64,000 nucleotides of DNA, from the NCBI GenBank assembly GCA_963813715.1, contig CAWFAK010000005.1:1376001-1440000 (forward strand). The letters are read 5' to 3'. The stretch's first letter is position 1. Every line of letters starts with the position of its first letter. The stretch is from an uncultured Planctomycetaceae bacterium. Its GTDB lineage: Bacteria > Planctomycetota > Planctomycetia > Planctomycetales > Planctomycetaceae. The translations under genes and the position numbers were made by a program. Below the pieces are notes generated by a model. It had not been told where the DNA came from and made no database searches. It worked only from the letters and a program-made list of their open reading frames with translations. Shown piece after piece: positions 1 through 64,000 of this stretch.

Positions 1-359
1 CTCTTACGGACTAGCTCCTCACTGTCTGCAAAGGCGACCACGTCGTCTCTGCGGGAATGGAGGATCGTCGTCCTAGCTCCGATGGTGCGAGCATCGCCAA
101 ATCGCTTCCAGGCGGGACAGAGCAACACGAGCGGCGTGTCGCCGGCGTCGACGTTCATCGCCACAGCGCCGCCACGACTGGAGCCGACAATCACATCGGG
201 ACGATGTTGGTCGCAGGCGGCCTGCGCAATCCGCACGGCCTCGGGAAAATCCTCATCGGGCAACGCCGGATTAATCACCTCGTGCCCGTGGCTGGCGAGA
301 TAACTTGGCTTCACGCCGCCCGGTACCGACTGCCAGCCGTGGAGGAAGAGGATTTTGAT
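1..359 (-). CDS. Small alpha/beta hydrolase (YqiA/UPF0227-like esterase), 3' end runs off the window
   Basis: Not in the ORF track. Manual translation gives IKILFLHGWQSVPGGVKPSYL...DVIVGSSRGGAVA...ILHSRRDDVV, with an HG oxyanion motif and GxSxGG nucleophile elbow. It begins ATC-AAA-ATC, in frame with and 18 nt after the TlpA stop. Confidence 0.8.
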   Translation of the reverse strand, partial: MKILFLHGWQSVPGGVKPSYLASHGHEVINPALPDEDFPEAVRIAQAACDQHRPDVIVGSSRGGAVAMNVDAGDTPLVLLCPAWKRFGDARTIGARTTILHSRRDDVVAFADSEELVRK

Positions 360-377
360 CCGGCCACCCTGCCCTGG

Positions 378-998
378 CTAGGGTTTAGAGGTCAGCAGTT
401 TTTCGACCAACGGCACGACGTCGTGCGCGTAGGTCAACTCGGGCGTCTTTGGAGTCTGGCTGTTGTCGAAACGATGGGCGAGCTTTCCGCTTTGATCGTA
501 GACGAAGACAGCCGGCGGACCGCCGAGATGGATCTTATTGAAAAAATCTTCGCTGGCGTCGCTCGAAATCACGTTGAGCAATTCGTTCGCGCCGTGCTTG
601 GAGAGAAAATCGAGCACCGGTTTGCGGAATGACTCAGGAGGTTCGCGCACGGCTCCCGAATAATCCGTGTCGAACGAGATGCAGCGAACTTTGTCCCCAA
701 AGTGCTTTTGCAGCGTGACCAGGTTGGGGAATTCGCGGACGCAGGGGTCGCAATAGGTCGACCAGACGTCGAGCACCACGACCTTGCCGCGAAATCCTTC
801 GCGCCGTTTTTGAGTCTGATCCCAGCTCAGGATTTCGACAGCCGGCGGCTTCGTTGGGACCGAAGTAGCAGGCGACGCGGGGACGGAGTCGCCTCGTGGA
901 TTCGGTGCTGGCGCCGTCTGCGCGCAGCCGCCGACCCAGACCAGAGCCAGGATCGTGCCGGCAGAAAGTAACCGCGGGCGCACTCCGCTTGCCGCCAA
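378..998 (-). CDS. TlpA-family thiol:disulfide reductase, probable lipoprotein
   Basis: GKVVVLDVWSTYCDPCVREFP (CxxC thioredoxin motif). Hydrophobic N-terminus with VGGC lipobox. Confidence 0.9.
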   Translation of the reverse strand: MAASGVRPRLLSAGTILALVWVGGCAQTAPAPNPRGDSVPASPATSVPTKPPAVEILSWDQTQKRREGFRGKVVVLDVWSTYCDPCVREFPNLVTLQKHFGDKVRCISFDTDYSGAVREPPESFRKPVLDFLSKHGANELLNVISSDASEDFFNKIHLGGPPAVFVYDQSGKLAHRFDNSQTPKTPELTYAHDVVPLVEKLLTSKP

Positions 999-3147
999 CT
1001 AGTTCGCCATCGCCAGGCGTTCTTCTTTTTCCGCACGGCGACGGGCGATGACATCGTCCTGCAGGCTGTTGGGGACCTGCTTGTAGCGGAAAAACTCCAT
1101 GCTGAAGGAACCTTTGCCCTGCGTCATCGAACGCAGCTCGTTGGCGTAGTCGAACATCGTGGCCAGCGGGACCTCGGCCAGGATCACGCTGACGGCGTTG
1201 CGGACTTCCGTCTGCGTGATGATGCCCCGCTTGCTGGAGATGTGGCCCGTGACCGGTCCCTGAAATTCCTCGGGGACCTCGACCTCGAGCTTCATGATCG
1301 GCTCCTGCAAGGCGAGCTTGGCCTTCTTGAGCGTGTCCCGCATGCAGTTGAAGCCGCAGATGTTGAACGCCATTTCGGACGAGTCGACGTCGTGGTAGGT
1401 GCCGTCCTGCAGGATGGCCCGCACGCCGACGACCGGGCATTCGCAGAGCGGACCTTTGTCGAGGGCCCGCTTGAATCCCTCGTCGACCGGCTTGATGTAC
1501 TCCTTCGGAACGCGGCCCTGCGTGACCTCATTGACGAACTCGTACGGCTCGGCGGCGTCATCGGGGAGCGGTTCGATCTGCCCGACTATGTGCGGCGTAC
1601 TGGCCGGAGCCGCCGGTCTGCTTCTTGTGCTTGAAGTTGAACTCGGCGACTTTCGTCGGGCACTCGCGATAGGCGACTTTCGGCTCGCCGATCAGCGTTT
1701 CGCACTTGTATTCGCGGCGAATCCGCTCGACATAGACTTCCAGATGCAGCTGGCCCATGCCGGCGATCAGCGTCTGACCGGATTCCTGATCGGTCATCAC
1801 GCGGAAGGTGGGATCCTCACGGCGGAAACGCTCGAGGGCCTTCGACAGCCGGTCGGCGCCGTCGCGCTTCAAAGGTTCAATCGACAGGCGGATGACGGGC
1901 TCGGGCACGAAGATGCTCTCCAGAGCCACATCGACGCCCGGGCCGCAGAACGTATCGCCCGAGGCGCAGTCGACGCCGACGACGGCGACGATGTCGCCCG
2001 CTTCGGCCACGTCCACGTCCTCGCGCTGGTCGGCGTGCATCCGGACCAGCCGTCCGAACCGCATTTTCTTGCCGGTGCGCTGGTTAGTGTAGCTTTCGCC
2101 CTTCTGAATCTTGCCCTGGTAAACGCGGAAATAGGTCAGCTGTCCGAACGTCTCGACGACGGTTTTGAACGCCATGGCCACGAGCGGATCGTCGGGCGAA
2201 CTGGTCAGTGGCTTCTTCACTGACTTGGCTCCGTGAGCCGTCGAAACGGCTGCTTCGCCGGCTTCGGGCTTGGCCGTGAGGTCGATCGCTTCGATCTTGC
2301 GGTCCTGCGGGTTGGGCAAGTAGGCGATCACCGCGTCGAGCAGTTCCTGCACGCCCTTGTTGCGGAAGGCCGTGCCCATCATCACGGGAGTTAGCTCTTG
2401 CGAGAGAGTGGCTTCGCGAATGATTGGACGAATTTCGGCGGTGGTGACCGGCCGTTCTTCCAACAGGGCGACCATCAGGTCGTCGCTGTACAGCGACAGC
2501 GTTTCCAACATGTGGGCCCGGGCTTTGGCCGCTTCCTCGGCGTACTCCGCCGGAATCGCTTCGCGGCGGATATCTTCGCCCTGCTCGCCGTCGAAATAGA
2601 CGGCCTGCATCTCGACCAGGTCGATGACGCCGGCAAACTGCGAGCTGAGGCCCATGGGGATCTGCAGCGCGAGGGGCGTTACGCCGAGCTTCTTTTGAAT
2701 TTGATCGATGACCGATGCCGGGTTGGCACCAATGCGGTCCACCTTGTTGATGAAAGCGATGCGGGGGACGCCGTACCGCTTCATCTGGCGATCGACGGTG
2801 AGCGACTGGCTCTGCACACCACCGACGGCGCACAGCACGAGTACAGCGCCGTCGAGAACCCGCAGGCTGCGCTCGACCTCGACCGTGAAGTCGACGTGGC
2901 CAGGCGTATCGATGACGTTAATCGAGTGGTCTTCCCATTCGACCTGGGTCGAGGCGGAGGTAATGGTAATTCCCCGCTCGCGCTCGAGGTCCATGTAGTC
3001 CATGGTCGCGCCGCCGTCGCCTCCCTTGACCTCCTGCATCCGATGGATCCGGCCGCAGTAGTAGAGAATCCGCTCCGTCAGGGTGGTCTTCCCCGAGTCG
3101 ATATGGGCGGAGATTCCGATGTTGCGATGGTGATCTAGGCTTTTCAT
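999..3147 (-). CDS. fusA: Elongation factor G (spdEFG1/mtEFG1-like paralog), one frameshift near 1595
   Basis: [49 protein letters not shown] and C-terminal [15 protein letters not shown]. ORFs 1558..3156 and 999..1424 join after removing one extra base. Confidence 0.95.
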
Positions 3148-3801
3148 GGAAAACAACTTACGTCAAAAACCACTCAACCGGGCAACGTTGCCGTAGCCAC
3201 CGATGGCTGCGGGATCTGCCCAGAAAACTGAAACTGGAAGGGCCCCGATTGCAAAAATCGAGTCACGGACGGCCCACAACACGCCCTAAAACGGCCGCGG
3301 TAGCGACGTCGTCGCCAGCCACACAGGCGAGTTGACCGCACCGCGACCTTCACCACTCAACGAACGGGCGAACGGTTCTGGCGGGTCAGGGTGAACGTAA
3401 CATCCTATCCGGTTAGGTGATCTGCGGGAAGGGGAATTAGCCCGATCGACCACCCACCACCGCTGAATTCATAGGTTTTTTATAGTTTGTTCGCAAGGTT
3501 GCCGAGAGCGGACTCACCTCGACCCGAGCCTTGGCATTCCGCGGAACGGCCCGTCCGGTCGCGGTTTTGTCCGGACAGCCGCCTCGGTCGGCCCGAACCA
3601 CCCCACCGATCGGCCCGAAACGACATTGCTGCAATCCGAGCCGCGACATACATTTCGCCCGCTAACCGCGTCCCGGTCGCCGCACGGGATGGCTTTCGAT
3701 CAGCCTTGCGATCACCGGCTTTAGCTTCGTTTTGCTTCGCAGGCCGCGACTCGCGATCCCGCCTCGCGGCCCGACGCTCTCGCATAACGGGTGCGATCTC
3801 C

Positions 3802-4539
3802 GTGACTGATATCGGCAATCGGCGAACAAGGATTGCAGCGGCAGCGCTCATTGCCGTAACGGTCGGGGTCGGGGCAGCCGGCTGCCTGGGCCTGGACGTC
3901 GGCGGCACGTTTCGCTGGCCCGGCACGAAGACCGACCCGCAGCAGGCGGCCGCCATGGCGGTTGCCTGGCAGAACGACATACAAAAGAGGAACGGCAAGA
4001 ATCTGATGCGCGGCTTTCAAGGCAAGGTGCAATTCTTTGCCGCCGTCCCCAAGCCGACCGGGAAAGATACCGACAAGCAGCCACTGCCGCCGCCGAAGGC
4101 GGTCCCCGTCGACGGAACTCTTACGGTCTACGCATTCGAAGAGAGAGCCGACGGAAAAGAAGGGGCTGGCCCCCCGAAGAAATATGTCTTCGCGGGAAAA
4201 GACCTCAAACGCGTGCATCGGGAAGGCCCACAAGGGCCCGAATACAATGTCTGGCTCGCCTGGGACAAAGCGGGCGGGCCGGAACGACACATTCGCCTGC
4301 TGATGCGGTTCGATCCGGCCGGCGGCGGACAACCTGTCATGTCCGATAACTCGCGGGAAGTGCTGCCCGGCATCACCGTGCAGTTTGCCGGCCCGGCGCC
4401 GGCAACGCGGAAAGCTCCGGCCGATTCGTCCGGACGTCCCGTTACCGATCCCGACTTCCCCGGCGAAGCCAACGCGAGTCGCGATGCGAAGCCGCCGGAA
4501 TCCCCGGCGACCGCTCCGCGGCTCGACGACACTCACTAG
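3802..4539 (+). CDS. Hypothetical lipoprotein
   Basis: GTG start, basic then hydrophobic signal ending GAAGC, globular middle, Pro-rich tail. Confidence 0.65.
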   Translation: MTDIGNRRTRIAAAALIAVTVGVGAAGCLGLDVGGTFRWPGTKTDPQQAAAMAVAWQNDIQKRNGKNLMRGFQGKVQFFAAVPKPTGKDTDKQPLPPPKAVPVDGTLTVYAFEERADGKEGAGPPKKYVFAGKDLKRVHREGPQGPEYNVWLAWDKAGGPERHIRLLMRFDPAGGGQPVMSDNSREVLPGITVQFAGPAPATRKAPADSSGRPVTDPDFPGEANASRDAKPPESPATAPRLDDTH

Positions 4540-4611
4540 ATCGCGCAGCGACGCGATCCTTGTGCTGTGCGTTTCTGCCTGGCCGCCTCGTCCGGCCGAG
4601 TCATCTGCTCA

Positions 4612-5061
4612 TTACTGCTTCGCTAATGGCTTGGTTTGCCCGGTGCCTGACTTGATCAGCGCCGTTCGCGTCCGCAAGCGGGGCGGCGCCAGGATCAATG
4701 TCAACACGACCAACGCACCAAACGCGCTATAGATCCACGTAAAAACCACAGGCTCCGCGCGATAGAACAGGACCTGATGCACCCACCTGGCGATGAAGTC
4801 GCCTTGTTCCACGGATTGTCCCGCCTGTTCCCGCAACCAGTTTTCCCAGGTCGTCAGCGGGCAGACGATGCCTGACCACGACTCGAACACGACCACGCCG
4901 ATCGCTGCGAGGTGGAGCAGGCGAAAGGTCCGATTACGAACCCAGTCCCACTTGAACAGGATGCCGAGCAGCACCGCCAGTTCGCCTAGGATCACGAAGG
5001 CGACGTAGCCAACGTGCAGCACCACGACCAAGTCGGCCAGGGCGACGTACAGAGACTCCAT
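4612..5061 (-). CDS. DUF2784-family membrane protein
   Basis: LADLVVVLH...FRLLHLAAI...CPLTTWENWLR...FIARW pattern. Confidence 0.8.
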   Translation of the reverse strand: MESLYVALADLVVVLHVGYVAFVILGELAVLLGILFKWDWVRNRTFRLLHLAAIGVVVFESWSGIVCPLTTWENWLREQAGQSVEQGDFIARWVHQVLFYRAEPVVFTWIYSAFGALVVLTLILAPPRLRTRTALIKSGTGQTKPLAKQ

Positions 5062-5199
5062 ACAAATGAGAAGCCTCTGACGGCCAGTTTATTCCCGCCA
5101 TTTTTTCCACAGCGTGCAGCCACGTACGGCGGAACGACCGCGCAAACAGCCGGCCTCGACAATTCGGTCAGCCGGTAGCCAGACCAATCGCCGCCACCG

Positions 5200-6177
5200 T
5201 CAGCGCAACTTTTGGAGCTGCTGCTTCACGTCGCGAGCGCGACGGGCTGACTCGCTCTGCGGGTCGAGGGCGATGGCCTGATCGAGCAGCTTGGCGGACT
5301 TCTGCCGATCGTTGAGACCACAATAGGCCTGACCCTTGAAAGCCAGCAGCCGTTGCAGCTGGTCGCGCGACGGTTTGGCTTCGGCCATGAGCAAGTCAAG
5401 CCGCGCCAAGGCCGCCTGGTACTGGCGCCGATCCATCAGTGGCGAGACTTCAGCCTGGATCGCGCAATCGATCTTACGATGGAGGACGGCCGCCTCGTAC
5501 TTCGCCCGCAGCCCGGCCTTGTTCTGCGGATCGAGTTCGGTGACGCGCAGCTGCAGATCGGCATACTCCGCGTCGGCCAGAGGACCGACGGCTTTCAGAA
5601 CGGCGTCCAAGTGGCGTGCGCACTCGGTGCCCGTTGTCACGGCGGCGAGTGTCAATTCGCGGTCGCGCCGCACATGCATCTGCCGCAACCGGTCGAACTC
5701 GCGCCGATACCCCGACACGCGCTGCGTGATCAGCTCGGAACTCGCATAGGGAATGCCCTTGGAATCCAACAACGCAAACGTCGGAAACCGGGTGACCGCC
5801 ATCCGCGTGAGCACACGACTCACCCACGCGACCGTCCTGTCCGGCATTCGAGTCGACACCGTCAGCCGCAGCAGCACGAACGCAGTCCCCTCGCGATTGA
5901 GGAACAGCTCGCTGTCGACCAACGTCGCCGAGGGCGCTGCGGCGGTTTCCGGATCGCTCCCAGCGACGGGTCGAGCGAATTCGAGCAGGATGTCTTTGTG
6001 TTCGGCTTTGGCGACGGCTTTGGCGGCTCGCAGATCGTCAAGCCATTTGGGCAGAGCGGGAGAGTCGGTTCGCTTAGGCGAGGCGGGCGTTAGCGAGGCG
6101 GTTTTGGGCGGGGCGGGAGGACGATGCGGTTTGAGCACAAAATCGAAGACCACTGCGCCCATCGCGCAGAATGCCAA
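5200..6177 (-). CDS. Membrane-anchored hypothetical protein with degenerate thioredoxin-like and C-terminal TPR regions; start uncertain
   Basis: KWLDDLRAAKAVAKAEHKDILLEF ... RFPTFALLDSKG (Trx-like, no CxxC). KGQAYCGL...LDQAIALDPQS (TPR-like). Confidence 0.6.
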   Translation of the reverse strand: MAFCAMGAVVFDFVLKPHRPPAPPKTASLTPASPKRTDSPALPKWLDDLRAAKAVAKAEHKDILLEFARPVAGSDPETAAAPSATLVDSELFLNREGTAFVLLRLTVSTRMPDRTVAWVSRVLTRMAVTRFPTFALLDSKGIPYASSELITQRVSGYRREFDRLRQMHVRRDRELTLAAVTTGTECARHLDAVLKAVGPLADAEYADLQLRVTELDPQNKAGLRAKYEAAVLHRKIDCAIQAEVSPLMDRRQYQAALARLDLLMAEAKPSRDQLQRLLAFKGQAYCGLNDRQKSAKLLDQAIALDPQSESARRARDVKQQLQKLR

Positions 6178-6489
6178 TAGGCCCAGACCGCGCAGAATCG
6201 GTGCCAGAGTTCTGATGCCAGAGTCCTTTGCTCTTCATGGAGGCGACTCCGAAGTTGCCGTACAGCACGGCGAAACGGACACGCTTGGAATACCGACAGT
6301 GGACAATGCAAACCTGGTGCCGCTTCGCCCAATCGTCGACGCGCCTGCGCTGCATCGTTTGCCGGCTCAAGTGCTTAGGCTCGGGTACCAGTTTGCCCGA
6401 TCGCGGGCGTGCTGAATTTATTGTGGGCAGATCCGCCACGACCGTAGGCAGAATTCGTGAGAAAAGATTCGCAGCGACAGGCACACTTT

Positions 6490-8376
6490 TCAGCGGAAAA
6501 GGCGCGTCGGAATGCGGCGAATGCTCTTGGAGAGCCGCGACACGCGAATCGCCGGACGCTGCGTTTCGTCCTGCTTGATGCGCCGCCGATAGGTCGAAAG
6601 GATGTCGCTTCGCGTCACGATGCCGATGAGTTGCGTCGGTTGATCGCGTCGCACCACGGGCAAACGGCCGATGTTGTGGTTGACCATGTGGTCGGCTGCC
6701 TGGCGCACGGTGCAATCGTCGTAGACAAATTTCAGCGGCCGCGTCAGCAGTTCACGCAGAGGCGTCCCATCCTGCGCGGTTTCCGCCTGGAGATCTCGGC
6801 GGGTCAGCACTCCAACCAGATATCCACGCGCGTCGACAAGCGGAAAGCCCTGATGCCGCGCGGCTTCGACGTTAGAAGCCAACCAGGTGCGGGCGGTCGT
6901 CACGCTGTCGTCGGCCTGCAGTGTGACCACCGGCTGCGAAGCGATTTCGGCGACCGTGACTTGCTCGAGCGGATCGGGAACGTAGTCGGCCGGAGTGCGA
7001 ATCCCGCGGCGCGCAATCTTTTCGGTCATGATCGAATGCTTGCTCACCAGACTGGCGACGAGATAGCTGGCCGCACAACCCGCCAACAAGGGCAGCAGCC
7101 CGTGCGGTTGACACGTCGTCTCGTACGCAAACACGGCCGAGGCCAGAAAGGCACGCGACGCGCCGGCGAAAGTGGCCGCCATTCCCACGAGCGCCGCCAG
7201 TCGCAGGTCGATGCCGGCAAAGGGGAGGCACCACATCGCCGCCGCTCCCAGCACTTGCCCGCACCCCGCGCCGATCGTGAGCAACGGAGCCAGCGTCCCC
7301 CCCGAAGTTCCGCTGCCCAGCGAGATCGACCACGAAAGAAACTTCATCAGGCACAGCATGATCACCACGCGGAGCGCCAGATTCTGGTCGAGGATCGAGC
7401 GGATGTTGTAGTAACCGACGCCCAAAGTGTCCGGATAGAAATAGCCAATCACTCCGACCGCCACGGCCCCCAACGCGGGCCACCACATCCAATGGATGGG
7501 CAGGTGATCGAACGTGTCCTCAATCGAATAGACGATTCGGTTGATGCCCGCCGCGACCAGGCCCAGCACCAGTCCCAGGACGGCGTAAAACGCCAGGGCC
7601 GACAGCGGCACGGGCGAGAGATCGCTCATGGCGAAGACCGGGTCGTGACCAAAGATCAAGAGTCGCACGCCGGCCGCCGTCGCGCTCGCCAGCGCGACAG
7701 GAATGATCGAGCGCGCACGAAACTCGAAGAGCAACAATTCGAGCGCCAGGAGGACCGCCGACACCGGGCTGCCGAAAGTCCCCGCCATGCCCGCGGCCGC
7801 TCCGGCGGCGAGCAGTGTTTTGCGTTCCGACGGTGTCGTATAGGTAAGCTGACCGAACAGTGATCCCAAGGCGCCGCCCGTCGCGATGATCGGACCTTCC
7901 GCACCGAACGGCCCGCCGGTGCCGATCGAGACGGCCGCCGACAACGGCTTCAAAAACGTAACGCGGGCGGGGATGCGGCTGTCCTTGGTGAGCACGCCCT
8001 CCATCGCTTCGGGAATTCCATGGCCGCGGATGGCTTTCGATCCGAATCGCGCCATCACGCCGACGATCAACCCGCCCACAATCGGCACACCGATCGCCCA
8101 GATGCCCAGTGCATTACCGGCCGGGCTCACCGCGTCCGCAGAGACGCGATGGTAGTAGGCGAGATTCGTGATGAAGTCGATCAGCAGAATCAGAACCTTG
8201 GCCACGAAGGCCGCCAACGCGCCCAGCGCGATGGCCCCGACACAGAACTTCACCGTGCGGCGATCGACGACGGACGCTTCCGGTGGAACGTGCTCGGCTT
8301 CGCTCACCAGGTCGAGCGAGGGAGAGATGGTCAGCCCGTCCGTGGTCGCGGAATGGGCGTTCTCTTTCTTGATCAT
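6490..8376 (-). CDS. ClC-family chloride channel/antiporter with CBS pair
   Basis: GHGIPE, GAEGP and GTSGG motifs, many TM helices, C-terminal CBS domains. Confidence 0.92.
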   Translation of the reverse strand: MIKKENAHSATTDGLTISPSLDLVSEAEHVPPEASVVDRRTVKFCVGAIALGALAAFVAKVLILLIDFITNLAYYHRVSADAVSPAGNALGIWAIGVPIVGGLIVGVMARFGSKAIRGHGIPEAMEGVLTKDSRIPARVTFLKPLSAAVSIGTGGPFGAEGPIIATGGALGSLFGQLTYTTPSERKTLLAAGAAAGMAGTFGSPVSAVLLALELLLFEFRARSIIPVALASATAAGVRLLIFGHDPVFAMSDLSPVPLSALAFYAVLGLVLGLVAAGINRIVYSIEDTFDHLPIHWMWWPALGAVAVGVIGYFYPDTLGVGYYNIRSILDQNLALRVVIMLCLMKFLSWSISLGSGTSGGTLAPLLTIGAGCGQVLGAAAMWCLPFAGIDLRLAALVGMAATFAGASRAFLASAVFAYETTCQPHGLLPLLAGCAASYLVASLVSKHSIMTEKIARRGIRTPADYVPDPLEQVTVAEIASQPVVTLQADDSVTTARTWLASNVEAARHQGFPLVDARGYLVGVLTRRDLQAETAQDGTPLRELLTRPLKFVYDDCTVRQAADHMVNHNIGRLPVVRRDQPTQLIGIVTRSDILSTYRRRIKQDETQRPAIRVSRLSKSIRRIPTRLFR

Positions 8377-8570
8377 TCAAAATGCCTCTCACCGTGGAAA
8401 CGGTTGGACATCTGTCTGTCCGGCAGGGCATGCAGGCGGGGAGTTGCGGCGAGATCCCCAACGACTGGCGCGGAATCGGAATCCCGCCGCGGTGGGTACT
8501 CAATGTTGGGCTTAGCACAAAAACCGAAATCGCTCAACGCGGAGCAATGAAGAAAGCGAGACCGATAGCG

Positions 8571-9397
8571 CTACGGGCTAACGATCGTCCCGGTCTCGGG
8601 GCTGCTCGCCGTCGCATACAGCTTTTTGGGAATGCGCCCGCGAGCCAGGCTTTGCGGCCGGCAATGCAGGCCAGCCGCATCGCCGTTGCCATGGTGAGGG
8701 GATCGCGCGCGCTGGCGATGCCCGTGTTGAGCAGCACTCCGTCGCAGCCAAGCTCCATCGCTACGCTGACGTCGCTGGCCGTGCCGACGCCCGCGTCGAT
8801 GATCACGGGATAATTCTTGTCGTTCTCTTTGAGCGACTCGAGGCAGATGCGGATGTTATTAGGATTGAGCACGCCCTGGCCGCTGCCAATCGGGCTGCCG
8901 GCAGGCATCACCGACGTCGCGCCCGCCTCTTTAAGTCGCCGCGCCGAGATCGGATCGTCGGTCGTGTAGCAGAGGACCTGGAAGCCTTCCTTGACCAAGA
9001 TCTCCGTCGCCCGCAGCGTGGCCACCGTATCGGGCAAGAGCGTCCGCTTGTCGCCGAGCACTTCGAGCTTGACCCAATCCGCCCCCGGATTCTCGAGGCC
9101 CAGCAGAATCTCGCGGCCGAGGCGAGCCACGCGAACCGCGTCTTCGGCCGTGAAGCAGCCGGCCGTGTTCGGCAGGATCGTGAATCGCGAGAGGTCGATG
9201 AAGTCGAGGATGCTGCGACCCTGCGCGTCGATCAACCGCTCGCGCCGCACGGCCACCGTCACAACCTCGGCACCACTGGCGTCGAGGCAGTCGCGCATCA
9301 ATTCGTAGGTGGCGTATTTGCCGGTGCCGACAATCAGCCGCGACTCGAATGTGTGCGAGCCGAGGACGAGCGGCGATTCACAATGAGTGGCGGTCAC
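8571..9397 (-). CDS. thiG: Thiazole synthase, frameshift near 8637 in the C-terminal tail
   Basis: [32 protein letters not shown]. Restoring one base gives the conserved ending [14 protein letters not shown]...TAG at 8571. Confidence 0.95.
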
Positions 9398-9516
9398 GGT
9401 TGATCTCGGAGATGTCTGCACTCGACTGTATGAACACGTCTCGACTGCATGGTCACGCGCCCACATCTTTCACTGATTTCGGCGTCATGATTTCGGCATC
9501 ATAGTTGATGGCCAAC

Positions 9517-9720
9517 TCAGCCGCCCCCCACCAGCGTGACAATCTCGATGTGATCGCCGGGCTCGAGCATACAGGCGGCATGCTGGCCGCGCGGAACCAG
9601 ATCGCGGTTCCGTTCGACGGCCACCAGACGCGGCTGCATCTTGAGCTGCACCAAGAGCCCGGCGACGGTCGTGTCCGCCGGGACCTCGTGCGGCTCTCCA
9701 TTGACGATCAGTTGGATCAT
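9517..9720 (-). CDS. thiS: Sulfur carrier protein
   Basis: 67 aa, VAVERN...GDHIEIVTLVGGG ending, upstream of thiG. Confidence 0.95.
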   Translation of the reverse strand: MIQLIVNGEPHEVPADTTVAGLLVQLKMQPRLVAVERNRDLVPRGQHAACMLEPGDHIEIVTLVGGG

Positions 9721-10074
9721 GATTGCGATTCGGTTGTCGGCCTGACCCTTGCTCGTGGTCTTTCCCCGAATCGGCCCCCCATTTGCGTCTACACGGAGAC
9801 CGCCGGCTGACGAGCTGGCATTTTCGCTTCGGAAACACTGATTCTCGCACAGTTCGCCCAATTTGGGGAGCGCGCGGCCTCTGACAGGAATGACCGCGCC
9901 GGGAGTTACTGCGCGATTTGTGGGCACGCTGTGCCAACGGGCGGCGCGGCTCCCGTCAAAAGAGATTGCACTCTCGCCTGGATCGGTTAAGCTCGAATTT
10001 GCGCGCTCGCGCGATGAGGTCGTGTAAAGCGCGTCCCAGGCTACACTGCAGGCCGCGCACAAAGGCTGCCAGCC

Positions 10075-10629
10075 ATGTCGACCGCCAAGACACTCGACGG
10101 CAATCGCGTGCTGATCTTCGTTGCCGACGAGTACGAAGACCTCGAGCTGTGGTATCCCAAGCTGCGACTCGAAGAAGCGGGCGTCCATGTCACGGTCGCC
10201 GGCCCCGAGGCGGGCAAGACCTACCGCGGCAAGCATGGCTATCCCTGCGTGGCCGATGCGGCCATCGGCGACATGGAAGCGACCGACTTCCAAGGAGTTG
10301 TCTGTCCAGGCGGTTGGATGCCGGATAAGATTCGCCGAGACCCCCGCGTGCTGGCTCTCGTCCGCGAGTGCTCCGAAGCGGGCAAACTGGTGGCGGCCAT
10401 TTGTCATGGTGGCTGGATCCCGATTTCGGCTGGAATTTACCGCGGGGTCAAGGTGACCGGTTCGCCGGGTATCAAGGATGATCTCGTGAATGCCGGCGCG
10501 GTTTGGCACGACGCCCCGCTCATTGTCGACCGGCATTTCGTGTCGAGTCGCAAGCCGGCCGACCTGCCGGAATTCATGACGGGCGTGCTGCGCGTTTTGT
10601 CGCACTCGGCCAAGGCGGTCGCGCGATGA
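10075..10629 (+). CDS. PfpI/DJ-1 family protein
   Basis: YEDLELWYP, PGG, AAICHG, SRKPADLPEF. Confidence 0.92.
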   Translation: MSTAKTLDGNRVLIFVADEYEDLELWYPKLRLEEAGVHVTVAGPEAGKTYRGKHGYPCVADAAIGDMEATDFQGVVCPGGWMPDKIRRDPRVLALVRECSEAGKLVAAICHGGWIPISAGIYRGVKVTGSPGIKDDLVNAGAVWHDAPLIVDRHFVSSRKPADLPEFMTGVLRVLSHSAKAVAR

Positions 10630-11459
10630 AGGTGCCGGCCCGGATCGCCTGCCTGCTCTTTGCGGCCGCGCTCGGCTCGCTGGCCTGCCTCACGTCTCGG
10701 AGCGACGCCGTGGAGATTATCGGCCATCGCGGGGCATCGCACGATGCTCCCGAGAACACGCTCGCCTCGATCCGCCTGGCGTGGAAGCAGAACGCCGACG
10801 CGTCCGAAACCGACGTGCACCTCACCAAAGACGGTCAGATCGTGGTGATTCATGACTTCACGACCCGCCGGGTCGGCGGCCGCAATAAAAAGGTCGTCGA
10901 CCAGACGCTGGCGGAACTCAAAGAGCTCGACATCGGCCGCTGGAAGGGCGAGCAGTTTGCCGGCGAGCGGATCCCCACTTTGTCCGAATACCTGGACGCC
11001 ATTCCCAAGGGGAAGCGGCTGTTCATCGAGATCAAATGCGGCCCGGAGATCGTGCCGCCGCTGGGCGCCGTCCTACGTGCGGCCCACAAGCGGCCCGAGC
11101 AAACCTGCCTGATCGGCTTCTCGTACGACGTCATGAAAGCCGCCAAGCGCGAACTCCCCGAGCTAAAATGCTATTGGATCGTCGAATTGCGGAAGAACCG
11201 GGAAACGGGCCGGTGGACCCCGCAATTGGCAACCCTGATCAAAAAGGCCAAAGACGCCGGCTTGGACGGAATCGATTTTGGCGACGCGCCCGTGCTGGAT
11301 CGGGAATTTATCAGCAAGGTGAAGCAAGCGGGGCTCGGCGTTTATACCTGGACGGTCGATTCCGTACAGGAGGCAATGCGTTTGCAACAGGCCGGCGTCG
11401 ATGGGATTACCACCAATCGACCCGGCTTCCTGAAGGAGTCGCTGATGGGCCATCCCTGA
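10626..11459 (+). CDS. Secreted glycerophosphodiester phosphodiesterase
   Basis: IIGHRGASHDAPENT, ETDVHLTKDG, WTVD, GVDGITTNRP. Signal peptide; ATGA overlap with the upstream gene. Confidence 0.92.
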   Translation: MKVPARIACLLFAAALGSLACLTSRSDAVEIIGHRGASHDAPENTLASIRLAWKQNADASETDVHLTKDGQIVVIHDFTTRRVGGRNKKVVDQTLAELKELDIGRWKGEQFAGERIPTLSEYLDAIPKGKRLFIEIKCGPEIVPPLGAVLRAAHKRPEQTCLIGFSYDVMKAAKRELPELKCYWIVELRKNRETGRWTPQLATLIKKAKDAGLDGIDFGDAPVLDREFISKVKQAGLGVYTWTVDSVQEAMRLQQAGVDGITTNRPGFLKESLMGHP

Positions 11460-11564
11460 ACCCAGGGATGCGGGTCTTCGCTGTCCCGGCACCGGTCCTG
11501 CCATGAGATCGGCGCTGGATGGGGCCAGCGATTCACGGAATGATTCCTGTCGGAGTCTGATCGA

Positions 11565-12695
11565 ATGCGGATCCACCAGATTTTGCTTGGAGCCAGCACG
11601 GCTGCGGCCTCCCTTCTGTTTTCGCCCCGCGGAGCCGGATGCTGCTCGGCGGGAAGCGCGGCGGACACGCCGACACGGCAAGTCGCCTCGGTCGATCGAG
11701 CCGTCCTTCGCGACGCCATCAGCGAGGCGACCCTGCGGCTCAACAGTCCGCGGTTTGCCGAACGCGAAGCGGCCTCGAGAGAGTTGATCGACACCGGGGC
11801 GCCGGCCGTGGCAGCCCTGCGGGAAGTGGCTCTGCAAGGCAGCCTGGAAGCGTCGGTCCGTGCTGTCAGCATTCTGGAAGCGATCTACGTTGCCTCGGGC
11901 GACTTCGAGGAAGCCGCCACGGAGGACTTCTGGTCCGAGTTCAATGATGTGCTTCGCGCTTACATCTGGGTCGATCTGAGCGAAGCGCAGACCACGGCCG
12001 ACGCGGCCGAATCCGCGCTGGACGAACTGGAGCGCATCGGCCGCCCCGCCGTTGCCGAACGCGCCGAGATGGCGTTGGAATCGCACTACGATATCCGCGA
12101 GCGCCGCGCTCTCTGCGAAATCGAGCGACTGCACGGGAAGGCTATTTTTGGCGGCCTGCCCGCGACCGTCTTTTGGAACCCGCGGATCAATCCGGCCCCC
12201 CTGCCGAACGAGTTGCAGCGCGAAGCGAACAAGGGCCGCGGCGAATTGACGATGGTGATCATTGGGCCAAAATGGACCGGAGGCGACGAAGGGCTCAAGC
12301 AGGTCGCCCGTCTCAAGAAACTTCATAGCCTGTACCGCATCGAAGGCCAGCAGGTGACTGACGACGGCGTTCTGCGGTTGCGTGCCGCGCTCCCGGGGCT
12401 CGAGATCCAGGTCCGTGCCGCCGCCAAGCTGGGCATCGAGCACCGTCCCGACGTGATCGGTTTCGGCGTCGAACAGGGCTGCAAGATCGAAGCGGTCAAG
12501 CCGGGCGAAGCGGCGGCCAACGCCGGCCTGCGGACGAGCGATGTGATCCTCCAGTTCGCCGGACAAACGGTCAACAACTTCGATTCGCTGGTCGAGATCT
12601 TGCGTCACTACAATCCGGGCGACAACGTCGACGCGACGGTTTACCGCGACGGCGAAGTCCGCACGTACCACCTGACGCTGACCGGCTGGGATTAA
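11565..12695 (+). CDS. Exported protein with helical N-terminus and C-terminal PDZ domain
   Basis: Signal-like start; KLGI...AVKPGEAAANAGLRTSDVILQFAG PDZ pattern. Confidence 0.75.
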   Translation: MRIHQILLGASTAAASLLFSPRGAGCCSAGSAADTPTRQVASVDRAVLRDAISEATLRLNSPRFAEREAASRELIDTGAPAVAALREVALQGSLEASVRAVSILEAIYVASGDFEEAATEDFWSEFNDVLRAYIWVDLSEAQTTADAAESALDELERIGRPAVAERAEMALESHYDIRERRALCEIERLHGKAIFGGLPATVFWNPRINPAPLPNELQREANKGRGELTMVIIGPKWTGGDEGLKQVARLKKLHSLYRIEGQQVTDDGVLRLRAALPGLEIQVRAAAKLGIEHRPDVIGFGVEQGCKIEAVKPGEAAANAGLRTSDVILQFAGQTVNNFDSLVEILRHYNPGDNVDATVYRDGEVRTYHLTLTGWD

Positions 12696-13074
12696 CCCAG
12701 GCGAGGTTCGACTGGCCCGGTTGAATCGGTCCGCCCTAGCCGTGCGACTATTCCGGTGTTGCTTGCCGGGCGTGCTGCCCGTGCTTTCCACCCGAGGCCC
12801 TTGCTGGCCCCACTGCTGCGCCCCTTCGCTTCCGAGGGTTTTGCGCACCTTTGCGGCCTGATTGCTCCCGTCCGCAAGGTCGCTACTGGCGGAAACCGAC
12901 GCCCGTGTTGCCCGTGTTGATTTTCCGCAACTGTTTCGCTTTTTCCGCGCCCTGCGGAATCGTGAGCTACGTTTTTCTTGTCAAAGCGGCCGGAAAGGGC
13001 CGGCGCCGCGCCTCGCGCGCGACTGCGGGGCCCGCAGGCATCGAATCGCATCGAAACAGGGAGTAAGGGATCCG

Positions 13075-14406
13075 ATGGTCAACGCCAAGTTCGTTCCGCC
13101 TCGTCCGGGCCGTCCCACCGCCGAGCAAGGACAGACCGATTTCGACGAGTTGAAGCGGCTGATCCACGGCAAGCTGGTCGACAAACTCGATCTGACCCGC
13201 CTGGGTGATCTCGAAGGCGACACGCTGCGGCGCGAGATCCGTCTCGTCGTCGAGCACTTGTGCGATACCGAAAATCCGCTGCTCAACCGCTCCGAGCGCG
13301 AAAAACTCATCGAGGAAGTGCTCGACGAGACGTTCGGCTTCGGGCCGCTCGAGGCGCTGCTCAAGGAAGACGGCGTCGCCGATATCATGATCAACGGCCC
13401 CAAGAACATCTTCTTGGAAAAGAACGGCCGGATTCAGCGCTCGAAGATCACGTTCCGCGATAACGAACACCTGATGCAGATCCTGGACCGCATCGTGTCC
13501 AAGGTCGGTCGGCGTATCGACGAAACGTCTCCGATGTGCGACGCCCGTCTTCCGGACGGCTCCCGTGTCAATGCGATCATTCCTCCGCTGGCCCTCGACG
13601 GCCCGGCCATCACCATCCGGCGCTTCGGCGCCAATCCGCTCACGCTCGAGGACCTGTTGCGGTTCGGTGCCTTTACGCCCGAGATGGTCATGCTCCTGGA
13701 AGGAGCGATGAAGGCCCGGCTCAACATGATCGTGAGCGGAGGTACCGGTTCCGGTAAAACGACGCTGCTCAACACGCTGTCGAGCTTCATCCAGGCCGAC
13801 CACCGAGTCATCACGATCGAGGACGCGGCCGAACTTCAGCTCCAGCAGGAACACGTCCTGCGTCTCGAAACGCGGCCGGCCAACATCGAAGGCAAGGGCC
13901 GCATCAACGCGACCGACCTCGTGCGTAACGCCCTGCGTATGCGGCCCGACCGGATCATCATCGGCGAGTGCCGTGGTCCGGAAGCGCTCGACATGCTTCA
14001 GGCCATGAACACCGGCCACGAAGGTTCGCTGACCACGATTCACGCCAACGCCCCGCGCGACGCCGTCTCCCGTCTGGAGACGATGATCAACATGGGCGGC
14101 ATCGATATTCCGCTGAAAGCCCTGCGGCACCAGTTCGCCTCGGCCGTCGACCTGATCGTGCAAGCCAACCGTTTGCAGGGGGGCCCGCGAAAGGTCACCC
14201 ACATCACGGAAGTGCTCAACATGGAGCAGGACACCGTGATCATGCAGGACATCTTCCTGTTCGTGCAGGACGGCATCGACGAGCAGGGACGCGCGTTTGG
14301 GCACTTCACTTCGACCGGCGTGCGTCCGGCGTTTATGTCTCGCCTCGAATCGGCCGGCGTCCGGTTGCCCGCCAACCTGTTCGCCGCCCGTCAACTGGGC
14401 CGCTAG
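13075..14406 (+). CDS. cpaF: Tad pilus assembly ATPase CpaF/TadA
   Basis: [39 protein letters not shown]. Confidence 0.95.
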
Positions 14407-14485
14407 TCACACGAAGAGATCTGCCAGTCCATTTCGAGCAATTTGAGTACGCCGCGGGCCGCCGCCAGCCGCTGGGAACGCTGTC

Positions 14486-15451
14486 ATGAGTCCAATGATT
14501 ATTTCGCTTGCCGCGTTCTTCGCCGCCACGATGCTCATCGTCGGCGTCGCCGCCTTGATGGGCATGTTCAACACGTCCAAGGCGGAAGACCGCCTGGCGG
14601 TGATGACCGGCCGCAAGAAGGAGCTGGAGTCCGAGGGCATCGTCAAGGAAGAACTGTTCCGCGAGGGAAGAGCGGGCGTCGCCGGCATGCTGAGCGGCCT
14701 GGGCAAACGGCTTGAAGGGATGAGCCGCCTCTTCCAACAGGCGGACTGTCCCCTGAAGCCGGAAGTGTTCTTCGGAGTCATGGGACTCTGCGGGTGCCTG
14801 GGCTTTGCCGCCATGGCCATTACGCACGCCGCGCTGCCGTTGCTACCCGCCGGGGCCCTGATGGGTGCCTCGTTGCCGTTAGTCTGGCTGTTGTGGCGGC
14901 GGAAGCGGCGGTTTAAGAAATTTGGCAAGCAGCTGCCGGACGCCCTCGAACTGATCGCGCGAGCCTTGCGGTCGGGCCACAGTCTGGCCTCCGGCTTGCA
15001 CGTCGTCGTGGAAGAAATGCCGGCTCCCATTTCGACGGAGTTCGGCCAGGCATACGAGGAACAGAACCTGGGCGTGCCGCTCGAGCAGTCGCTCAAGAAC
15101 ATCCTCGTCCGCATGCCCAACATGGACCTCAAGTTCTTCGTCACCGCGGTGGCCATTCAAAAGCAGGCCGGCGGCGACATGGCCGAAATCCTCGACAAGA
15201 TCGGCTACATCATCCGCGAACGCTTCAAAATCATGGGCCAGGTGCAAGCTCTCACGGGCGAAGGCCGAATCAGCGGCGTCGTGCTGATGGCCTTGCCGAT
15301 CGCCCTCTTCTTCGCCGTCTACTACCTCAATCCGACCTACATCATGCTCCTGTTCACCGAGGAACTGGGCCGCAAGATGATCGCCGTCGCGGTGGTCTTG
15401 CAGATTCTCGGCGCGATCACGATCAAGAAAATCGTCAACATCAAGATCTGA
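14486..15451 (+). CDS. tadB: Tad pilus inner-membrane protein TadB
   Basis: QLPDALELIARALRSGHSL, GGDMAEIL; follows cpaF. Confidence 0.92.
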   Translation: MSPMIISLAAFFAATMLIVGVAALMGMFNTSKAEDRLAVMTGRKKELESEGIVKEELFREGRAGVAGMLSGLGKRLEGMSRLFQQADCPLKPEVFFGVMGLCGCLGFAAMAITHAALPLLPAGALMGASLPLVWLLWRRKRRFKKFGKQLPDALELIARALRSGHSLASGLHVVVEEMPAPISTEFGQAYEEQNLGVPLEQSLKNILVRMPNMDLKFFVTAVAIQKQAGGDMAEILDKIGYIIRERFKIMGQVQALTGEGRISGVVLMALPIALFFAVYYLNPTYIMLLFTEELGRKMIAVAVVLQILGAITIKKIVNIKI

Positions 15452-15497
15452 CGACGGTATCAAGATTCTCACGGCATGGCCGCAGGATGGATCTGTC

Positions 15498-16436
15498 ATG
15501 GACTTAACGAACCTTTTGCCTTGGGCCATTTTCGGCGTCATCACGTTCGGCGTGTGGGCGCTGATCAACGTCTTCTCGTCGCGATCCAGCCGGGCGATCG
15601 AGCGGCTCGAAGAGCTGCGCGATCCGACGCTGCGAAACCGCGAAGGCGGCGGTTCCGGCAAAACCGGCATGGGCGCCGTCGTTGAAATGGCCGCCCCCGC
15701 CCTGTCGAAAGCTCTGCAACCCAAGACCGAGCTCGAGCAAAGCGAACTCAAAAAGCGGATGGCCAACGCCGGCTACAACGCCCCCGGCGCTGCCCAGCTC
15801 TTCCTGGCGATCAAGTTCGCCATGATGATCGGCGGCTGCTTGCTGGGAAGCGGCTTCGGCCTCGTGCACTGGGGGATGACGCAGAAGGGCTGGACCTCGA
15901 TCATCGTCGGGGCCGGCATCGGCTTCTATCTGCCTGAACTGGTGCTCGCTTTGATGAAGCGGTCGCGGCAGGAGAAAATCTTCCTGCAGCTGCCGGATAC
16001 CCTGGACCTCTTGGTCGTCTGCGTGGAAGCCGGCTTGGGTCTCGACGCGGGCATGCGTCGCGTTTGCGACGAGCTGGTCGATTCGGCCCCGGAGCTCACG
16101 TCCGAATTCAACATGGCCAACAAGCAACTGCAAATGGGACGTCCCCGCCGCGAGGTCTTGCATGACCTGGGCGTGCGGACGGGCGTCGACGACATGCGGG
16201 CCCTGGCCGCCATTTTGATTCAGGCCGACAAGTTCGGCTCCTCGATCGCCCAGGCCCTCCGCGTCCAGTCCGACAGCATGCGAGTCAAACGCCGCCAGAT
16301 CGCCGAAGAGCGAGCCCAGCAAACGGCCGTGAAGATGATCTTCCCGCTGGTGCTCTTCATCTTCCCGGGCATCTTCGTGGTGCTGGTCGGCCCGGCCGCC
16401 ATCTCCATGATCAACGGCCTGCTCAAGAACGGCTGA
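15498..16436 (+). CDS. tadC: Tad pilus inner-membrane protein TadC
   Basis: LPDTLDLLVVCVEAGLGLD, KMIFPLVLFIFP. Confidence 0.92.
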   Translation: MDLTNLLPWAIFGVITFGVWALINVFSSRSSRAIERLEELRDPTLRNREGGGSGKTGMGAVVEMAAPALSKALQPKTELEQSELKKRMANAGYNAPGAAQLFLAIKFAMMIGGCLLGSGFGLVHWGMTQKGWTSIIVGAGIGFYLPELVLALMKRSRQEKIFLQLPDTLDLLVVCVEAGLGLDAGMRRVCDELVDSAPELTSEFNMANKQLQMGRPRREVLHDLGVRTGVDDMRALAAILIQADKFGSSIAQALRVQSDSMRVKRRQIAEERAQQTAVKMIFPLVLFIFPGIFVVLVGPAAISMINGLLKNG

Positions 16437-16459
16437 CGCCCGCCACAACTCTCCAAACG

Positions 16460-16490
16460 AAAAACACTGGCCCCGGCCAGTGTTTTTTTT
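16460..16490 (+). terminator. Intrinsic terminator after tadC
   Basis: AAAAACACTGGCC-CC-GGCCAGTGTTTTTTTT hairpin with T run. Confidence 0.85.
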
Positions 16491-16550
16491 GATCCCGTCC
16501 CGACCGCCTATTGCGTGCGCGGCTCCTTGATTCTGACGAACTCACTCTTC

Positions 16551-16615
16551 CCCCCTCGCCCCTTGCGGGAGAGGGGTCGGCCTGCGACGAGCTCAGTCGA
16601 GCCGGGGTGAGGGGC
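16551..16615. repeat. REP-like palindromic element (CCCCTC...GAGGGG type)
   Basis: CCCCCTCGCCCCTTGCGGGAGAGGGG...GGGGTGAGGGGC, a nested inverted repeat. Confidence 0.6.
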
Positions 16616-16674
16616 CCCTTTTCGATCCCGTCCCAATCGACGCGTCCCGTCCGGTTCGCGTCCCGTCCCGTGTC

Positions 16675-16758
16675 CACCACGAAGGCACAAAGGACCAAGG
16701 AATTCGAATCTGCTGACTTAGGATCTTGCTTCGTGCCTTCGTGTCTTTGTGGTGAAAA
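16675..16758. repeat. Inverted-repeat element (CACCACGAAGGCACAAAG...CTTCGTGCCTTCGTGTCTTTGTGGTG)
   Basis: Imperfect long inverted repeat in the intergenic region. Confidence 0.55.
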
Positions 16759-17047
16759 TCTCCGTGAGCTTGTCATCCCGCCTCACAGATTGTGACCGGA
16801 CCGGACCGGACCCGATCCCGTCGCGTCTCTCTCTATCTCTGACCTTGGACCTTGGACTTACTCGAGTCCCGTCCCGTCTAGCAGAGCAGTCCGGACCCGG
16901 ACCCCTGCTCGCGAAAGTGTCCGGACCGGACCTTTTGACCGGTCCCGTCCCCAGTTGGCGTGTCCCGACCGAGAGGTCGCGGATCAAATTCGCCGGGATT
17001 CGCTCGGTAAAACAACGTGTCCCGGGCTTTGCACAATGGAACGCATT

Positions 17048-18331
17048 TTAGCCGATCTGTTGTGCAATTCTCAGATTCGTTGTGCAGACCGGGGCGGCGG
17101 CGAAATCGGGCTGAATCCCAAGCTCGTGCATCGCTCCGATCAGCACGCAAAGGTTGTGACAGAGGATTTTGCAGAGCACTTCGTTCTTCATCGCCAGCTT
17201 GGTCCGGCTGCGAACGGCGTCCCCGAACTTGGTTTTGATCGACATGAAACAGGCTTCGATGTTAGACCGCTTGTGGTAATGCCGCAGGAACTCCTCCCGG
17301 TGCAGGCTGAAGTAGTGGAACGCCTTGGCGTAGAGCCCGCCGACCGCCCCGGTCGTGCCGGCCCGGAACGGGATGTACGCGGTCGCCTTGTGTTTCGCAA
17401 TCGCTTCAAAATTGGCCGTACTGGCGTACTGTCGGTCTGCTGAAACTTCCGACACGTCGAAGTTCTTCGCGGTCTCGTCCAAGAGCGCGGGCAAGAGCGG
17501 ACTGTCGTTCGTGCAGCGCTCGTGAATCTCGACGGCGGTCACGACGTGGTCGTGCAGCCGATCATCACGTGGGTTTTTACCCAGTCGGTTTCCTTCCGCT
17601 CGCCACCGCACGGGCCGTACTTGTGGTCGTACCAGCGATGGAATCGGCTGGCCGTGAATCCCGTTGAATCTGCGGCGAAATCGCTCTCAATCGCGGTAAG
17701 CGGCAGGCTGGCTTTGACGATCAACTCGCGCAAGAACGTCCGTCATGCGTTCATCGTCAAGGCGATTGAAGATCGAGTTGAAGTGCGGGACGCAGCCGAT
17801 GTGCCCCTTGGCGTGGCATCCGCAGGTCCGACATGAACCGCCGGCCGCTCAGCGTGGAGAACACCTTGAAGCAGACCGCGAACACGGCGTCACGCATCGG
17901 GATGCGGCGCTGTCCGCGCCCTCTTGCGATTCCTCTTCGATCCCTTCACACAACGCAGCCAAGAGCGATTGGAACGTATCCTTCTCGCTGGTCTGGGCGC
18001 GGTTGTACGCGGGCCACTGCTGCGGATAGCTCTTGCGGACGATCTTCTCTTCGACGGTCACGCTTTCCGTGATCGTCTCGCTTCCGTCCGCGAACAATTC
18101 CCTTTGTCGCACGATCCGAACGGCCAAGATGTGTTTGCAGGTACAGCCGCGTAACTCGAAATCGGGGCAAGTGCAGTGAGGCGACTGGTCGTCAGGATCG
18201 ACCTTGTACCGCTTCTCACCCGGCAACGATTGAGACGAGACGTACCATTGGTTCCCGATCTGCACGATCTTCTGCGTTGCCGCCAAGATCAGTGCGCGAT
18301 TCTCGCGATCCAGCAACTTCCAATCGGTCAT
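17048..18331 (-). pseudogene. Transposase with N-terminal SWIM zinc finger and IS4/IS5-type DDE domain; 4 or more frameshifts (decay or sequencing error)
   Basis: CTCPDFELRGCTCKH (SWIM), AADSTGF (D1), SADRQY (D2), YHKRSNIEACFMSIK (Y-x2-R-x3-E-x6-K). Split over ORFs 17849..18331, 17539..17733 and 17048..17611. Confidence 0.88.
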
Positions 18332-18377
18332 GGCCGCTTCCCCTACAGGATGCGGCGCGACGGGTTAAAATGTCCGA

Positions 18378-18448
18378 CAAGGGGCATTCGGGCCGTTCAC
18401 GCCTGAGTGCTTCGGCCCGTCGTAGCTCGAACTACGGCGGGCTTTTTT
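18378..18448 (+). ncRNA. Candidate ~70-nt two-hairpin RNA antisense to the transposase leader
   Basis: TAAAAT at 18366-18371. Hairpin GGGGCATTCGGGC/GCCTGAGTGCTTC (18381-18413, G-U pairs work on the + strand). Hairpin GCCCGTCGTAG/CTACGGCGGGC followed by T6. Confidence 0.5.
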
Positions 18449-18477
18449 GTTCCCGGTTCTAAAATGAACCAGTCGGT

Positions 18478-18527
18478 TTGACACCGTTACTATCCGTCAC
18501 TATACTACACTATCCGATGCTAGTCAA
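18478..18527. promoter_or_regulatory. Overlapping divergent sigma70 promoters for the ATPase (+) and transposase (-)
   Basis: + strand TTGACA(18478)-17 nt-TATACT(18501). - strand TTGACT(18527)-17 nt-TATAGT(18504). ACTATCCG occurs twice within. Confidence 0.75.
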
Positions 18528-18553
18528 CTCTAATTGCTCTGGAGGGCGAGGGC

Positions 18554-19807
18554 ATGCCTCTTTCCAAATCCGACTTGCAAACCAAGGCGCTTCAGCTCGG
18601 GCAGATTTTCAAACCGGCATCGCCAATCGATCAGGAGGATCTGTTTTGCGGGCGGCAAACCCAGATCCGCAACGTCGTAGACGCGATCAACCAGACCGGT
18701 CAGCACGTAATCATGTACGGCGAGCGGGGCGTGGGGAAAACTTCGCTGGCCAACGTGCTGGTATCGAAGCTTCGCGCTGGCAACCGCGTGATCGTGGCTC
18801 CGCACGTCAACTGCGACAACGGCGATGACTATGCCTCGATTTGGAGAAAGGTGTTCTCGGAAATCACTGTTATCTCGGAGAAGCGGTCGCCGGGATTTGT
18901 GGCCAAGATCGAGAAAACGGTGGGCTGTCTAGCGGATCAAATCAAGGGGCACATCACCCCGGATTCCGTCAGGAAGCTCCTAACGAGTGTCGGCGAGAAC
19001 TCCATGCTTCTCGTAATTCTCGACGAGTTCGACAAAATTCCGAAAAAAAATGTTCGCAGTCTGGTCGCAGACACCATTAAGGTGCTGTCGGACCGCGCTA
19101 CTCCGTCAACGATTGTCGTAGTCGGGTTTGCTGACGACGTTAACGGACTGATCGAAGAACACCAATCGATTGAACGGTGCCTAGTCCAGGTTCCAATGCC
19201 GCGCATGTCTCCAGTGGAACTCGAAATGATTGTAACCAACGGCCTCAAGCGCGTCGGCATGACGATCGACCAGGATGCCCTTCAGGAAATCTCGGGACTC
19301 TCTAAAGGGCTGCCTCACTACACCCATCTAATCAGCCTGCATTGCGCAAGGCGAGCGCTCGATTCCGGAACGCTGGCGATCACACCCGACCATGTAAAGG
19401 CCGCGGTTCGCGAGGCGATCACGGAGACGCAGCAGACCATTAAAAGCACGTATAACGAAGCAACTCTGAGCACGAAGAAAAATGCCCTATATCGGCAAGT
19501 GCTTCTTGCCTGCGCGATGACTGACGCGGACGACTTTGGCTACTTCGCTCCGATCGACGTGCGTGAACCGCTTAGTCGGGTGTTGAAAAAACCCTCAAAG
19601 ATTGAGGCGTTCGCAAAACACCTGCATGCGTTTTGCGAGGACAAACGCGGACCCGTGCTAAAAAAGATGCCGGATCGATCCAGGTTCCGTTTCATGAACC
19701 CACTCATGCAGCCTTTCATTCTGATGAAGGGGCTAAAGGACGATCTTGTGACCGAAGACGATTTGGGCCTGAAGCGTGATCCAAAGGCGGAAGGCAAATT
19801 GTTTTAG
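18554..19807 (+). CDS. AAA+ ATPase, Orc1/Cdc6-like (possible C-terminal winged helix), transposon passenger
   Basis: LFCGRQTQI, GERGVGKTS (Walker A), VILDEFD (Walker B), SIER, GLPHY. Confidence 0.85.
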   Translation: MPLSKSDLQTKALQLGQIFKPASPIDQEDLFCGRQTQIRNVVDAINQTGQHVIMYGERGVGKTSLANVLVSKLRAGNRVIVAPHVNCDNGDDYASIWRKVFSEITVISEKRSPGFVAKIEKTVGCLADQIKGHITPDSVRKLLTSVGENSMLLVILDEFDKIPKKNVRSLVADTIKVLSDRATPSTIVVVGFADDVNGLIEEHQSIERCLVQVPMPRMSPVELEMIVTNGLKRVGMTIDQDALQEISGLSKGLPHYTHLISLHCARRALDSGTLAITPDHVKAAVREAITETQQTIKSTYNEATLSTKKNALYRQVLLACAMTDADDFGYFAPIDVREPLSRVLKKPSKIEAFAKHLHAFCEDKRGPVLKKMPDRSRFRFMNPLMQPFILMKGLKDDLVTEDDLGLKRDPKAEGKLF

Positions 19808-19838
19808 CCGCCCGGAAGCGGCAAGGGAGCATGCGGGC

Positions 19839-20291
19839 ATGATCGAAAAGCAGCTTTTGACGGCGGTCATCGTCCCCGTCGGGATTTTGGTCGTCACCGT
19901 CGTCTGCAAGTGCCTCATCCGAATGAGTTGGCCCAGGCTGACGGATTTTTACATGGGAATCGACGCGATGATGGCCGCCATCGCGTCGGGACTGATTTAC
20001 TTGTGCGATCTGGGCTATCAATATCGCGACGCAAAAAAAACCGTCGACCCAAAGGACAGGGCCGACCAGCTGGATCTCATTGCAAAGCACGCCTTCTACG
20101 GGATCGGATACTGTGTTGCCGTTGCGGTTTTTCTGTTCTTTTTGTTGCTTTTTCACCAGCGTTACGAAGCCCTAAAATTGCAGGGGAAAACGCCTAAATT
20201 CTGGAGTTGGATGAATTTTCTTATCTTGGTGATCTGCAATGGGATAGGCTTTGGTTGGCTGTTCGCAATCGTGTACTTTATCACCGGCTGA
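19839..20291 (+). CDS. Four-TM hypothetical membrane protein, transposon passenger
   Basis: Four hydrophobic segments; starts 31 nt after the ATPase stop; visibly AT-richer codons than host genes. Confidence 0.75.
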   Translation: MIEKQLLTAVIVPVGILVVTVVCKCLIRMSWPRLTDFYMGIDAMMAAIASGLIYLCDLGYQYRDAKKTVDPKDRADQLDLIAKHAFYGIGYCVAVAVFLFFLLLFHQRYEALKLQGKTPKFWSWMNFLILVICNGIGFGWLFAIVYFITG

Positions 20292-20360
20292 GCTTGACAG
20301 TCCGATATAATGATTGCCGAGTCATTCCCATTCAGTCCGCCAACTCGCGGGCATTTCCTT

Positions 20361-20585
20361 ATGACCCAAAACGCAGAATCCACCAAGACGCGAACCGCGG
20401 AAGTGATCGCATGTACCGCTGCCGCGAGCGGCGTTGCGCTCGGAATTGCGTCGGCAGTTACCGTTTCGATTCCACTGGTTGCCGCCGCCGCTGGCCTCGG
20501 TCTTATTGGCGTCGCCGGCGAGTACTACGCTCAGCGCACGCCTGCAGGCACAGCGGTCCAGTCGGAGGGCAAGCCGCGCTCTTGA
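20361..20585 (+). CDS. Small Ala/Gly-rich membrane peptide (74 aa), transposon passenger
   Basis: MTQNAESTKT...GVALGIASAVTVSIPLVAAAAGLGLIGVAG; followed by a terminator. Confidence 0.55.
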   Translation: MTQNAESTKTRTAEVIACTAAASGVALGIASAVTVSIPLVAAAAGLGLIGVAGEYYAQRTPAGTAVQSEGKPRS

Positions 20586-20605
20586 GTCGCGGAAGATCGA
20601 TGCAT

Positions 20606-20634
20606 GACCGCTCCGCTAGGGGCGGTTTTTTTTT
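20606..20634 (+). terminator. Intrinsic terminator
   Basis: ACCGCTCC-GCTA-GGGGCGG followed by T9. Confidence 0.75.
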
Positions 20635-20672
20635 GCGCCGCCCACGTCCCCCTCTCCCGGTACAATCGCGGC

Positions 20673-21413
20673 ATGAGCCGTAAACGCCGCTTGGTCCGAG
20701 TTGCGGTTTGCGCAGCCGTGCTGATCGCCTACGTGGGCGGATACTTCGTCTGGCCTCACGGTGAATTAGCTACCTTCGGGGATTTCTATCGCAGCTTCCC
20801 CTTGGAAGGACTCAACCGGCTCTACGTTCCGCTGGGCTGGCTAGAGTGCAAGATACGGGGGCGCACGGTAACCCTAAGCGGTCCGACCCCAGGTCACGGC
20901 ATCCAGTTCGATCCGGGCACTCTGGTAATTCGCGCTCGTTCCGTTGTGCAGCCGGGCGTTCTGTTGTGCAGAACCGTCCCGTTGTGCAAAGCCACGTGTC
21001 CCGTCCCGTTCTTGTCCTCTCCCGGGGCGCCGCGACCCTTCCCCTCGGTGTTTCCCCCTAGCTGCTGGTGGGGATCTTTTTCTCCCTTATGTGAAAACGG
21101 ATCCCCACCCCCAGCAGGGACAGTTTTTGATCACCCGCGAGGATTCTCCCGTCACCGCGCCGCCGCGATCGCGCAGGTGTCCGGACCGGACTTCGGGAAC
21201 CACCCAGCCCCAGAACCGGATGCCGAACTTGGTCTCACTGGGTGTCCAGGGGGCCTGCGCGGTGAACTGGGGCTCCGCGCCGTCTCGGCGCGGCACCTAA
21301 ACCGCTCGCGCGATCCCGCTCTTTCCATTCAGCCACAAAACCGCGATCCGTCCAAGATCAGTTTTCGCGGAATTCAGGATCGGCTACGCCACAGCTCGGC
21401 GCGGAGCGTTTGA
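20673..21413 (+). CDS. Small single-TM protein whose frame runs out through the right TIR (true 3' end uncertain)
   Basis: MSRKRRLVRVAVCAAVLIAYVGGYFVW...LYVPLGWLE. TACAAT lies 6 nt before the ATG. No stop inside the element. Confidence 0.5.
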   Translation: MSRKRRLVRVAVCAAVLIAYVGGYFVWPHGELATFGDFYRSFPLEGLNRLYVPLGWLECKIRGRTVTLSGPTPGHGIQFDPGTLVIRARSVVQPGVLLCRTVPLCKATCPVPFLSSPGAPRPFPSVFPPSCWWGSFSPLCENGSPPPAGTVFDHPRGFSRHRAAAIAQVSGPDFGNHPAPEPDAELGLTGCPGGLRGELGLRAVSARHLNRSRDPALSIQPQNRDPSKISFRGIQDRLRHSSARSV

Positions 21414-21469
21414 CTTTTGTCTCCTCGGTTCCCGCGTCCCCATGCACTGCCGATAGTCCCGAAGGCTTC

Positions 21470-22120
21470 TTACTTTGACGCATTCTTCGCCACGATTCGA
21501 TGCGCGACGCACGCGACGTCGTCGCATCGGTCAATCGCCCGCTCGACAAGCTCGTAAAGCTCCTTCCACTTGATCACATCGAAGGCGTCGAGGCGGCCGT
21601 CGAACAGCTGCGTCAGAACCCGATGATGGATGGCGTCGCCCTCTTCCTCGGCGTGATGCGTCACGATCACCAACTGGTCGACGGACATGGCGAGTTTCGC
21701 GGACTTACGGTCCTCGATGTGCCGGATACACATGACGGCATCGGAAGCAAGGCGGCTGGCTTTCACGAGAACGGCGCACTGCCGCACGAATTCGTCCTCA
21801 CTTCTCGCGACTTTGTAAAAGATCATTCGTCGACCGACGGCGTCGATGTCATCGACCACGTCGTCGATTCGCGAAACCAGGTCGTAGACGTCTCCGCGAT
21901 CAGCAGGCGAAAAGTTGCTCCGGGCGAGTCGAGCGAATGTTTCCCGCGCGAGTTCGTCGCCGTCGTGTTCAGCTTGGATGATGGCGGTGACCAGCTCACT
22001 GGTGATGAGGTCTGCGGAGCACGCTAAGTCCGCAAGCAGCTCGGCTGAGCGCACGGCGTTTTGCGCCGCACGCTCGAAGGCATCGCAATAGTCGAGGTAG
22101 TTAGGCAGCAAGCGAAACAT
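21470..22120 (-). CDS. DUF47 / PhoU-like phosphate transport regulator
   Basis: EHDGD...IDDVVD...EEEGDAIH...IKWKELYELVERAIDRCDDVA. Confidence 0.88.
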   Translation of the reverse strand: MFRLLPNYLDYCDAFERAAQNAVRSAELLADLACSADLITSELVTAIIQAEHDGDELARETFARLARSNFSPADRGDVYDLVSRIDDVVDDIDAVGRRMIFYKVARSEDEFVRQCAVLVKASRLASDAVMCIRHIEDRKSAKLAMSVDQLVIVTHHAEEEGDAIHHRVLTQLFDGRLDAFDVIKWKELYELVERAIDRCDDVACVAHRIVAKNASK

Positions 22121-22145
22121 GCGTTGCCTCGAAACTGGGCGTCAC

Positions 22146-25100
22146 TCAACCAGGGATTGGCGGCCGCGCCTCCTCCAACTTGTTCGGCACCACAAGCGAG
22201 TAGACGCACGGCACCACGAACAGCGTCGTCACCAGACCCGCGATCAGGCCGCCGAGGACCGCGCGGCCCAAGGGGACGTTCGCTTCGCTGCCGCGGCTCA
22301 GACCCAGCGACATCGGGATCAGGGCGAAGAACGTCGCCAGCGCCGTCATGACCACCGGCCGCACCCGGACCGAGGCGGCGCCGTCGATCGCCTCGAGCGG
22401 AGTCACCCGGTCCGCCTGCCGCACGTTCTCGGCGAAGTCGATCAGCAGCACCGTGTTCGACACCACGATGCCCACCATGAAGATGACGCCCAGCAGCGAC
22501 TGGACGTTCAAGGCCGTTCCGGTGAAGAACAGCATCAAGATGACGCCGACCACGCCGACCGGCACGGCCGACAGCACCACCAGCGGCGTCAGGTACGACC
22601 GGAACAGGGCGACCATCAGGAAGTAGATCAGCAGAACCGCCCCGACCATGCCCATCGCCTGGAATCGGAACGTCTGCTGCATCTTCTGATACTCGCCGGC
22701 CAGGACGATCCGGGCCCCTTCCATCGGCTTCTGTCCGGGCGCGTCGGGATCGAAGGGCGTCCAGCCGCCGTCGGGCCGCTCCTTGCCGAACTTCGCCACG
22801 ACCCGGCTCACGTCCTCGGCCACGTGCCCGAGGTCGCGGCCGTGCACCCCCATCGTCAGATCCATCGTCGCCTGAAGGTTGGTGTGGTTGATCTCGGCCG
22901 GCACTTCGACTCGCGGCAGTGGACTTCACGATGTTCCGCAGCGGGATCGGCTTCTGCTGCCCGGGCCGGTGATCGGGATGTCGAGCAGGGTATCGACGCG
23001 AGGTGATGTCTTCTTCGGGGTACTGCACGCCGACGAAGTACTGGTTGGAGCTCTTCGGGTCGATCCAGAAGTTCTTCTTGTTGAACTGAACGCTGGAGTT
23101 GAACGCCGACACGACGTTCTGCATCATGTCCGCCTGAGTCGAGCCCGAGGTCGGACGCCTTGGCCTGGTCGATTTCCAGGACGTACTGCGGGTAGTCGAG
23201 GCGCTGGATGATGCGGGCGTCCACGACGCCGTCGATCCGCTTCACTTCCTTCAGAATTCGCTCGGCCACCTTGCGGGCCTTGTTCATGTCCTTGCCCGTG
23301 ATGCGGACGTTGATCGGAGTGGACTTGCCCTCGTTCATGGCCGACCGGACCATGCCGCCGGCGTCGAAGGCGAATTCCAGGTCGGAGAACTGCGGATCGG
23401 CCGCGAATCCCTGCCGCAAGCATGTCGACGTACTCCTGGGCCGACTGCGACCGCTCGGTCTTGAGTTGAACCTTCACGACCGCGTCCATCGGCCCGGCGT
23501 TCGGCGTGAAGGCGGCCGACCAGTTCGGCGTCAGCCCGATCTCGCTGATGACCAGTTCCAGGTCGTCGCCAGTCTTCTCCTTCACGAATTTCTCCGACGC
23601 GGCGATCTTCTCCTCGGTCTCTTCGATCCGCGTGCCGGACGGGGCCCGGACGAAGATCTCGAACGCGCCGGCATCGACTTCCGGGAAGAACTCCCGGCGC
23701 AGGTCTGGGCCGAAGCACAACGACGACCACGGCCAGGGCCGCGAACGCCGCCGCCGATCACGAAGCCGCGAGCTCGCAGGCCACGTCGAGGAGCCGGAGT
23801 ATAACGCGCGATCCCGGCGATCGACGCGACTTCCCATTTCTCGAACAGCCGGCCGAGCCAGCCCTTTGCGGGGCGTTCTCGTGTTCGTTGCGGTGCTCGT
23901 AGTCGAAGGTGTGGGACTCGACCGGCTTGTGCCCGTGCGACTTCAGCCAGGCCGCACAGCGGGCCGGGACGAACGTCCGCGACAGGACGTAGGCGATCGC
24001 CATGGCGAACGCCACGGCCAGGAACATCGGCCGGAACAGGAACGCCCCGAGCCCGGGCATCAGCGCCAGCGGCAGCAGCACGAGCAGCGTGCAGAGCTGG
24101 CGATCAGTTCGGGCATGGCCACCTCGCTGGCCCCGAGGAAGGCGGCCTCCTTCGGCTTCGCCCCGAGGCCGAGGTGGCGGTGCGTGTTCTCCAGGCAAAT
24201 GATCGCGCTATCCACCAGCGGGCCGATCGCCAGGGCCAGCCCGGCCAGAGTCATCACGTTGATCGTCTGCCCGAAGCCGTACAGGCAGGCGATCGGCCCC
24301 GAGCACGGCAACCGGGATCGTCATCACGGCGATCAGCGTCATCCGCCATTCGCCGAGGAAGACCAGGATCACCAGCGAGCAGAGGATGGCGCCGAGGATG
24401 CCTTCTTCGGCGAGGCTTTCGATCGCCTTGCGGACGTAGACCGACTGGTCCATCACCAGTTTCAGATCGACGTCCGGGGTGGTCAGCCGGTCCTTCATGT
24501 CGGGCAGGTTCTGTCTTGAGAGTGTCGACGACGCTCAGCGTGCTGTACCCCGACTGCCGGTAGACCGGGATGTAGACCTGCCGGCGGCCGTCCACGCGGA
24601 CGACGTTCGTTTGAATCGGGGCGGCGTCCTTCGGGTCGGCCACCTCTTTCAGGAAGATCGTCCGCCCGTCCGCGTCGGTCTTGATCGGGAATGTCGCCCA
24701 TGCGCTCGACGCGCGTCGTACATCGCGTTGGAGTCGAGCGTGTAGTCGAACTTGCCGAACTTCGCGTCGCCGGCCGGGATGAAGATGTTGAACCGGTCCA
24801 GGGCATTCATCACATCGATCGGGGACAGGCCGTGGGCCTGGAGCTCGGTCGCGGTCGAGGTAGGCCAGGATGGTGCGAATCTTCCCGCCGTAGACGACCG
24901 GGGCGTTCGCCCCGCGCGACGCCATGATCATCATCCGGACCTGGTAGCGGGCGGTGTCGTAGAGGACCGATTCGTTCTGCGTCTTGCTGTTGAGGGCGAC
25001 CAGGCAGACCGGCGTGGACGAGGTCGGGTCGTAGGGCAGGATGACCGGCGGCAGCGTTCCCGGGGGCAGGGTCGGGATTTCGACGGTGGCCAGCGAGTTG

Positions 25101-25428
25101 ACCTGGGTCAGGGCGCCGGCCGGATCGACGTCGTCGGCGTAGAAGTTGCGGACGATGCTGACGCCGAGGAGCGACCGCGATTCCTGGCGGATCGATCCCG
25201 GCGGCCTGCCCGGTGCCGCGTTCCATCCGGGCGGTGATGCCGGCCTCGACGCTGGTCGCGGCCATGCCGTTGTAGAAGGTCAGCACCTGGACGGCCGGGC
25301 TGCGGTACACCGGCAGGATGTCGGCCGGGATCACCGCCAGGGCCACGGCCCCGGCCAAGCACGATCGTCAGCATCAGGACAGTGATCGCCCGGGGATTGC
25401 CGAGCGAAAAGCGGATCAGACCATTCAT
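22146..25428 (-). pseudogene. RND efflux permease (AcrB/CzcA-like), heavily frameshifted
   Basis: MNGLIRFSLGNP..., GQTINVMTLAGLALAIGPLVDSAIICLEN, REFFPEVDAG, RVRPVVMTALAT, PLGRAVLGGL, spread over about 10 ORF fragments. Confidence 0.85.
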
Positions 25429-25471
25429 GGATCAAGGCCGGTCTCGCGGTCGAGACAACCCGGGCGTGGGA

Positions 25472-26939
25472 TCAGGGCGTCGGCAGGACTTCGGAGTGGA
25501 ATGTCGAGGTGGGACGAGCAGGGCGTGCCGCGGCTTTCGCTTGGCTACTTTGGCTATCAACGATACCACGGCGGTTCCCTCTCCAGTGGGCCGCTGGCCC
25601 GGACGATGACGCGGTCCGTCGGCCGTCAGCCCCGAGAGGACTTCGACCTCCGACCCGTTGTCGGCCCCGTAGCGACCGGCGACAAGCGGCTTTGTCGTCA
25701 CGGACCACGCGAACCGATCCCTTCCCGCCTCCGCCTTTCCGACCAACGCGGACCGACGGAATGCGGAACGCATCCGGCGACCGGCTTGCAGGATGAGGGT
25801 GACTCGGCCGAACATCCCCCGGCGGAGCTTGCCGTCCGGGTTCTTGACATGCACCTCGGTTCGCATCATGCGAGTGTGCGGATCTTCGGACGCGGCCAGC
25901 CGGGACACTTCCACCTTGTCGGCCCCGCGGGTCTTGAAGACCACCCCGGGCAGGGCGTCCACCTCGACGACGGCGGGATCGCCGCAGTCGACAAACGGAA
26001 CGTCGCGTTCCGGCACCTGGATAACGACCCGCATGACGTCCGTCCGCTCGACGGCCAGCACCGGCATCCGGTCCCCGCCGGCGTCGGCTGACCGAATGAA
26101 GTCGCCGGGATGGAAATTCCGCTTGGTGACGACGCCGGTATACGGGGAACGGATGACCGTGTAATCGAGCAGGACCTGCGACTTCTCGAGCCGGGCCTTG
26201 GCCGTTGCGACTTCGGCCTCGGCGTACCGGAGATCGGCCTGGGCCTGCGTGCACTCGGGCACGGGCCGCCGCTTCCTTTTGCCTGGCCGCATTTACCGCT
26301 TCGCCGGCCGCGAGTTCGGCCGAGACGGCTGCCTGGTACTGATCCTCTTGCTCGTCCGCAAGCTTGGCTTCGATCGCCTTGCGCGCGACCAAGTCCTGAT
26401 TCGATCCCGCTGCTTCTCGCGGTACGCCCGGTACGATCTTTGCTCTTCTTTTCGGCCTGGCCAGAGCGATCACCGCAGTGGCCGCACCAAGGTCGGCCTC
26501 GGCGGTGGTGATCGCGGCTTTCATTTGCTCCACCTTGGCCTCCGCCCGCACGACGTCGGCCGCGTCCTGCTTCACCTGCTTCTCGTACTCCGGCACCGAA
26601 ATCCGGGCCAGCACATCCCCCGCTCGCACGGGATAGCCGATATCGACATTCTGTTCGACCAGGAAACCCGAAACTTTGCCGTACAGGTCGGCCGGCTCAA
26701 ACGGCTCGACTGATACCCGGCTGGAGGCACAGCCGATCGATGCCGCCGGAACGAGGCGCGACGACCCTAACTGAGACTGCACCCGCGCTCGCAGCAGCCT
26801 TTGAGCTGTCGAGTATCAGGGGTGCAGAATTCTCCGCAGCGGCCCTGCCATGAACGAAGACGTACCCCGTGCCTGCGGCGCCTGCCGCCAGGACCACGAG
26901 ACCGAGAAATAGATTGGACCTTGAGACAAAACGAGGCAT
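25472..26939 (-). pseudogene. RND periplasmic adaptor (MFP) subunit, frameshifted
   Basis: N-terminal TM, VEPFEPADLYGKVSG, YTVIRSPYTGVVTKRN, LRRGMFGRV, in separate frames. Confidence 0.85.
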
Positions 26940-26983
26940 GCCACCCACCATTCGCCAAAACAACAGGCCAAGGACATTCGCCG

Positions 26984-27022
26984 TTAAATAAATCTTAACA
27001 TTGAATTAAACAGATCTTAACA
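26984..27022. promoter_or_regulatory. Tandem response-regulator-type operator upstream of the RND operon
   Basis: TTAAAT/TTAACA/TTAAAC/TTAACA at 26984, 26995, 27006 and 27017 (11-bp period); AT-rich island in GC-rich DNA. Confidence 0.65.
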
Positions 27023-27304
27023 ATTCGCCGTCTCTTGGCCAGGGCTGCCGACAGGTCCTGGTGGCCAAAAATGCTGACCGGCACCACCTCAGCCGCTCTG
27101 GGCCAGGGGCAAGGGTGCCAAGCATGGCGGCTTGGACGCGTCCGTTTAGCAAATGTGTCCGGACCGAGTTTTCCTCGATCCGCACGCTTCGGGTTGGTGT
27201 GGCGCGTGCATGAACCCGACGGGGATCTGACGCCGCGGATTTCACTCATTTGAACGAAGCGGTGCTTCCGCAAATGCGGAGCGCCGCGGCCGCCCGGCCG
27301 TCCG

Positions 27305-29887
27305 CTATGAGTTGAGAGCCTCCACTGCCGGCGCGACACCCATCCAGTTGTTCGATTGGTCAGTTTGCGTTGTGTCAGGCGTGTTCGTCGAAGTCATCAA
27401 GGCGGAACTTCCCACGGCCGGCAGTTGAACACTGAGCGAGGTGGCCGCTGACCCTGACAACCCGTCGCCCGTGTTCGTGATCTTAACGGCGAGCGAATCA
27501 GAGCCCACGAAATTCGAGTTGGGCGTATAGGTCAGGCCGTTCAGCGCCGCAATCAAATTGGGCAGCGTACCTTTGATGGTCATCGACGCCGAGTCGTTCG
27601 CCCCGGCGAGCAAGGCGATCGAACCCGGTGATCCCAATAACAGGGTTCCGTGCGCGACGGACAACGCCACTGTGTCGAAGCCACCGGCAGGCAATGCGGC
27701 GTCGGTAAAGGTGATGGGATCATTCTTGGTCGAAGAGAAGTTGAACGCGGTGTTCTCGGTGACTGTCTCGTTGGCCGGAGCACTGACCGTCGGAGCAGGG
27801 GTGGTTTCGACAGTGAGTGCGGTGCTCGTTGACGCGGACAACCCATTGCCCGGATTCGTGATCTTGACGGTCAGCGAATCGGAGCCCAGGAAGTTCGAGT
27901 TGGGCGTATAGCTCAGGCCGTTCAGCGCCTTGATCAAGTTGGGCAGCGTCCCTTGGATGGTCATCGACGCGGAACCATTTGCGCCGGAAAGCAAGGCGAT
28001 CGAACCGGGTGACCCCAACAACAGAACCCCGTGCGAGACGGTCAACGCCACCGTGTCAAAGCTACCCGCGGCCAACACGGGATCGGTCAAGGTGATGGCA
28101 TCACCGTTGGCCGACGAGAAGGTGAACGCGGTGTTCTCGACGACCGTCTCGCTCAACGAGGCGCTCACCGTCGGCGGATTGCTGGCTGTGCTTGAAACCG
28201 TGAGAGTGGTGCTCGCTGATGCGGACAACCCATTGCCCGGATTCGTGATCTTGACCGTCAGCGAATCGGAGCCCACGAAATTCGAGGTGGGCGTGTAGTT
28301 CAAGCCGTTCAGCGCCTTGATCAAGTTGGGCAGCGTCCCTTGGATGGTCATTGACGCCGAACCATTTGCGCCGGAAAGCAAGGCGATCGATCCCGGCGAT
28401 CCCAACAAGAGGGTCCCGTGAGAGACGGTCAACGCCACCGTGTCGAAGCCGCCGGCAGCCAACGTGGGATCGGTCAAGGTGATGGCATCACTGTTGGCCG
28501 ATGAGAAAGTAAACGCCTTGTTCTCGATCACTGGCTCGCTGGCCGGGGCGCTCACCGTCGGCGGGTTGCTGGCTGTACTCGTGACAGTGAGGGAGGTGCT
28601 TGCGGACGCGGACAACCCGTTGCCCGTATTCGTGATCTTGACGGTCAGCGAATCGGAGCCGACGAAGTTCGAGCTGGGCGTATAGCTCAGGCCGTTCAGC
28701 GCCTTAATCAGATTGGACAGGGTCCCCTTGATGGTCATCGAGGCCGAGCCGTTCGCCCCGGCGACCAACGCGATCGATCCCGGGGATCCCAACAACAGGG
28801 TCCCGTGCGAGACGGTCAACGCCACCGTGTCAAAGCCACCGGCGGCCAGCACGGGATCGGTCAATGTGATGGCATCACCGTTGGCCGACGAGAAGGTGAA
28901 CGCGGTGTTCTCGATTAATGTCTCGCTGGCTGGGGCGCTCACTGTCGGCGGAGTGCTGGCTGCAGTCGAAACCGTGAGTGTGGTGCTCGCGGACGCGGAC
29001 AACCCATTGCCCGGATTCGTGATCTTGACGGCGAGCGAATCGGAGCCCACGAAATTCGAGTTGGGCGTATAGCTCAGGCCGTTCAGCGCTTTAATCAGAT
29101 TGGGGAGGGTTCCCTTGATGGTCATCGATGCCGAGCCGTTCGCCCCGGAGACCAAACCGATCGATCCCGGCGATCCGAGCAACAGGGTCCCGTGCGCCAC
29201 TGTCAACGCCACCGTGTCAAAGCCACCGGCAGGCAACGCGGTGTCGGTCAAGGTGACGGGATCACCATTGGCCGATGAGAAGGTGAACGCGGTGTTCTCG
29301 ATGACTGTCTCGCTGGCTGGAGCGCTGACGGTCGGAGCAGAGCCGGTTGCGACGGTAAGTGAGGTGCTTGCTGACGCGGACAACCCGTCACCCGTATTCG
29401 TGATCTTGACGGTCAGCAGATCGGAGCCCAGGTAGTTCGAGGTGGGCGTATAGCTCAGGCCGTTCAGCGCCGTGATCAAATTGGGCAGCGTCCCTTCGAT
29501 GGTCATCGACGCCGAGTTGTTCGCCCCGGAGAGCAAAGCGATCGAGCCTGGCGATCCCAACAACAGGGTCCCGTGCGTGACGGTCAACGCCACCGTGTCA
29601 AAGCCGCCGGCAGCCAACGAGGGATCGGTAAAGGTGATGGAATCACCGTTGGCCGATGAGAAGGTGAACGCGGTGTTCTTGGTCACTGTCTCGCTGGCCG
29701 GAACACTGACTGTCGGGGGAGAGCTGGCGGCGGCAATGAGTGCGGTGCCAGGGGAAGCCGAAAGGCAAAGCCGATCTTCGAGAGATTGGACGTGCGCGAT
29801 CGGGCGCGAGCGTGCGGGATGGCGTAGAGCTGGACGGCGTAGAGCCTTGTTAATCGCAAAATGTTGGAAGCGGTTCAGCGAAAGCAT
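27305..29887 (-). CDS. Exported repetitive protein with LEPR-XLL-like motif and six ~125-aa beta-rich (cadherin/Ig-like) repeats
   Basis: HVQSLEDRLCLS, then 6 x PTVS.PASETV.ENTAFTFSS...LNGLSYTP.SNF.GSD.L.VKITN. DNA repeat period about 370-390 bp. Confidence 0.85.
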   Translation of the reverse strand: MLSLNRFQHFAINKALRRPALRHPARSRPIAHVQSLEDRLCLSASPGTALIAAASSPPTVSVPASETVTKNTAFTFSSANGDSITFTDPSLAAGGFDTVALTVTHGTLLLGSPGSIALLSGANNSASMTIEGTLPNLITALNGLSYTPTSNYLGSDLLTVKITNTGDGLSASASTSLTVATGSAPTVSAPASETVIENTAFTFSSANGDPVTLTDTALPAGGFDTVALTVAHGTLLLGSPGSIGLVSGANGSASMTIKGTLPNLIKALNGLSYTPNSNFVGSDSLAVKITNPGNGLSASASTTLTVSTAASTPPTVSAPASETLIENTAFTFSSANGDAITLTDPVLAAGGFDTVALTVSHGTLLLGSPGSIALVAGANGSASMTIKGTLSNLIKALNGLSYTPSSNFVGSDSLTVKITNTGNGLSASASTSLTVTSTASNPPTVSAPASEPVIENKAFTFSSANSDAITLTDPTLAAGGFDTVALTVSHGTLLLGSPGSIALLSGANGSASMTIQGTLPNLIKALNGLNYTPTSNFVGSDSLTVKITNPGNGLSASASTTLTVSSTASNPPTVSASLSETVVENTAFTFSSANGDAITLTDPVLAAGSFDTVALTVSHGVLLLGSPGSIALLSGANGSASMTIQGTLPNLIKALNGLSYTPNSNFLGSDSLTVKITNPGNGLSASTSTALTVETTPAPTVSAPANETVTENTAFNFSSTKNDPITFTDAALPAGGFDTVALSVAHGTLLLGSPGSIALLAGANDSASMTIKGTLPNLIAALNGLTYTPNSNFVGSDSLAVKITNTGDGLSGSAATSLSVQLPAVGSSALMTSTNTPDTTQTDQSNNWMGVAPAVEALNS

Positions 29888-30054
29888 GCCGACTCGTCCT
29901 ATGTATTGTAGAAGCTGTTTTGTGGAAACCCGGAAACGTTCGGACTGGCGTCGGCTCACCATTGCCGTAGTCGCAACGAACTCAAGGCGCGCGGGGGGGC
30001 CTGTTTTGCGTTGAAGAGTGCCAGCCCCCAGGCTTGCGGCCACGGTCATCCGCT

Positions 30055-30070
30055 TGCAAAAGCTATGCCG
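30055..30070 (-). promoter_or_regulatory. Candidate sigma54 -24/-12 promoter for the repeat-protein gene
   Basis: CGGCATAGCTTTTGCA (GG-N10-GC) on the - strand, about 170 nt upstream of the ATG. Confidence 0.5.
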
Positions 30071-30327
30071 CGGACAATGCCATCACGGACCAGGACTTGA
30101 ATTGTCCGTTCACTCGACTACCGGAAGTCGCGACCGGATTTCAGCTGGAGGCGACCTGACCGCGCTGGCAGGCGGAGTGATTGACAATGTGGCGCAGCAT
30201 CGCCCACCGTGGCAGGGTCGCCGCAAGCCGGGCGAACGCGCCGCGGATCGGCGTGGGCATGTCTTACCACGCCTCGCATGCTCACGCGAACATATTGGTT
30301 CGGGAATTCGGTGGGATCTCGGAGACG

Positions 30328-30380
30328 TCGCTCACCGCTTCGGGTTCGTGAAGACATACCAACCCGAAGCGTCAAGCGAG
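30328..30380. repeat. REP-like inverted pair
   Basis: TCGCTCACCGCTTCGGGTT ... AACCCGAAGCGTCAAGCGA. Confidence 0.55.
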
Positions 30381-30403
30381 GGCGCGCGGGACCGAGCCGC
30401 CAG

Positions 30404-31222
30404 TCAGCGGGTCAACAACCCCGCGTCGATCGTGAATTGTGAGCCGGTCACGAATCTTGCGCGGTCGGAGGCCAAAAAGAGGACGGCTTGGGCGACGTCT
30501 TCGGGTTCGATCCAGGGAACCGGCAGCAGGTTGCCAGCGGACCGTTCCGCGATTTGTTGGGGCGTCGCGCCCTCAAGGGCTGCCAGGCCGTCGTTCATGG
30601 GTGTGTTGACGCCGGTGGGGTGGATCGAGACGACGCGGATGTTGTACGGGGCCAGCTCCAGGGCCCAGGATTTGGTGAGGCCGACCAGGCCCCACTTCGA
30701 CGCGGCGTAGTGGCTCAGGCGGGACATGCCACGCAGGCCGGCGATTGACGAGTTGTTGATGATGACTCCCGCACGACGCTCGATCATGAGCGGGATGACG
30801 CGGCGGGCGACGATCCAGGCGCCTTTGAGATTGATGTCGAGCATTGCGTCCCAGGCCTCTTCGCTCAGCTCGTGGGCGAGGCCGTAGGCGCAGATGCCGG
30901 CGTTGTTGAAGAGGATGTCGATCCGCCCGAATCGCCGTTTCGTTTCATCGACCGCTTGCGTCACGGCGGCGTCATCGCGTACGTCGGCCACGAATCCCTG
31001 GCACTCGACGCCGAGGCGGCGGCATTCCGCCGCGAGCGAATCGAGGTCGCTGGGCGACCCGAGTCCGTAGCCGGGATAGGGAAGCGTTTTCCCGACGTCC
31101 AGGGCCGCGATGTGCACTCCCTCGCGAGCCAGCGCCAGAGCCGTCGCCCTGCCTTGCCCGTGGGCCGCCCCGGTGATGAGAGCCACGCGTCCTTCGAGTT
31201 CGTATGACGGCGCAGATGTCAT
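30404..31222 (-). CDS. SDR oxidoreductase resembling the mycofactocin-coupled/carveol dehydrogenase subfamily
   Basis: TGAAHGQG, insert DVGKTLPYPGYGLGSPSDL, NNAG, YAASK, HPTGVNTPM. Confidence 0.85.
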   Translation of the reverse strand: MTSAPSYELEGRVALITGAAHGQGRATALALAREGVHIAALDVGKTLPYPGYGLGSPSDLDSLAAECRRLGVECQGFVADVRDDAAVTQAVDETKRRFGRIDILFNNAGICAYGLAHELSEEAWDAMLDINLKGAWIVARRVIPLMIERRAGVIINNSSIAGLRGMSRLSHYAASKWGLVGLTKSWALELAPYNIRVVSIHPTGVNTPMNDGLAALEGATPQQIAERSAGNLLPVPWIEPEDVAQAVLFLASDRARFVTGSQFTIDAGLLTR

Positions 31223-31256
31223 GACGGGGTCGATCTAGTGGATGGACTGGGTTGAT

Positions 31257-31330
31257 GGGTGCCATGCCCACAGCTTTGGGTGGGCATGTCCTGCAATGCA
31301 TGCCCACGCCGAGCCGTGGGCATGGCACCC
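31257..31330. repeat. REP doublet (GGGTGCCATGCCCAC...GTGGGCATGGCACCC)
   Basis: Perfect 15-bp terminal inverted repeat enclosing two hairpins. Confidence 0.75.
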
Positions 31331-31358
31331 AACCTGTGGATTCAGGCCGGTCGTGCCA

Positions 31359-31910
31359 CTAGTGAGTTTCGGCGGGCGTGCCACGAGAATCCTTGCGATA
31401 CGACCAGAGATACTCGTCGAGGTCGATTTGCAAGGCGTTGTTGAGGACGTTCGTCGCGATCATCATTCCGCCAAACGCGGTGAGCGAGACGATTTGATTG
31501 GGCGCGAACAGCGCGGCGAGTTTGGCGAACTGTTCATCGCTCACCTGATTCGGTTCGCGGGCCAGCTGGCGGCCGTAGTCGAGGACGCACCGTTCACGCT
31601 CATTCAGCATCAGGTTGTCCGGGTCTTCGCCCGCATCGATCAGCAGCCTGCGAAAGAATGTCGAGCAGATCAGGCAATCCGTTTGCGAGGAAATCGCGAA
31701 GGCAAAGAGATTCGTCAGCCGCTCGCCCAAGAATGGCTGCACGTCGTCGCGGAGAGCGTACCACTCCAGCAAGACCCGCAGCGCGACGGGCGAATGCGCC
31801 AAGGTCCGCTTCATATTGGTGACACCGCCACCGGCGGCGACGTGTTGCTCGAGCACTTCCCGGGATTGAGCGGGCAGGTCGGCGTCTGGCAGCATTTGAA
31901 TTCGCGGCAT
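31359..31910 (-). CDS. AhpD/carboxymuconolactone decarboxylase-like protein
   Basis: TNMKRTLAHSP, ISSQTDCLICSTFF, VSDEQFAKL pattern. Confidence 0.75.
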   Translation of the reverse strand: MPRIQMLPDADLPAQSREVLEQHVAAGGGVTNMKRTLAHSPVALRVLLEWYALRDDVQPFLGERLTNLFAFAISSQTDCLICSTFFRRLLIDAGEDPDNLMLNERERCVLDYGRQLAREPNQVSDEQFAKLAALFAPNQIVSLTAFGGMMIATNVLNNALQIDLDEYLWSYRKDSRGTPAETH

Positions 31911-32104
31911 GGTCTCGACTTTTACACTGACTGCGTCGCCTTGCTCTGGCGAAGTTGCGCGATGTCGCTGCGATTAAGAATAGCGACTGGCCCGTCGGCC
32001 TTGCAGTCAATTCGGCGGGGCCCCTACCAGTCGGAGCATTGGAGGTCGAAAAACACTGGCGGACGAGCCGCGGCGGTCCAGAATTCAGCGGGAAGATTCC
32101 ATTT

Positions 32105-32210
32105 GGGTGCCACGGTTGAGCTTGCTCAACCGTGCTCTTAACGGTTCACGAACCGTCATTAGCAACCGGAAAGAGCACGGCTGAGCCGAAGCGTCTCAGC
32201 CGTGGCACCC
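32105..32210 (+). repeat. 106-bp REP doublet/MITE, copy 1
   Basis: GGGTGCCACGGTTGAGCTTGCTCAACCGTG...CACGGCTGAGCCGAAGCGTCTCAGCCGTGGCACCC. Confidence 0.85.
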
Positions 32211-32342
32211 GAATTACGGAAGGCACTCGGACGAGCCGCCAGTGCCACCCGTGAATGACTGCGCAAAGGCCCGGACGGAGCTTAGTATGGGGACGCGCCG
32301 CAGTGCGGACCTGCGGCGTGATTGATTGCGCTGGGAATGGGC

Positions 32343-33311
32343 ATGGCTGACTTTACCGAAACGCTGATCGGCGCGATTGCCATCGGCAGCCTGTATGCGC
32401 TGATTGCGCTCGGCTACACGATGGTTTACGGCATCCTCAAGATCATCAACTTCGCGCATAGCGACGTCGTGGTGTGGGGGGCGTGGATCAGCTATCTGCT
32501 GGCGACGCGTCTGTTGCCGGCGTGGGGGATCGATCCGCGGCATCCTCAGCAAGCGCCTCCCCTGTGGATGGCGGGCGTTGTGCTCGTCGGCGCGATGCTC
32601 GCTTGCGGGTTGCTCGGTTTCGCGATCGAGCGACTGGCGTATCGTCCCTTGCGGCACGCGCCGCGGCTCAACGTGTTGATCACGGCCATCGGCGTGTCGC
32701 TGTTGCTGCAGAACGTCGGCCAGTTGCATTTTGTTTTCGGCGCCAGTCCCGAGAAGATGCCCGCACTGTTGCCGGAATGGTCCGTCACGACGCCCGTCCT
32801 GGGGCAGGGGGCGGCGGCGCGGGCCGTCCCGATCGACTTGATCGACCTGGTGATCTGTGGGACGGCGGCCGTGCTCGTGGTCGCGCTGGAGTGGCTGGTC
32901 TTTCACACCAAGCTGGGGATCGCCATGCGGGCCGTGTCGTTTGATGCCGAGACGGCGTCGCTCATGGGCATCAACGTCAACCGAGTGATTTCGTTCACTT
33001 TCGTGCTGGGTTCAGCGCTGGCTGCCGCGGCCGGGTTCTTGCACGCGCTCAAGTACCCGGGCTTGAATCAGCCGGCGAGCGAAAACTGGGTGCTGCTCGG
33101 CTTGAAGGGATTCGTGGCGGCGGTCGTGGGCGGGATTGGCAACGTGCGGGGGGCCGTGCTCGGCGGGTTTGTGATCGCGTTTGTCGAGCAGTTCGGCGCC
33201 CATTACGCCTCGCCTCACTTTCGCGACGTGTATGTTTTCGGCCTGTTGATTGCGATTCTGTTGGTGCGGCCGACAGGCATCCTCGGCACGTCGGCCGTCG
33301 AAAAGGTGTGA
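32343..33311 (+). CDS. livH: Branched-chain amino acid ABC permease
   Basis: GSLYALIALGYTMVYGILKIINFAH, AAVVGGIG, RPTGILG. Confidence 0.92.
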   Translation: MADFTETLIGAIAIGSLYALIALGYTMVYGILKIINFAHSDVVVWGAWISYLLATRLLPAWGIDPRHPQQAPPLWMAGVVLVGAMLACGLLGFAIERLAYRPLRHAPRLNVLITAIGVSLLLQNVGQLHFVFGASPEKMPALLPEWSVTTPVLGQGAAARAVPIDLIDLVICGTAAVLVVALEWLVFHTKLGIAMRAVSFDAETASLMGINVNRVISFTFVLGSALAAAAGFLHALKYPGLNQPASENWVLLGLKGFVAAVVGGIGNVRGAVLGGFVIAFVEQFGAHYASPHFRDVYVFGLLIAILLVRPTGILGTSAVEKV

Positions 33312-35274
33312 CGTTGCCCGCGAGCAGCTCGACGCCCCGTCACTCGACCCCAGTCGGCCCGCGATCGGTCGGCGCCGGCGGCAGATTCAGTTGGCTGGTG
33401 GCGAGCGTGTGGCCGCTCCTCGCCGGCATTGTCATCGCCCTCGTGCTGCAATTCGGGCTTCCCCAGGTGATCGGCCCCTACTGGCGACGGATTGTTTTGG
33501 ATGCGGGCATCGCCATGATGCTCGCCGTATCGCTCAACATCGTGAATGGGCTGGCCGGACAATTCTCGCTTGGTCACGCGGCCTTCATGGCGCTCGGCGG
33601 CTACACGGCCGGCACGATCACCTACTACGGTTCGCTCGCGTTTTGGCACTCAACGGACACCCACGGCGGCTTTCTGGGAAGCGGCGAATGGATGTTCGCC
33701 GGAGCGTGTGTTGCGGGAGGGCTGGTGGCCGCTGTGGCCGGTTACCTGGTGGGACTTCCCTCGCTGCGATTGCGGGGAGACTACCTGGCGATCGTGACGC
33801 TTGGGTTCGGCGAGATCCTTCGCACGCTGCTGCAGCAAACGAACAAGACGCTGGGGACATGGCAGGACGTGCGCGGGGCCGCGCTCGCCGAGTTGGTGCC
33901 GCCCCCGGTCGGCGGTTCCATCGGCTTCTCGGGGCTCCCCAAATATACGAGCCTGTTTTGGGTCTACACGTTTCTGACGGTGACGGCGGTCGCCGCCTGG
34001 CGACTCAAGCAGTCGAGCACGGGCCGGGCGATGATGGCCCTCCGCGAGGACGAAATCGCCGCCCAGTCGGTCGGCGTGAACGTGACGCGGCAGAAAGTGC
34101 GGGCCTTCGTGCTGGCGGCCCTGTTCGCGGGCATGGCCGGCGGGCTCTTCGCGCACGAGTTCGGCTCGATCCTCACGCCAAGCGACGCCGGTTTTCAGCG
34201 CTCGTTCGAGTACGTGATCATGACGGTGCTCGGCGGACGCGGATCGATCAGCGGCGTGATGCTGGCCGCATCGCTCCTCACCGTGCTGCCCGAATACTTG
34301 CGCGAATTCGAGCAGTACCGGCTGATTATCTTCGCCCTCGTGCTGATCGTGATGATGATCGCGCGACCGCAAGGGCTGTTGGGCGTCCGCGAGATCTGGG
34401 ATTTTTGGAAACGCCGACCAAGCGGCGGCGTGGACGAACCCGCGCGAGCAACTCCGATGGTTGCGGCGAAGCCTGCTTCCGCTACCGAATCGGCGCCGGC
34501 GCCAGAATCGGTGCTGCTGGAGGTCGACAAGCTGAGCCTCGCGTTTGGCGGACTGCAGGCGGTGCAGGATTTTTCGCTGCGACTGCCGCCCGGCGCGCTC
34601 TACGGACTGATCGGCCCCAACGGCGCCGGCAAGACGACGGTGTTCAATCTGCTGACCGGCCTTTACGCGCCGATCGGGGCGACGTTCGGCTCGGCTCCCA
34701 GCCGCTCGCGGGACTGCGGCCGCACCAAATCGCGGCCCGGGGGATCGCCCGCACCTTTCAAAACGTGCGGCTGCACGCCCAACTGAGCGTGCTGGACAAT
34801 GTGCGCGTCGCCGCCCAATTACACACGCCCCAGAACCTGCTCACGACCTTTCTCCGCAGCTCGGCGTTCCTGCGTGCCGAAGAGCAGACGCTCCGTGCGT
34901 CGCTCGAGTTGCTCGAATTCTTCTCGCTGGCGCCGCGGGCCGGCGAGCCCTCGGGCAGCTTGAGCTACGGTCATCAGCGTCACTTGGAGATCCTCCGCGC
35001 TCTGGCCACCGAACCGCGGGTGCTGCTGTTGGACGAGCCGGCCGCAGGCTTGAACCTGGCCGAGAAGCGCGACCTGGCCCGCGCCTTGCGCGAACTGCGC
35101 GACCGGTTCGACGTCTCGATCCTGCTGATCGATCACGACATGGGCCTGGTGATGAGCGTCTGCGAGCGGATTTTGGTCCTCGATCACGGCGTGACCATCG
35201 CCGAGGGATCGCCCGAAGTCATTCGCCATGATCCGCGGGTGATTGCCGCCTACCTGGGCGAGGACGCGGAGTGA
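33308..35274 (+). CDS. livM: Fused LivM permease + LivG ATPase, frameshift near 34675
   Basis: SLRLRGDYLAIVTLGFGEI, then in the same frame GPNGAGKTT; continues in a shifted frame with RTFQN, LSYG, LLLDEPAAG. Confidence 0.85.
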
Positions 35275-36053
35275 GCCATGAACGAGAAAGCATGAGACTG
35301 TTGGAAATCGACAATTTGTCGGTCTGGTACGGCCCCGTGCAGGCTTTGCGCGGCATCAGCTTGCACGTCGACGCGGGCGAGGTCGTCGCGCTCATCGGCT
35401 CCAACGGCGCGGGGAAATCGACCCTGCTGCGGACGATCTCCGGCTTGCTGCGGCCCAAATCGGGCGACGTGCGATTCGAAGGCCGCTCGATCGCCGGCCG
35501 CGCGCCGCACGCCATCTCGCGAATGGGCGTCGTCCAAGTGCCGGAAGGGCGCGGCATCTTCGACAATCTGACGGTCGAGGAGAATCTGGCGCTGGGCGGC
35601 TATTCGAGCCGCGATTCGGCGGCGATCAAGTCGAGTCGCGATCACGCGCTGGCCCTCTTTCCGGTGCTCGCGCAGCGTCTCAAGCAAGCCGCCGGCACGC
35701 TATCGGGCGGTGAGCAGCAGATGCTGGCGCTCTCTCGCGCGCTGATTGCGCGGCCGCGGCTGCTCTTGCTCGACGAGCCGTCGCTGGGACTCGCTCCCCG
35801 GGTGGTGCAGGAGATTTTCCGCGTCCTGGCCGAGATCAATCGCGAGGGAACGACGATCTTGCTCGTCGAGCAGAATGCCCGTTTGGCACTGCGATTGGCG
35901 CAGCGGGCTTACGTGTTGGAGTTGGGCGGCATCCAGGCCCACGGTCCGTCGGCCGAGTTGGCCGCAAGCGACGCGATCGCCCGGGCCTATTTGGGCGCCT
36001 CAGTCGGCGGTTCTGTCGAGAGTCGGGTCAAAGACGCCGGCTCGCCCGATTGA
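35271..36053 (+). CDS. livF: Branched-chain amino acid ABC ATPase
   Basis: GSNGAGKST, VPEGR, LSGGEQQM, DEPSLGLAP. Confidence 0.92.
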   Translation: MSHERESMRLLEIDNLSVWYGPVQALRGISLHVDAGEVVALIGSNGAGKSTLLRTISGLLRPKSGDVRFEGRSIAGRAPHAISRMGVVQVPEGRGIFDNLTVEENLALGGYSSRDSAAIKSSRDHALALFPVLAQRLKQAAGTLSGGEQQMLALSRALIARPRLLLLDEPSLGLAPRVVQEIFRVLAEINREGTTILLVEQNARLALRLAQRAYVLELGGIQAHGPSAELAASDAIARAYLGASVGGSVESRVKDAGSPD

Positions 36054-36389
36054 TCCGTCTGTGCGTGCGGGCGATCCCCACGCGAGGCCGAATTGCGCTC
36101 CGCGTGGAGAGAAATTAATCGCGGGCGACACGGTTCGGTCAGAGGCTGTCGACCGCCGGCGACAGGCGTTCCGCGACGGGATTCCGATTCGCTACGCCGC
36201 TGTGGTGCTTTGGCAACGCAGGCAGGGACTGTCGCTGGTCGGCCCCTTGCCGCAACAGTTTTCCGCAACTCTCCGCGGCGGAAATCGGCGGGCAAGCTAG
36301 GTTTGCTTGAGCCCGCGGCGGTTGGGCCGTCGCGTCCTTCGGGCCACACATCTTTGGGCAACAGGGCGTCAGGCAGCAGGGGTCATCTC

Positions 36390-37429
36390 ATGAAGCGAGT
36401 GTCGTTCCGAATCGCATCCACGGCGCTGGCCCTTTTCCTGGCGGCGCCCTTGGGCGTGGCGAATGCCCAGGGAACCTCCAGCGGAAACGTGGGCCAATCG
36501 TCGTCGTCGGGCAGTCAGGGTTCGTCGTGGGACCAGGGCTCGTCGGGCGATCAATCGGGGTCCGGCGGTCAGGCAGACTTTGGCAGCCCGTCGGGTTCGG
36601 GCGGCCAGTCGGGGTCAGCCGGCCAGCCGGGCTCCTCGGGCCAGTCGGGTTCCTCGGGGCAATCTGGTTCCTCAGGACAGACAGGGTCGTCGGGGCAATC
36701 CGGTAGCCAGTCGGGCAATCACTCGCAGTCGGGGACGCCAGTCCGGCAGCCAATCATCGGGCAGTCAGTCGCCGGGCAACCACTCGTCGTCGGGGTCGGC
36801 GAGATGGTGGTGGCGCGTTCGCCCATCACGCCGAGCGGGCCGCGCAGGATCTGAAGGGCATTCAGAGCGACCGCAGCCAGATCCGCCAGGACAAGGCGGA
36901 CATCCGCAAGGACCTGGCCGACATGAAGGCCAATCCGAAGAACGCGGCGGCCGACAAGCAGGCGATCCTCAACGATCTGAAGCAGATCGGCCACGATCGT
37001 CACGACATCCGGCACGATGAGCGGAACCTGCACCGCCAGCTCGACGACATGCAGATCCTGGCGATGCCGCACTCGGGGCAAAAGTCGTCGGGTCAGAAGT
37101 CGGACGTGCATCACGAACAGAAGGATCTCCGCCACGATCGTCACGACGTGCGTCACGCCGAGCGCGACATCCGCCATGACTGGTCGCAGATCCGCAAGGA
37201 CCTGCAGGACATGAAGTCGAATCCGTCCAACGCCGCAGAGGACAAGGCAGACATCCGCAAAGAAGCGGGCGAGCTGGAGCACGCCGAGCGCGATCTGCAT
37301 CATGCGGAGCGCGAGAAGCGTCACGATCGCCGCGAGCTGCGTCGCGATCGCGAGGAATTCCGCCAGGAGCGTCAGCAGCGCTCCAGCAGTTCGTCGTCGT
37401 CTCACGCGTCGCACGGCCATCACTCCTAG
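36390..37429 (+). CDS. Secreted low-complexity protein (Ser/Gly/Gln linker + His/Arg/Asp heptad repeats), about 2 frameshifts
   Basis: Signal peptide MKRVSF...ANA-QG, SGQSGSSGQ repeats, then DIRHDERNLH/DLRHDRHDVRH repeats ending at TAG 37429. Confidence 0.7.
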
Positions 37430-37470
37430 GCCGCCGGAGACAGAATTCCGAACCAAGCCTTGCGGGACAG

Positions 37471-37514
37471 CCGGGGTCGCCCTGTATGAGACGGTGGCGG
37501 CCCCGGTTTTTTTT
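37471..37514 (+). terminator. Intrinsic terminator
   Basis: CCGGGGTCGCC...GGCGGCCCCGG followed by T8. Confidence 0.7.
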
Positions 37515-37618
37515 GTTGCTGGCGTCTGAGACGTTCCAAGAAGTGAGCGGTCTGGCGCGGGAGCATCCGGGAATTTCCGCGTGAGACCGTCCGGGAATTG
37601 GGAGTGAAGATTTGCCTC

Positions 37619-37724
37619 GGGTGCCACGGTTGAGCTTGCTCAACCGTGCTCTTCACGCGTCACCAACCGTCATCAGCAACCGGAAAGAGCACGGCTGAGC
37701 CGAAGCGTCTCAGCCGTGGCACCC
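37619..37724 (+). repeat. 106-bp REP doublet/MITE, copy 2
   Basis: Near-identical to 32105-32210. Confidence 0.85.
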
Positions 37725-37897
37725 GAATTACCGGGCCGTCTCGAATTTCCGCGTCGGCATGGCGTCGCGTGCCGGCAGCGATTACACCAGTTTGTGGGGC
37801 CGAGCGCTGGCCCCAGCGCCGTTGTGGGGCCCGCCCACTGGCCCCAGTGCCGACGACGCGCCAGACGACGCTCCCTCCGCCTAACGCTTCGACTTCC

Positions 37898-39239
37898 ATG
37901 GACCGCCCCGACGAGACGATCGTCTCCCCGCCCCGCTCCGCCGCTTCCGTCCAACCGCAAAACGTGAGCCGGCTGCGCGACCTGTCGCCCCAGCAGTGGA
38001 AGTCGGGCATCGCGGCCTGGCTGGGCTGGCTGTTCGACGGGCTCGACATGCACTTGTATGTGCTGGTCGCCACGCCGTTCGTCGCCGAGCTGTTGGGCAA
38101 CATCGACCAGCACGACCCCAAGGTCGGCTATTACAGCTCGCTGGTGCAGGCTGCCTTCCTGATCGGCTGGGCGCTCGGCGGCAGTTTTTTCGGCCGCGTG
38201 GGCGACCTGATCGGACGCAGCCGCGGACTGATGCTGACCATCCTGGTCTATGCCAGCTTTACGGGTTTGTCGTACTTCGCCGGCACCTGGTGGGAGCTGC
38301 TGATCTTTCGGTTTCTGGCGGCGCTCGGGATTGGCGGCGAGTGGGCGATCGGTGCGTCGCTCTTGTCGGAGACCTGGCCGCACCGCTGGCGGCCTTGGAT
38401 TGCGGCCGTCCTGCAAACCGGCGTGAATCTGGGCGTGATGCTGGCTAGCCTGGCCGTCTACCTGCTGGCCCCCTACGCGCCGCGGACCGTGTTCCTGGTG
38501 GGAGTGGTGCCGGCGCTGCTCGTCCTGTGGATTCGCCGCGCCGTCCCCGAGCCCGAAGAGTGGCGCGTCGCCCGGGATACGACCGGCACGCAGGCGCCCG
38601 TGTTTCTCGACCTGTTCCGCGGGGCGGTGCGGCGGACAACCATCCTGACACTGCTTGTCTGCGGGTTGTCGCTCACGGCCCACTGGGCGTTTCTTGTTCT
38701 GGTACATGCAGCAGTTGCGGAACATGCCGGAGCTAGCTAGCTGGAGCGACCCGGAGAGAAGCCGTCTCGTCGGCAAGGCCAACTTGTTGGTGATGATCGC
38801 CTCGATCGGCGGCAACTTTTTTGCGGCGTGGCTCGCGCGGCGGCTGAAGTACCGCCGGGCGATCGCCGTCTTATGCGTCGGTTATTTCGTCGCGATCGCC
38901 GCCACGTACGGCTTTCCCCGCGGCCACCTCGACCCGGAATTCTGGGTGGGGCTGACGGCGATCGGCCTGTGCCAGGGGATCTTTGGCCTGTTCACGATGT
39001 ATTTGCCGCCGCTCTTCCCCACGCTCTTGCGCAGCACGGGGGCCGGCTTCGGCTACAATTTCGGACGCGTGGCGGCCGGCATCGGCACGGTGCTCTTCGG
39101 ACTCTCGGCGCAAGTCGGCGATTCTCGCCTGGCCATCGTCTACGCCGGTTTCCTGTTCCTGCCGGCGGCGGTTGTCTCGTGGATGATGCCCGACGCCCCG
39201 GAAGAACGCCTGTTCGACCCGATTGAGCCGCTCGAGTAA
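37898..39239 (+). CDS. MFS transporter, frameshift near 38695
   Basis: WLGWLFDGLD, GRVGDLIGR, LGIGGEW, LFPTLLRSTGAGF. Confidence 0.9.
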
Positions 39240-39304
39240 CGTCGAGCCGCCCAATTGGCCCGTATGCGGCCCGTCGTCACGCTGGCCGCGGTCAATCGCC
39301 CGCG

Positions 39305-39804
39305 TCAATCACCCCGGTGGACCACGATCGAGCAACCCTCGCAGACGGCGCAGCCGAAGCGGTCAACCAGCTCGCGATAACAGCGGGGACACCGCGCAGG
39401 CGCGAGACGTCGCGGTCGGAGGCGTCGTCGAACCACCAGTAATAGGTCCGCCGATGCCGATTGAGCGTGCCGACGATCTCCAGTCCGCGGGTGTTGAGCT
39501 GGCCCTGCGGATCCAAGAGCTGCGTGCGGGCCCAATCCTCGTAATCTCCGGACTCGATCCACAGCGTGTAAAGCGCTCGGTGCAGATCCCGCCAGAATGC
39601 GATCCGCTCCGCCAGGTCCGCGTCGAAGCCCACCCGCTCGGGCGGCACTTCGCCGTTACATTGCAGGCAGACCAGGGGCACCGAAGAGAGATGATCCTGC
39701 AGCACGATCGGCGGCCGATCGGCGCACGGACAGATTTCGTCCTCCGGCGTCGGCGGCTCCGGACGCAGCTTGTAATAGGGATCGATCTCGTCCGGCGCAA
39801 TCAT
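39305..39804 (-). CDS. Zn-ribbon protein (DUF2310-like), frameshift near 39400
   Basis: CPC, CLQC, YYWW; then CPRC and CEGC in a shifted frame. Confidence 0.65.
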
Positions 39805-39872
39805 CTCGTCACCGCTAACAATTCAGCGCGCTCGCGGCTCGGCCTGAGCCCGATGTCTCTCACGCTTCGACC

Positions 39873-40970
39873 TCAGGGTTTCGCCGGCGCACGGAAATTC
39901 TTGCGCACGGCTTCCAAGGCCTGCACGTACGCGGCGGGCAGTTTCTCGTTGGTCCACCAGCGGGGCTTCTCCGTGTAAATCCACACATATTCGTCGGAAA
40001 GCCGTAGCGCGAGACGGACCGCTTCACTAAACCCCTCCGGCTGAAAATAGTTCTGCGAAAAATTTGCCGGATTCCAGCCGTGCGTGTTCCAATCGTTGTC
40101 CATCCAAATGCCGAAGCCAGCTCGCACATGGCGGCGGAAGGCCTCTTTTTCGCCGGTCCAGTCGGCACTTTTTTCTTTGATCGTGCGGTAGGCCCGCTGG
40201 AACTGCTCGAGTCGTCGATAGCCGTAAGAATTCTCGAACGCATCGACAATCCGCGTCGCCGGCGCACAGGCCGAAAGCATGCCGTCGAGAAAGTCGGCCC
40301 ACAGGCCGTAGTCGCTCTCCGAGCGATCCTTCTCGCCGGGGCGGGGCCGCGTGATCGCGTAGCCGAACGTCAACAGGATGGTGATATTCGGATAGTGCCC
40401 GGCCACGGCCTGCATCCATTCGCGGCCCCGCAGTTTGACCTTCGCGCTGTAATCGGCAAACGAATGCTTGTCGCGATGCTTTTGTCGACGATAGTCGAAC
40501 AGGGAGCTTTGGTACTGCTCGTTGTCGAACATGATGCCGGTTGAGCCGCCGTCGCGAGCGAGTTGAGCGGCGACGCCGAAGTTCTGGGCCACGATGCGCC
40601 AGGCCGCGTCGTCGAACCAATCGACCGTGCCGGGAGTGACGTTCACCCGCACGAAGCGATCGGTGAAGCGATGAAAGGGCGTGGCCTTCAAATCGGCGAG
40701 CGATTTCTGGAACTGCGAGACGGCGAACTGTCGAGTGCCCCAGATGTCCCAGGTCAGGTTCTCGCTGTGGTCGCCGGCCATGTGAAAAATGACGCCGTCA
40801 AACGGCAGACGCTCCATGCGCCCGATGTTGTCGCGAAGGAAATGAGTGTCGGGCTCGTCCCAGCCCCACTCGATGAGTTTTTTGGGCCCGGACGGATCGC
40901 TGCCCCGCGCAATCGAAAGCGGGACCACGAAGAAGAGTACGAGAAGGAAATACCGCAGTAGGCCCATCAT
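39873..40970 (-). CDS. Secreted hypothetical protein (possible TIM-barrel hydrolase)
   Basis: Signal peptide; KKLIEWGWDEP, PFDG, GIMFDNEQY, DEYVWIY. Confidence 0.7.
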   Translation of the reverse strand: MMGLLRYFLLVLFFVVPLSIARGSDPSGPKKLIEWGWDEPDTHFLRDNIGRMERLPFDGVIFHMAGDHSENLTWDIWGTRQFAVSQFQKSLADLKATPFHRFTDRFVRVNVTPGTVDWFDDAAWRIVAQNFGVAAQLARDGGSTGIMFDNEQYQSSLFDYRRQKHRDKHSFADYSAKVKLRGREWMQAVAGHYPNITILLTFGYAITRPRPGEKDRSESDYGLWADFLDGMLSACAPATRIVDAFENSYGYRRLEQFQRAYRTIKEKSADWTGEKEAFRRHVRAGFGIWMDNDWNTHGWNPANFSQNYFQPEGFSEAVRLALRLSDEYVWIYTEKPRWWTNEKLPAAYVQALEAVRKNFRAPAKP

Positions 40971-41246
40971 GACATTCATTTGGTCTGGGCGGCCGGCACT
41001 GAAACGACGCCTCGGCCGGCCTGCCAGGAATTTCGCATTATCCGTTTTCCGGCGGCGGACGGGTAGTCCAGTCGCCGGTCCGGTGACGTTTGCCGGCCAG
41101 CCGCCGAAGCGACGTTGCCCGGCGGCCCGACGACGCGCGCCCGAGAGCCAGCCGGGCGTGCCTTGCCGCGGTCGCGACCGTTCGGCCACAATCGCAGGCA
41201 CATTTCTCGGCCAAGCATCGACTGACAACTCCCGAGGAGAATCGCC

Positions 41247-42254
41247 GTGAGTCCCACGAATCATCAATTTCGGCTGGCGGCCCGCCCGGTGGGCCTGCCC
41301 AAGCGATCCGATTTCAAGTACACGGAGGAGCCCGTCCGCGACCTCAATGCGGGCGAGGTGCTGGTCAAGGTGAACTACATCTCGCTCGATCCGGCCATGC
41401 GCGGCTGGATGAACGAAGGCCGTTCGTACGTGCCGCCCGTCGGCATCGGCGAGGTGATGCGGGCCGGCGCGGCCGGTCGCGTCGTCGCCTCCAAGAACGA
41501 TCGTTTCGCCGTCGGCGACGCGGTGACGGGTGGAATGGGCGTGCAGGAATACGCAATCTCGGACGGAGCCGGCCTGATCAAGGTCGACACCAGGGTCGCG
41601 CCTCTGCCGGTCTTCATCGGGACGCTGGGCATGCCCGGAATGACCGCTTATTTTGGCCTGCTCGAAGTCGGCCAGCCCAAGGCCGGTGAGACGGTGGTCG
41701 TTTCCGCGGCGGCGGGAGCGGTTGGCGGCGTGGTCGGGCAGATCGCCAAGATCAAAGGCTGCCGAGCGATCGGCATCGCGGGGGGCGCCGACAAGTGCCG
41801 CTATGTTGTCGACGAGCTCGGCTTCGATGCGGCCATCGACTACAAGCACGAGCAGGTGTTTGAAGCCCTGCGGAAGCACTGCCCGAAGGGGATCGACGTT
41901 TACTTCGACAACGTGGGGGGCGAAATCCTCGACGCGGCGCTGGCGTTGCTCGCGCGCGGCGCCCGCGTCCCGCTCTGCGGCGCGATCTCGCAGTACAACA
42001 GCAAGGGGGCGGAAGGCCCGAAGAATTACTTGTCGCTGTTGATCAACCGCGCCAGGATGGAAGGCTTCATCGTTTTCGACTACGCCAGCCGCTACCAGGA
42101 GGCGGCCGTGCAGATGGCCGGCTGGCTGATGGCGGGCAAGCTCAAATCCCGCGAGGACATCGTGCCGGGGCTCGAGACCTTCCCCGACACGCTGCTCAAA
42201 CTCTTCAGCGGCGAGAACAAGGGCAAGCTGGTGCTGAAAGTCGCCGACGAGTGA
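41247..42254 (+). CDS. NADP-dependent oxidoreductase (CurA/YncB, prostaglandin reductase-like)
   Basis: SLDPAMRG, GMPGMTAYFGL, SAAAGAVG, YFDNVGG. Confidence 0.93.
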   Translation: MSPTNHQFRLAARPVGLPKRSDFKYTEEPVRDLNAGEVLVKVNYISLDPAMRGWMNEGRSYVPPVGIGEVMRAGAAGRVVASKNDRFAVGDAVTGGMGVQEYAISDGAGLIKVDTRVAPLPVFIGTLGMPGMTAYFGLLEVGQPKAGETVVVSAAAGAVGGVVGQIAKIKGCRAIGIAGGADKCRYVVDELGFDAAIDYKHEQVFEALRKHCPKGIDVYFDNVGGEILDAALALLARGARVPLCGAISQYNSKGAEGPKNYLSLLINRARMEGFIVFDYASRYQEAAVQMAGWLMAGKLKSREDIVPGLETFPDTLLKLFSGENKGKLVLKVADE

Positions 42255-42266
42255 TCGCAGAAAAAC

Positions 42267-42353
42267 GGGTGGCACTGGCGGCTCGTCCGCCAGTGTCTTG
42301 CTCGTGATCGAGCCTTAAGAAAAACACTGGCGGACAAGCCGCCAGTGCCACCC
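42267..42353. repeat. REP doublet (GGGTGGCACTGGCGG...CCGCCAGTGCCACCC)
   Basis: Inverted pair between convergent genes. Family members also at 32224-32250, 48884-48978, 51594-51677 and 59360-59383. Confidence 0.85.
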
Positions 42354-42382
42354 AAGAGCACTCCGCCGCATTCCAGAGAATG

Positions 42383-44361
42383 CTAGTCGACCTCGGCCGG
42401 TTCCAGCTCGCGGCGGAACTGGTTGAATCGCATGTACTCCCAGTGCCGGAACAGGGACGAGCCCTTCACCAGCTCGGCGTAGGTTCCCTGCGATTCGACC
42501 GTGCCGTGGTGCAGGAAGACCACGGTGTCGGCCCGGCGGAGCGTCGAGAGGCGGTTGGGCAGGAAGATCACCGTGCGTCCGCGGACGATGCGGTTGTACG
42601 AGTCGTCCAGCAAGGACTTCGTGTCGTCGTCCATTGCCTCGCTCGGCTCTTCGATGATCATGATCGCCGGATCGCGGACGACGGCCCGGGCCACGCCCAG
42701 CCGGAAACCCTGCCCGGCGTCGAGCCGCTCGCCGTGCTCGCCGATCACCGTTTCGTAGCCCTGCGGCAGCTTCAGGATGAAGTTGTGCGCGTGGGCCGTC
42801 TTTGCCGCCTCGGTGACGTCGGGCAGCGTATAGCTGGAATGGCTGCAGATAATGTTCTCGGCCACGGTGCCGGTGAAGAACGGGTCGGCGCCGCCGACGT
42901 AGACGGTTTCGGCCCGCAGCGATTCGAGCGTACCCCAGGCGATATCTTCGCCATCAAAGAGGACGCGGCCCGATTGGGGCTCGATGAATCGCGGCAGCAT
43001 GCAAGCGAGCGCCCGCGCCTCGAGCGGGTCGAACGAGACAACGGCGATCACCTCGCCGGCCGTGAGCCTCAGGTCGAGCCCGTCGAGCAGCTTCCGCTTG
43101 TTGAGCAGCGTGTAGGAGACGGCCTCGAAGACGATCGAGCGTTGCACAGGCTCGAGAAACTTCGCGCCCACTGCCTGGCTGACCGCCGGAATTTGATTCA
43201 GGTAGCGATAGATGCGATCGGCCGCAAGCGAACTCTTGGCAAGCCAGACGGGCAGTTCCCACAACTGGGCCAGAGGCCGCGGCAACGACGCCAGACTCGC
43301 CAGCATCAACAGGGCCGCGGAGAAGGAGAGGGCGCCCGGCAGGAAGGAGGGCTGCAGCACCTTGCTCCCGATCAGGTAGGTCACGGCAGCCACGCACACC
43401 AGCACGAGCAAGCCAACGGCCAACCGCTGGAAGTGCAGCATGTTGAGCATGGTCAGCACGCTCGTGCGGAACTTCTCCAGGTGATGGTGGAACTGCTGAT
43501 GCTCGAAGTCTTCCATCCCATAGCCGCGGACAATTCGCGTCTTTCGCAGCCCCTCGGCCAGGAGCCGCAGACGCCGTTCGGCCCGCGCCTCTTCCAGCTT
43601 GCGTGCGGCGGCAAATCGCAGCCGCTGACGTTGCACGAGGAACCAGCAGCCACCCAGCAGGAGCAGACACTGCAAGCCGGCCCGCCAATTCACGGCCAAG
43701 ACCAATGGGATCAGCAGGATCAGCTGCGAGGGGTAACACCCGAGGCGATAAATCCAGGCCTGGATTCCGTCCCGCACCTGGTCGACTTCGTTCGTGAACA
43801 GGCCGATGACCTGCGTGCCGTCCGGATCGGTGAGGTCGCCGGGGCCCAAGCGGAGAGTCTGGCGGTGCAGCGTGCGGCGCAGGCGGGTGGCGACGTCCAG
43901 GGCCGCCCCCGTGCTGACGCTTTCTGCCCGCCACAGGCACACGCCCCGGAGGCAGGCAAACGCCAGCGCGATCAGCACCAGCAGGGCCAAGCTCCTGTTG
44001 TTTTCGCGAAACCAGCTGATGCGGTGATAGGCCCGCCGCAAGAGCGGGCCCAGAATCGGGGCCTCGCGGGCGCGCCAGGCGACCGAGCGCAAGCCCCCTT
44101 CGTCGCGGGCCGTCAACATGGCGGCCGCGACGTCGTCCGAGCCGTTCAGAAACTGGGCGAAGTCCGGCGCTTGTTCGAGCGTCAACTCGGGGAGACGTCC
44201 GCGGGTTTCCAGCAGGTCGGCGACGAGACACACGTCGACCAGCAGAAAGCAAAGGGCCACGGAGGCAAAGATGCCCCAGAGCAGGGCCCGCAGGGCTTTG
44301 CCCCGAAAGAGATCGCGCCCGGAAAAACCCGCTCGAGCGATTTGAAATGCGTGGATGCCAC
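42383..44361 (-). CDS. ABC exporter (TMD+NBD) with degenerate nucleotide-binding motifs; probable 5' frameshift near 44320
   Basis: Exporter TMD, AHAHNFILKLPQGYETVIGE, LDAGQ, IIEEP. The Walker A position reads VSFDPLEARAL. Confidence 0.8.
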
Positions 44362-44492
44362 GAGTCGCGCCGCTAGTTCAGCGTTGTTGGGCCGTCCGTG
44401 AAGGGGCTGATAACCCCGTGAGCTGCCCTCCGTTGGTGCTTCGTCATCGCGCGTTTGTCGCCCGCCCCCGCCGCGATCAGGGCCAAGAGCCC

Positions 44493-45428
44493 TCAGGCCA
44501 GATCGCGGTCCTCGAACAGGATGAACGCCAGGAAAATCGCCGCCGCACTGAAGGCGCCGCAGTACAGGGCGGCATAACCGAGGTAGTCGGCGGGCACGAG
44601 CCCGCCCGTGGAAATTGCCGCTTCGGTCTTGAACAGCTCGAGATTAGGCAGCGCGGTCGCGAGCAATTTGGCGGTGAACTGCACCAACTCGATCTGCAAC
44701 ACGCCCCGCTCCACCATCAGGCTGGTGACATGGCCGACGACGAAGATCGCAAAGCAGGTGACCATATTCACGACCATCGGCACCCGCGTGGAAATGGCGA
44801 CGCTCACCGCGGTCAGCAGGCAGATCTCGAAGAAGATCAGGATCAGCCCCGGGATCGTCTTCAGCATGATCGCCACTTTGTAGGCCACCTCCGGTTCCGG
44901 ATTGGCCGACTCGCGCGAATCGTAGCCGACTTTGTAGTAGACAAGCGCCAGGAAGATGATCATCAAGGGCAGCATCAGCCAGAACACGGCCGTCATGATG
45001 CCGACGAATTTCCCCAGCACGAACTGCCGGCGATTGATCGGCTTGGAGAGCAGCGTCATCGCCGTCTTGCCTTCGATCTCGTCGGCAATGCTGGTGCTCG
45101 ACGTCCAGACGGCCAGCAGCAGCCCGCAGATCAGGATGGTTGCCAGGCCGCAGTCCATCAGCATCTTGAAGTCTTCGCCGAACGAGAAGAACGGCAAAAA
45201 CGTGTTGGTGACCAGACTGATGAGCGCGAGCGCCATCAAAAGCGGAAAGAGCGGCTGGCGGATGGCTTCTTTGGTCGTCGCGCGGGCGATGACGCCGGCC
45301 CGCGTCGCATAGCAAAAGAGGGTCGTCGCCACGACGAGCAGGCCCGCGAACGGCGCCACGTACAACAGCGACCGCTCCTGGTAGTTGAGCGCCGACAGGA
45401 GGAGCGACCCCGACAGAAGATCCGACAT
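44493..45428 (-). CDS. ABC-2-type transporter permease
   Basis: [43 protein letters not shown]. Confidence 0.85.
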
Positions 45429-45759
45429 GATCCGAGCCTTGATTCTTCAAAGAGAGGACGTGGCGGTCGTAAAACGCGGCCGGCGCCAGACAGAGCCGGG
45501 ACGCCTCGCGCACCGGTCAGGGCCGCGTGCCACCCTCCTACGTCCACCTTAATCAAAATGTTGGATCGAAAACACCTAGGCCCGGACACTGCGGACGGAC
45601 TGAAACTGGTGATTTCCGCGCCGAGCCCCGTTTATCGATCCCTCCACTCAATTTAGCCGCCGGCTGAGCCCAAGAAAAGCCGCAAAGTCTGCGGAGAACG
45701 GACTGTCGGCGCAAGTACTCGACATGCGGCAGAGAGCGCCGAGTGCCTCAAATCGGCCT

Positions 45760-46056
45760 CTAGCGACGCACCTCGAAGCCGGCGAAGGGCTCCTTCGGGC
45801 TGCAGTCTTCCTCGGTCCGCCGCTCGATATGGCCGGCAAAATGCTCGTCCAGCCGGGCCAAGAGCTGTTCAATGTCGGTCTGCGTTCCGTGGGCCACCAG
45901 CTCCACCGACCCGTCGGGGCGATTGCGGACGTACCCCTGAACGTCGCAATCCTCGGCCAGGTGGGCCGTCGTAAAGCGAAAACCGACCCCCTGCACGCGC
46001 CCGAAGAAGAGGAGACGGCGGGTCTGCGAATCGTTGGCGGGCCGGTCGGCGGTCAT
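45760..46056 (-). CDS. acyP: Acylphosphatase
   Basis: GRVQGVGFR, GYVRNRPDGSVE. Confidence 0.92.
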   Translation of the reverse strand: MTADRPANDSQTRRLLFFGRVQGVGFRFTTAHLAEDCDVQGYVRNRPDGSVELVAHGTQTDIEQLLARLDEHFAGHIERRTEEDCSPKEPFAGFEVRR

Positions 46057-48866
46057 GGCGTGTGCGGCACCACGCGAAGCAGGAGCGGTCGCGAGGTTTG
46101 AGCGCCTTCGCGGTCGGCGACGGCATGAATCAGCCGTTCGGACGGCCGCACCCATTTCGCCGCCGTCAAAAAGACCTGTCGCTCGTTCTCGCCGTCCCGC
46201 ACCATGATTCCGTTCAGGCCGATGTTGTCCACGATTACGCCGTGGGGCAGGTTCTCGACCTCGAACCGCAATTCGCCCTTGTAGCCGTGCCGTTCGATTT
46301 GCAACAGGGCGGTCACCGACTGTCCGGGCTCGATCATGATTTCGTCGGTCGGAGTGTCGGCATCGCCGGGCGATTCGGGGCGCAATCGAGCAACCAACCT
46401 GGGAGGCGGCCACAGCGCGACCTCCGGGGGCGCCACCCGCTTCACGACCTCATGGTCGGCGATGTTGGCAACCGCCGTCACCTTAAGAGCCTTCCAAGCC
46501 TCTGCGCCGGCCGGCTTGGCATCGGGGTCGGTGTTGATCGTCCCCCGGGCCTCGAGATGCCCCTGCTCGACCACCAATGGGGAAGTGAGGTGATAGCCCT
46601 TCGGGACTCCTGAAAACTCGACGCGAACCTCTCCCTCAAAACCGTCGATTCGATCGAGGGACACGATCAACCGCTCTCCACCGCCAGCTGGTACATTTAA
46701 TAATCGCGGGTTCAGCGAGACCGCGAAATCCGGCTGCGGCCGCCGCACCGTGAGCGTGTATTTGAATTTGTCGCCGCCGTAGCCGCGCGTGTCGGCAACG
46801 CGAACCAGGTAGTCGCCGTCGGCCGGAGCGGTGAACGTCAGCCGCGAATCGCGGCCCAATTTGCGGGACGCGTCGTCATCGTTGGCGTAATAGAGGGGGA
46901 AGACGGGCAAGCCGTTGTCGGCGAGCTTCGTGCCTGGCGCGTAGGGCTCGACAATATAGACGGGCTCGTTGAGCGCGTGGTCGACGGCGCTCGTGTCGAA
47001 GTAGCAGCGACGGGCCCCGTTCATCGTGTACAAGTCGTATTCCGAATCGGGGCCGCGGGGCGCGCGAAACAGTCGGCAGACCTCGCCCGACATATAGAGG
47101 AACTGGTTGAGATCCATTTTGCGCCAGTTCTCCAGCCGCACGCCCCCCTGTTGGGAGTTGATCGGCCGGAACGTCACTTCCGAATCGCGGACGGCCCGCA
47201 GCAGGCAGCGCACGATCGGCGCGCCGTCGGCCTGCAGTACATCGATCCGCGTGTCCGCGGGGGAACCCTTCCGCGCCGCCTCGGTCTCGACGATCCAAAC
47301 CTCGCCCGCCCGCGCATGAAAGCGGTAGTAATCGACGTCCGCGTGTGCGTCTGGCCCCTTGAGCACACCCGAAACCGTGGCGGGAAGAGCCAGGCGATTC
47401 GCGGTGGCGGGCGTATCGTTGGGTTCTTTTTCTTGGCCGGCGCTGGCGGAACCCGCGCTGGGCGCGACAGCCGGCAAGGAGGCGTAATCGAGCGGAGGGG
47501 CAGCGTGCGTCGGACCGGCGGACAAGTCGGCGAGCGAACGCACCGACAGGCTGCCGTCGATGCGGCCGGCGGCCAGCGATTTATCGTCGGGCGAAATCGC
47601 AAGAGCCGTCGTCCAGTCCGAGTCGTCGGTGAAGCGCGCGGCCTGCTCGTAGCGAGCGGCGCTCCACACTTTGACCGTGCGATCTTCCGACGACGAGACG
47701 ATCCACCGCCCGCCGTGCGAAACGGCCAATCGCAAGATCGGGCCGTCGTGGGCAAAGAGTGACTCGACGATTTCGTTCGTCCCTTCCTTGGCCGAATCGC
47801 TCAACTTCCAGACGCGGATCCGGCTGTCGACGCCGCCGGCAACCACATGGCGGCCGTCGGGCATGAACGCGACGGCGTACTGCTCCTTGAGTGGCTGGCT
47901 GAACGTGTCGAGCCGTTCGCCGCGGGCCACGTCCCACAACTTCACCGTGCGATCGCCGCTGGCACTGGCCAGGAGGCGGCCGCTGGGATCGAAGGCGACA
48001 TCGAAGACGGGCCCGTTATGCCCGCTCAACACCCGCAGCTCCTTGCCGGTGGACGTGTCCCACAGGCGAATCGATTGATCGTAGCTGCCCGTCGCCGCCA
48101 GTTTGCCGTCCGGACTGATCGCCGCGCTCAGCAGCGCGTCGCGATGACCGCGGAGCGTGAGCTGGCGCGTCCAATCGGCCGTGCTCCAGAGCGTCAGCTC
48201 GCCGAACAAGCCGGCTTCGCCTGCCGCGGCGAAGAGCAGCGACCCGTCGGCGGAGAAGCCCACGGCGTTTACGCTTCCCGCCAATTCCGTCAGTTTCTGC
48301 ACGGGGGTGCGCGTCGACGCCGAGAGAATCGTCACGCTGCGATAACGGGCCACCGCGAGAAACTGTCCGTCGGGCGAATAGGCCAACGCGTGAATCGGCC
48401 GTCGCGGCTTCCCTTTGGGCTCGATGCGAGGAACCGTCAACGCCAAGGCAGAGCCGGCCCCGCCGGTCGAGTTCTTCGCTCCGGCCGCGATCCAGGCTTT
48501 GAGGACGTCGATCTCCGCCGCGTTCGGCCCCACGTTGCCTTCCGGCGGCATGGCGGGCTCGGCTTTCTTCTCGAGCTGGCGAATCATGCGGCTCTCGGCC
48601 GCCTTGCCCGCGACGAGAATTGCCCCGTGCTCGCCGCCGTGCAAGACCTGGGCGTGACTCTCGAGCACCAAACCGCCTTGAGCTTCCTGTGCGTTGTGAC
48701 AGCCGAGGCAATACTTGCGAAAGATGGGTGCCACGTCGCGAGCGTAATCGGGCACCGACTTCGCGGGAGTGCTCTTCCCCGGCCTGGCCCCGTCACCGGC
48801 GAACACCGGCGGCGCGGCGAACGCCACCAAAACGCCGACAGCCGCGCAAAGAATTGGTCGGTTCAC
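46053..48866 (-). CDS. Planctomycete cytochrome c + WD40 + PPC-like domain protein
   Basis: DYARDVAPIFRKYCLGCH, multiple GH..WD repeats, EKEPND, DVDYYRF. Confidence 0.88.
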   Translation of the reverse strand: MNRPILCAAVGVLVAFAAPPVFAGDGARPGKSTPAKSVPDYARDVAPIFRKYCLGCHNAQEAQGGLVLESHAQVLHGGEHGAILVAGKAAESRMIRQLEKKAEPAMPPEGNVGPNAAEIDVLKAWIAAGAKNSTGGAGSALALTVPRIEPKGKPRRPIHALAYSPDGQFLAVARYRSVTILSASTRTPVQKLTELAGSVNAVGFSADGSLLFAAAGEAGLFGELTLWSTADWTRQLTLRGHRDALLSAAISPDGKLAATGSYDQSIRLWDTSTGKELRVLSGHNGPVFDVAFDPSGRLLASASGDRTVKLWDVARGERLDTFSQPLKEQYAVAFMPDGRHVVAGGVDSRIRVWKLSDSAKEGTNEIVESLFAHDGPILRLAVSHGGRWIVSSSEDRTVKVWSAARYEQAARFTDDSDWTTALAISPDDKSLAAGRIDGSLSVRSLADLSAGPTHAAPPLDYASLPAVAPSAGSASAGQEKEPNDTPATANRLALPATVSGVLKGPDAHADVDYYRFHARAGEVWIVETEAARKGSPADTRIDVLQADGAPIVRCLLRAVRDSEVTFRPINSQQGGVRLENWRKMDLNQFLYMSGEVCRLFRAPRGPDSEYDLYTMNGARRCYFDTSAVDHALNEPVYIVEPYAPGTKLADNGLPVFPLYYANDDDASRKLGRDSRLTFTAPADGDYLVRVADTRGYGGDKFKYTLTVRRPQPDFAVSLNPRLLNVPAGGGERLIVSLDRIDGFEGEVRVEFSGVPKGYHLTSPLVVEQGHLEARGTINTDPDAKPAGAEAWKALKVTAVANIADHEVVKRVAPPEVALWPPPRLVARLRPESPGDADTPTDEIMIEPGQSVTALLQIERHGYKGELRFEVENLPHGVIVDNIGLNGIMVRDGENERQVFLTAAKWVRPSERLIHAVADREGAQTSRPLLLRVVPHTP

Positions 48867-48883
48867 AAAGAAGCTCTCGATTC

Positions 48884-48978
48884 GGGTGGCAATGGCGGCT
48901 CGTCCGCCAGTGTCTTTGTCTTTGCCGTCGTTTTTTCGCATGCAAGAACCACTGGCGGACTAGCCGCCAGTGCCACCC
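48884..48978. repeat. REP doublet
   Basis: GGGTGGCAATGGCGG...CCGCCAGTGCCACCC. Confidence 0.8.
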
Positions 48979-48987
48979 ATTCGCACG

Positions 48988-51721
48988 TTAGTGATTGAAC
49001 AAGAACTCGTTGCTGCTCAGCACGCTCCAGTAGAGATCCTCGATCGCCTTGCGGCGGGCGCGGACCGACTCGGCGGGAATCTCGCGAACCCGCTTTTCGA
49101 CCGCAGCGACGGCTTGCTGACGTGCGGCCGGATCCTTGATCGCAATCGCCGCGGCAATGCGACTTTGAACGTCGGCCAGCGCCGGCAGGCGATCGCTGTC
49201 TTCCACTTGGGCGAGGGCCGCCGTCAATTTCTGCCGCTCCGACGCCGTCGGCAACCGCGACAAGGCGGCCAGATACAAATCTTCGACGACGGCTCCATCG
49301 TCCGCCGCCAGCAGGTGATCGATGCGATTGCCGCTCGCCTCGATCTTGGCGTTGAGCGTGTTGCCGTTCGTGAGGTGCAGCACCTGCGACATGCTGGGTT
49401 CGTTGGAGCGCTCGCACTCGCACGTGATCAATCGCTCCGGGCGGCCGAAGACGCCGAGGAAGTACGAGTCGGCCTCCGAGTCGGCCAGCTGCGAGCGCCC
49501 GCGTGCCGGTCGGCTGTCCCTTGAACGTCGTGGGCGAGCCGGTGACTTGCGAAAGAGCGTCCAGCAACACTTCGGCCTTCAGACGCCGCGGCAAGAATCG
49601 CGAATAGAACCGCTCGTCCCCTTCGTTGCCGGTCCGGGTGGCGCTCGAGCGTTGATAGGTGGCGGAGATGAGGATCTGCCGCATCAGCGATTTCAGGTCG
49701 TAACCGTTTTTCGCCAGGTCGTCGGCAAGCGCCGTCAACAGGGGCGCGTTGCTGGGCGGGTTGGTCAATCGCATGTCGTCGACCGCCTCGACGAGCCCGC
49801 GCCCGAAAAAGTTGGCCCAGACGCGATTGACGATCGAGCGGCTGAAGTACGGGTTCTTCGGATCGGTCAGCCAGTCGGCCAACACGGCGCGTCGATCGGC
49901 CGTCGCCCCGAGGGCGATCGGTGCCGCGTCGAGCGGCCGCGGAGACTGCGGATGGCCGGTCCGCGGCTGGATCAGGTCGCCGCTATCCGCGACGAAGATA
50001 ATGCGACTGTCGTCGCCGTCCTTGCCGCGGACGCGCGCGAACAGGTTGGCCATCCCGTAATAGTCGTCGTTGGTCCACTTCTCGAGCGGGTGGTCGTGGC
50101 AATGAGCGCACTGAATCGACATGCCGAGGAAGGCCATCGAGACCGTTTCCGCCATCTCCTGCGGATCCTCGTGCATGGCGTAGAAGTTTGCCGCCCCGTT
50201 TTCCGTCGTGCTGCCACGGGACGTGACGATCTCGCGCACGAACTTGTCCCAGGGCTCGTCGTCGGCGACGCGCTTGCGGATCCAGTTGGAGAAAGACTTC
50301 ACGCCGCTGGGCCGCAAGCGGGCCGCGGACACCAGGAGCAAGTCGGACCACTTCGCCGACCAGTAATCGACGAACTCGGGACGGGCCAGCAGGTCGTCGG
50401 CCAATCGCACGCGTTTGTCGGGCCGGCGATCCGCGAGAAAGGCCCGCGCCTGGTCGGCCGTCGGCAAGAGGCCGATCGTGTCGAGGCTCGCGCGACGCAG
50501 AAAGTCGGCGTCGGAACAAAGCGGCGACGGCGGAATGTTCAGCCGCTCGAGCTTCGTCAGCACCAGGTCGTCGATCACATTGCGGCGGTCGGCCTTGGTA
50601 AACGTGTCGGCGGCGAGTCGCGTGTCGTAGGGAACCTGCACCGTGCCCAAAACGGTTTTGCTCAGATACCAGGCGCTGATCGAGCCTTCGCCGTTGCCGG
50701 TGATCTTCACCTTTCCGACGTCGTCCACCTGGCAGACGGTTTGATTGGTGGAGGTGAACTTGGCCCAGGTGGTCACGTCTTCGGTATGGCCGTCGTTGAA
50801 ATGGGCCAGGATCAACACCTGTTGCTCGTCCCCCTTTTTGAGCACCAGGTCTTCGGGGACGATTTCGAGACGTTCGATCCGCGGATCGCTGGGCATGGGA
50901 GCCGGCTGGCCCGCGGCGATCCATTCGGCCAGCACGCGATACTCGTGCGAGTCGACCTGGAATCGCAGGCCGCCCTTGTGCGGAATCGCGCCCGACGGTT
51001 TGAGCAGGACCAGGCTCCGCCCCGGATCGCTCGGCACGATCCGGCGTCCACCGGCTTGCCGCGTAATCGCCAAAAAGTCGGCCGGCGGATCGTATCCGCG
51101 AAGCGACAACTTGAAGCCGTTCTTCCCCGCGGTCGCTCCGTGGCAGGCCCCCGAGTTGCAACCGGCTTTCGTCAGCACCGACTGGACGTGATTGCGAAAG
51201 CTCCAAGACTCATCGATCTTTTGACGCTCGACCGTCACTTCGATTTGCGCGGTCTGCTCGTGCCAGCGGGCTTGAATCGTCGCTTTGCCGTCGCCGACGG
51301 GAATCGCGACGGAGTTGCTCACCCGCACGACCTTCGGGTTGCTCGAGTTGAAAACCACGCCTTGCGTTGCCTGCCCGATCCAACGGCCCTGCAGCCGTCG
51401 CTCGACGACGAGGGCCTGCCGCGCCTTGGGACCGTGCAAAACCATCGCGTGCGGCAGGATGGCTAGCGACTCGCCGCTAGCGGCGGCCGTCGCGGGCGAG
51501 AGAGGCTCCGCACCGTGCGCCACGAGGGCCGCGGTCAACACAAGGACCGCGAGAGCGCCGCGCGTGAGAATCCACTTCAGACCAACAGTAAATGGGTGGC
51601 ACTGGCGGCTTGTCCGCCAGTGTCTTATTCCCGGGCTCGAACGCAGATCACTGGCGGGCAAGCCGCCAGTGCCACCCGGAAGTGGCTGCGTTCTCCCGAA
51701 TGCGATCGTAAAGCGGTTCAT
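48988..51721 (-). CDS. DUF1549/DUF1553 protein with Ig-like domains, frameshift near 49495; start uncertain
   Basis: CNSGACHG, FLRRASLD, CAHCHDHP, NRVWANFFGRG, RRLKAEVLLD, CECER, EFLFNH. Confidence 0.88.
51594..51677. repeat. REP doublet at or inside the 5' end of the DUF1549 gene
   Basis: GGGTGGCACTGGCGG...CCGCCAGTGCCACCC, 84 bp. Confidence 0.8.
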
Positions 51722-51774
51722 CGAGGTGTTTGCCTTTCGGCAAGCTGCGACGGCGGGATGAGATTGAGGCGGGA

Positions 51775-53152
51775 TCAAAACAGTTCGGTGACGGGCTTCG
51801 TGCCCGAATCGACCAAGGCAAACGGACGGCCGGCGGGACCGGGCAATTGGGTTTCCAGGTCCAATCCCAGGCTGTGGAAGATCGTGGCGACGACTTCGTT
51901 CGGGGCGACCGGACGCTCGGCCGGGTATCCGCCGATCGCGTCGCTGCGACCGACCACGCGGCCCGCCTTGCACGCCGCCGCCGGCGAAGTAACTCGTCCA
52001 GCACTGCGGCCAATGGTCGCGTCCGCCGGCCGGATTGACGCGCGGCGTGCGGCCGAACTCCTGCAGATTGCAGACGAGCGTGTTGTCGAGCATGCCGCGC
52101 TGATTCAAGTCCTCGATCAGCGCGCTATACGCCTGGTCGTACATCGGCGCCACGATGTCGCGCATGCCTTCGATCGACGTGAACGGCTTGGTGCCGTGGA
52201 TGTCCCAAGTGATCTCGTCGAAGACGGTGAGGAACGTGTTGACCGTGACGAACCGCACGCCCGCTTCGATCAAGCGTCGGGCCATCAGGCAGCACTGGCC
52301 GAAGCGGTTGCGGCCGTAGCGGTCGCGGACCGACACGGGCTCTTGCTCCAGGTCGAAGGCCGATCGCGCCTGGCGACTGGTCATGATGCGGAAGGCCGCA
52401 TCGAAATTGCTGGTGAGCAGTTGCTCGTTCTGGCTCGTCTCGAAGTGATCGATCGTGTGCTCGACCAGGTCGCGGAGCTTGCGGCGGCGGGCCAGGCGGA
52501 CTTCGCCGATCTCTTTGGGCGGCAGCAGGTCGGGAACTTGAAAGTGCGGCTGCGACGGATCGGCGTTGAGCACGAACGGATCGTACGACTTCCCGAGGAA
52601 GCCGGCGTCCTGACCGTGGGGCATGTTGCCGCCGGTCGGCCCCATCGGCTTCGGAAGGAGCACGTGGGCCGGCAGGTCGCTCCGCCGTCCGCGCAGATAC
52701 GAGAGGACGCAGCCGGCGTGCGGCGTATTGATGCCGCCCGTGAAGAGCCGCCCGGTCTGCAGCATCTGGTGGCCCGTGTCGTGAACGGCCGCCGCCGTGT
52801 GATAGCAGCTGCGGACGAGCGAGAACTTGTCGGCAATGCGGGCGTGCTTGGGCAGGATCTCGCTGATCCCGATCTCGGGCGCGGCGGTGGAGATTTGCCG
52901 GAAGGGGCCGCGGATTTCGGCCGCCGCCTCGGGCTTCATGTCGAAGACGTCGAGCTGGCTGGGAGCGCCCAGGTTGAAAATCATGATCACCGAGCGCTCG
53001 TCGTAATCCTTGGACACGGCGCCGGCCGCTTTGAGAGCCGCGTAATCGACGAGCGACAGGCCGATGGCGCCCAGGGCGCCGGCCTGCAGGAAATCACGGC
53101 GCGTGAGACCGTCGCAGGTATGCGTCCTCCCTCGACCGCTGAACTGCAACAT
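51775..53152 (-). CDS. DUF1501 family protein, frameshift near 51960
   Basis: TRRDFL, GAPSQLDVFDMKP, ARRLIEAGVRFV, WDIH, EFGRTP, GRDHW. Confidence 0.9.
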
Positions 53153-53492
53153 GCGTGCGCTCCGCATTCACCGGTTGCAGTTATGTGCGAGGGTATCGCC
53201 GCACAGGTCGGACACGGCACCGGGAACCACAGGCCCGGACCACTGACGGCGGGCGACTTCAATTAAGCAACCGTTGATTCGATTCTACTTCGCGCCGGGG
53301 GATGTCACAAGAATCGACGCGCCGCTCGGCCCGAAACGCGTAACGGGCTTTCGGCCAGTCCTTTTCCGTTAGTCGGAGCCGCCGGTTGCGGGCTGAATGG
53401 CGCGGAACGGCCGGGCGAATGCGCGCACGACAACATCGGAGCACGCGCAGGCGTTGCGCCGAATTGTCGTCACGGGTTCGCAAGCGTCGACG

Positions 53493-53696
53493 TTACGAGC
53501 CCATGCCGTTGTCGGACGTCACTTGCGGTTGATTGAGCACTGGCTCGTTCGAGCAGAGCTCTTCGCGGACGATGTTGAGATCGCGCGGTGCGTCGATGCC
53601 CAGACGCACGTTGTTGGGACCGATTCGCACGATCGTCACGGTCACGTTATCGCCGATCCTGATCTTTTCGCCCGTCTTGCGCGACAGAACTAGCAT
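53493..53696 (-). CDS. csrA: Carbon storage regulator
   Basis: MLVLSRKTGEKIRIGDNVTVTIV...VRLGIDAPRDLNIVREEL. Confidence 0.93.
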   Translation of the reverse strand: MLVLSRKTGEKIRIGDNVTVTIVRIGPNNVRLGIDAPRDLNIVREELCSNEPVLNQPQVTSDNGMGS

Positions 53697-54176
53697 TGCC
53701 TTCTCCTTGGTTCGGCTTTGCCGCAGCTTCCCTGATGCACCCTCACCGGCCATCGCGTGGAATGTGATTCGTGGTCGCCACGCGGCCAGGTACACGTCCG
53801 AAGCGCCGGTCAATTTCGTGCGCTTTTCGTTGTCATCAATACGAATACGTGGTCATTAGGATAACAAGCCGCATCGCAAAAAATCCAGTGGAGTTGCGTA
53901 AAACTCGGCCATTTCGCGATGCCGACAGACGGTGCGCCGGCAATGTCAAAATGGGACGACTGCAAAGACTACCGAGACAGCCCATCTCGCAGGCCGAAGG
54001 CGTGCCCACTTGTTGGGCATGGCCACTTGCTCATTTCCGATGCACGCTTGCTGGCTTCGCCGGCTGAACGAAACGGAATACTGCGGGTGGCGTGCCTTCG
54101 CTGCCTGCTTGACGGCGACTAGCCGCCTCACAATGCTAAGAAACCTTTCAGGTCACCTTGGCGGGGTCATCGAGCG

Positions 54177-55259
54177 ATGGTGCGGATCGGGATCGTCGGC
54201 GTCGGATTCATGGGGTACACCCATTTCGAGGCGGCGCGCCGGCTCAAGGGAGCCCGCGTTACCGCAATCGCGACCCGTGATAAGAAGAAGCTCGCCGGCG
54301 ATTGGACTTCGATTCAGGGCAACTTTGGTCCGCGCGGCGGCAAGGTCGATCTGTCGAAGGTCAAGAAGTACGCCGACTACCAGGAACTGCTCGCCGATCC
54401 CGACATCGACCTGGTCGACCTGTGTCTGCCGACCGGTTTGCACGAGTCGGCCGTCCTCGAATCCCTGGCGGCCGGCAAGCCCACGCTGGTCGAAAAGCCA
54501 ATCGCCGTCGACCTCAAGGCGGCCGACCGGATGGTGGCGGCTGCCAAGAAGGCCGGCGTGCCGCTGATGGTGGCCCAAGTGCTGCCGTTTCACGCCGAGT
54601 TTCAGTTCGTGCTCAATGCCCGGCAGACCGGCAAATATGGACGGCTGCTGGCGGCCCACTTTCGGCGCGTGATCGCTCCGCCCAAGTGGTCGCGGCACAT
54701 CGAGGACTTTCGCGCCTTGGGGGGCTGGGGCATCGATCTGCACATTCACGACAACCACTTCATCGCCCTGCTCTGCGGTCTGCCGCAAAAGGTCTTCTCG
54801 CGGGGAGTGGTTTCCGAAGGCCTCGTGAACCACGTGCACACACAATATGTCTATGCGGATCCGCAGCTCGCGGTGAGCTGCGTCAGCGGGGGAATCGCCG
54901 CCGCCGGCCTGCAGTTCGCCCACGGCTTCGAGATCTACTTTGAGAAGGCGACGATCCTGTTTGCCGCGGGGACCATCGGGGGCGAGTGGCAGGTCGAACG
55001 CCCGCTGACGTTGATCACCAACGACGGCAAAGCAACCGTTCCCGTCCTCAAAAGCGGCAAAGAGTGGTGCGCGGCCTTCACGATGGAGCTGCAAACGGCC
55101 GTCGATGCCGTGCGGAAGAAAACCGAGCCGCAACTCTTGAGCGGGGCGCTGGCCCGCGACGCGCTGCGACTCTGTTATGCTGAAGCCAAGAGCATCACAA
55201 CTGGCAAGCCGTGGCCGTCGCCACACTGGCAAGCCGGTGGCCGTCGCCTGATCCGATGA
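54177..55259 (+). CDS. Gfo/Idh/MocA oxidoreductase
   Basis: [21 protein letters not shown]. Confidence 0.9.
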
Positions 55260-56095
55260 TCGAAAACCTTCCCGTCAAAACGCTCCCGTTCAAGGGACTC
55301 ACGATCGAGGGCTATTCACGGGCCGCGGTCCAGAGCTATTGGCGAATCCAAGAGCTGAAGATCGGCTTCGAGCTGGGGGGCAGCCCCTGGTCGTTCACCG
55401 GAACGCCGACGTTCTTCGTCACCCACTCGCACCTCGATCATCTGGCGTCGATCCCGGTCTACGTGGCGCGGCGGCGGATGATGAAGATGGAGCCGCCCCG
55501 CGTCTACCTGCCGATCGAAGCGGTGGAGAACGTCCAACGACTGCTGCACGTCTGGCAGCGACTCGATCGCGGACGGATGATGGTCGATCTCGTCGGCGTG
55601 AAGCCGGGTGACGAGATCGAGCTGTCGCGCGAGCACGTGGTCACGGCGTTCGCCACCAAGCACACGGTCCCCTCACTCGGCTATGTCGTCTGGGACCGTC
55701 GCAAGAAACTCAAGCCCGAATACCAGGGTCGCGGCGGCGAAGAGATTCGCGAGCTGCGGTTGGCCGGCACGGAGGTGACGCAAGAGGTGCGGGTGCCGCT
55801 CTTGTGCTACGTTGGCGACAGCGCGCCCGCCGGCCTCGACAATTATCCGCCGCTCTACGAAGCGACCGTGCTGATTACGGAGATGACCTTCTTCCGCCCC
55901 GAGCACCGCAAGGAAAAGATCCACAAGTTCGGCCACACGCACTTGGACGACATCCTCGAGCGGGCCGACCGGTTCCAGAACGAACTGATCATCCTGTCGC
56001 ACTTCAGCACGCGCTACCACGAGCGACAAGTGCGGGCGGCGGTCGAGCGCCGGTTTCCGCCGTCGCTGTTGCAACGCGTGCACCTGTGGATGTGA
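55256..56095 (+). CDS. MBL-fold hydrolase, RNase Z-like
   Basis: [33 protein letters not shown]. Confidence 0.8.
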
Positions 56096-56111
56096 GGGTG
56101 TCCGAAAATTC

Positions 56112-56217
56112 GGGTGCCACGGCTGAGACGCTTCGGCTCAGCCGTGCTCTTGCCGGGTGCTGATGACGGTTGCTGAACCGTGAAGAGCACGGTTGAGCAA
56201 GCTCAACAGTGGCACCC
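56112..56217 (-). repeat. 106-bp REP doublet/MITE, copy 3 (inverted)
   Basis: Reverse complement of 32105-32210 with a few changes. Confidence 0.85.
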
Positions 56218-56269
56218 AATCGCGTGGCACCCAAGCGCAGCGTCGGCCGTTATTCCGGCGGCGTCGGCA

Positions 56270-56839
56270 TTATTGCGGCATCTTGAACAGCGACTCGACG
56301 CTGATGTTGAGATCCGAAAAAACCGGGCTGCCCGGAATCGTCTGGCCGCCGGCGAAAATCCGCGGCGGCTGTCCCGCACGGATGTAGTGCACCGACTTGT
56401 CGATCGTGTCGACCATCCAGACCGTCCGCACGCCCCAGTTGAGGTAAGACTCGATCCGCTCGCGCATCGCCCGTCGGCGATCGTTGGTCGAGCCGATCTC
56501 GACCACAAGGGCCGGCCGGGTCTCCGTGACGATCCGATCCAATTCGGCAAACCGTTCGCCGCTGACAAAGAAACTGACAGGCGGCCGCCGCACCGTATCG
56601 GGTCCGCGGGCGACGATCAGGCCAATCTCGAAAGCCGCGTAACCTTTTTCGTCCGGCGCCTGCTGCAGGTAGGCGGCGAGTGACTTGGAGAAATTGAACA
56701 CGACCGCCCCATGCAGCAGGTCGGGCGCTTCCACCATCTCGATTTGACCGCGAACCAACTCGGCCCTCTGGAACTCGAAGTCCTCTTGGTCAACGAGTTC
56801 TGCAAATCGCTCAGCGGTCAGTGGGGACGATGAGTCCAA
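56270..56839 (-). CDS. Uma2/DUF820 family putative endonuclease
   Basis: ELVRG, PALVVEIGS, YLNWGVRTVWMVD. Confidence 0.85.
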   Translation of the reverse strand: MDSSSPLTAERFAELVDQEDFEFQRAELVRGQIEMVEAPDLLHGAVVFNFSKSLAAYLQQAPDEKGYAAFEIGLIVARGPDTVRRPPVSFFVSGERFAELDRIVTETRPALVVEIGSTNDRRRAMRERIESYLNWGVRTVWMVDTIDKSVHYIRAGQPPRIFAGGQTIPGSPVFSDLNISVESLFKMPQ

Positions 56840-56906
56840 TTGCGCCTCAAGCAGTGAACGACGTTGCGAGTGGTGATGCCGACTCCGAAAATTATAGGTG
56901 TGGTCA

Positions 56907-57320
56907 ATGGCCGAATCGAATCCAATTGCGGCGGCGTCTGATTCCGAGCGGCTCGTGAACGACGAAGACAGCTACCTTGCGACCTCAGATCGGGTCCGGA
57001 GAAGTCCGCCCGCCAATCGAACACTCGGCATCGTGGCCCTCTTGCTGACGATGTACTCGTGGTTCCTGACCATTGCACTCGCCCTGGGTCAGTGGTTGTT
57101 CGGCGGGGCTTGGCCTGGCGACGTGAAGGAATACGTCTCAATGGGAGTCACGCTCGGCCTGACCCTGATCGTCGGCACCGTCGGTCGACCCCACGTTCGC
57201 GCGCTGCGGCGACAGACGCGGGGCCGATCGATTTCGGTCAACGGACCCCAGGCGTTGGCGGTCACGATTTTAACGGTAGTCGCCGGGGCGTACGGGACGT
57301 GGCTTTTCTGCGGACCCTAG
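56907..57320 (+). CDS. Hypothetical membrane protein
   Basis: Three hydrophobic segments. Confidence 0.55.
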   Translation: MAESNPIAAASDSERLVNDEDSYLATSDRVRRSPPANRTLGIVALLLTMYSWFLTIALALGQWLFGGAWPGDVKEYVSMGVTLGLTLIVGTVGRPHVRALRRQTRGRSISVNGPQALAVTILTVVAGAYGTWLFCGP

Positions 57321-57515
57321 CGAGTTGCCCTCAATTCAGGGGTGAGTTTGCTGATTTCGGATCGGAACGGGTTCGATCTCCCACACGGCCTCGTGTACAA
57401 TCGGACGCTGCCTTTCCGCTCAGAATCCGGCCGGCTCCTCGGTGGGCGTCGAGTCCAGGCCCGGACCTTCAACTGAGTCGCGGCGCATTCGCCGTCGCGA
57501 CACTAGGAACCTGCA

Positions 57516-59328
57516 ATGAACGAGCGCTTCGTGCGTCGGCTGGCTCTCGGAACGGTGCTGCTTCTGGGTGCGGCGGTCCCGCTCGCCACGGCCGCGGAGG
57601 CGACGGTCCGCATCGGGCAGAATGTCGGCAAGCTGGCCTTCAAGGACATTCGCTACTTGCCGCGGTCGCTGGCCGACCTGTCGGGCAAGAAAGCCTACGT
57701 GATCGTCTGCACCAGCACGACCTGTCCGCTCGTGCAAAAGTACCTGCCCAAGCTCAAGCGGCTCGACGAGAAGTATCGCGGCAAGGGCGTGCAGTTCGTG
57801 TCGCTCAACGTCAATCCGGGCGATTCGATCCGCGAGATGGCGGCCCACGCCGTCGGCTTCGACCTGGCCTTCCCCACGGTGAAGGACATCAACGGCGAAT
57901 CGGCAGCCGCACTGGGCGTGAGCCGGACGCCGGAAGTGGTCGTGCTGAGCGGCGATCACACGCTGGTTTATCGCGGACACGTCGACGATCAGTACCACTT
58001 CGCGGGCGAAGCCAACCACGTCACGCACAACGATCTCGAAAACGCACTCGAGGCGGTGCTGGCGGGCAAACCGGTGCTGGTGGCCGAGACGTCGGTCGAT
58101 GGCTGCCTGATCACCAAGTCGGCGGCGACGGTGAAAACCGGCGTGACTTACCACAAGGACATCGTGCCGCTGTTGCGGAAGCACTGCGTCGCCTGCCACC
58201 AGCCGGAGACCGAGGCCCCCTTCTCGCTCTTGTCCTATGAAGACGCGAAGAAGCAGGGACAGGCGATGGCCGAGGTGGTGAGCGACCAGTCGATGCCGCC
58301 CTGGTACGCGAGCGCCGCCCACGACGACTTCGCGAATCACCGCGGCATGTCGAGCGACGAGATCGAGACGATCGTGTCCTGGGTGCGGGGCGGCATGCCG
58401 CAAGGCACAGCGGTCGCAGACGCCACACCCGCCCCGCTGCGCAAGGTCGAGGGCGACGGCTGGTTGATCGGCAAGCCCGACCTGGTTCTTGCAGTCCAAG
58501 CTGCACGATGTCCCGACCGAGGGATTCGTGGCCTATCGCTACGAGCCGCTCAACTACGTCTTTCCGGACGACACCTGGATCGACAAGATTCAAATCCTGC
58601 CGGACAACCCCAAGGTCGTCCACCACTGCAACCTGATCTTCATCCCGATGTTCGGCGACAAGGTGAAGAACGCCGTCTTCGTGACCGGCAAGGTGCCGGG
58701 CGGAATCCCGACCGAACTGCGCGACGGCACGGCGGTCCGCGGCCCGAAGGCCTACATTCCGCTGTTGCAGATTCACTTCACGACGAATGGCCACCCGGAG
58801 AAGTGCCGGATTTCGGTCGGCTTCCACTATCCGCGCGAAAAAGTTCAGAAGGAGCTGCACCTCGAGCGGATTTCCAACCACCGCTTCGCGATCACTCCCG
58901 GCGATCCGCACTACACCATCACCGAGAGCTGGCAGACCAAGCACGATATCGTCGGCGCCGGGCTGTTCACGCATATGCACGTCCGCGGCACCGACATGAC
59001 GTACCTGGCCCACTATCCCAACGGCAAGACCGAGACGCTGCTGGTCGTGCCCAACTACAGCTTCGATTGGCAGATTGGCTACAGCTGGGCCGACGGCGTG
59101 CGAAAGTTCCCCAAGGGGACGAAGTTCGAGGTCGTCGCTCACTACGACAACTCGTCCTTCAATCCATTCAATCCCGATCCGAAGCGTCTGGTCAAAGAAG
59201 GGGATCAGACTGTCGACGAGATGATGTACGGCTTCCTCTTCTATACGGTGGCCGGCGAACATCTGAATCTCGACATCAACCCCAAAACGGGCGCCGCTAT
59301 GCCGTCGACCAGGCTCAGCAGCCGGTAA
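57516..59328 (+). CDS. Redoxin + cytochrome c + copper monooxygenase-like fusion protein, frameshift near 58490
   Basis: TTCP redoxin and YRGHVDDQY; CVACH...MPPW; VVHHC, HMH, EMM. Confidence 0.8.
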
Positions 59329-59445
59329 GTCGGCGGCCAAAAGCGCGTTTTTCGCACAACACTGGCGGCTCGTCCCGCCAGTGTTGTCTTTTAGACAGCC
59401 ACGACATTTTGATTTCCGGTCAAGGTTCGCGATCGAGGTGCTCCC

Positions 59446-60573
59446 ATGAACGCCCTGGATTACACACGCGACCTCGTCTCCTTCGGCTCGATCAGCGCGA
59501 CCTCGAACGTCGACGTCACCGATCACCTCGAACGCATGCTCAAGGGACTCGACTTTGAGACGGAGCGGATCGATTACGTCGACGCGGCCGGCGTGAAGAA
59601 GTCGAACGTGGTCGGCAAACGGGGCGACGGTCCGGGCGGCCTGGCCTACTTCGCCCACACAGACGTCGTGCCGGCCGACAATTGGTTCAGCTCCGAGCAC
59701 GGCCCCTTCAGTCCCACCGTGAAGGACGGCCGTCTCTACGGCCGGGGCAGCTGCGACATGAAGGGCTCGCTCGGCTGCATCCTAGCTGCCGCGGCCGGCG
59801 TGTCTCGGCAAAAGCAGCGAGCTCCGCTCTACATCACGGGCACGGCCGATGAAGAAGTCGGCTACATCGGCGCGACTGAAGTGGCCAAGCGCTCCGTCCT
59901 CTTTCGTCAGATGGTCGACTCGGCGGCGTGCGGCATTGTCGGCGAGCCGACCGAGTTGGAAGTCGTCTACGCCCACAAGGGAACGTGGGGCTTCCGCGCG
60001 ACGGCGCGCGGGCGGGCCGCGCATTCCAGCTCCCGCGACGGAATCAACGCGAACCTGGCAATGATCCCCTTTCTCGTCGAGATGAAAGCCCTCCACGACG
60101 AGACCGAGCGCGACCCGGCCTGGCAGGACCCTCGCTTCGACCCACCGACAATCAGCTGGAACATCGGCATCAACGACCACACGCGGGCGGTGAACATCAC
60201 ACCGCCGCAAAGCATCTGCACTGTTTATTTCCGCCCCATGCCCAACCAAAAGCCGCAGCTCTTGGTCGACCGGTCGCGGGCGGCCGCCGAACGTTGCGGC
60301 CTCGAGTTCGAGGCGTTGTGGGCTGCACCGCCGCTGGAAATCGACGTCCGTTCCGATTTCGTCACGCAGATGCTCAAGCTCGCCGACAAGACGACGGCCC
60401 GCACGGTCTGCTATGGCACGGACGGCACGCAGTATACGTCGCTCAAAAAACTGATCGTCATCGGGCCGGGTAACATCGCGCAGGGCCATACGTTCGACGA
60501 ATGGATCGACGTGAAGCAGCTCGAGCGAGGGACCGACCTCTATGCCCGCTGCATCGAGCAGTGGTGCTGCTGA
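59446..60573 (+). CDS. argE: M20 metallohydrolase, acetylornithine deacetylase-like
   Basis: HTDVVP, GRGSCDMKG, DEEVG, GEPT, GRAAHSS, GHTFDE. Confidence 0.8.
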   Translation: MNALDYTRDLVSFGSISATSNVDVTDHLERMLKGLDFETERIDYVDAAGVKKSNVVGKRGDGPGGLAYFAHTDVVPADNWFSSEHGPFSPTVKDGRLYGRGSCDMKGSLGCILAAAAGVSRQKQRAPLYITGTADEEVGYIGATEVAKRSVLFRQMVDSAACGIVGEPTELEVVYAHKGTWGFRATARGRAAHSSSRDGINANLAMIPFLVEMKALHDETERDPAWQDPRFDPPTISWNIGINDHTRAVNITPPQSICTVYFRPMPNQKPQLLVDRSRAAAERCGLEFEALWAAPPLEIDVRSDFVTQMLKLADKTTARTVCYGTDGTQYTSLKKLIVIGPGNIAQGHTFDEWIDVKQLERGTDLYARCIEQWCC

Positions 60574-60608
60574 ACGGCGCTATTTACCGGGGCTTTATTT
60601 ACCCGGCG

Positions 60609-61907
60609 CTATTTGCCGCGGTTGAACTGGGCCGGATCGAAGGGATCGGTGAGCGGACCCAAGTCGTTGCTCGAGTTGCCAGAGCCGGAGTTGGCTGTGG
60701 CGGTGCGCGGCAGCGAAGCCGTGGGCTGGATCATGCTGGCATCGATCCCACTCGCGTTTGGCGGGACGTTGTTCAATGCCGGGCCGGAGTTGGATGCCGG
60801 GACAGTATTCGATGTCGGGAAGGTGGCCGACGCGGGAACAACGAGCGGATCGCGGTGCGACTCGGGTCTGCCGGCTTGCGCGATTTTCTCGACCGACCGC
60901 CGCGCCGCGTCGTCCCGGTTCATGCGGGTCAGCTCGGGACCCACGCTACTGAGCCAGGCGACGAGCCGCGCCTTCTGCACGTCCTGGGCGCCGCCGGCTA
61001 ACGGAGGATGCGCCGCTCCGCCGTGAGCTTCTGCCGCCTTCGCCAAGAGCAGGCTGCGGCGGGCATATTGCGGATCGACAAGTTGCAGCACGGCATCCAG
61101 GTTGCGGCCGGTGATCTGCCGGTTGCCGCCGGCGGCCAGATGCACTCGATCGAGATGAAACGACGTATTCGTCGGTCCGCCGTGACAGCGGAGGCTGCCG
61201 CAGCGCGCCAGCAGAATCGGCTGCACGCCGATCACGAATTCTTTGACCCGCGCGGGCGAGAGCCGCGACAGCGATTCAACGACTTTGGCGTCGGGGGCCG
61301 CGTGTTCGGTCACGCCGCTAACTTTGACGAACCCTCCCGGTGCCGTGTGCGCGGCCTCCAATCGCGTCAGCAAGGCCTTGGCCTCTTGGTTTGTCGGATC
61401 GAATTCGAGCACCTTGCGCAGATGAAACGCGGCTTCACCCGGCAGTCGGTTTTCCAGACACCAGCGCCCCAGCCGAATGTCGCGCCGCACGGGCGTCGTC
61501 GTTGGCTCGGTGGCACACATTTTTTCGTAGGCTTCGTGTCGATCGCGGGCGACGAGCTGCACCTGGTCGAAGCTGAAAAACATGCTCGATTCCGGCGTCT
61601 CCACGCGGTAGCCATGCAAGTCGCCGCGAATGGCCCCGTCGATCACGCGACCATCGGCCAGGACAAGGATGTGCGATCCCTCCGGGGCAGTCGGCGCTTT
61701 GTGGGGCGATTTGGCCTGCTCGACGGCGGCCGCCGCCTGCCGGTCGAAGAGTTGTTTGAGCAGCGGATCGTCGGCCCGCAGGCCCTCGGACGGGCCGAGA
61801 GACACGACGAGGGCCGCGACCAAGCCCGCGAAACCCAGTGGATGCCAGGGCCGGCGCTGCGTATAGAGCGTATGTAGAGAGAAACGGGGGAATGCGCGGA
61901 ATCTCAT
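60609..61907 (-). CDS. Exported hypothetical protein with TPR-like segment and C-x4-CH motif
   Basis: LGRWCLEN...LEFDPTNQEA; VQPILLARCGSLRCHG. Confidence 0.65.
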   Translation of the reverse strand: MRFRAFPRFSLHTLYTQRRPWHPLGFAGLVAALVVSLGPSEGLRADDPLLKQLFDRQAAAAVEQAKSPHKAPTAPEGSHILVLADGRVIDGAIRGDLHGYRVETPESSMFFSFDQVQLVARDRHEAYEKMCATEPTTTPVRRDIRLGRWCLENRLPGEAAFHLRKVLEFDPTNQEAKALLTRLEAAHTAPGGFVKVSGVTEHAAPDAKVVESLSRLSPARVKEFVIGVQPILLARCGSLRCHGGPTNTSFHLDRVHLAAGGNRQITGRNLDAVLQLVDPQYARRSLLLAKAAEAHGGAAHPPLAGGAQDVQKARLVAWLSSVGPELTRMNRDDAARRSVEKIAQAGRPESHRDPLVVPASATFPTSNTVPASNSGPALNNVPPNASGIDASMIQPTASLPRTATANSGSGNSSNDLGPLTDPFDPAQFNRGK

Positions 61908-62392
61908 CAGTCGAGGCTCCCGCTGGAGGGAAAAGCGTCTGTATCGGGGGAATGGAATCGGCGGACGAGGGAACTTTGAGGGGGCCGGAACAATAGTCCG
62001 CTTCGGAGGTTCGGTCAATACGATTCAAATCCCCTCATCTGGGATTGGCTGGCGTTTCGACTCCCCCGGACAAAACGGGGGTTTAGGCATCGCGAGGGTC
62101 GACCGGCGCCGGGCGAATTGACTGCGGGGAAAGATGGCTTGGATCGATGGATTACTGACGCGGGAACCCGTGCGACCGACCGGCAATTGGCCCGTCTGCT
62201 CGTCGGTCCGCCCAGCGGCGGTCCGTCGCCGTTCGGGCACTTTTTTACCTGAGGCCTGCCCGGATCGGTTTGGCGCGGTAGAATTGGTTTTCCGGGCCGG
62301 ACCTTGGCAACGAAGTTGAATTGAAACCCCGGGCGGCGCACGTTCGCGATCGTCGCCGGGGAAGTCCGACGAATTCTGCACAGCACGCCACT

Positions 62393-63379
62393 ATGAGCAT
62401 CGCCGGAACCCAAGTGGTTCGACCGGGTCCGCTACCACCGATCGCTCCTCCCGACGCGGCGCTCGAGCCGGCGCCTCACTCCCCGTCCAATGCGGCAACC
62501 AACCCGCAGGCGGCGATTCCTCTGCCGACGCGCTCACAATGGAACGCGGCCGGCCTTTCGCTAATGTTCCACCTGCTCATGCTGCTGGTCCTGGCCGCGC
62601 TGTTGATCCCCGTGCGGTCGATCGGCAGCGGCACGTCGATCGACGGCGGCATCGGCAATGAAGCCGGAGACGCCGGCGACCTGCTCGACAGCGTGACGAT
62701 CGGCAGTCCTGATCCGGGGACCGGCCGCGATATCGAAAAGTCACTGACCCCGGCCACCGAAGGCGTCCCCGCCATCGAGGGCGCGATGGCGGCCGGTTCG
62801 GGTTCGGGGAGCGGCACCGGCAAAGGCAGCTTCGATGCCATCGCGTCGCTCGGCGCCGCGGGCGGCGGCAGCGGCAAAGGGGTCGGCTTCTTCGGCACCC
62901 GCGCGCGAGCCGATTCGGTCGTGTTCATCGTCGACATGTCGGGGAGCATGGAGGGTCACCGCTTCGACCGCGCCGTCGAGGAGTTGACGCACTCGCTGAC
63001 CTTGCTGCAGCCGTCGCAGAAGTTCTTCATCTTCTTCTACAACAGCGCGACCTTCCCGCTATTCGAACAGCGGGTGGCCAAGCTGTTGCCGGCGACCAGC
63101 GGCAACCGAGCCAAGGCGACCAAGTGGATCCACGCGTTTCACGCCGAGGGAGACACCGCCCCCGAGGACGCCATCGAACGGGCGCTCAAGCTGAAGCCCC
63201 AGGTGATCTATTTTCTGACCGATGGCGAGATCCCCGACACGACCCGCAGCACGGCCAAGCGATTCAACACCGAGCATAAAACGGTGATCCACACCATCGC
63301 CTTCGAGTACGAAGGTGGCGCGGAACAGCTCCGCGGCATTGCCGTCGACAGCCGCGGCAAGTACCGTTTTGTTCCGTAG
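62393..63379 (+). CDS. Membrane-anchored vWA domain protein
   Basis: TM segment, Gly-rich linker, VFIVDMSGSM (MIDAS), FLTDG, IHTIAF. Confidence 0.88.
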   Translation: MSIAGTQVVRPGPLPPIAPPDAALEPAPHSPSNAATNPQAAIPLPTRSQWNAAGLSLMFHLLMLLVLAALLIPVRSIGSGTSIDGGIGNEAGDAGDLLDSVTIGSPDPGTGRDIEKSLTPATEGVPAIEGAMAAGSGSGSGTGKGSFDAIASLGAAGGGSGKGVGFFGTRARADSVVFIVDMSGSMEGHRFDRAVEELTHSLTLLQPSQKFFIFFYNSATFPLFEQRVAKLLPATSGNRAKATKWIHAFHAEGDTAPEDAIERALKLKPQVIYFLTDGEIPDTTRSTAKRFNTEHKTVIHTIAFEYEGGAEQLRGIAVDSRGKYRFVP

Positions 63380-63504
63380 CATGTGACGGGCCCCGCGAGA
63401 GCCGCGTGTGACCGGCCGCTCAGTTTTCTGCACCGTCGCTCTTCACGTTGGCCCTTCGCGTTCCGCCTGCCTTCAGGCCGGCTCCAATAGGACTGGCAAG
63501 CGCG

Positions 63505-63780
63505 ATGGAATCCGACTCGTCTCTGGGAGCGGCTGAAGGCCGCGAGGTCGTGCTCGACCTGGCCAGTCAATACGTCATCCTCGGCACGCTGACTGGCAGC
63601 GACGCGCACCACTACATTCTCGAAAACGCCGACGTCCACGACCTGCGTGACACCACCACCAGTCGCGAGCTCTATGTGTTGGACGCGAAGCGTCACGGCA
63701 TCAACGCCAACCGCAAGCGGGTTTTCGTCCGCAAAGACGGAGTGGTGAGTCTCTCAAAACTCGCCGACGTCATCGAATAA
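63505..63780 (+). CDS. Small LSm/Sm-like protein (91 aa)
   Basis: GREVVLDL..YVILGTLTGSD..YILENA (Sm1-like) and VFVRKDGVVSLS (Sm2-like). Confidence 0.6.
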   Translation: MESDSSLGAAEGREVVLDLASQYVILGTLTGSDAHHYILENADVHDLRDTTTSRELYVLDAKRHGINANRKRVFVRKDGVVSLSKLADVIE

Positions 63781-64000
63781 ATGGCCCCGCTTATTAATGC
63801 CCCGCGCAGTTTACGAATGAAGTGCGCGCACGGCATGCCCGCGAGATCTGAGGCGCCCTGATCGCCGCACGAAACCGAATGCGAATCTGCGACTGAACAT
63901 TCTTTGTTCACTGGCCTGCGAACAACCAATCGTAAAGGGATTATAAATTTCGCCGCTGGATGTCTTTGACGCACGGTGACTCGGGGCTATCATGCCCGTG

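Follow-up and report, generated by a model that had tools for sequence, protein, structure and literature searches.

In the genome of a soil planctomycete we found a transposon of 3,969 bp, located at positions 17025-20993 of the window (the whole stretch of 64,000 nucleotides that was analysed), which entered as a single unit and duplicated 10 bp of its target. It is very probably a unit transposon of the transporter IS (tIS) kind, from a large family with ties to the IS903-type branch of the IS5 family. That the transposon is real follows from three decisive lines of evidence: a second genomic copy with identical ends and flanking 10-mer, the continuation of the interrupted repeat beyond the element, and metagenome contigs carrying the empty site.

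Boundaries and empty site

The terminal inverted repeats are 19 nt long and match at 17 of 19 positions (89% complementary); just outside them lie two exact copies of a 10-mer (Table 1). Inverted ends alone are no better than chance in this region, since the inverted-repeat scan returned a second pair (I1) of equal quality to the terminal pair (I2) within the same 5 kb. Nor is the duplication decisive when taken alone, because the 10-mer, as part of a dispersed repeat, has 104 occurrences genome-wide, both strands included.

The joint of the empty site, 17014 to 20994, was found in contigs of two public soil-metagenome runs (X1 and X5). At this joint 3,979 bases are skipped and a single copy of the 10-mer is retained, its 10 letters fitting either side. 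The contig from X5 (296 nt) matches 16834-17014 without any difference and 20994-21108 with two, and that from X1 (510 nt) matches 16594-17014 with two differences and extends 89 nt beyond the joint. Because these contigs join 17014 to 20994, the insertion occurred as one unit, and the delimited 4-kb transposon with its duplication (17015..21003) proposed in the preliminary description is borne out. The joint was not seen in runs X2 and X3. Other joints in metagenome contigs were set aside on account of their short sides (20-44 nt) and their location in repeats. The runs cover small shares of the stretch (at most 0.16), and no claim on habitat or strain is drawn from them.

About 100 copies of the dispersed repeat that serves as target are present in the genome. 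The 19-mer of the left flank has 111 matches in the genome, 95 of which continue with TCCC and two into the element; the right flank of the window, after the second 10-mer, likewise continues with TCCC. The second copy of the element is located on contig C17 (678431 to ~682190, with the right end at ~682180-~682190); its cargo differs, and it has the same ends and flanking 10-mer, so that the imperfect GGCTTTG inverted repeats and the exact 10-bp duplication noted earlier are both present in the sequence and recur at another site.

An orthologous empty site was not found in the assembled relatives, where the left flanking gene was matched in 28 of 31 genomes. In the closest relative, G002, homology ends just past this gene, the right flank being found on the same contig at a distance of 343 kb; G003 has the two flanks megabases from one another. 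With the flanks separated in this way no empty site is readable from the assemblies, and the empty allele that had been expected in relatives or raw reads is represented by the contigs of X1 and X5. The element coincides with a synteny break between the source genome and its closest relative. The cargo has a G+C content of 53-57%, as against 62-66% for the flanks. A search with Rfam over 15500-22500 gave one match below the gathering threshold (anti-hemB, 24.7 vs 49.5 bits), which was treated as chance.

Table 1. Features of the transposon and its target site in window coordinates
Feature	Position	Strand	Sequence or basis
Left copy of 10-bp target-site duplication	17015..17024		ACGTGTCCCG, exact; 10 letters shared at empty-site joint
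Left terminal inverted repeat, adjoining transposase stop codon	17025..17043	+	GGCTTTGCACAATGGAACG; inverted-repeat scan, pair I2
SWIM + DDE_Tnp_1 transposase pseudogene	17048..18331	-	ORF pieces, Pfam, alignment to intact copy
Two subterminal 8-mer cores	17060..17087	+	TTGTGCAA 17060-17067, TTGTGCAG 17080-17087; inverted relative to terminal core 17029-17036
Terminator-like hairpin (12 pairs, then T run) between transposase start and cargo promoter	18414..18443	+	Consensus scan only
Overlapping divergent promoter-like sites	18478..18527		Consensus scan only
Cargo gene 1, 417-aa P-loop ATPase, nSTAND1 / Cdc6-like AAA type	18554..19807	+	Pfam PF20703
Cargo gene 2, 150-aa hydrophobic protein	19839..20291	+	0 families; membrane character read from sequence
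Cargo gene 3, at most 91 aa, hydrophobic	20310..20585	+	No family above cut-off
Terminator-like hairpin and T9 run closing the three-gene cargo operon	20606..20627	+	Consensus scan
Cargo gene 4, ORF after TACAAT-N7-ATG motif	20673..20993	+	Runs through right end into flank, stop 21413
Three direct cores, end distal to transposase stop	20944..20989	+	TTGTGCAG 20944-20951, TTGTGCAG 20964-20971, TTGTGCAA 20982-20989
Right terminal inverted repeat	20975..20993	-	Inverted-repeat scan, pair I2
Right copy of 10-bp target-site duplication	20994..21003		ACGTGTCCCG, exact
Insertion point in genome repeat			Between AACAACGTGTCCCG and TCCCG

Transposase, ends and cargo

In the window the Pfam domains SWIM (PF04434, 28.2 bits) and DDE_Tnp_1 (PF01609, 51 bits) fall on separate reading-frame pieces, which shows the transposase gene to be broken; the HMM search finds it as two pieces with an internal TGA, and the frame changes near 17918, 17820, 17815, 17733 and 17551-17556. 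An intact paralogue of 428 aa is encoded on contig C17, 87% identical in DNA across 1,329 aligned bases. It has an N-terminal SWIM finger (residues 42-71) with the motif CxCx9CxH (C53, C55, C65, H67), matches PF01609 with 70.5 bits, and possesses the DDE residues D222, D300 and E360 together with the signature Y353-R356-E360-K367. All of these residues are invariant in 33 sequences, and the same DDE and Y-R-E-K motifs are readable in the broken pieces of the window. The architecture of a SWIM finger fused to a YREK-type DDE domain, as given in the preliminary description, therefore holds for the paralogue, the gene of the window itself being a multiply frameshifted pseudogene. The predicted structure (pLDDT 79.5) comes nearest to those of Tn5 transposase (TM 0.39-0.44) and ISCth4; a search of solved structures by sequence gave nothing relevant, only a ribosomal protein with an E value of 0.66.

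Programmed frameshifting of the window transposase was rejected, as alignment with the intact paralogue reveals some five distinct indel sites. Some of the frameshifts may be assembly errors; contigs with differences at 17918, 17731 and 17547 stem from other copies, of 90-95% similarity, and do not discriminate between decay and misassembly. As its own transposase is broken, the window copy would be mobile only if the paralogue on C17 acts on its ends, and there is no sign of present-day activity.

The two ends of the element are dissimilar. Three direct cores lie at 5, 23 and 43 from the right tip (direct-repeat family D4), whereas the left end combines one terminal core with two inverted ones (5/~37/~57 in outline; 5, 36 and 56 in the window). 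According to our proposal, the DDE domain (D222, D300, E360; Y-2-R-3-E-6-K) would cut and join the ends as in IS903 and Tn5, and a helical region at about residues 105-212 would read the GGCTTTGCACAA tip plus two further TTGTGCA(A/G) cores per end, perhaps assisted by the added N-terminal SWIM zinc finger. Any DNA between the transposase module and the end with three direct repeats would be carried along, in this case a three-gene operon encoding an nSTAND1-type ATPase and a pair of small hydrophobic proteins, as well as a fourth small gene.

The part not common to other copies spans 18337-20936; unrelated cargo is indeed present, in a size of ~2.6 kb instead of the ~2.4 kb estimated before. 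Of the overlapping promoter-like sites, the one on the plus strand toward the cargo reads TTGACA-17-TATACT (11/12) and the one on the minus strand toward the transposase TTGACT-17-TATAGT (10/12); the consensus scan gave four sites vs 1.4 expected. The product of cargo gene 1 matches PF20703 with 52.9 bits (cut-off 27.1). At E<=0.001 it has 4,483 relatives, which go by the names "Cdc6-like AAA superfamily ATPase" or "ATP-binding protein". Compared with PADLOC, the cargo gave weak P-loop matches only (best 22.2 bits) and no defence-system assignment, and Pfam detected nothing above cut-off in the small ORFs. For cargo gene 4 there is one weak paralogue (C16:309819, 40% identity over 69 aa), and its TACAAT-N7-ATG promoter motif recurs ahead of unrelated genes. 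Relatives carry toxin-antitoxin and restriction-type cargo, and from this analogy our guess is that the cargo of the window element may be a conflict or addiction module.

Related elements and the place of the family

Among 17 loci of other genomes, 13 yielded a total of 16 delimited elements; no element could be delimited in the remaining four (L006, L010, L019 and L020). All 16 begin with GGCTTTG or a one-base variant, and 14 are bordered by exact 9-bp duplications; outside this set of 16, the window element and its paralogue have 10 bp. The GGCTTTG-type ends, duplications and variable cargo anticipated for homologues were hence recovered, with 9 bp in place of 10 bp as the prevailing size of the duplication. 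The elements measure 2,697-6,172 bp, sizes at which all 16 carry cargo, including toxin-antitoxin genes, regulators and other ISs. An all-against-all comparison of cargo ORFs was dominated by spurious ORFs overlapping the transposase gene, and a small zinc-ribbon ORF alone was taken from it. The full design of three cores at each end is present in seven of the 16 elements and partially in six more, and in L007, L014c and L018 the counting rule gives no core besides the terminal one; the count leaves out the distal end of L003. Tn3-family unit transposons are characterized by a large Tn3-type transposase, ends of ~38 bp, a 5-bp duplication and a resolvase with res; neither resolvase nor Tn3-type transposase was detected in the window element or in 147 ORFs scanned from 15 related elements, and the duplications are of 9-10 bp.

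With the IS903 group of the IS5 family, the SWIM-DDE elements share a DDE_Tnp_1 domain with the Y-2-R-3-E-6-K spacing and ends of the form GGC(T/G)TTG. Duplications of 9 bp are usual in the SWIM-DDE family, though the window element and its paralogue have 10 bp. IS903 itself starts with GGCTTTG. An IS of the NF033579 type on an Alloyangia pacifica plasmid (locus L038) has simple ends, GGCGTTGTTGCAGAA, and the duplication GATCAATAT. Nine Paracoccus members of the group, as listed in one table of a published survey, are 1,050-1,054 bp long, with 9-bp repeats and ends starting with GGC (PMC3281130, Table 2). In contrast to this group of ~1.05-kb, single-gene elements, those described here extend over 2.7-6.2 kb with passenger genes (and, in the window, a 10-bp duplication), their transposases are only 22-27% identical to it over residues ~105-394 and score below the curated cut-off, an additional N-terminal part of ~100 residues contains the SWIM finger, and each end has three cores in an asymmetric layout.

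This likeness raises the question whether the element simply belongs to an IS group of the same organisation that ISfinder or TnCentral already lists. The best curated match is indeed the IS5-family (IS903-type) NCBIfam model NF033579, the GGC ends and 9-bp duplications fit the IS903 group as far as it is covered in PMC3281130, and tISs, that is, ISs carrying passenger genes within their ends, are treated as a recognised class in the part of PMC9330008 consulted. A family of this size (1,828 representatives at E<=1e-30) is also one that curators have plausibly met. However, the match to NF033579 reaches 106.6 bits against a cut-off of 140 and involves residues 137-395 only, control IS5-family transposases scoring 369.6 and 340.9 bits, and none of the eight NCBIfam IS models matched did so at its cut-off. 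None of the 637 matching plasmid records of PLSDB covers 80% of the protein, and all are without residues 1-104; the source names of homologues are generic ("transposase" or "SWIM zinc finger"), and literature searches for a prokaryotic SWIM finger joined to an IS4/IS5-type transposase returned neither an account nor a family name. We therefore regard an already catalogued group as an unlikely explanation. Judged by NCBIfam, source names and literature, not by ISfinder/TnCentral entries, the family of SWIM-DDE elements seems to be neither named nor described, which supports the earlier notion of a poorly described family of single-transposase, cargo-carrying elements.

Like tISs and small unit transposons, the element combines one transposase and terminal inverted repeats with passengers that move along, and can be termed a tIS, which is a structural label and not a lineage. 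Unlike in other tISs, cargo seems to be a regular feature, present in all 16 delimited elements, and not the mark of an occasional derivative. Eukaryotic MULEs resemble the SWIM-DDE elements in the joining of a SWIM finger to a DDE transposase, in duplications of 9-10 bp and in a tendency toward captured genes; the portion of PMC6446971 consulted lists SWIM for many MULE clades. Here, however, the catalytic domain is PF01609 (IS4/IS5 type) and not of the MULE/IS256 type, models for MULE and IS256 being absent among the profile matches of the intact transposase, and the SWIM finger is N-terminal. In MULEs it lies C-terminally. The common finger is most simply read as an independent domain recruitment, and this bacterial parallel to Mutator makes the part of the finger in end and target recognition testable. 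The ends of Tn7 and Mu hold several transposase sites, and the SWIM-DDE elements are similar to these in having two dissimilar ends with three repeated sites; the transposases of Tn7 and Mu (TnsB/MuA type) are unrelated, and no accessory ATPase or target selector of the Tn7 or Mu kind is conserved in the SWIM-DDE elements.

We tentatively put forward a broader reading which we consider possible but somewhat doubtful. The SWIM-DDE elements would constitute a branch of IS4/IS5-type transposons at family level, so far undescribed and comprising at least ~1,800 clusters at 50% identity, mainly from soil Acidobacteriota and Planctomycetota, plus one locus of an alphaproteobacterial MAG. Cargo would be obligatory, the asymmetric ends with their six transposase sites would be read with the recruited SWIM finger, and sequence-directed insertion (one position of the genome repeat here, the same 9-10 bp repeatedly elsewhere) would build tandem arrays of elements with different cargo. 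If so, toxin-antitoxin and conflict genes in these little-studied phyla would have such elements as one of their main vehicles. Should the family prove uncatalogued, its signature of GGCTTTG tips, a 9-bp duplication and cores at 5/23/43 and 5/37/57 could serve to annotate thousands of genes now labelled "transposase" in soil metagenomes as cargo-carrying elements with defined bounds.

Integrity of the unit and choice of target

The window element and the copy on C17 have in common only the 1.31-kb transposase module, at 87% identity, and the last ~60-70 nt, at 80%. A third right end, at C4:50618, adjoins the same 10-mer with no transposase there, and orphan ends of the same type are found at C8:666445, C9:18024, C9:19145 and C16:110694. 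Such a distribution, with all insertions lying within a repeat able to support recombination, might suggest a 1.3-kb IS that mobilised neighbouring DNA via a stray or solo end, or a recombinant of two elements in repeat copies, in place of a stable transposon. Yet, as the empty-site contigs show, the full 3,969 bp is either there or missing as a single piece, with a clean duplication, and cargo-bearing elements of relatives have perfect 9-bp duplications round the whole unit. Moreover, one 2.7-kb element, with a cargo other than that of the window, occurs three times in one genome with fresh, different duplications each time (L007, L008, L013), and no bare element of ~1.4-1.5 kb is among the 16 delimited. 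We thus hold an unstable unit to be quite improbable. A chance origin of the ends and the 10-mer, in intergenic DNA rich in repeats near an old transposase fragment, as the equally good 19-nt pair I1 and the 104 occurrences of the 10-mer could be taken to mean, is refuted by the empty-site contigs, the identical ends on the second copy, and the terminal motif plus duplication in 16 elements elsewhere, and deserves practically no credence.

The unit transposon preferred here inserts at one fixed position of the genome repeat. As all three ends in the genome occupy the same target, a duplication of 10 bp is indistinguishable from a 9-bp one with an additional terminal base. Related elements at 67-70% DNA identity occur in genomes of the same genus (G004, G008, G011 and others); their tips were not found within the loci examined, and they add nothing on target choice. 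IS1397 and ISKpn1 insert in REP sequences. The fixed position in a dispersed intergenic repeat, seen for three ends in the genome of the window, is a likeness to these elements, the transposase families being unrelated (IS3 family in their case). A fixed insertion point in a genome repeat, together with tandem arrays, suggests a route by which islands of addiction and defence genes may be assembled. The insertion at a fixed position of the genome repeat had been overlooked in the preliminary description.

The element and its empty sites

The genome assembly (7.49 Mb in 18 contigs, 82.6% complete) holds the element in a region of about 5 kb that looks non-coding and is rich in dispersed repeats. 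The left tip at 17025 reads GGCTTTGCACAATGGAACG, and the right tip is the reverse complement of GGCTTTGCACAACGGGACG, with 17 of 19 positions matching. The same 5 kb contain a chance inverted pair (I1) as good as that of the element, and the flanking 10-mer, being a piece of a repeat, occurs 104 times in the genome. By themselves, neither the inverted ends nor the 10-mer is decisive; the transposon nature of the element is settled by three independent lines, namely a second copy, paralogous empty sites and empty-site contigs.

The second copy in this genome (C17:678431-~682190), with a left end identical to that in the window and a right end that is degenerate yet recognisable, is flanked on both sides by the 10-mer of the window element. 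A third right end, at C4:50618, adjoins the identical 10-mer. All three ends share one position of the repeat, between ...GGTGAAACAACGTGTCCCG and TCCCG. The 19-nt left flank of the element has 111 matches in the genome (up to 3 mismatches), 95 of which run on with TCCC, the sequence also following the second 10-mer in the window, and two of which run into the element. The copies running on with TCCC are paralogous empty sites.

For the third line, four public soil-metagenome runs (X1, X2, X3 and X5) were compared with 16400-21600. One contig each of X1 and X5, from different studies, fuses 17014 directly to 20994, omitting 3,979 bases (3,969 + 10); the 10 letters fit either side. The X5 contig (296 nt) has no difference over 16834-17014 and two over 20994-21108, and that of X1 has two over 16594-17014 and extends 89 nt past the joint, which was absent from the contigs of X2 and X3. 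Because flank paralogues inside the genome are no better than 86-92% alike, over at most 115 nt, the two contigs come from this very locus in a state lacking the element. There is thus an empty allele with one copy of the 10-mer, as the preliminary description of a delimited transposon implied. The element inserted as a unit at a fixed repeat position, duplicating 10 bp. Among the assembled relatives, no orthologous empty site is readable. In the closest one, G002, whose left gene is 96% identical, the flanking genes lie 343 kb apart on one contig, and 16437-21469 is a synteny breakpoint relative to G002:C9:36141 and G002:C9:379695.

The target of the element is a dispersed intergenic repeat with the consensus ...TTTTCTCGGTGAAACAACGTGTCCCGTCCCG..., found at 16985-17024 and about 110 places in the genome (e.g. 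C5:641346 and C16:393840; 111 matches with up to 3 mismatches). Eight repeat copies have, five bases further, an end of an unrelated IS, which starts with AATGGCACTAAC and encodes a 451-aa IS4-like transposase. A hairpin repeat of a different dispersed family, GCTGCTGGTGGGGATC...GATCCCCACCCCCAGC, is located directly right of the window element at 21061-21115 (pair I5) and at about 30 other places.

Transposase and cargo

Three minus-strand ORF pieces in the window bear the SWIM zinc finger (PF04434) and DDE_Tnp_1 (PF01609). Alignment with the intact C17 gene (428 aa; 87% identity over 1,329 bases) shows that the reading frame of the window gene is changed by indels near 17918, 17820, 17815, 17733 and 17551-17556, and that there is an additional compensated pair at 17170-17174. 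Barring assembly errors at some of these sites, the window gene is a pseudogene. At 17918, 17731 and 17547, X1 and X3 contigs derived from related copies have the intact form, although at only 90-95% likeness they do not decide the matter.

In the intact protein, the SWIM finger spans residues 42-71 and the DDE domain 218-395. Across 33 aligned family members, C53, C55, C65 and H67 (CxCx9CxH) are invariant, as are D222, D300 and E360 together with Y353, R356 and K367; the protein is an IS4/IS5-type DDE transposase with a conserved SWIM finger. Its AlphaFold model (pLDDT 79.5) has three parts, and the top structural matches of the modelled core are Tn5 transposase (TM 0.39-0.44) and ISCth4. The chemistry would resemble that of IS903 and Tn5, with the N-terminal half, including the SWIM finger, recognising the tip and the inner cores of the ends. 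For the window copy, mobilisation would be possible only in trans, with the C17 protein acting on it.

Compared with the other two copies, the window element has a private part, 18337-20936, with a G+C content of 53-57% against 62-66% in the flanks. PADLOC detected no system in its cargo, and the family of the encoded ATPase is large and free-standing (4,483 relatives). A motif CTCCCGGTACAATCGCGGCATG (TACAAT, 7 nt, ATG) precedes unrelated small genes at 20645-20675, C4:49816, C9:18877, C16:110092, C15:22630 and C12:422241; in this genome, it appears to serve widely as the promoter of leaderless transcripts.

Features of the window element, the C17 transposase model and the cargo of related elements
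Feature	Position	Remarks
Tad-type secretion gene	15498-16436	left neighbour of element region
Window element	17025-20993	3,969 bp; inverted ends (pair I2)
Target duplication ACGTGTCCCG	17015-17024 and 20994-21003	adjoins both tips
Divergent promoter-like pair	18478-18527	one towards transposase, other towards cargo operon
Cargo operon, first gene		417-aa nSTAND1/Cdc6-like P-loop ATPase (PF20703, 52.9 bits)
Cargo operon, remainder		two small hydrophobic proteins
Hairpin with T9 run	20606-20627	operon end
Fourth ORF	from 20673	TACAAT-N7-ATG motif in front; reads out through right end
Opposite-strand gene	21470-22120	right neighbour of element region
Model: N-terminal unit		small, beta-beta-beta-alpha, followed by disordered linker 83-101
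Model: helical region	residues 106-212	
Model: RNase-H-like core	last part	
Zinc-ribbon ORF, L012	6573-6836 (-)	besides L012, L014a and L015, tblastn traces of such ORFs in four more elements
Zinc-ribbon ORF, L014	2905-3255 (+)	in L014a
Zinc-ribbon ORF, L015	4542-4763 (-)	
RHH-like ORF		L003, L005, L018; same place; begins GRPKK or GKPKK
DUF6471 protein		L004; as divergent small ORF
Toxin-antitoxin cargo		PemK/MazF toxins (L011, L015), HicB (L014b), MqsA-like antitoxin (L009)
HTH_3 regulators		L014a, L014b, L014c, L017
DUF cargo in relatives		DUF488, DUF6471, DUF6941
L018 cargo		fragments of EcoRI-type methylase with GmrSD_N, ParA-like ATPase
Nested ISs		IS3-family (L005, L015), ISL3-family (L011)

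Related elements in other genomes

One scan of genome contigs yielded 17 homologous loci (L-numbers) in MAGs titled Planctomycetaceae, Pyrinomonadaceae, Acidobacteriaceae, Alphaproteobacteria and Frigoriglobus. At 13 of them we could delimit 16 elements of 2,697-6,172 bp, all of which contain a transposase gene of their own, either whole or broken; no end pairs were found at L006, L010, L019 and L020. The first bases are GGCTTTG or a one-base variant in all 16, and the duplications are exact 9-bp repeats in 14, 8 bp in L011 and 9 bp with a mismatch in L015. A single 2.7-kb element is present in three copies in one genome, with three differing duplications (L007, L008 and L013), a sign that a cargo-bearing unit moved recently. 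None of the 16 is a bare element, which would measure about 1.4-1.5 kb.

The ends are conserved, asymmetric and repeat-bearing. Counted from the tip inward, the 8-mer core TTGCACAA lies at 5, 23 and 43 of the window element's right end, always direct; in the left end it lies at 5 and, in inverted orientation, at 36 and 56. This layout (5/23/43 and 5/~37/~57), built from the respective core of each element, is full in seven of 16 elements (window, L004, L005, L009, L011, L012 and L014a), and four further ones have the three-direct end (L014b, L016a, L016b and L017). It is partial in L015 and in L003, for which the distal end coordinate was mis-set, and was not found in L007, L014c and L018 when one mismatch was counted.

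Variable cargo fills the space from the transposase module to the three-direct-repeat end. Our cargo scan of the relatives covered 147 ORFs in 15 elements, excluding the window element as well as L008 and L013 as copies of L007; the majority of these ORFs had no family. In many elements, a small DNA-binding ORF is divergent from the transposase, and its zinc-ribbon version carries the motif RCxxCxHEW...PRVCPKCKSPxW. This ORF, which may be a regulator or an accessory DNA-binding factor, is absent from the window element.

Some loci are tandem arrays. L014 (136-13601) has three different elements head to tail with the spacers CAGCCCTTTG and AGCCCTTTG, and L016 (4579-11691) has two with ACCGGCTGG between them; each array element has its own transposase and cargo, with the same 9-10 bp spacer between elements. 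Such a pattern would be expected if newcomers enter the duplicated target of a resident element.

Cargo could be exchanged through recombination within the shared ends, or via orphan ends, several of which are present in the source genome. At C8:666445, C9:18024-19145 and C16:110694 there are orphan sister-type ends (GGCTTTGCACAAAAAC...) with no SWIM transposase nearby, and C4:~49800-50618 combines a window-type right end with three small genes and no transposase. These ends and the C4 unit could be non-autonomous or decayed elements.

Relation to known families and distribution

Several sites per end are reminiscent of Tn7 and Mu. The best NCBIfam model for the intact protein is NF033579 (IS5 family), with 106.6 bits at a cut-off of 140 and a match limited to residues 137-395; all eight matching NCBIfam IS models stayed below their cut-offs. 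Two classical IS5-family transposases used as controls scored 369.6 and 340.9 bits. None of 637 matching PLSDB plasmid records spans 80% of the protein, the matches being 22-32% identical and beginning at residue 104 or beyond. The catalytic part is therefore distantly related to the IS903-type branch, which has nothing corresponding to the first ~100 residues. Classical ends of that branch also lack the multi-core design, as seen in an IS5-family control element on an Alloyangia plasmid (about 1.06 kb, GGCGTTGTTGCAGAA ends with simple termini, 9-bp duplication). Nine IS903-group ISs reported from Paracoccus are 1,050-1,054 bp long with 9-bp repeats (PMC3281130).

DDE insertion sequences with passengers are a known kind, the transporter ISs or tIS (PMC9330008), and the catalytic domain is IS5-like. 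Literature matches for SWIM with DDE_Tnp_1 or the IS5 family were only eukaryotic Mutator papers or irrelevant; a MULE review (PMC6446971) lists SWIM for many clades of those eukaryotic elements. We could not find a description that combines a SWIM finger at the N-terminus and asymmetric 3+3 ends with sequence-directed insertion and with cargo in all delimited members; earlier cataloguing in ISfinder or TnCentral is possible.

A word-index search gave 5,735 clusters at E<=0.001 out of 8,000 scored, the best 120 being 55-86% identical and mainly 400-430 aa long. An exhaustive profile search of representatives of 50%-identity clusters returned 1,828 (E<=1e-30), 5,431 (1e-10) and 11,013 (1e-3), the last figure surely taking in other IS4/IS5 transposases. 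DDE_Tnp_1 and SWIM occur together in 17 ESM-Atlas clusters, with Acidobacteriota as the commonest source, and the database names are just "transposase", "predicted nucleic acid-binding Zn finger protein" or "SWIM zinc finger". The distribution is patchy: two of 300 other genomes in a phylum-wide sample match at E<=1e-40, and five of 11 same-genus genomes have a DNA-level match. In the family members P0372, P0376, P0379 and P0391, the match begins only at about profile position 94 and a different N-terminal part of 130-160 residues replaces SWIM, a pattern pointing to exchange of the DNA-binding head among family members.

Follow-up and report, generated by a model that had tools for sequence, protein, structure and literature searches.

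An AAA+ ATPase gene of ORC/Cdc6-STAND lineage and a small membrane protein gene as passengers of a planctomycete insertion sequence

The genes encoding an AAA+ ATPase and a small membrane protein, which are closely linked in the 64,000-nucleotide stretch of planctomycete DNA analyzed here (the window, to which all positions refer), ride as passengers in an insertion sequence (IS) of the SWIM+DDE type, which is 3,969 bp long and extends from 17025 to 20993. Both are plausible candidate defence genes, but they do not form a conserved two-part system. A first-pass annotation of the region had called the pair the cargo of a mobile element, and this was borne out, both genes being enclosed by the inverted repeats and the target duplication of the IS. 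We give an even chance to the explanation that they are independent accessory genes, probably directed against phages or mobile elements, which were stacked in the cargo slot of the IS.

The element is bordered by a 10-bp target-site duplication, ACGTGTCCCG, found at 17015–17024 and again directly after the right end (20994–21003), and placed within a REP-like host repeat. In 12 of the 12 uninterrupted copies of this host repeat among the matches listed, the empty site reads AACGTGTCCCG directly followed by TCCCG, with a single copy of the 10 bp. The left terminal inverted repeat (17025–17043, plus strand, 19 nt, starting with GGCTTTGCACAA) is 89% complementary to the right one (20975–20993, minus strand), as detected by a repeat search, and the same left terminus was also present in a second copy of the IS in the genome, on contig C17, and in sister ISs of the genus. 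Three subterminal direct repeats (CGTTC[CT]GTTGTGCA; 20937–20989, plus strand) occupy the right end, and the ends of the sister ISs are built alike. Three IS ends in the source genome (window, C17, and C4) border one common target motif.

The transposase pseudogene (17048–18331, minus strand) encodes an N-terminal SWIM zinc finger and a DDE_Tnp_1 domain of the IS4/IS5-like type, as shown by Pfam matches on its fragments. It is 86% identical at the nucleotide level to the intact 428-aa gene of the second copy (G000:C17:678454-679740), relative to which it has four frame-breaking indels, near 17918 (−1), 17818 (−2), 17731 (+1), and 17556 (−1). The transposase of the window is dead and its cargo is intact, as the first-pass annotation had observed. 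The intact C17 transposase scored 70.5 bits against DDE_Tnp_1 (cut-off 23) and 26.5 bits against the SWIM domain, and 106.6 bits against the IS5 family NF033579 (NCBIfam IS5_2; cut-off 140). Because the Pfam cut-off was passed and that of NF033579 was not reached, the element is called IS4/IS5-like and is not given a family name. The transposase was found in 6 of 12 genomes of the genus, and a phylum-wide search returned only a partial match in one other genome out of 400; the IS family is thus confined, as far as searched, to the source genus.

The homology of the window IS with the other copies in the genus covers 17100–18452, stops near 18452, and none was found beyond. A terminator-like hairpin (18414–18443, plus strand; a 12-bp stem and a T-run) closes this backbone. 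The layout of the IS consists of a fixed backbone (the left end with the transposase gene, and a right end of about 60 nt with the subterminal repeats) around a slot of about 2–2.5 kb, whose content varies between copies. The C17 copy carries unrelated cargo. A survey of the genus revealed sister slots with AbiLi (4.2e-91) and AbiLii (2.6e-19), with a RosmerTA-like RmrA (2.6e-35), and with a distant Cdc6-like ATPase of 325 aa that shares 23% identity with the ATPase of the window (E 6e-6) and is followed by a 91-aa ORF with a winged-helix look, judged by eye and not by family search. The remaining contents comprise several unknowns, and known defence systems were matched by only 2 of the 12 distinct slot contents. 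Some of the ORFs listed for sister slots may be host genes, since several copies could not be delimited on the side of the cargo. L143 and L144, two copies of the sister ISs, match at 99.88% identity from the exact terminal repeat inward and have unrelated flanks, so that one of them demonstrably moved together with its cargo. The window copy itself is single and has a broken transposase gene; a further copy is provided by C17, and the movement of cargo is attested by L143 and L144. A pair of AbiL-bearing copies in genome G408 was set aside as evidence of transposition, since their identity continues past the IS ends and may reflect a larger duplication.

With transporter ISs, the element shares its terminal inverted repeats, the target duplication, the single DDE transposase, and a region in which the cargo varies. 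The presence of AbiL and RmrA in the variable region of sister copies also recalls Tn7-like transposons, the cargo of which is rich in defence systems (PMC8649781). In contrast to these, the IS of the window is very small, relies on one IS4/IS5-like transposase with an N-terminal SWIM finger, lacks TnsC- or TniQ-type machinery, offers a slot of only 2–2.5 kb, and targets a single REP-like motif.

The slot appears, from its signals and reading frames, to be a self-contained transcription unit composed of a promoter, the ATPase gene, the membrane protein gene, a 74-aa hydrophobic ORF, and a terminator. The predicted promoter (18478–18506, plus strand) is sigma-70-like and, as first noted, close to consensus (TTGACA-17-TATACT, 11/12). 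The 74-aa ORF (20361–20585, plus strand), which contains one strongly hydrophobic glycine-rich segment according to the ORF list and hydropathy, is the final gene ahead of a terminator-like hairpin (20606–20627, plus strand; a 9-bp stem, then T9), and family searches with it gave nothing below 0.001. A further small ORF with an N-terminal transmembrane (TM) segment (20673–20993, plus strand) reads through the IS end; it starts at a TACAAT-N6-ATG motif, for which five more sites were found in the genome. The genes were also reported as being AT-richer than those of the host, and composition agreed: the GC content is 0.52–0.56 over 18500–20499 versus mostly 0.58–0.69 in the flanks (500-nt windows, most of them at least 0.60), and GC3 is 0.66 for the ATPase gene, 0.68 for the membrane protein gene, and 0.64–0.68 for the cargo genes overall, versus 0.82–0.85 for three upstream host genes. 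The cargo genes have a common foreign composition. A search of sequencing reads yielded only short contigs. One of them, 206 nt long and originating from an RNA library, covers 20254–20459 with zero differences, bridging the membrane protein gene and the 74-aa ORF, and another, from an RNA library of a second study, covers 18924–19175; such matches do not demonstrate transcription, and gaps in this coverage carry no meaning.

The ATPase (18554–19807, plus strand; 417 aa from an ATG start) is an AAA+ protein of the ORC/Cdc6-STAND lineage with an NTPase domain, a helical lid, a winged helix, and a conserved C-terminus ending in GKLF. The Orc1/Cdc6 likeness previously attributed to this intact protein was recovered as an Orc1/Cdc6-type fold in an AlphaFold2 model (pLDDT 85.8; AAA+ core, lid, and C-terminal winged helix), and the Foldseek search that had been proposed as a check placed the archaeal Orc1/Cdc6 structures 1w5t, 1fnn, and 2qby on top, with 2fna and 2qen also matched (E 1e-9 to 8e-12). 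Archaeal Orc1/Cdc6 and the ATPase_2 proteins SSO1545 and PAB2304 are the best structural matches and have an identical three-domain order, but identity to them is 13–16% and TM-scores are only 0.43–0.48; moreover, the ATPase of the window is bacterial and borne by a mobile element, unlike archaeal Orc1/Cdc6. The score against the Orc1/Cdc6 family TIGR02928 was 35 bits, over residues 30–197 only, far below the cut-off of 181.3. By contrast, Pfam nSTAND1 (PF20703) was matched at 52.9 bits over residues 26–321 (gathering cut-off 27.1), and the cut-offs for AAA_22, AAA_16, and AAA were also passed. The Walker A (GERGVGKTS) and Walker B (LDEFD) motifs are invariant across 22 aligned homologues, as are residues 252–254 of the helical domain, a G-L-P motif that we take to be akin to the GLPL motif of NB-ARC proteins.

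The nSTAND1 clade was described from conflict systems (PMC8195603), and STAND NTPases have a tripartite architecture of effector, NTPase, and repeat sensor (bioRxiv 10.64898/2026.10.19.760177). The ATPase resembles STAND conflict NTPases (Avs/NLR-like) in its nSTAND1 score, its NTPase, helical, and winged-helix domains, and its G-L-P motif, but at about 417 aa it lacks both an N-terminal effector and a C-terminal repeat sensor, and no further Pfam domain was detected over its length. The family is large, with at least 4,483 matching protein clusters and at least 521 matches in species-representative genomes, and nearly always stand-alone at about 420 aa; the only two longer relatives found had no extra Pfam labels, which is weak evidence. 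The ATPase matched phrog_6841 (1.1e-46). Its gene is single-copy in the genome, and no copy was found in the remaining 11 genomes of that genus. A profile search of solved structures gave P-loop-level matches only, and a metagenome scan returned only distant relatives, the contigs encoding proteins 88% and 73% identical to the ATPase not being among the matches.

The ORF of the membrane protein extends from 19776 (GTG) to 20291, with a likely start at the ATG at 19839, preceded by AAGGGAG and located 31 nt past the ATPase stop codon. The close linkage described by the first-pass annotation was thus confirmed, whereas the number of helices, given there as four, is better stated as three to four: in the 150-aa protein (19839–20291, plus strand), three segments exceed a Kyte–Doolittle value of 1.6 and the second of the four long helices of the structural model (pLDDT 90) is amphipathic. 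The protein belongs to a rare unnamed family. A word-based homologue search retrieved only the protein itself, a misleading result since a HMMER scan of 1.84 billion sequences gave 35 more family representatives at E ≤ 1e-3, and phrog_25392 was matched at 8e-5. Foldseek comparison of the model with the PDB produced nothing at E ≤ 0.001, and the ESM Atlas produced unnamed clusters only.

These data favor the view that the cargo was retained because either the host or the element benefits from it, the function most likely being directed against phages or mobile elements. The ATPase would be an ATP-driven switch of the ORC/Cdc6-STAND type that binds DNA or the replisome. It probably acts alone, as it must do in the many copies that stand solo or lie on phages and plasmids; the small membrane proteins would be accessory genes in their own right within the slot, or no more than a local, ad hoc effector. 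The suggestion that the pair could be a defence module is plausible insofar as AbiL and an RmrA-type gene occupy the equivalent slot of related copies, which also makes the unknown contents, the ATPase and the membrane protein included, candidate new defence genes. Several results count against this explanation. The ATPase has no recognisable effector domain, and only 2 of the 12 slot contents are known systems. The proposed PADLOC check (PADLOC-DB v2.0.0) did not support it, with no match for the membrane protein and no significant match for the ATPase, for which the best was a partial one to mad8 (2.1e-5, 22 bits). Defence neighbours are few: PADLOC matches at E ≤ 1e-8 were found in 7 of 145 immediate neighbours of 75 homologue loci (those with a callable ATPase ORF, out of 79), and by our reading most are generic domains (methyltransferase, kinase, cyclase, NYN). 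If this explanation holds, the SWIM+DDE IS would be a compact shuttle with a swappable slot. The ATPase family is unnamed and occurs on three or more kinds of mobile element; assigning it a function would annotate thousands of genes now labelled "ATP-binding protein" and would decide whether an insertion sequence with one transposase can have an AAA+ accessory protein of its own.

Among the alternatives, it is possible, though rather unlikely, that the ATPase is an accessory or domesticated gene unrelated to conflict, for instance one that regulates by binding DNA or that serves replication or maintenance, and that it hitch-hikes on the IS, the membrane ORFs being incidental. Many homologues are flanked by housekeeping genes, and the ATPase tree largely tracks phyla and includes one Dehalococcoidia clade with kept synteny, a stability beyond that usual among defence genes. 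Replication initiators have this fold, and the element is single-copy and of low mobility. However, the gene is patchily distributed within the genus, recurs on IS, phage, and plasmid backbones, and falls far under the Orc1/Cdc6 family cut-off.

We consider it distinctly improbable that the two proteins form an obligate two-component defence system in which the ATPase senses infection and activates a four-TM, membrane-disrupting effector. The 31-nt spacing, the ribosome-binding site specific to the membrane protein gene, the shared promoter, terminator, and GC3, and the ATPase having no effector domain of its own are consistent with such a system, as is the occurrence of the membrane family in accessory regions of mobile elements: in genome G128, its gene adjoins a TIR-pentapeptide gene, and a scan of viral contigs with a small family alignment found one locus, beside a toxin-antitoxin-like pair and a transposase, both read by eye. 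However, the proposed co-occurrence analysis gave no sign of a conserved sensor–effector pair. The membrane family was encoded at none of 79 ATPase-homologue loci, and the ATPase was absent from the other membrane-family loci, namely two informative contexts and one partial match (G027), which is not informative because it lies at a contig end. The ATPase is overwhelmingly solo and belongs to a family unrelated to that of the membrane protein, the two never occurring together elsewhere among the contexts examined.

The other function first suggested for the ATPase, a transposition accessory role like that of IstB, TnsC, TniB, or MuB, acting in the choice of targets, in target immunity, or in the control of copy number with several transposase families, is likewise quite unlikely. 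Like these proteins, the ATPase is an AAA+ protein inside a transposable element, and it weakly matched a Mu-type "DNA transposition protein" family (phrog_296, 1.7e-7); precomputed TniB Pfam labels were present on some homologues. The divergent transposase–ATPase layout of the window recurs at 12 of 79 loci with IS1-like elements, which are bounded by inverted repeats and duplications of 8 bp, and with the ISL3 transposase beside a homologue on a Salinibacter plasmid, and an IS1595 transposase lies upstream of the ATPase gene in the same orientation at locus L035. The IS1-like context is dispersed over the ATPase tree (nine changes, at least five of them forced), and in 5 of 5 genomes checked, a closely related IS1-like transposase (57–100% identity) always adjoins the only copy of the ATPase, which is not so for the more distant IS1-like copies (≤43% identity) in those genomes. 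The tail considered below is also compatible with this role. However, the co-occurrence with transposases is only partial, since at 59 of 75 homologue loci, with ORFs intact, neither a transposase nor an integrase gene lies immediately beside the ATPase gene, and the correlation between pairwise identities of ATPases and IS1-like transposases is weak (Spearman 0.33, from non-independent pairs). Homologues also occur in variable regions of temperate actinophages. Gordonia phage Cashline gene 34 lies between tail genes and the integrase gene, and gene 30 of the cluster N phage Kevin1 (37% identity) lies beside a HicB-like antitoxin gene and is oriented like the genes for integrase and repressor. 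Gene 30 belongs to the variable region at the centre of cluster N mycobacteriophages, the region of their prophage-encoded defence genes, but PMC6544188 only names it an orpham AAA-ATPase. For the IS of the window itself, the helper role is not supported: such an ATPase is absent from the C17 copy, with its intact transposase, and from the sister ISs, which carry other cargo, yet the window, C17, and C4 ends adjoin one target motif and sister copies have transposed. Unlike IstB, TnsC, TniB, and MuB, the ATPase is transcribed divergently from the transposase and can be dispensed with by sister copies of its IS. The role is conceivable for the ATPase family at large, given that the IS1-like subfamily carries the ATPase constantly.

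Finally, a more specific proposal, which we regard as doubtful, is that the ATPases of about 420 aa are a widespread uncharacterised family of minimal ORC/Cdc6-STAND switches on transposable elements (constant in the IS1-like subfamily, captured by IS5-like elements, beside ISL3, and in temperate phages), and that the subfamily of the window docks onto the beta sliding clamp through a C-terminal [QE]xxLF tail and acts at the replisome. Such a clamp-docking ATPase would be either a new single-gene system that keeps invading DNA from replicating or a new kind of controller, of targets or of copy number, for ISs with one transposase. The tail, which presumably resembles clamp-binding motifs, was found in 43 of 195 homologues. 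A family-wide C-terminal LF tail was dropped, LF ends being present in only 61 of 195. The predicted complex of the ATPase with the DnaN dimer of the same genome scored 0.56 (best of three controls, 0.00), which weakly supports docking: 116 of 157 solved complexes attained the mark, as did 2 of 215 mismatched pairs, but passing scores of 0.60 or less comprised only 18 of the 157 solved complexes and both of the mismatches that passed. As clamp–peptide complexes have already been solved, the pass may come from likeness to them. Contacts agreed by at least 93% between the DnaN runs, with a partner pLDDT of at least 74.

The ATPase gene and the membrane-protein gene that follows it are the cargo of an insertion sequence (IS) of 3,969 bp located at 17025-20993. 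A repeat search delimited this element by a 19-nt terminal inverted repeat (17025-17043 pairing with 20975-20993). The 10-bp sequence ACGTGTCCCG was found directly before the left end and again after the right end, and it is single in 12 of 12 printed uninterrupted copies of a REP-like repeat, which read AACGTGTCCCG followed by TCCCG. The genome has 66 occurrences of the 15-nt target motif, and the three IS ends of this genome, in the window, on contig C17, and on contig C4 (a third right end), all abut the same motif, AACGTGTCCCG followed by TCCC, indicating that insertion is sequence-specific. The intergenic DNA around the IS (16500-17024 and 21061-21400) is strewn with short interspersed repeats that have dozens of copies genome-wide.

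The C17 copy, flanked on both sides by the target motif of the window copy, is 87% identical to the latter over the left end and the transposase gene, and encodes an intact transposase of 428 aa with a SWIM zinc finger and a DDE_Tnp_1 domain, which scores under the NCBIfam IS5 cut-off. The similarity ends some 10 nt upstream of where the transposase gene starts, returning only in the last ~60 nt; the C17 slot contains small ORFs, partly decayed and unrelated to the window cargo. Related ends starting with GGCTTTGCACAAAAAC were also seen in the source genome (G000) at C8:666445, C9:18024, and C16:110694, and a MITE-like element of about 300 bp (L103, G000:C9:18843-19145) carries the IS terminal repeat (GGCTTTGCACAA...TTTGTGCAAAGCC) and encloses a TACAAT-N6-ATG motif followed by an ORF of about 58 aa.

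All elements of the observation made in the first-pass annotation were confirmed. The two genes described as intact and closely linked are intact plus-strand ORFs, encoding a AAA+ ATPase of 417 aa (18554-19807) and a membrane protein of 150 aa (19839-20291), 31 nt apart. The ATG at 19839, behind an AAGGGAG ribosome-binding site, is a more likely start than the alternative GTG at 19776, and the protein is stored in its 150-aa form in the protein collection. A consensus scan recovered the near-consensus promoter (TTGACA-17-TATACT, 18478-18506, plus strand, 11/12), together with two terminator-like hairpins on the same strand (18414-18443 and 20606-20627). A 74-aa hydrophobic ORF (20361-20585, plus strand) separates the membrane gene from the second hairpin, so that the unit comprises, in this order, the promoter, the ATPase, the membrane protein, the small ORF, and the terminator. 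The cargo is AT-richer than host genes, with a GC content of 0.52-0.56 versus mostly 0.58-0.69 in its surroundings, and a GC3 of 0.64-0.68 versus 0.82-0.85 in three upstream host genes. Finally, the transposase gene (17048-18331, minus strand), divergent from the cargo, is a pseudogene in which, compared with an intact copy at another site of the genome, four indels break the reading frame.

A second promoter-like site (TTGACT-17-TATAGT, 10/12, 18499-18527, minus strand) overlaps the cargo promoter and faces the transposase; it lies within the cargo part, outside the conserved IS backbone. The motif CCCGGTACAATCGCGGCATGAGC (20640-20678), which is also found at five other genomic sites and resembles a -10 box for leaderless mRNA, starts an ORF at 20673 that crosses the right end of the IS into the flank, up to 21413.

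The transposase is present in 6 of the 12 genomes of the genus and, in a 400-genome sample of the phylum, in one other genome only, as a partial match. The region upstream of the transposase start was retrieved for the copies of the genus; their backbone similarity to the window stops near 18452, and 12 distinct slot contents were compared, including those of the window and C17. The slot varies between copies, and sister slots include known defense systems. In genome G408, AbiLi (4.2e-91) and AbiLii/RloB (2.6e-19; Pfam RloB, 101.6 bits) were found in two copies whose identity extends past the IS end, and which may thus belong to a larger duplication. In genome G407, an RmrA match (2.6e-35) accompanied by a 218-aa neighbor was found in a copy whose IS boundary is not proven. 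AbiL and RosmerTA, the latter represented by the RmrA-type gene, are known defense systems under these PADLOC names. Another G408 copy (L145, G408:C1:546900-550520) encodes, within 1769-3018, a distant Cdc6-like ATPase of 325 aa that shares 23% identity (E 6e-6) and the order of motifs with the window ATPase, followed by a 91-aa ORF with, by eye, the look of a winged helix, a separate gene where the window ATPase has a fused C-terminal winged helix. Six further slot contents had no PADLOC match. The terminal motif was not found on the cargo side of six of the retrieved copies, so some of the ORFs listed for those copies may be host genes. The remaining slot content was a 439-aa protein of no named family; two copies carrying its gene are 99.88% identical beginning exactly at the terminal repeat and have unrelated flanks, showing that the element transposes with its cargo. 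A search of the 11 other genomes of the genus gave no match to the window cargo DNA.

The window ATPase scored 52.9 bits with Pfam nSTAND1 (cut-off 27.1) and also passed the cut-offs of AAA_22, AAA_16, and AAA; its NCBIfam Orc1/Cdc6 score was 35 bits versus a cut-off of 181.3. Its AlphaFold2 model (22 homologues, pLDDT 85.8) comprises an AAA+ core, a helical lid, and a winged helix; Foldseek ranked archaeal Orc1/Cdc6 proteins and two other archaeal ATPases, SSO1545 and PAB2304, highest, and ORC subunits, RuvB, and STAND proteins came next. The alignment is invariant at Walker A, at Walker B, and at a G-L-P motif of the lid. At least 4,483 clusters match the family (8,000 candidates scored), the nearest non-self proteins among the scored candidates being 88% and 73% identical and the others at most 58%, and at least 521 relatives occur in species-representative genomes (521 of 600 pattern matches). 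The protein is nearly always stand-alone, with only two longer relatives found, on weak evidence according to the tool, and is single-copy in this genome. Background on nSTAND1, a clade described from conflict systems, is given in PMC8195603, and on the tripartite architecture of STAND proteins in bioRxiv preprint 10.64898/2026.10.19.760177. The literature searched on IS1 passenger ATPases, on nSTAND1/Cdc6-like proteins with transposons, and on insertion sequences with defense genes contained no description of this ATPase family, of this IS family, or of the membrane family.

The ATPase family recurs on IS elements, phages, and plasmids. An all-against-all comparison of ORFs within 3 kb of the ATPase at the 79 homologue loci kept for neighborhood analysis revealed no general partner, the largest neighbor clusters reaching 12 loci each: a divergent upstream protein of about 280 aa (NCBIfam IS1 transposase, 2.7e-15, below cut-off) and a downstream basic protein of about 80 aa. 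In nine IS1-like loci, a complete pair of GGTAGTG..TCAGTTTGA terminal repeats surrounds all three genes, and 8-bp target duplications were seen at L040, L041, L048, L070, L071, L079, and L085. This three-gene element, in which the ATPase lies on the strand opposite to the transposase and is followed by the small protein (conserved GGLKGGKARA..LS...R..IA.KAA..RW), occurs in at least six phyla (L016, L040, L041, L048, L049, L052, L070, L071, L079, L082, and L085); L051 has kept just the small ORF plus a remnant of the right end. On the ATPase tree (75 rows; five loci whose ORF was not intact or full were left out), the IS1-like context is scattered, with nine changes, at least five of them forced; the tree otherwise tracks phyla, and the window protein falls within a 10-row Planctomycetota clade. 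In each of five genomes examined, the one copy of the close IS1-like transposase adjoins the single ATPase, and more distant IS1-like copies occur without it; the identities of the two proteins are weakly correlated. An IS1595 transposase and four integrase-type genes are among the other direct neighbors, which are for the most part ordinary metabolic or unknown genes, and a mobile-element gene is adjacent in 16 of 75 loci. PADLOC gave seven matches at E<=1e-8 among 145 direct neighbors, mostly generic domains by our reading. Because its sister copies lack the ATPase, the proposal that this protein is a TnsC/IstB/MuB-like transposition accessory does not hold for this IS, but the constant IS1-like association keeps it viable for the family.

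The family also matches phrog_6841 (1.1e-46). Defense biology is part of the background of cluster N prophages. Relatives are gene 34 of Gordonia phage Cashline, between tail genes and integrase/immunity genes, and gene 30 of Mycobacterium phage Kevin1, between the lysis cassette and integrase/immunity genes. In the Kevin1 announcement (PMC6544188), the latter is an orpham AAA-ATPase of the variable region, and such regions are tied to prophage-mediated defense. On plasmids, the ATPase has an ISL3 transposase as divergent neighbor in Salinibacter pSR31 and lies near Fic, GNAT, and DUF4238 genes in Clavibacter. In pSR31 of Salinibacter ruber (L106), a 22-nt inverted repeat (86% complementary, 4654-4675/6281-6302) encloses the ATPase gene alone. 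Many Yersinia pestis plasmid records contain distant relatives under the annotation AAA family ATPase, with 27.6% identity across 73% of the query, and Yersinia accounts for 63 of 80 among the matches listed in the plasmid search.

The membrane protein has 35 further relatives at E<=1e-3 (full HMMER scan, 1.84 billion representatives), all of about 130-230 aa and aligning end to end, the best being 47% identical; conserved positions include a DFYLG-like motif, HQ, and N..G. Its model consists of four long helices (pLDDT 90) without a structural match, and a weak PHROG match was obtained (phrog_25392, 8e-5). In a 401-genome phylum sample, made up of G000 and 400 others, the family occurs in three genomes, including this one, where the window copy is the only one. 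The pairing of an ATPase sensor with a membrane effector, suggested in the first pass, finds no counterpart in the loci compared: the two families show no conserved pairing, the membrane-family HMM having no match among the ORFs of the 79 ATPase loci, and relatives occurring without the ATPase both in genome G128, next to an HTH gene, a weak SecB-like gene, and a TIR-pentapeptide gene, and on an IMG/VR contig, with a toxin-antitoxin-like pair on one side, an IS1595-like transposase on the other (both by eye), and a terminase-like ORF nearby.

The cargo may be kept for a conflict-related function, and the ATPase would act by itself, as an ATP-dependent switch that binds DNA or the replisome. 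An [QE]xxLF ending is found in 43 of 195 ATPase homologues, including the window subfamily, and we take it to resemble clamp-binding motifs. When residues 305-417 were modeled in complex with the DnaN dimer encoded by this genome, the score was 0.56 (best of three controls, 0.00). Of 157 solved complexes, 116 reached that mark, as did 2 of 215 mismatches, but just 18 of the 157 did so at 0.60 or under, along with both passing mismatches. Contact agreement between runs was at least 93% and partner pLDDT at least 74. These values give weak support to docking of the tail on the DnaN clamp, and the pass may be due to likeness to solved clamp-peptide complexes.

Outside the IS, ORF translations inspected by eye only showed a Tad/Flp pilus-like set upstream (12862-16436), with a CpaF-like ATPase and TadB/TadC-like proteins, and an RND-type transporter downstream (22024-25358, minus strand), apparently split over several frames.
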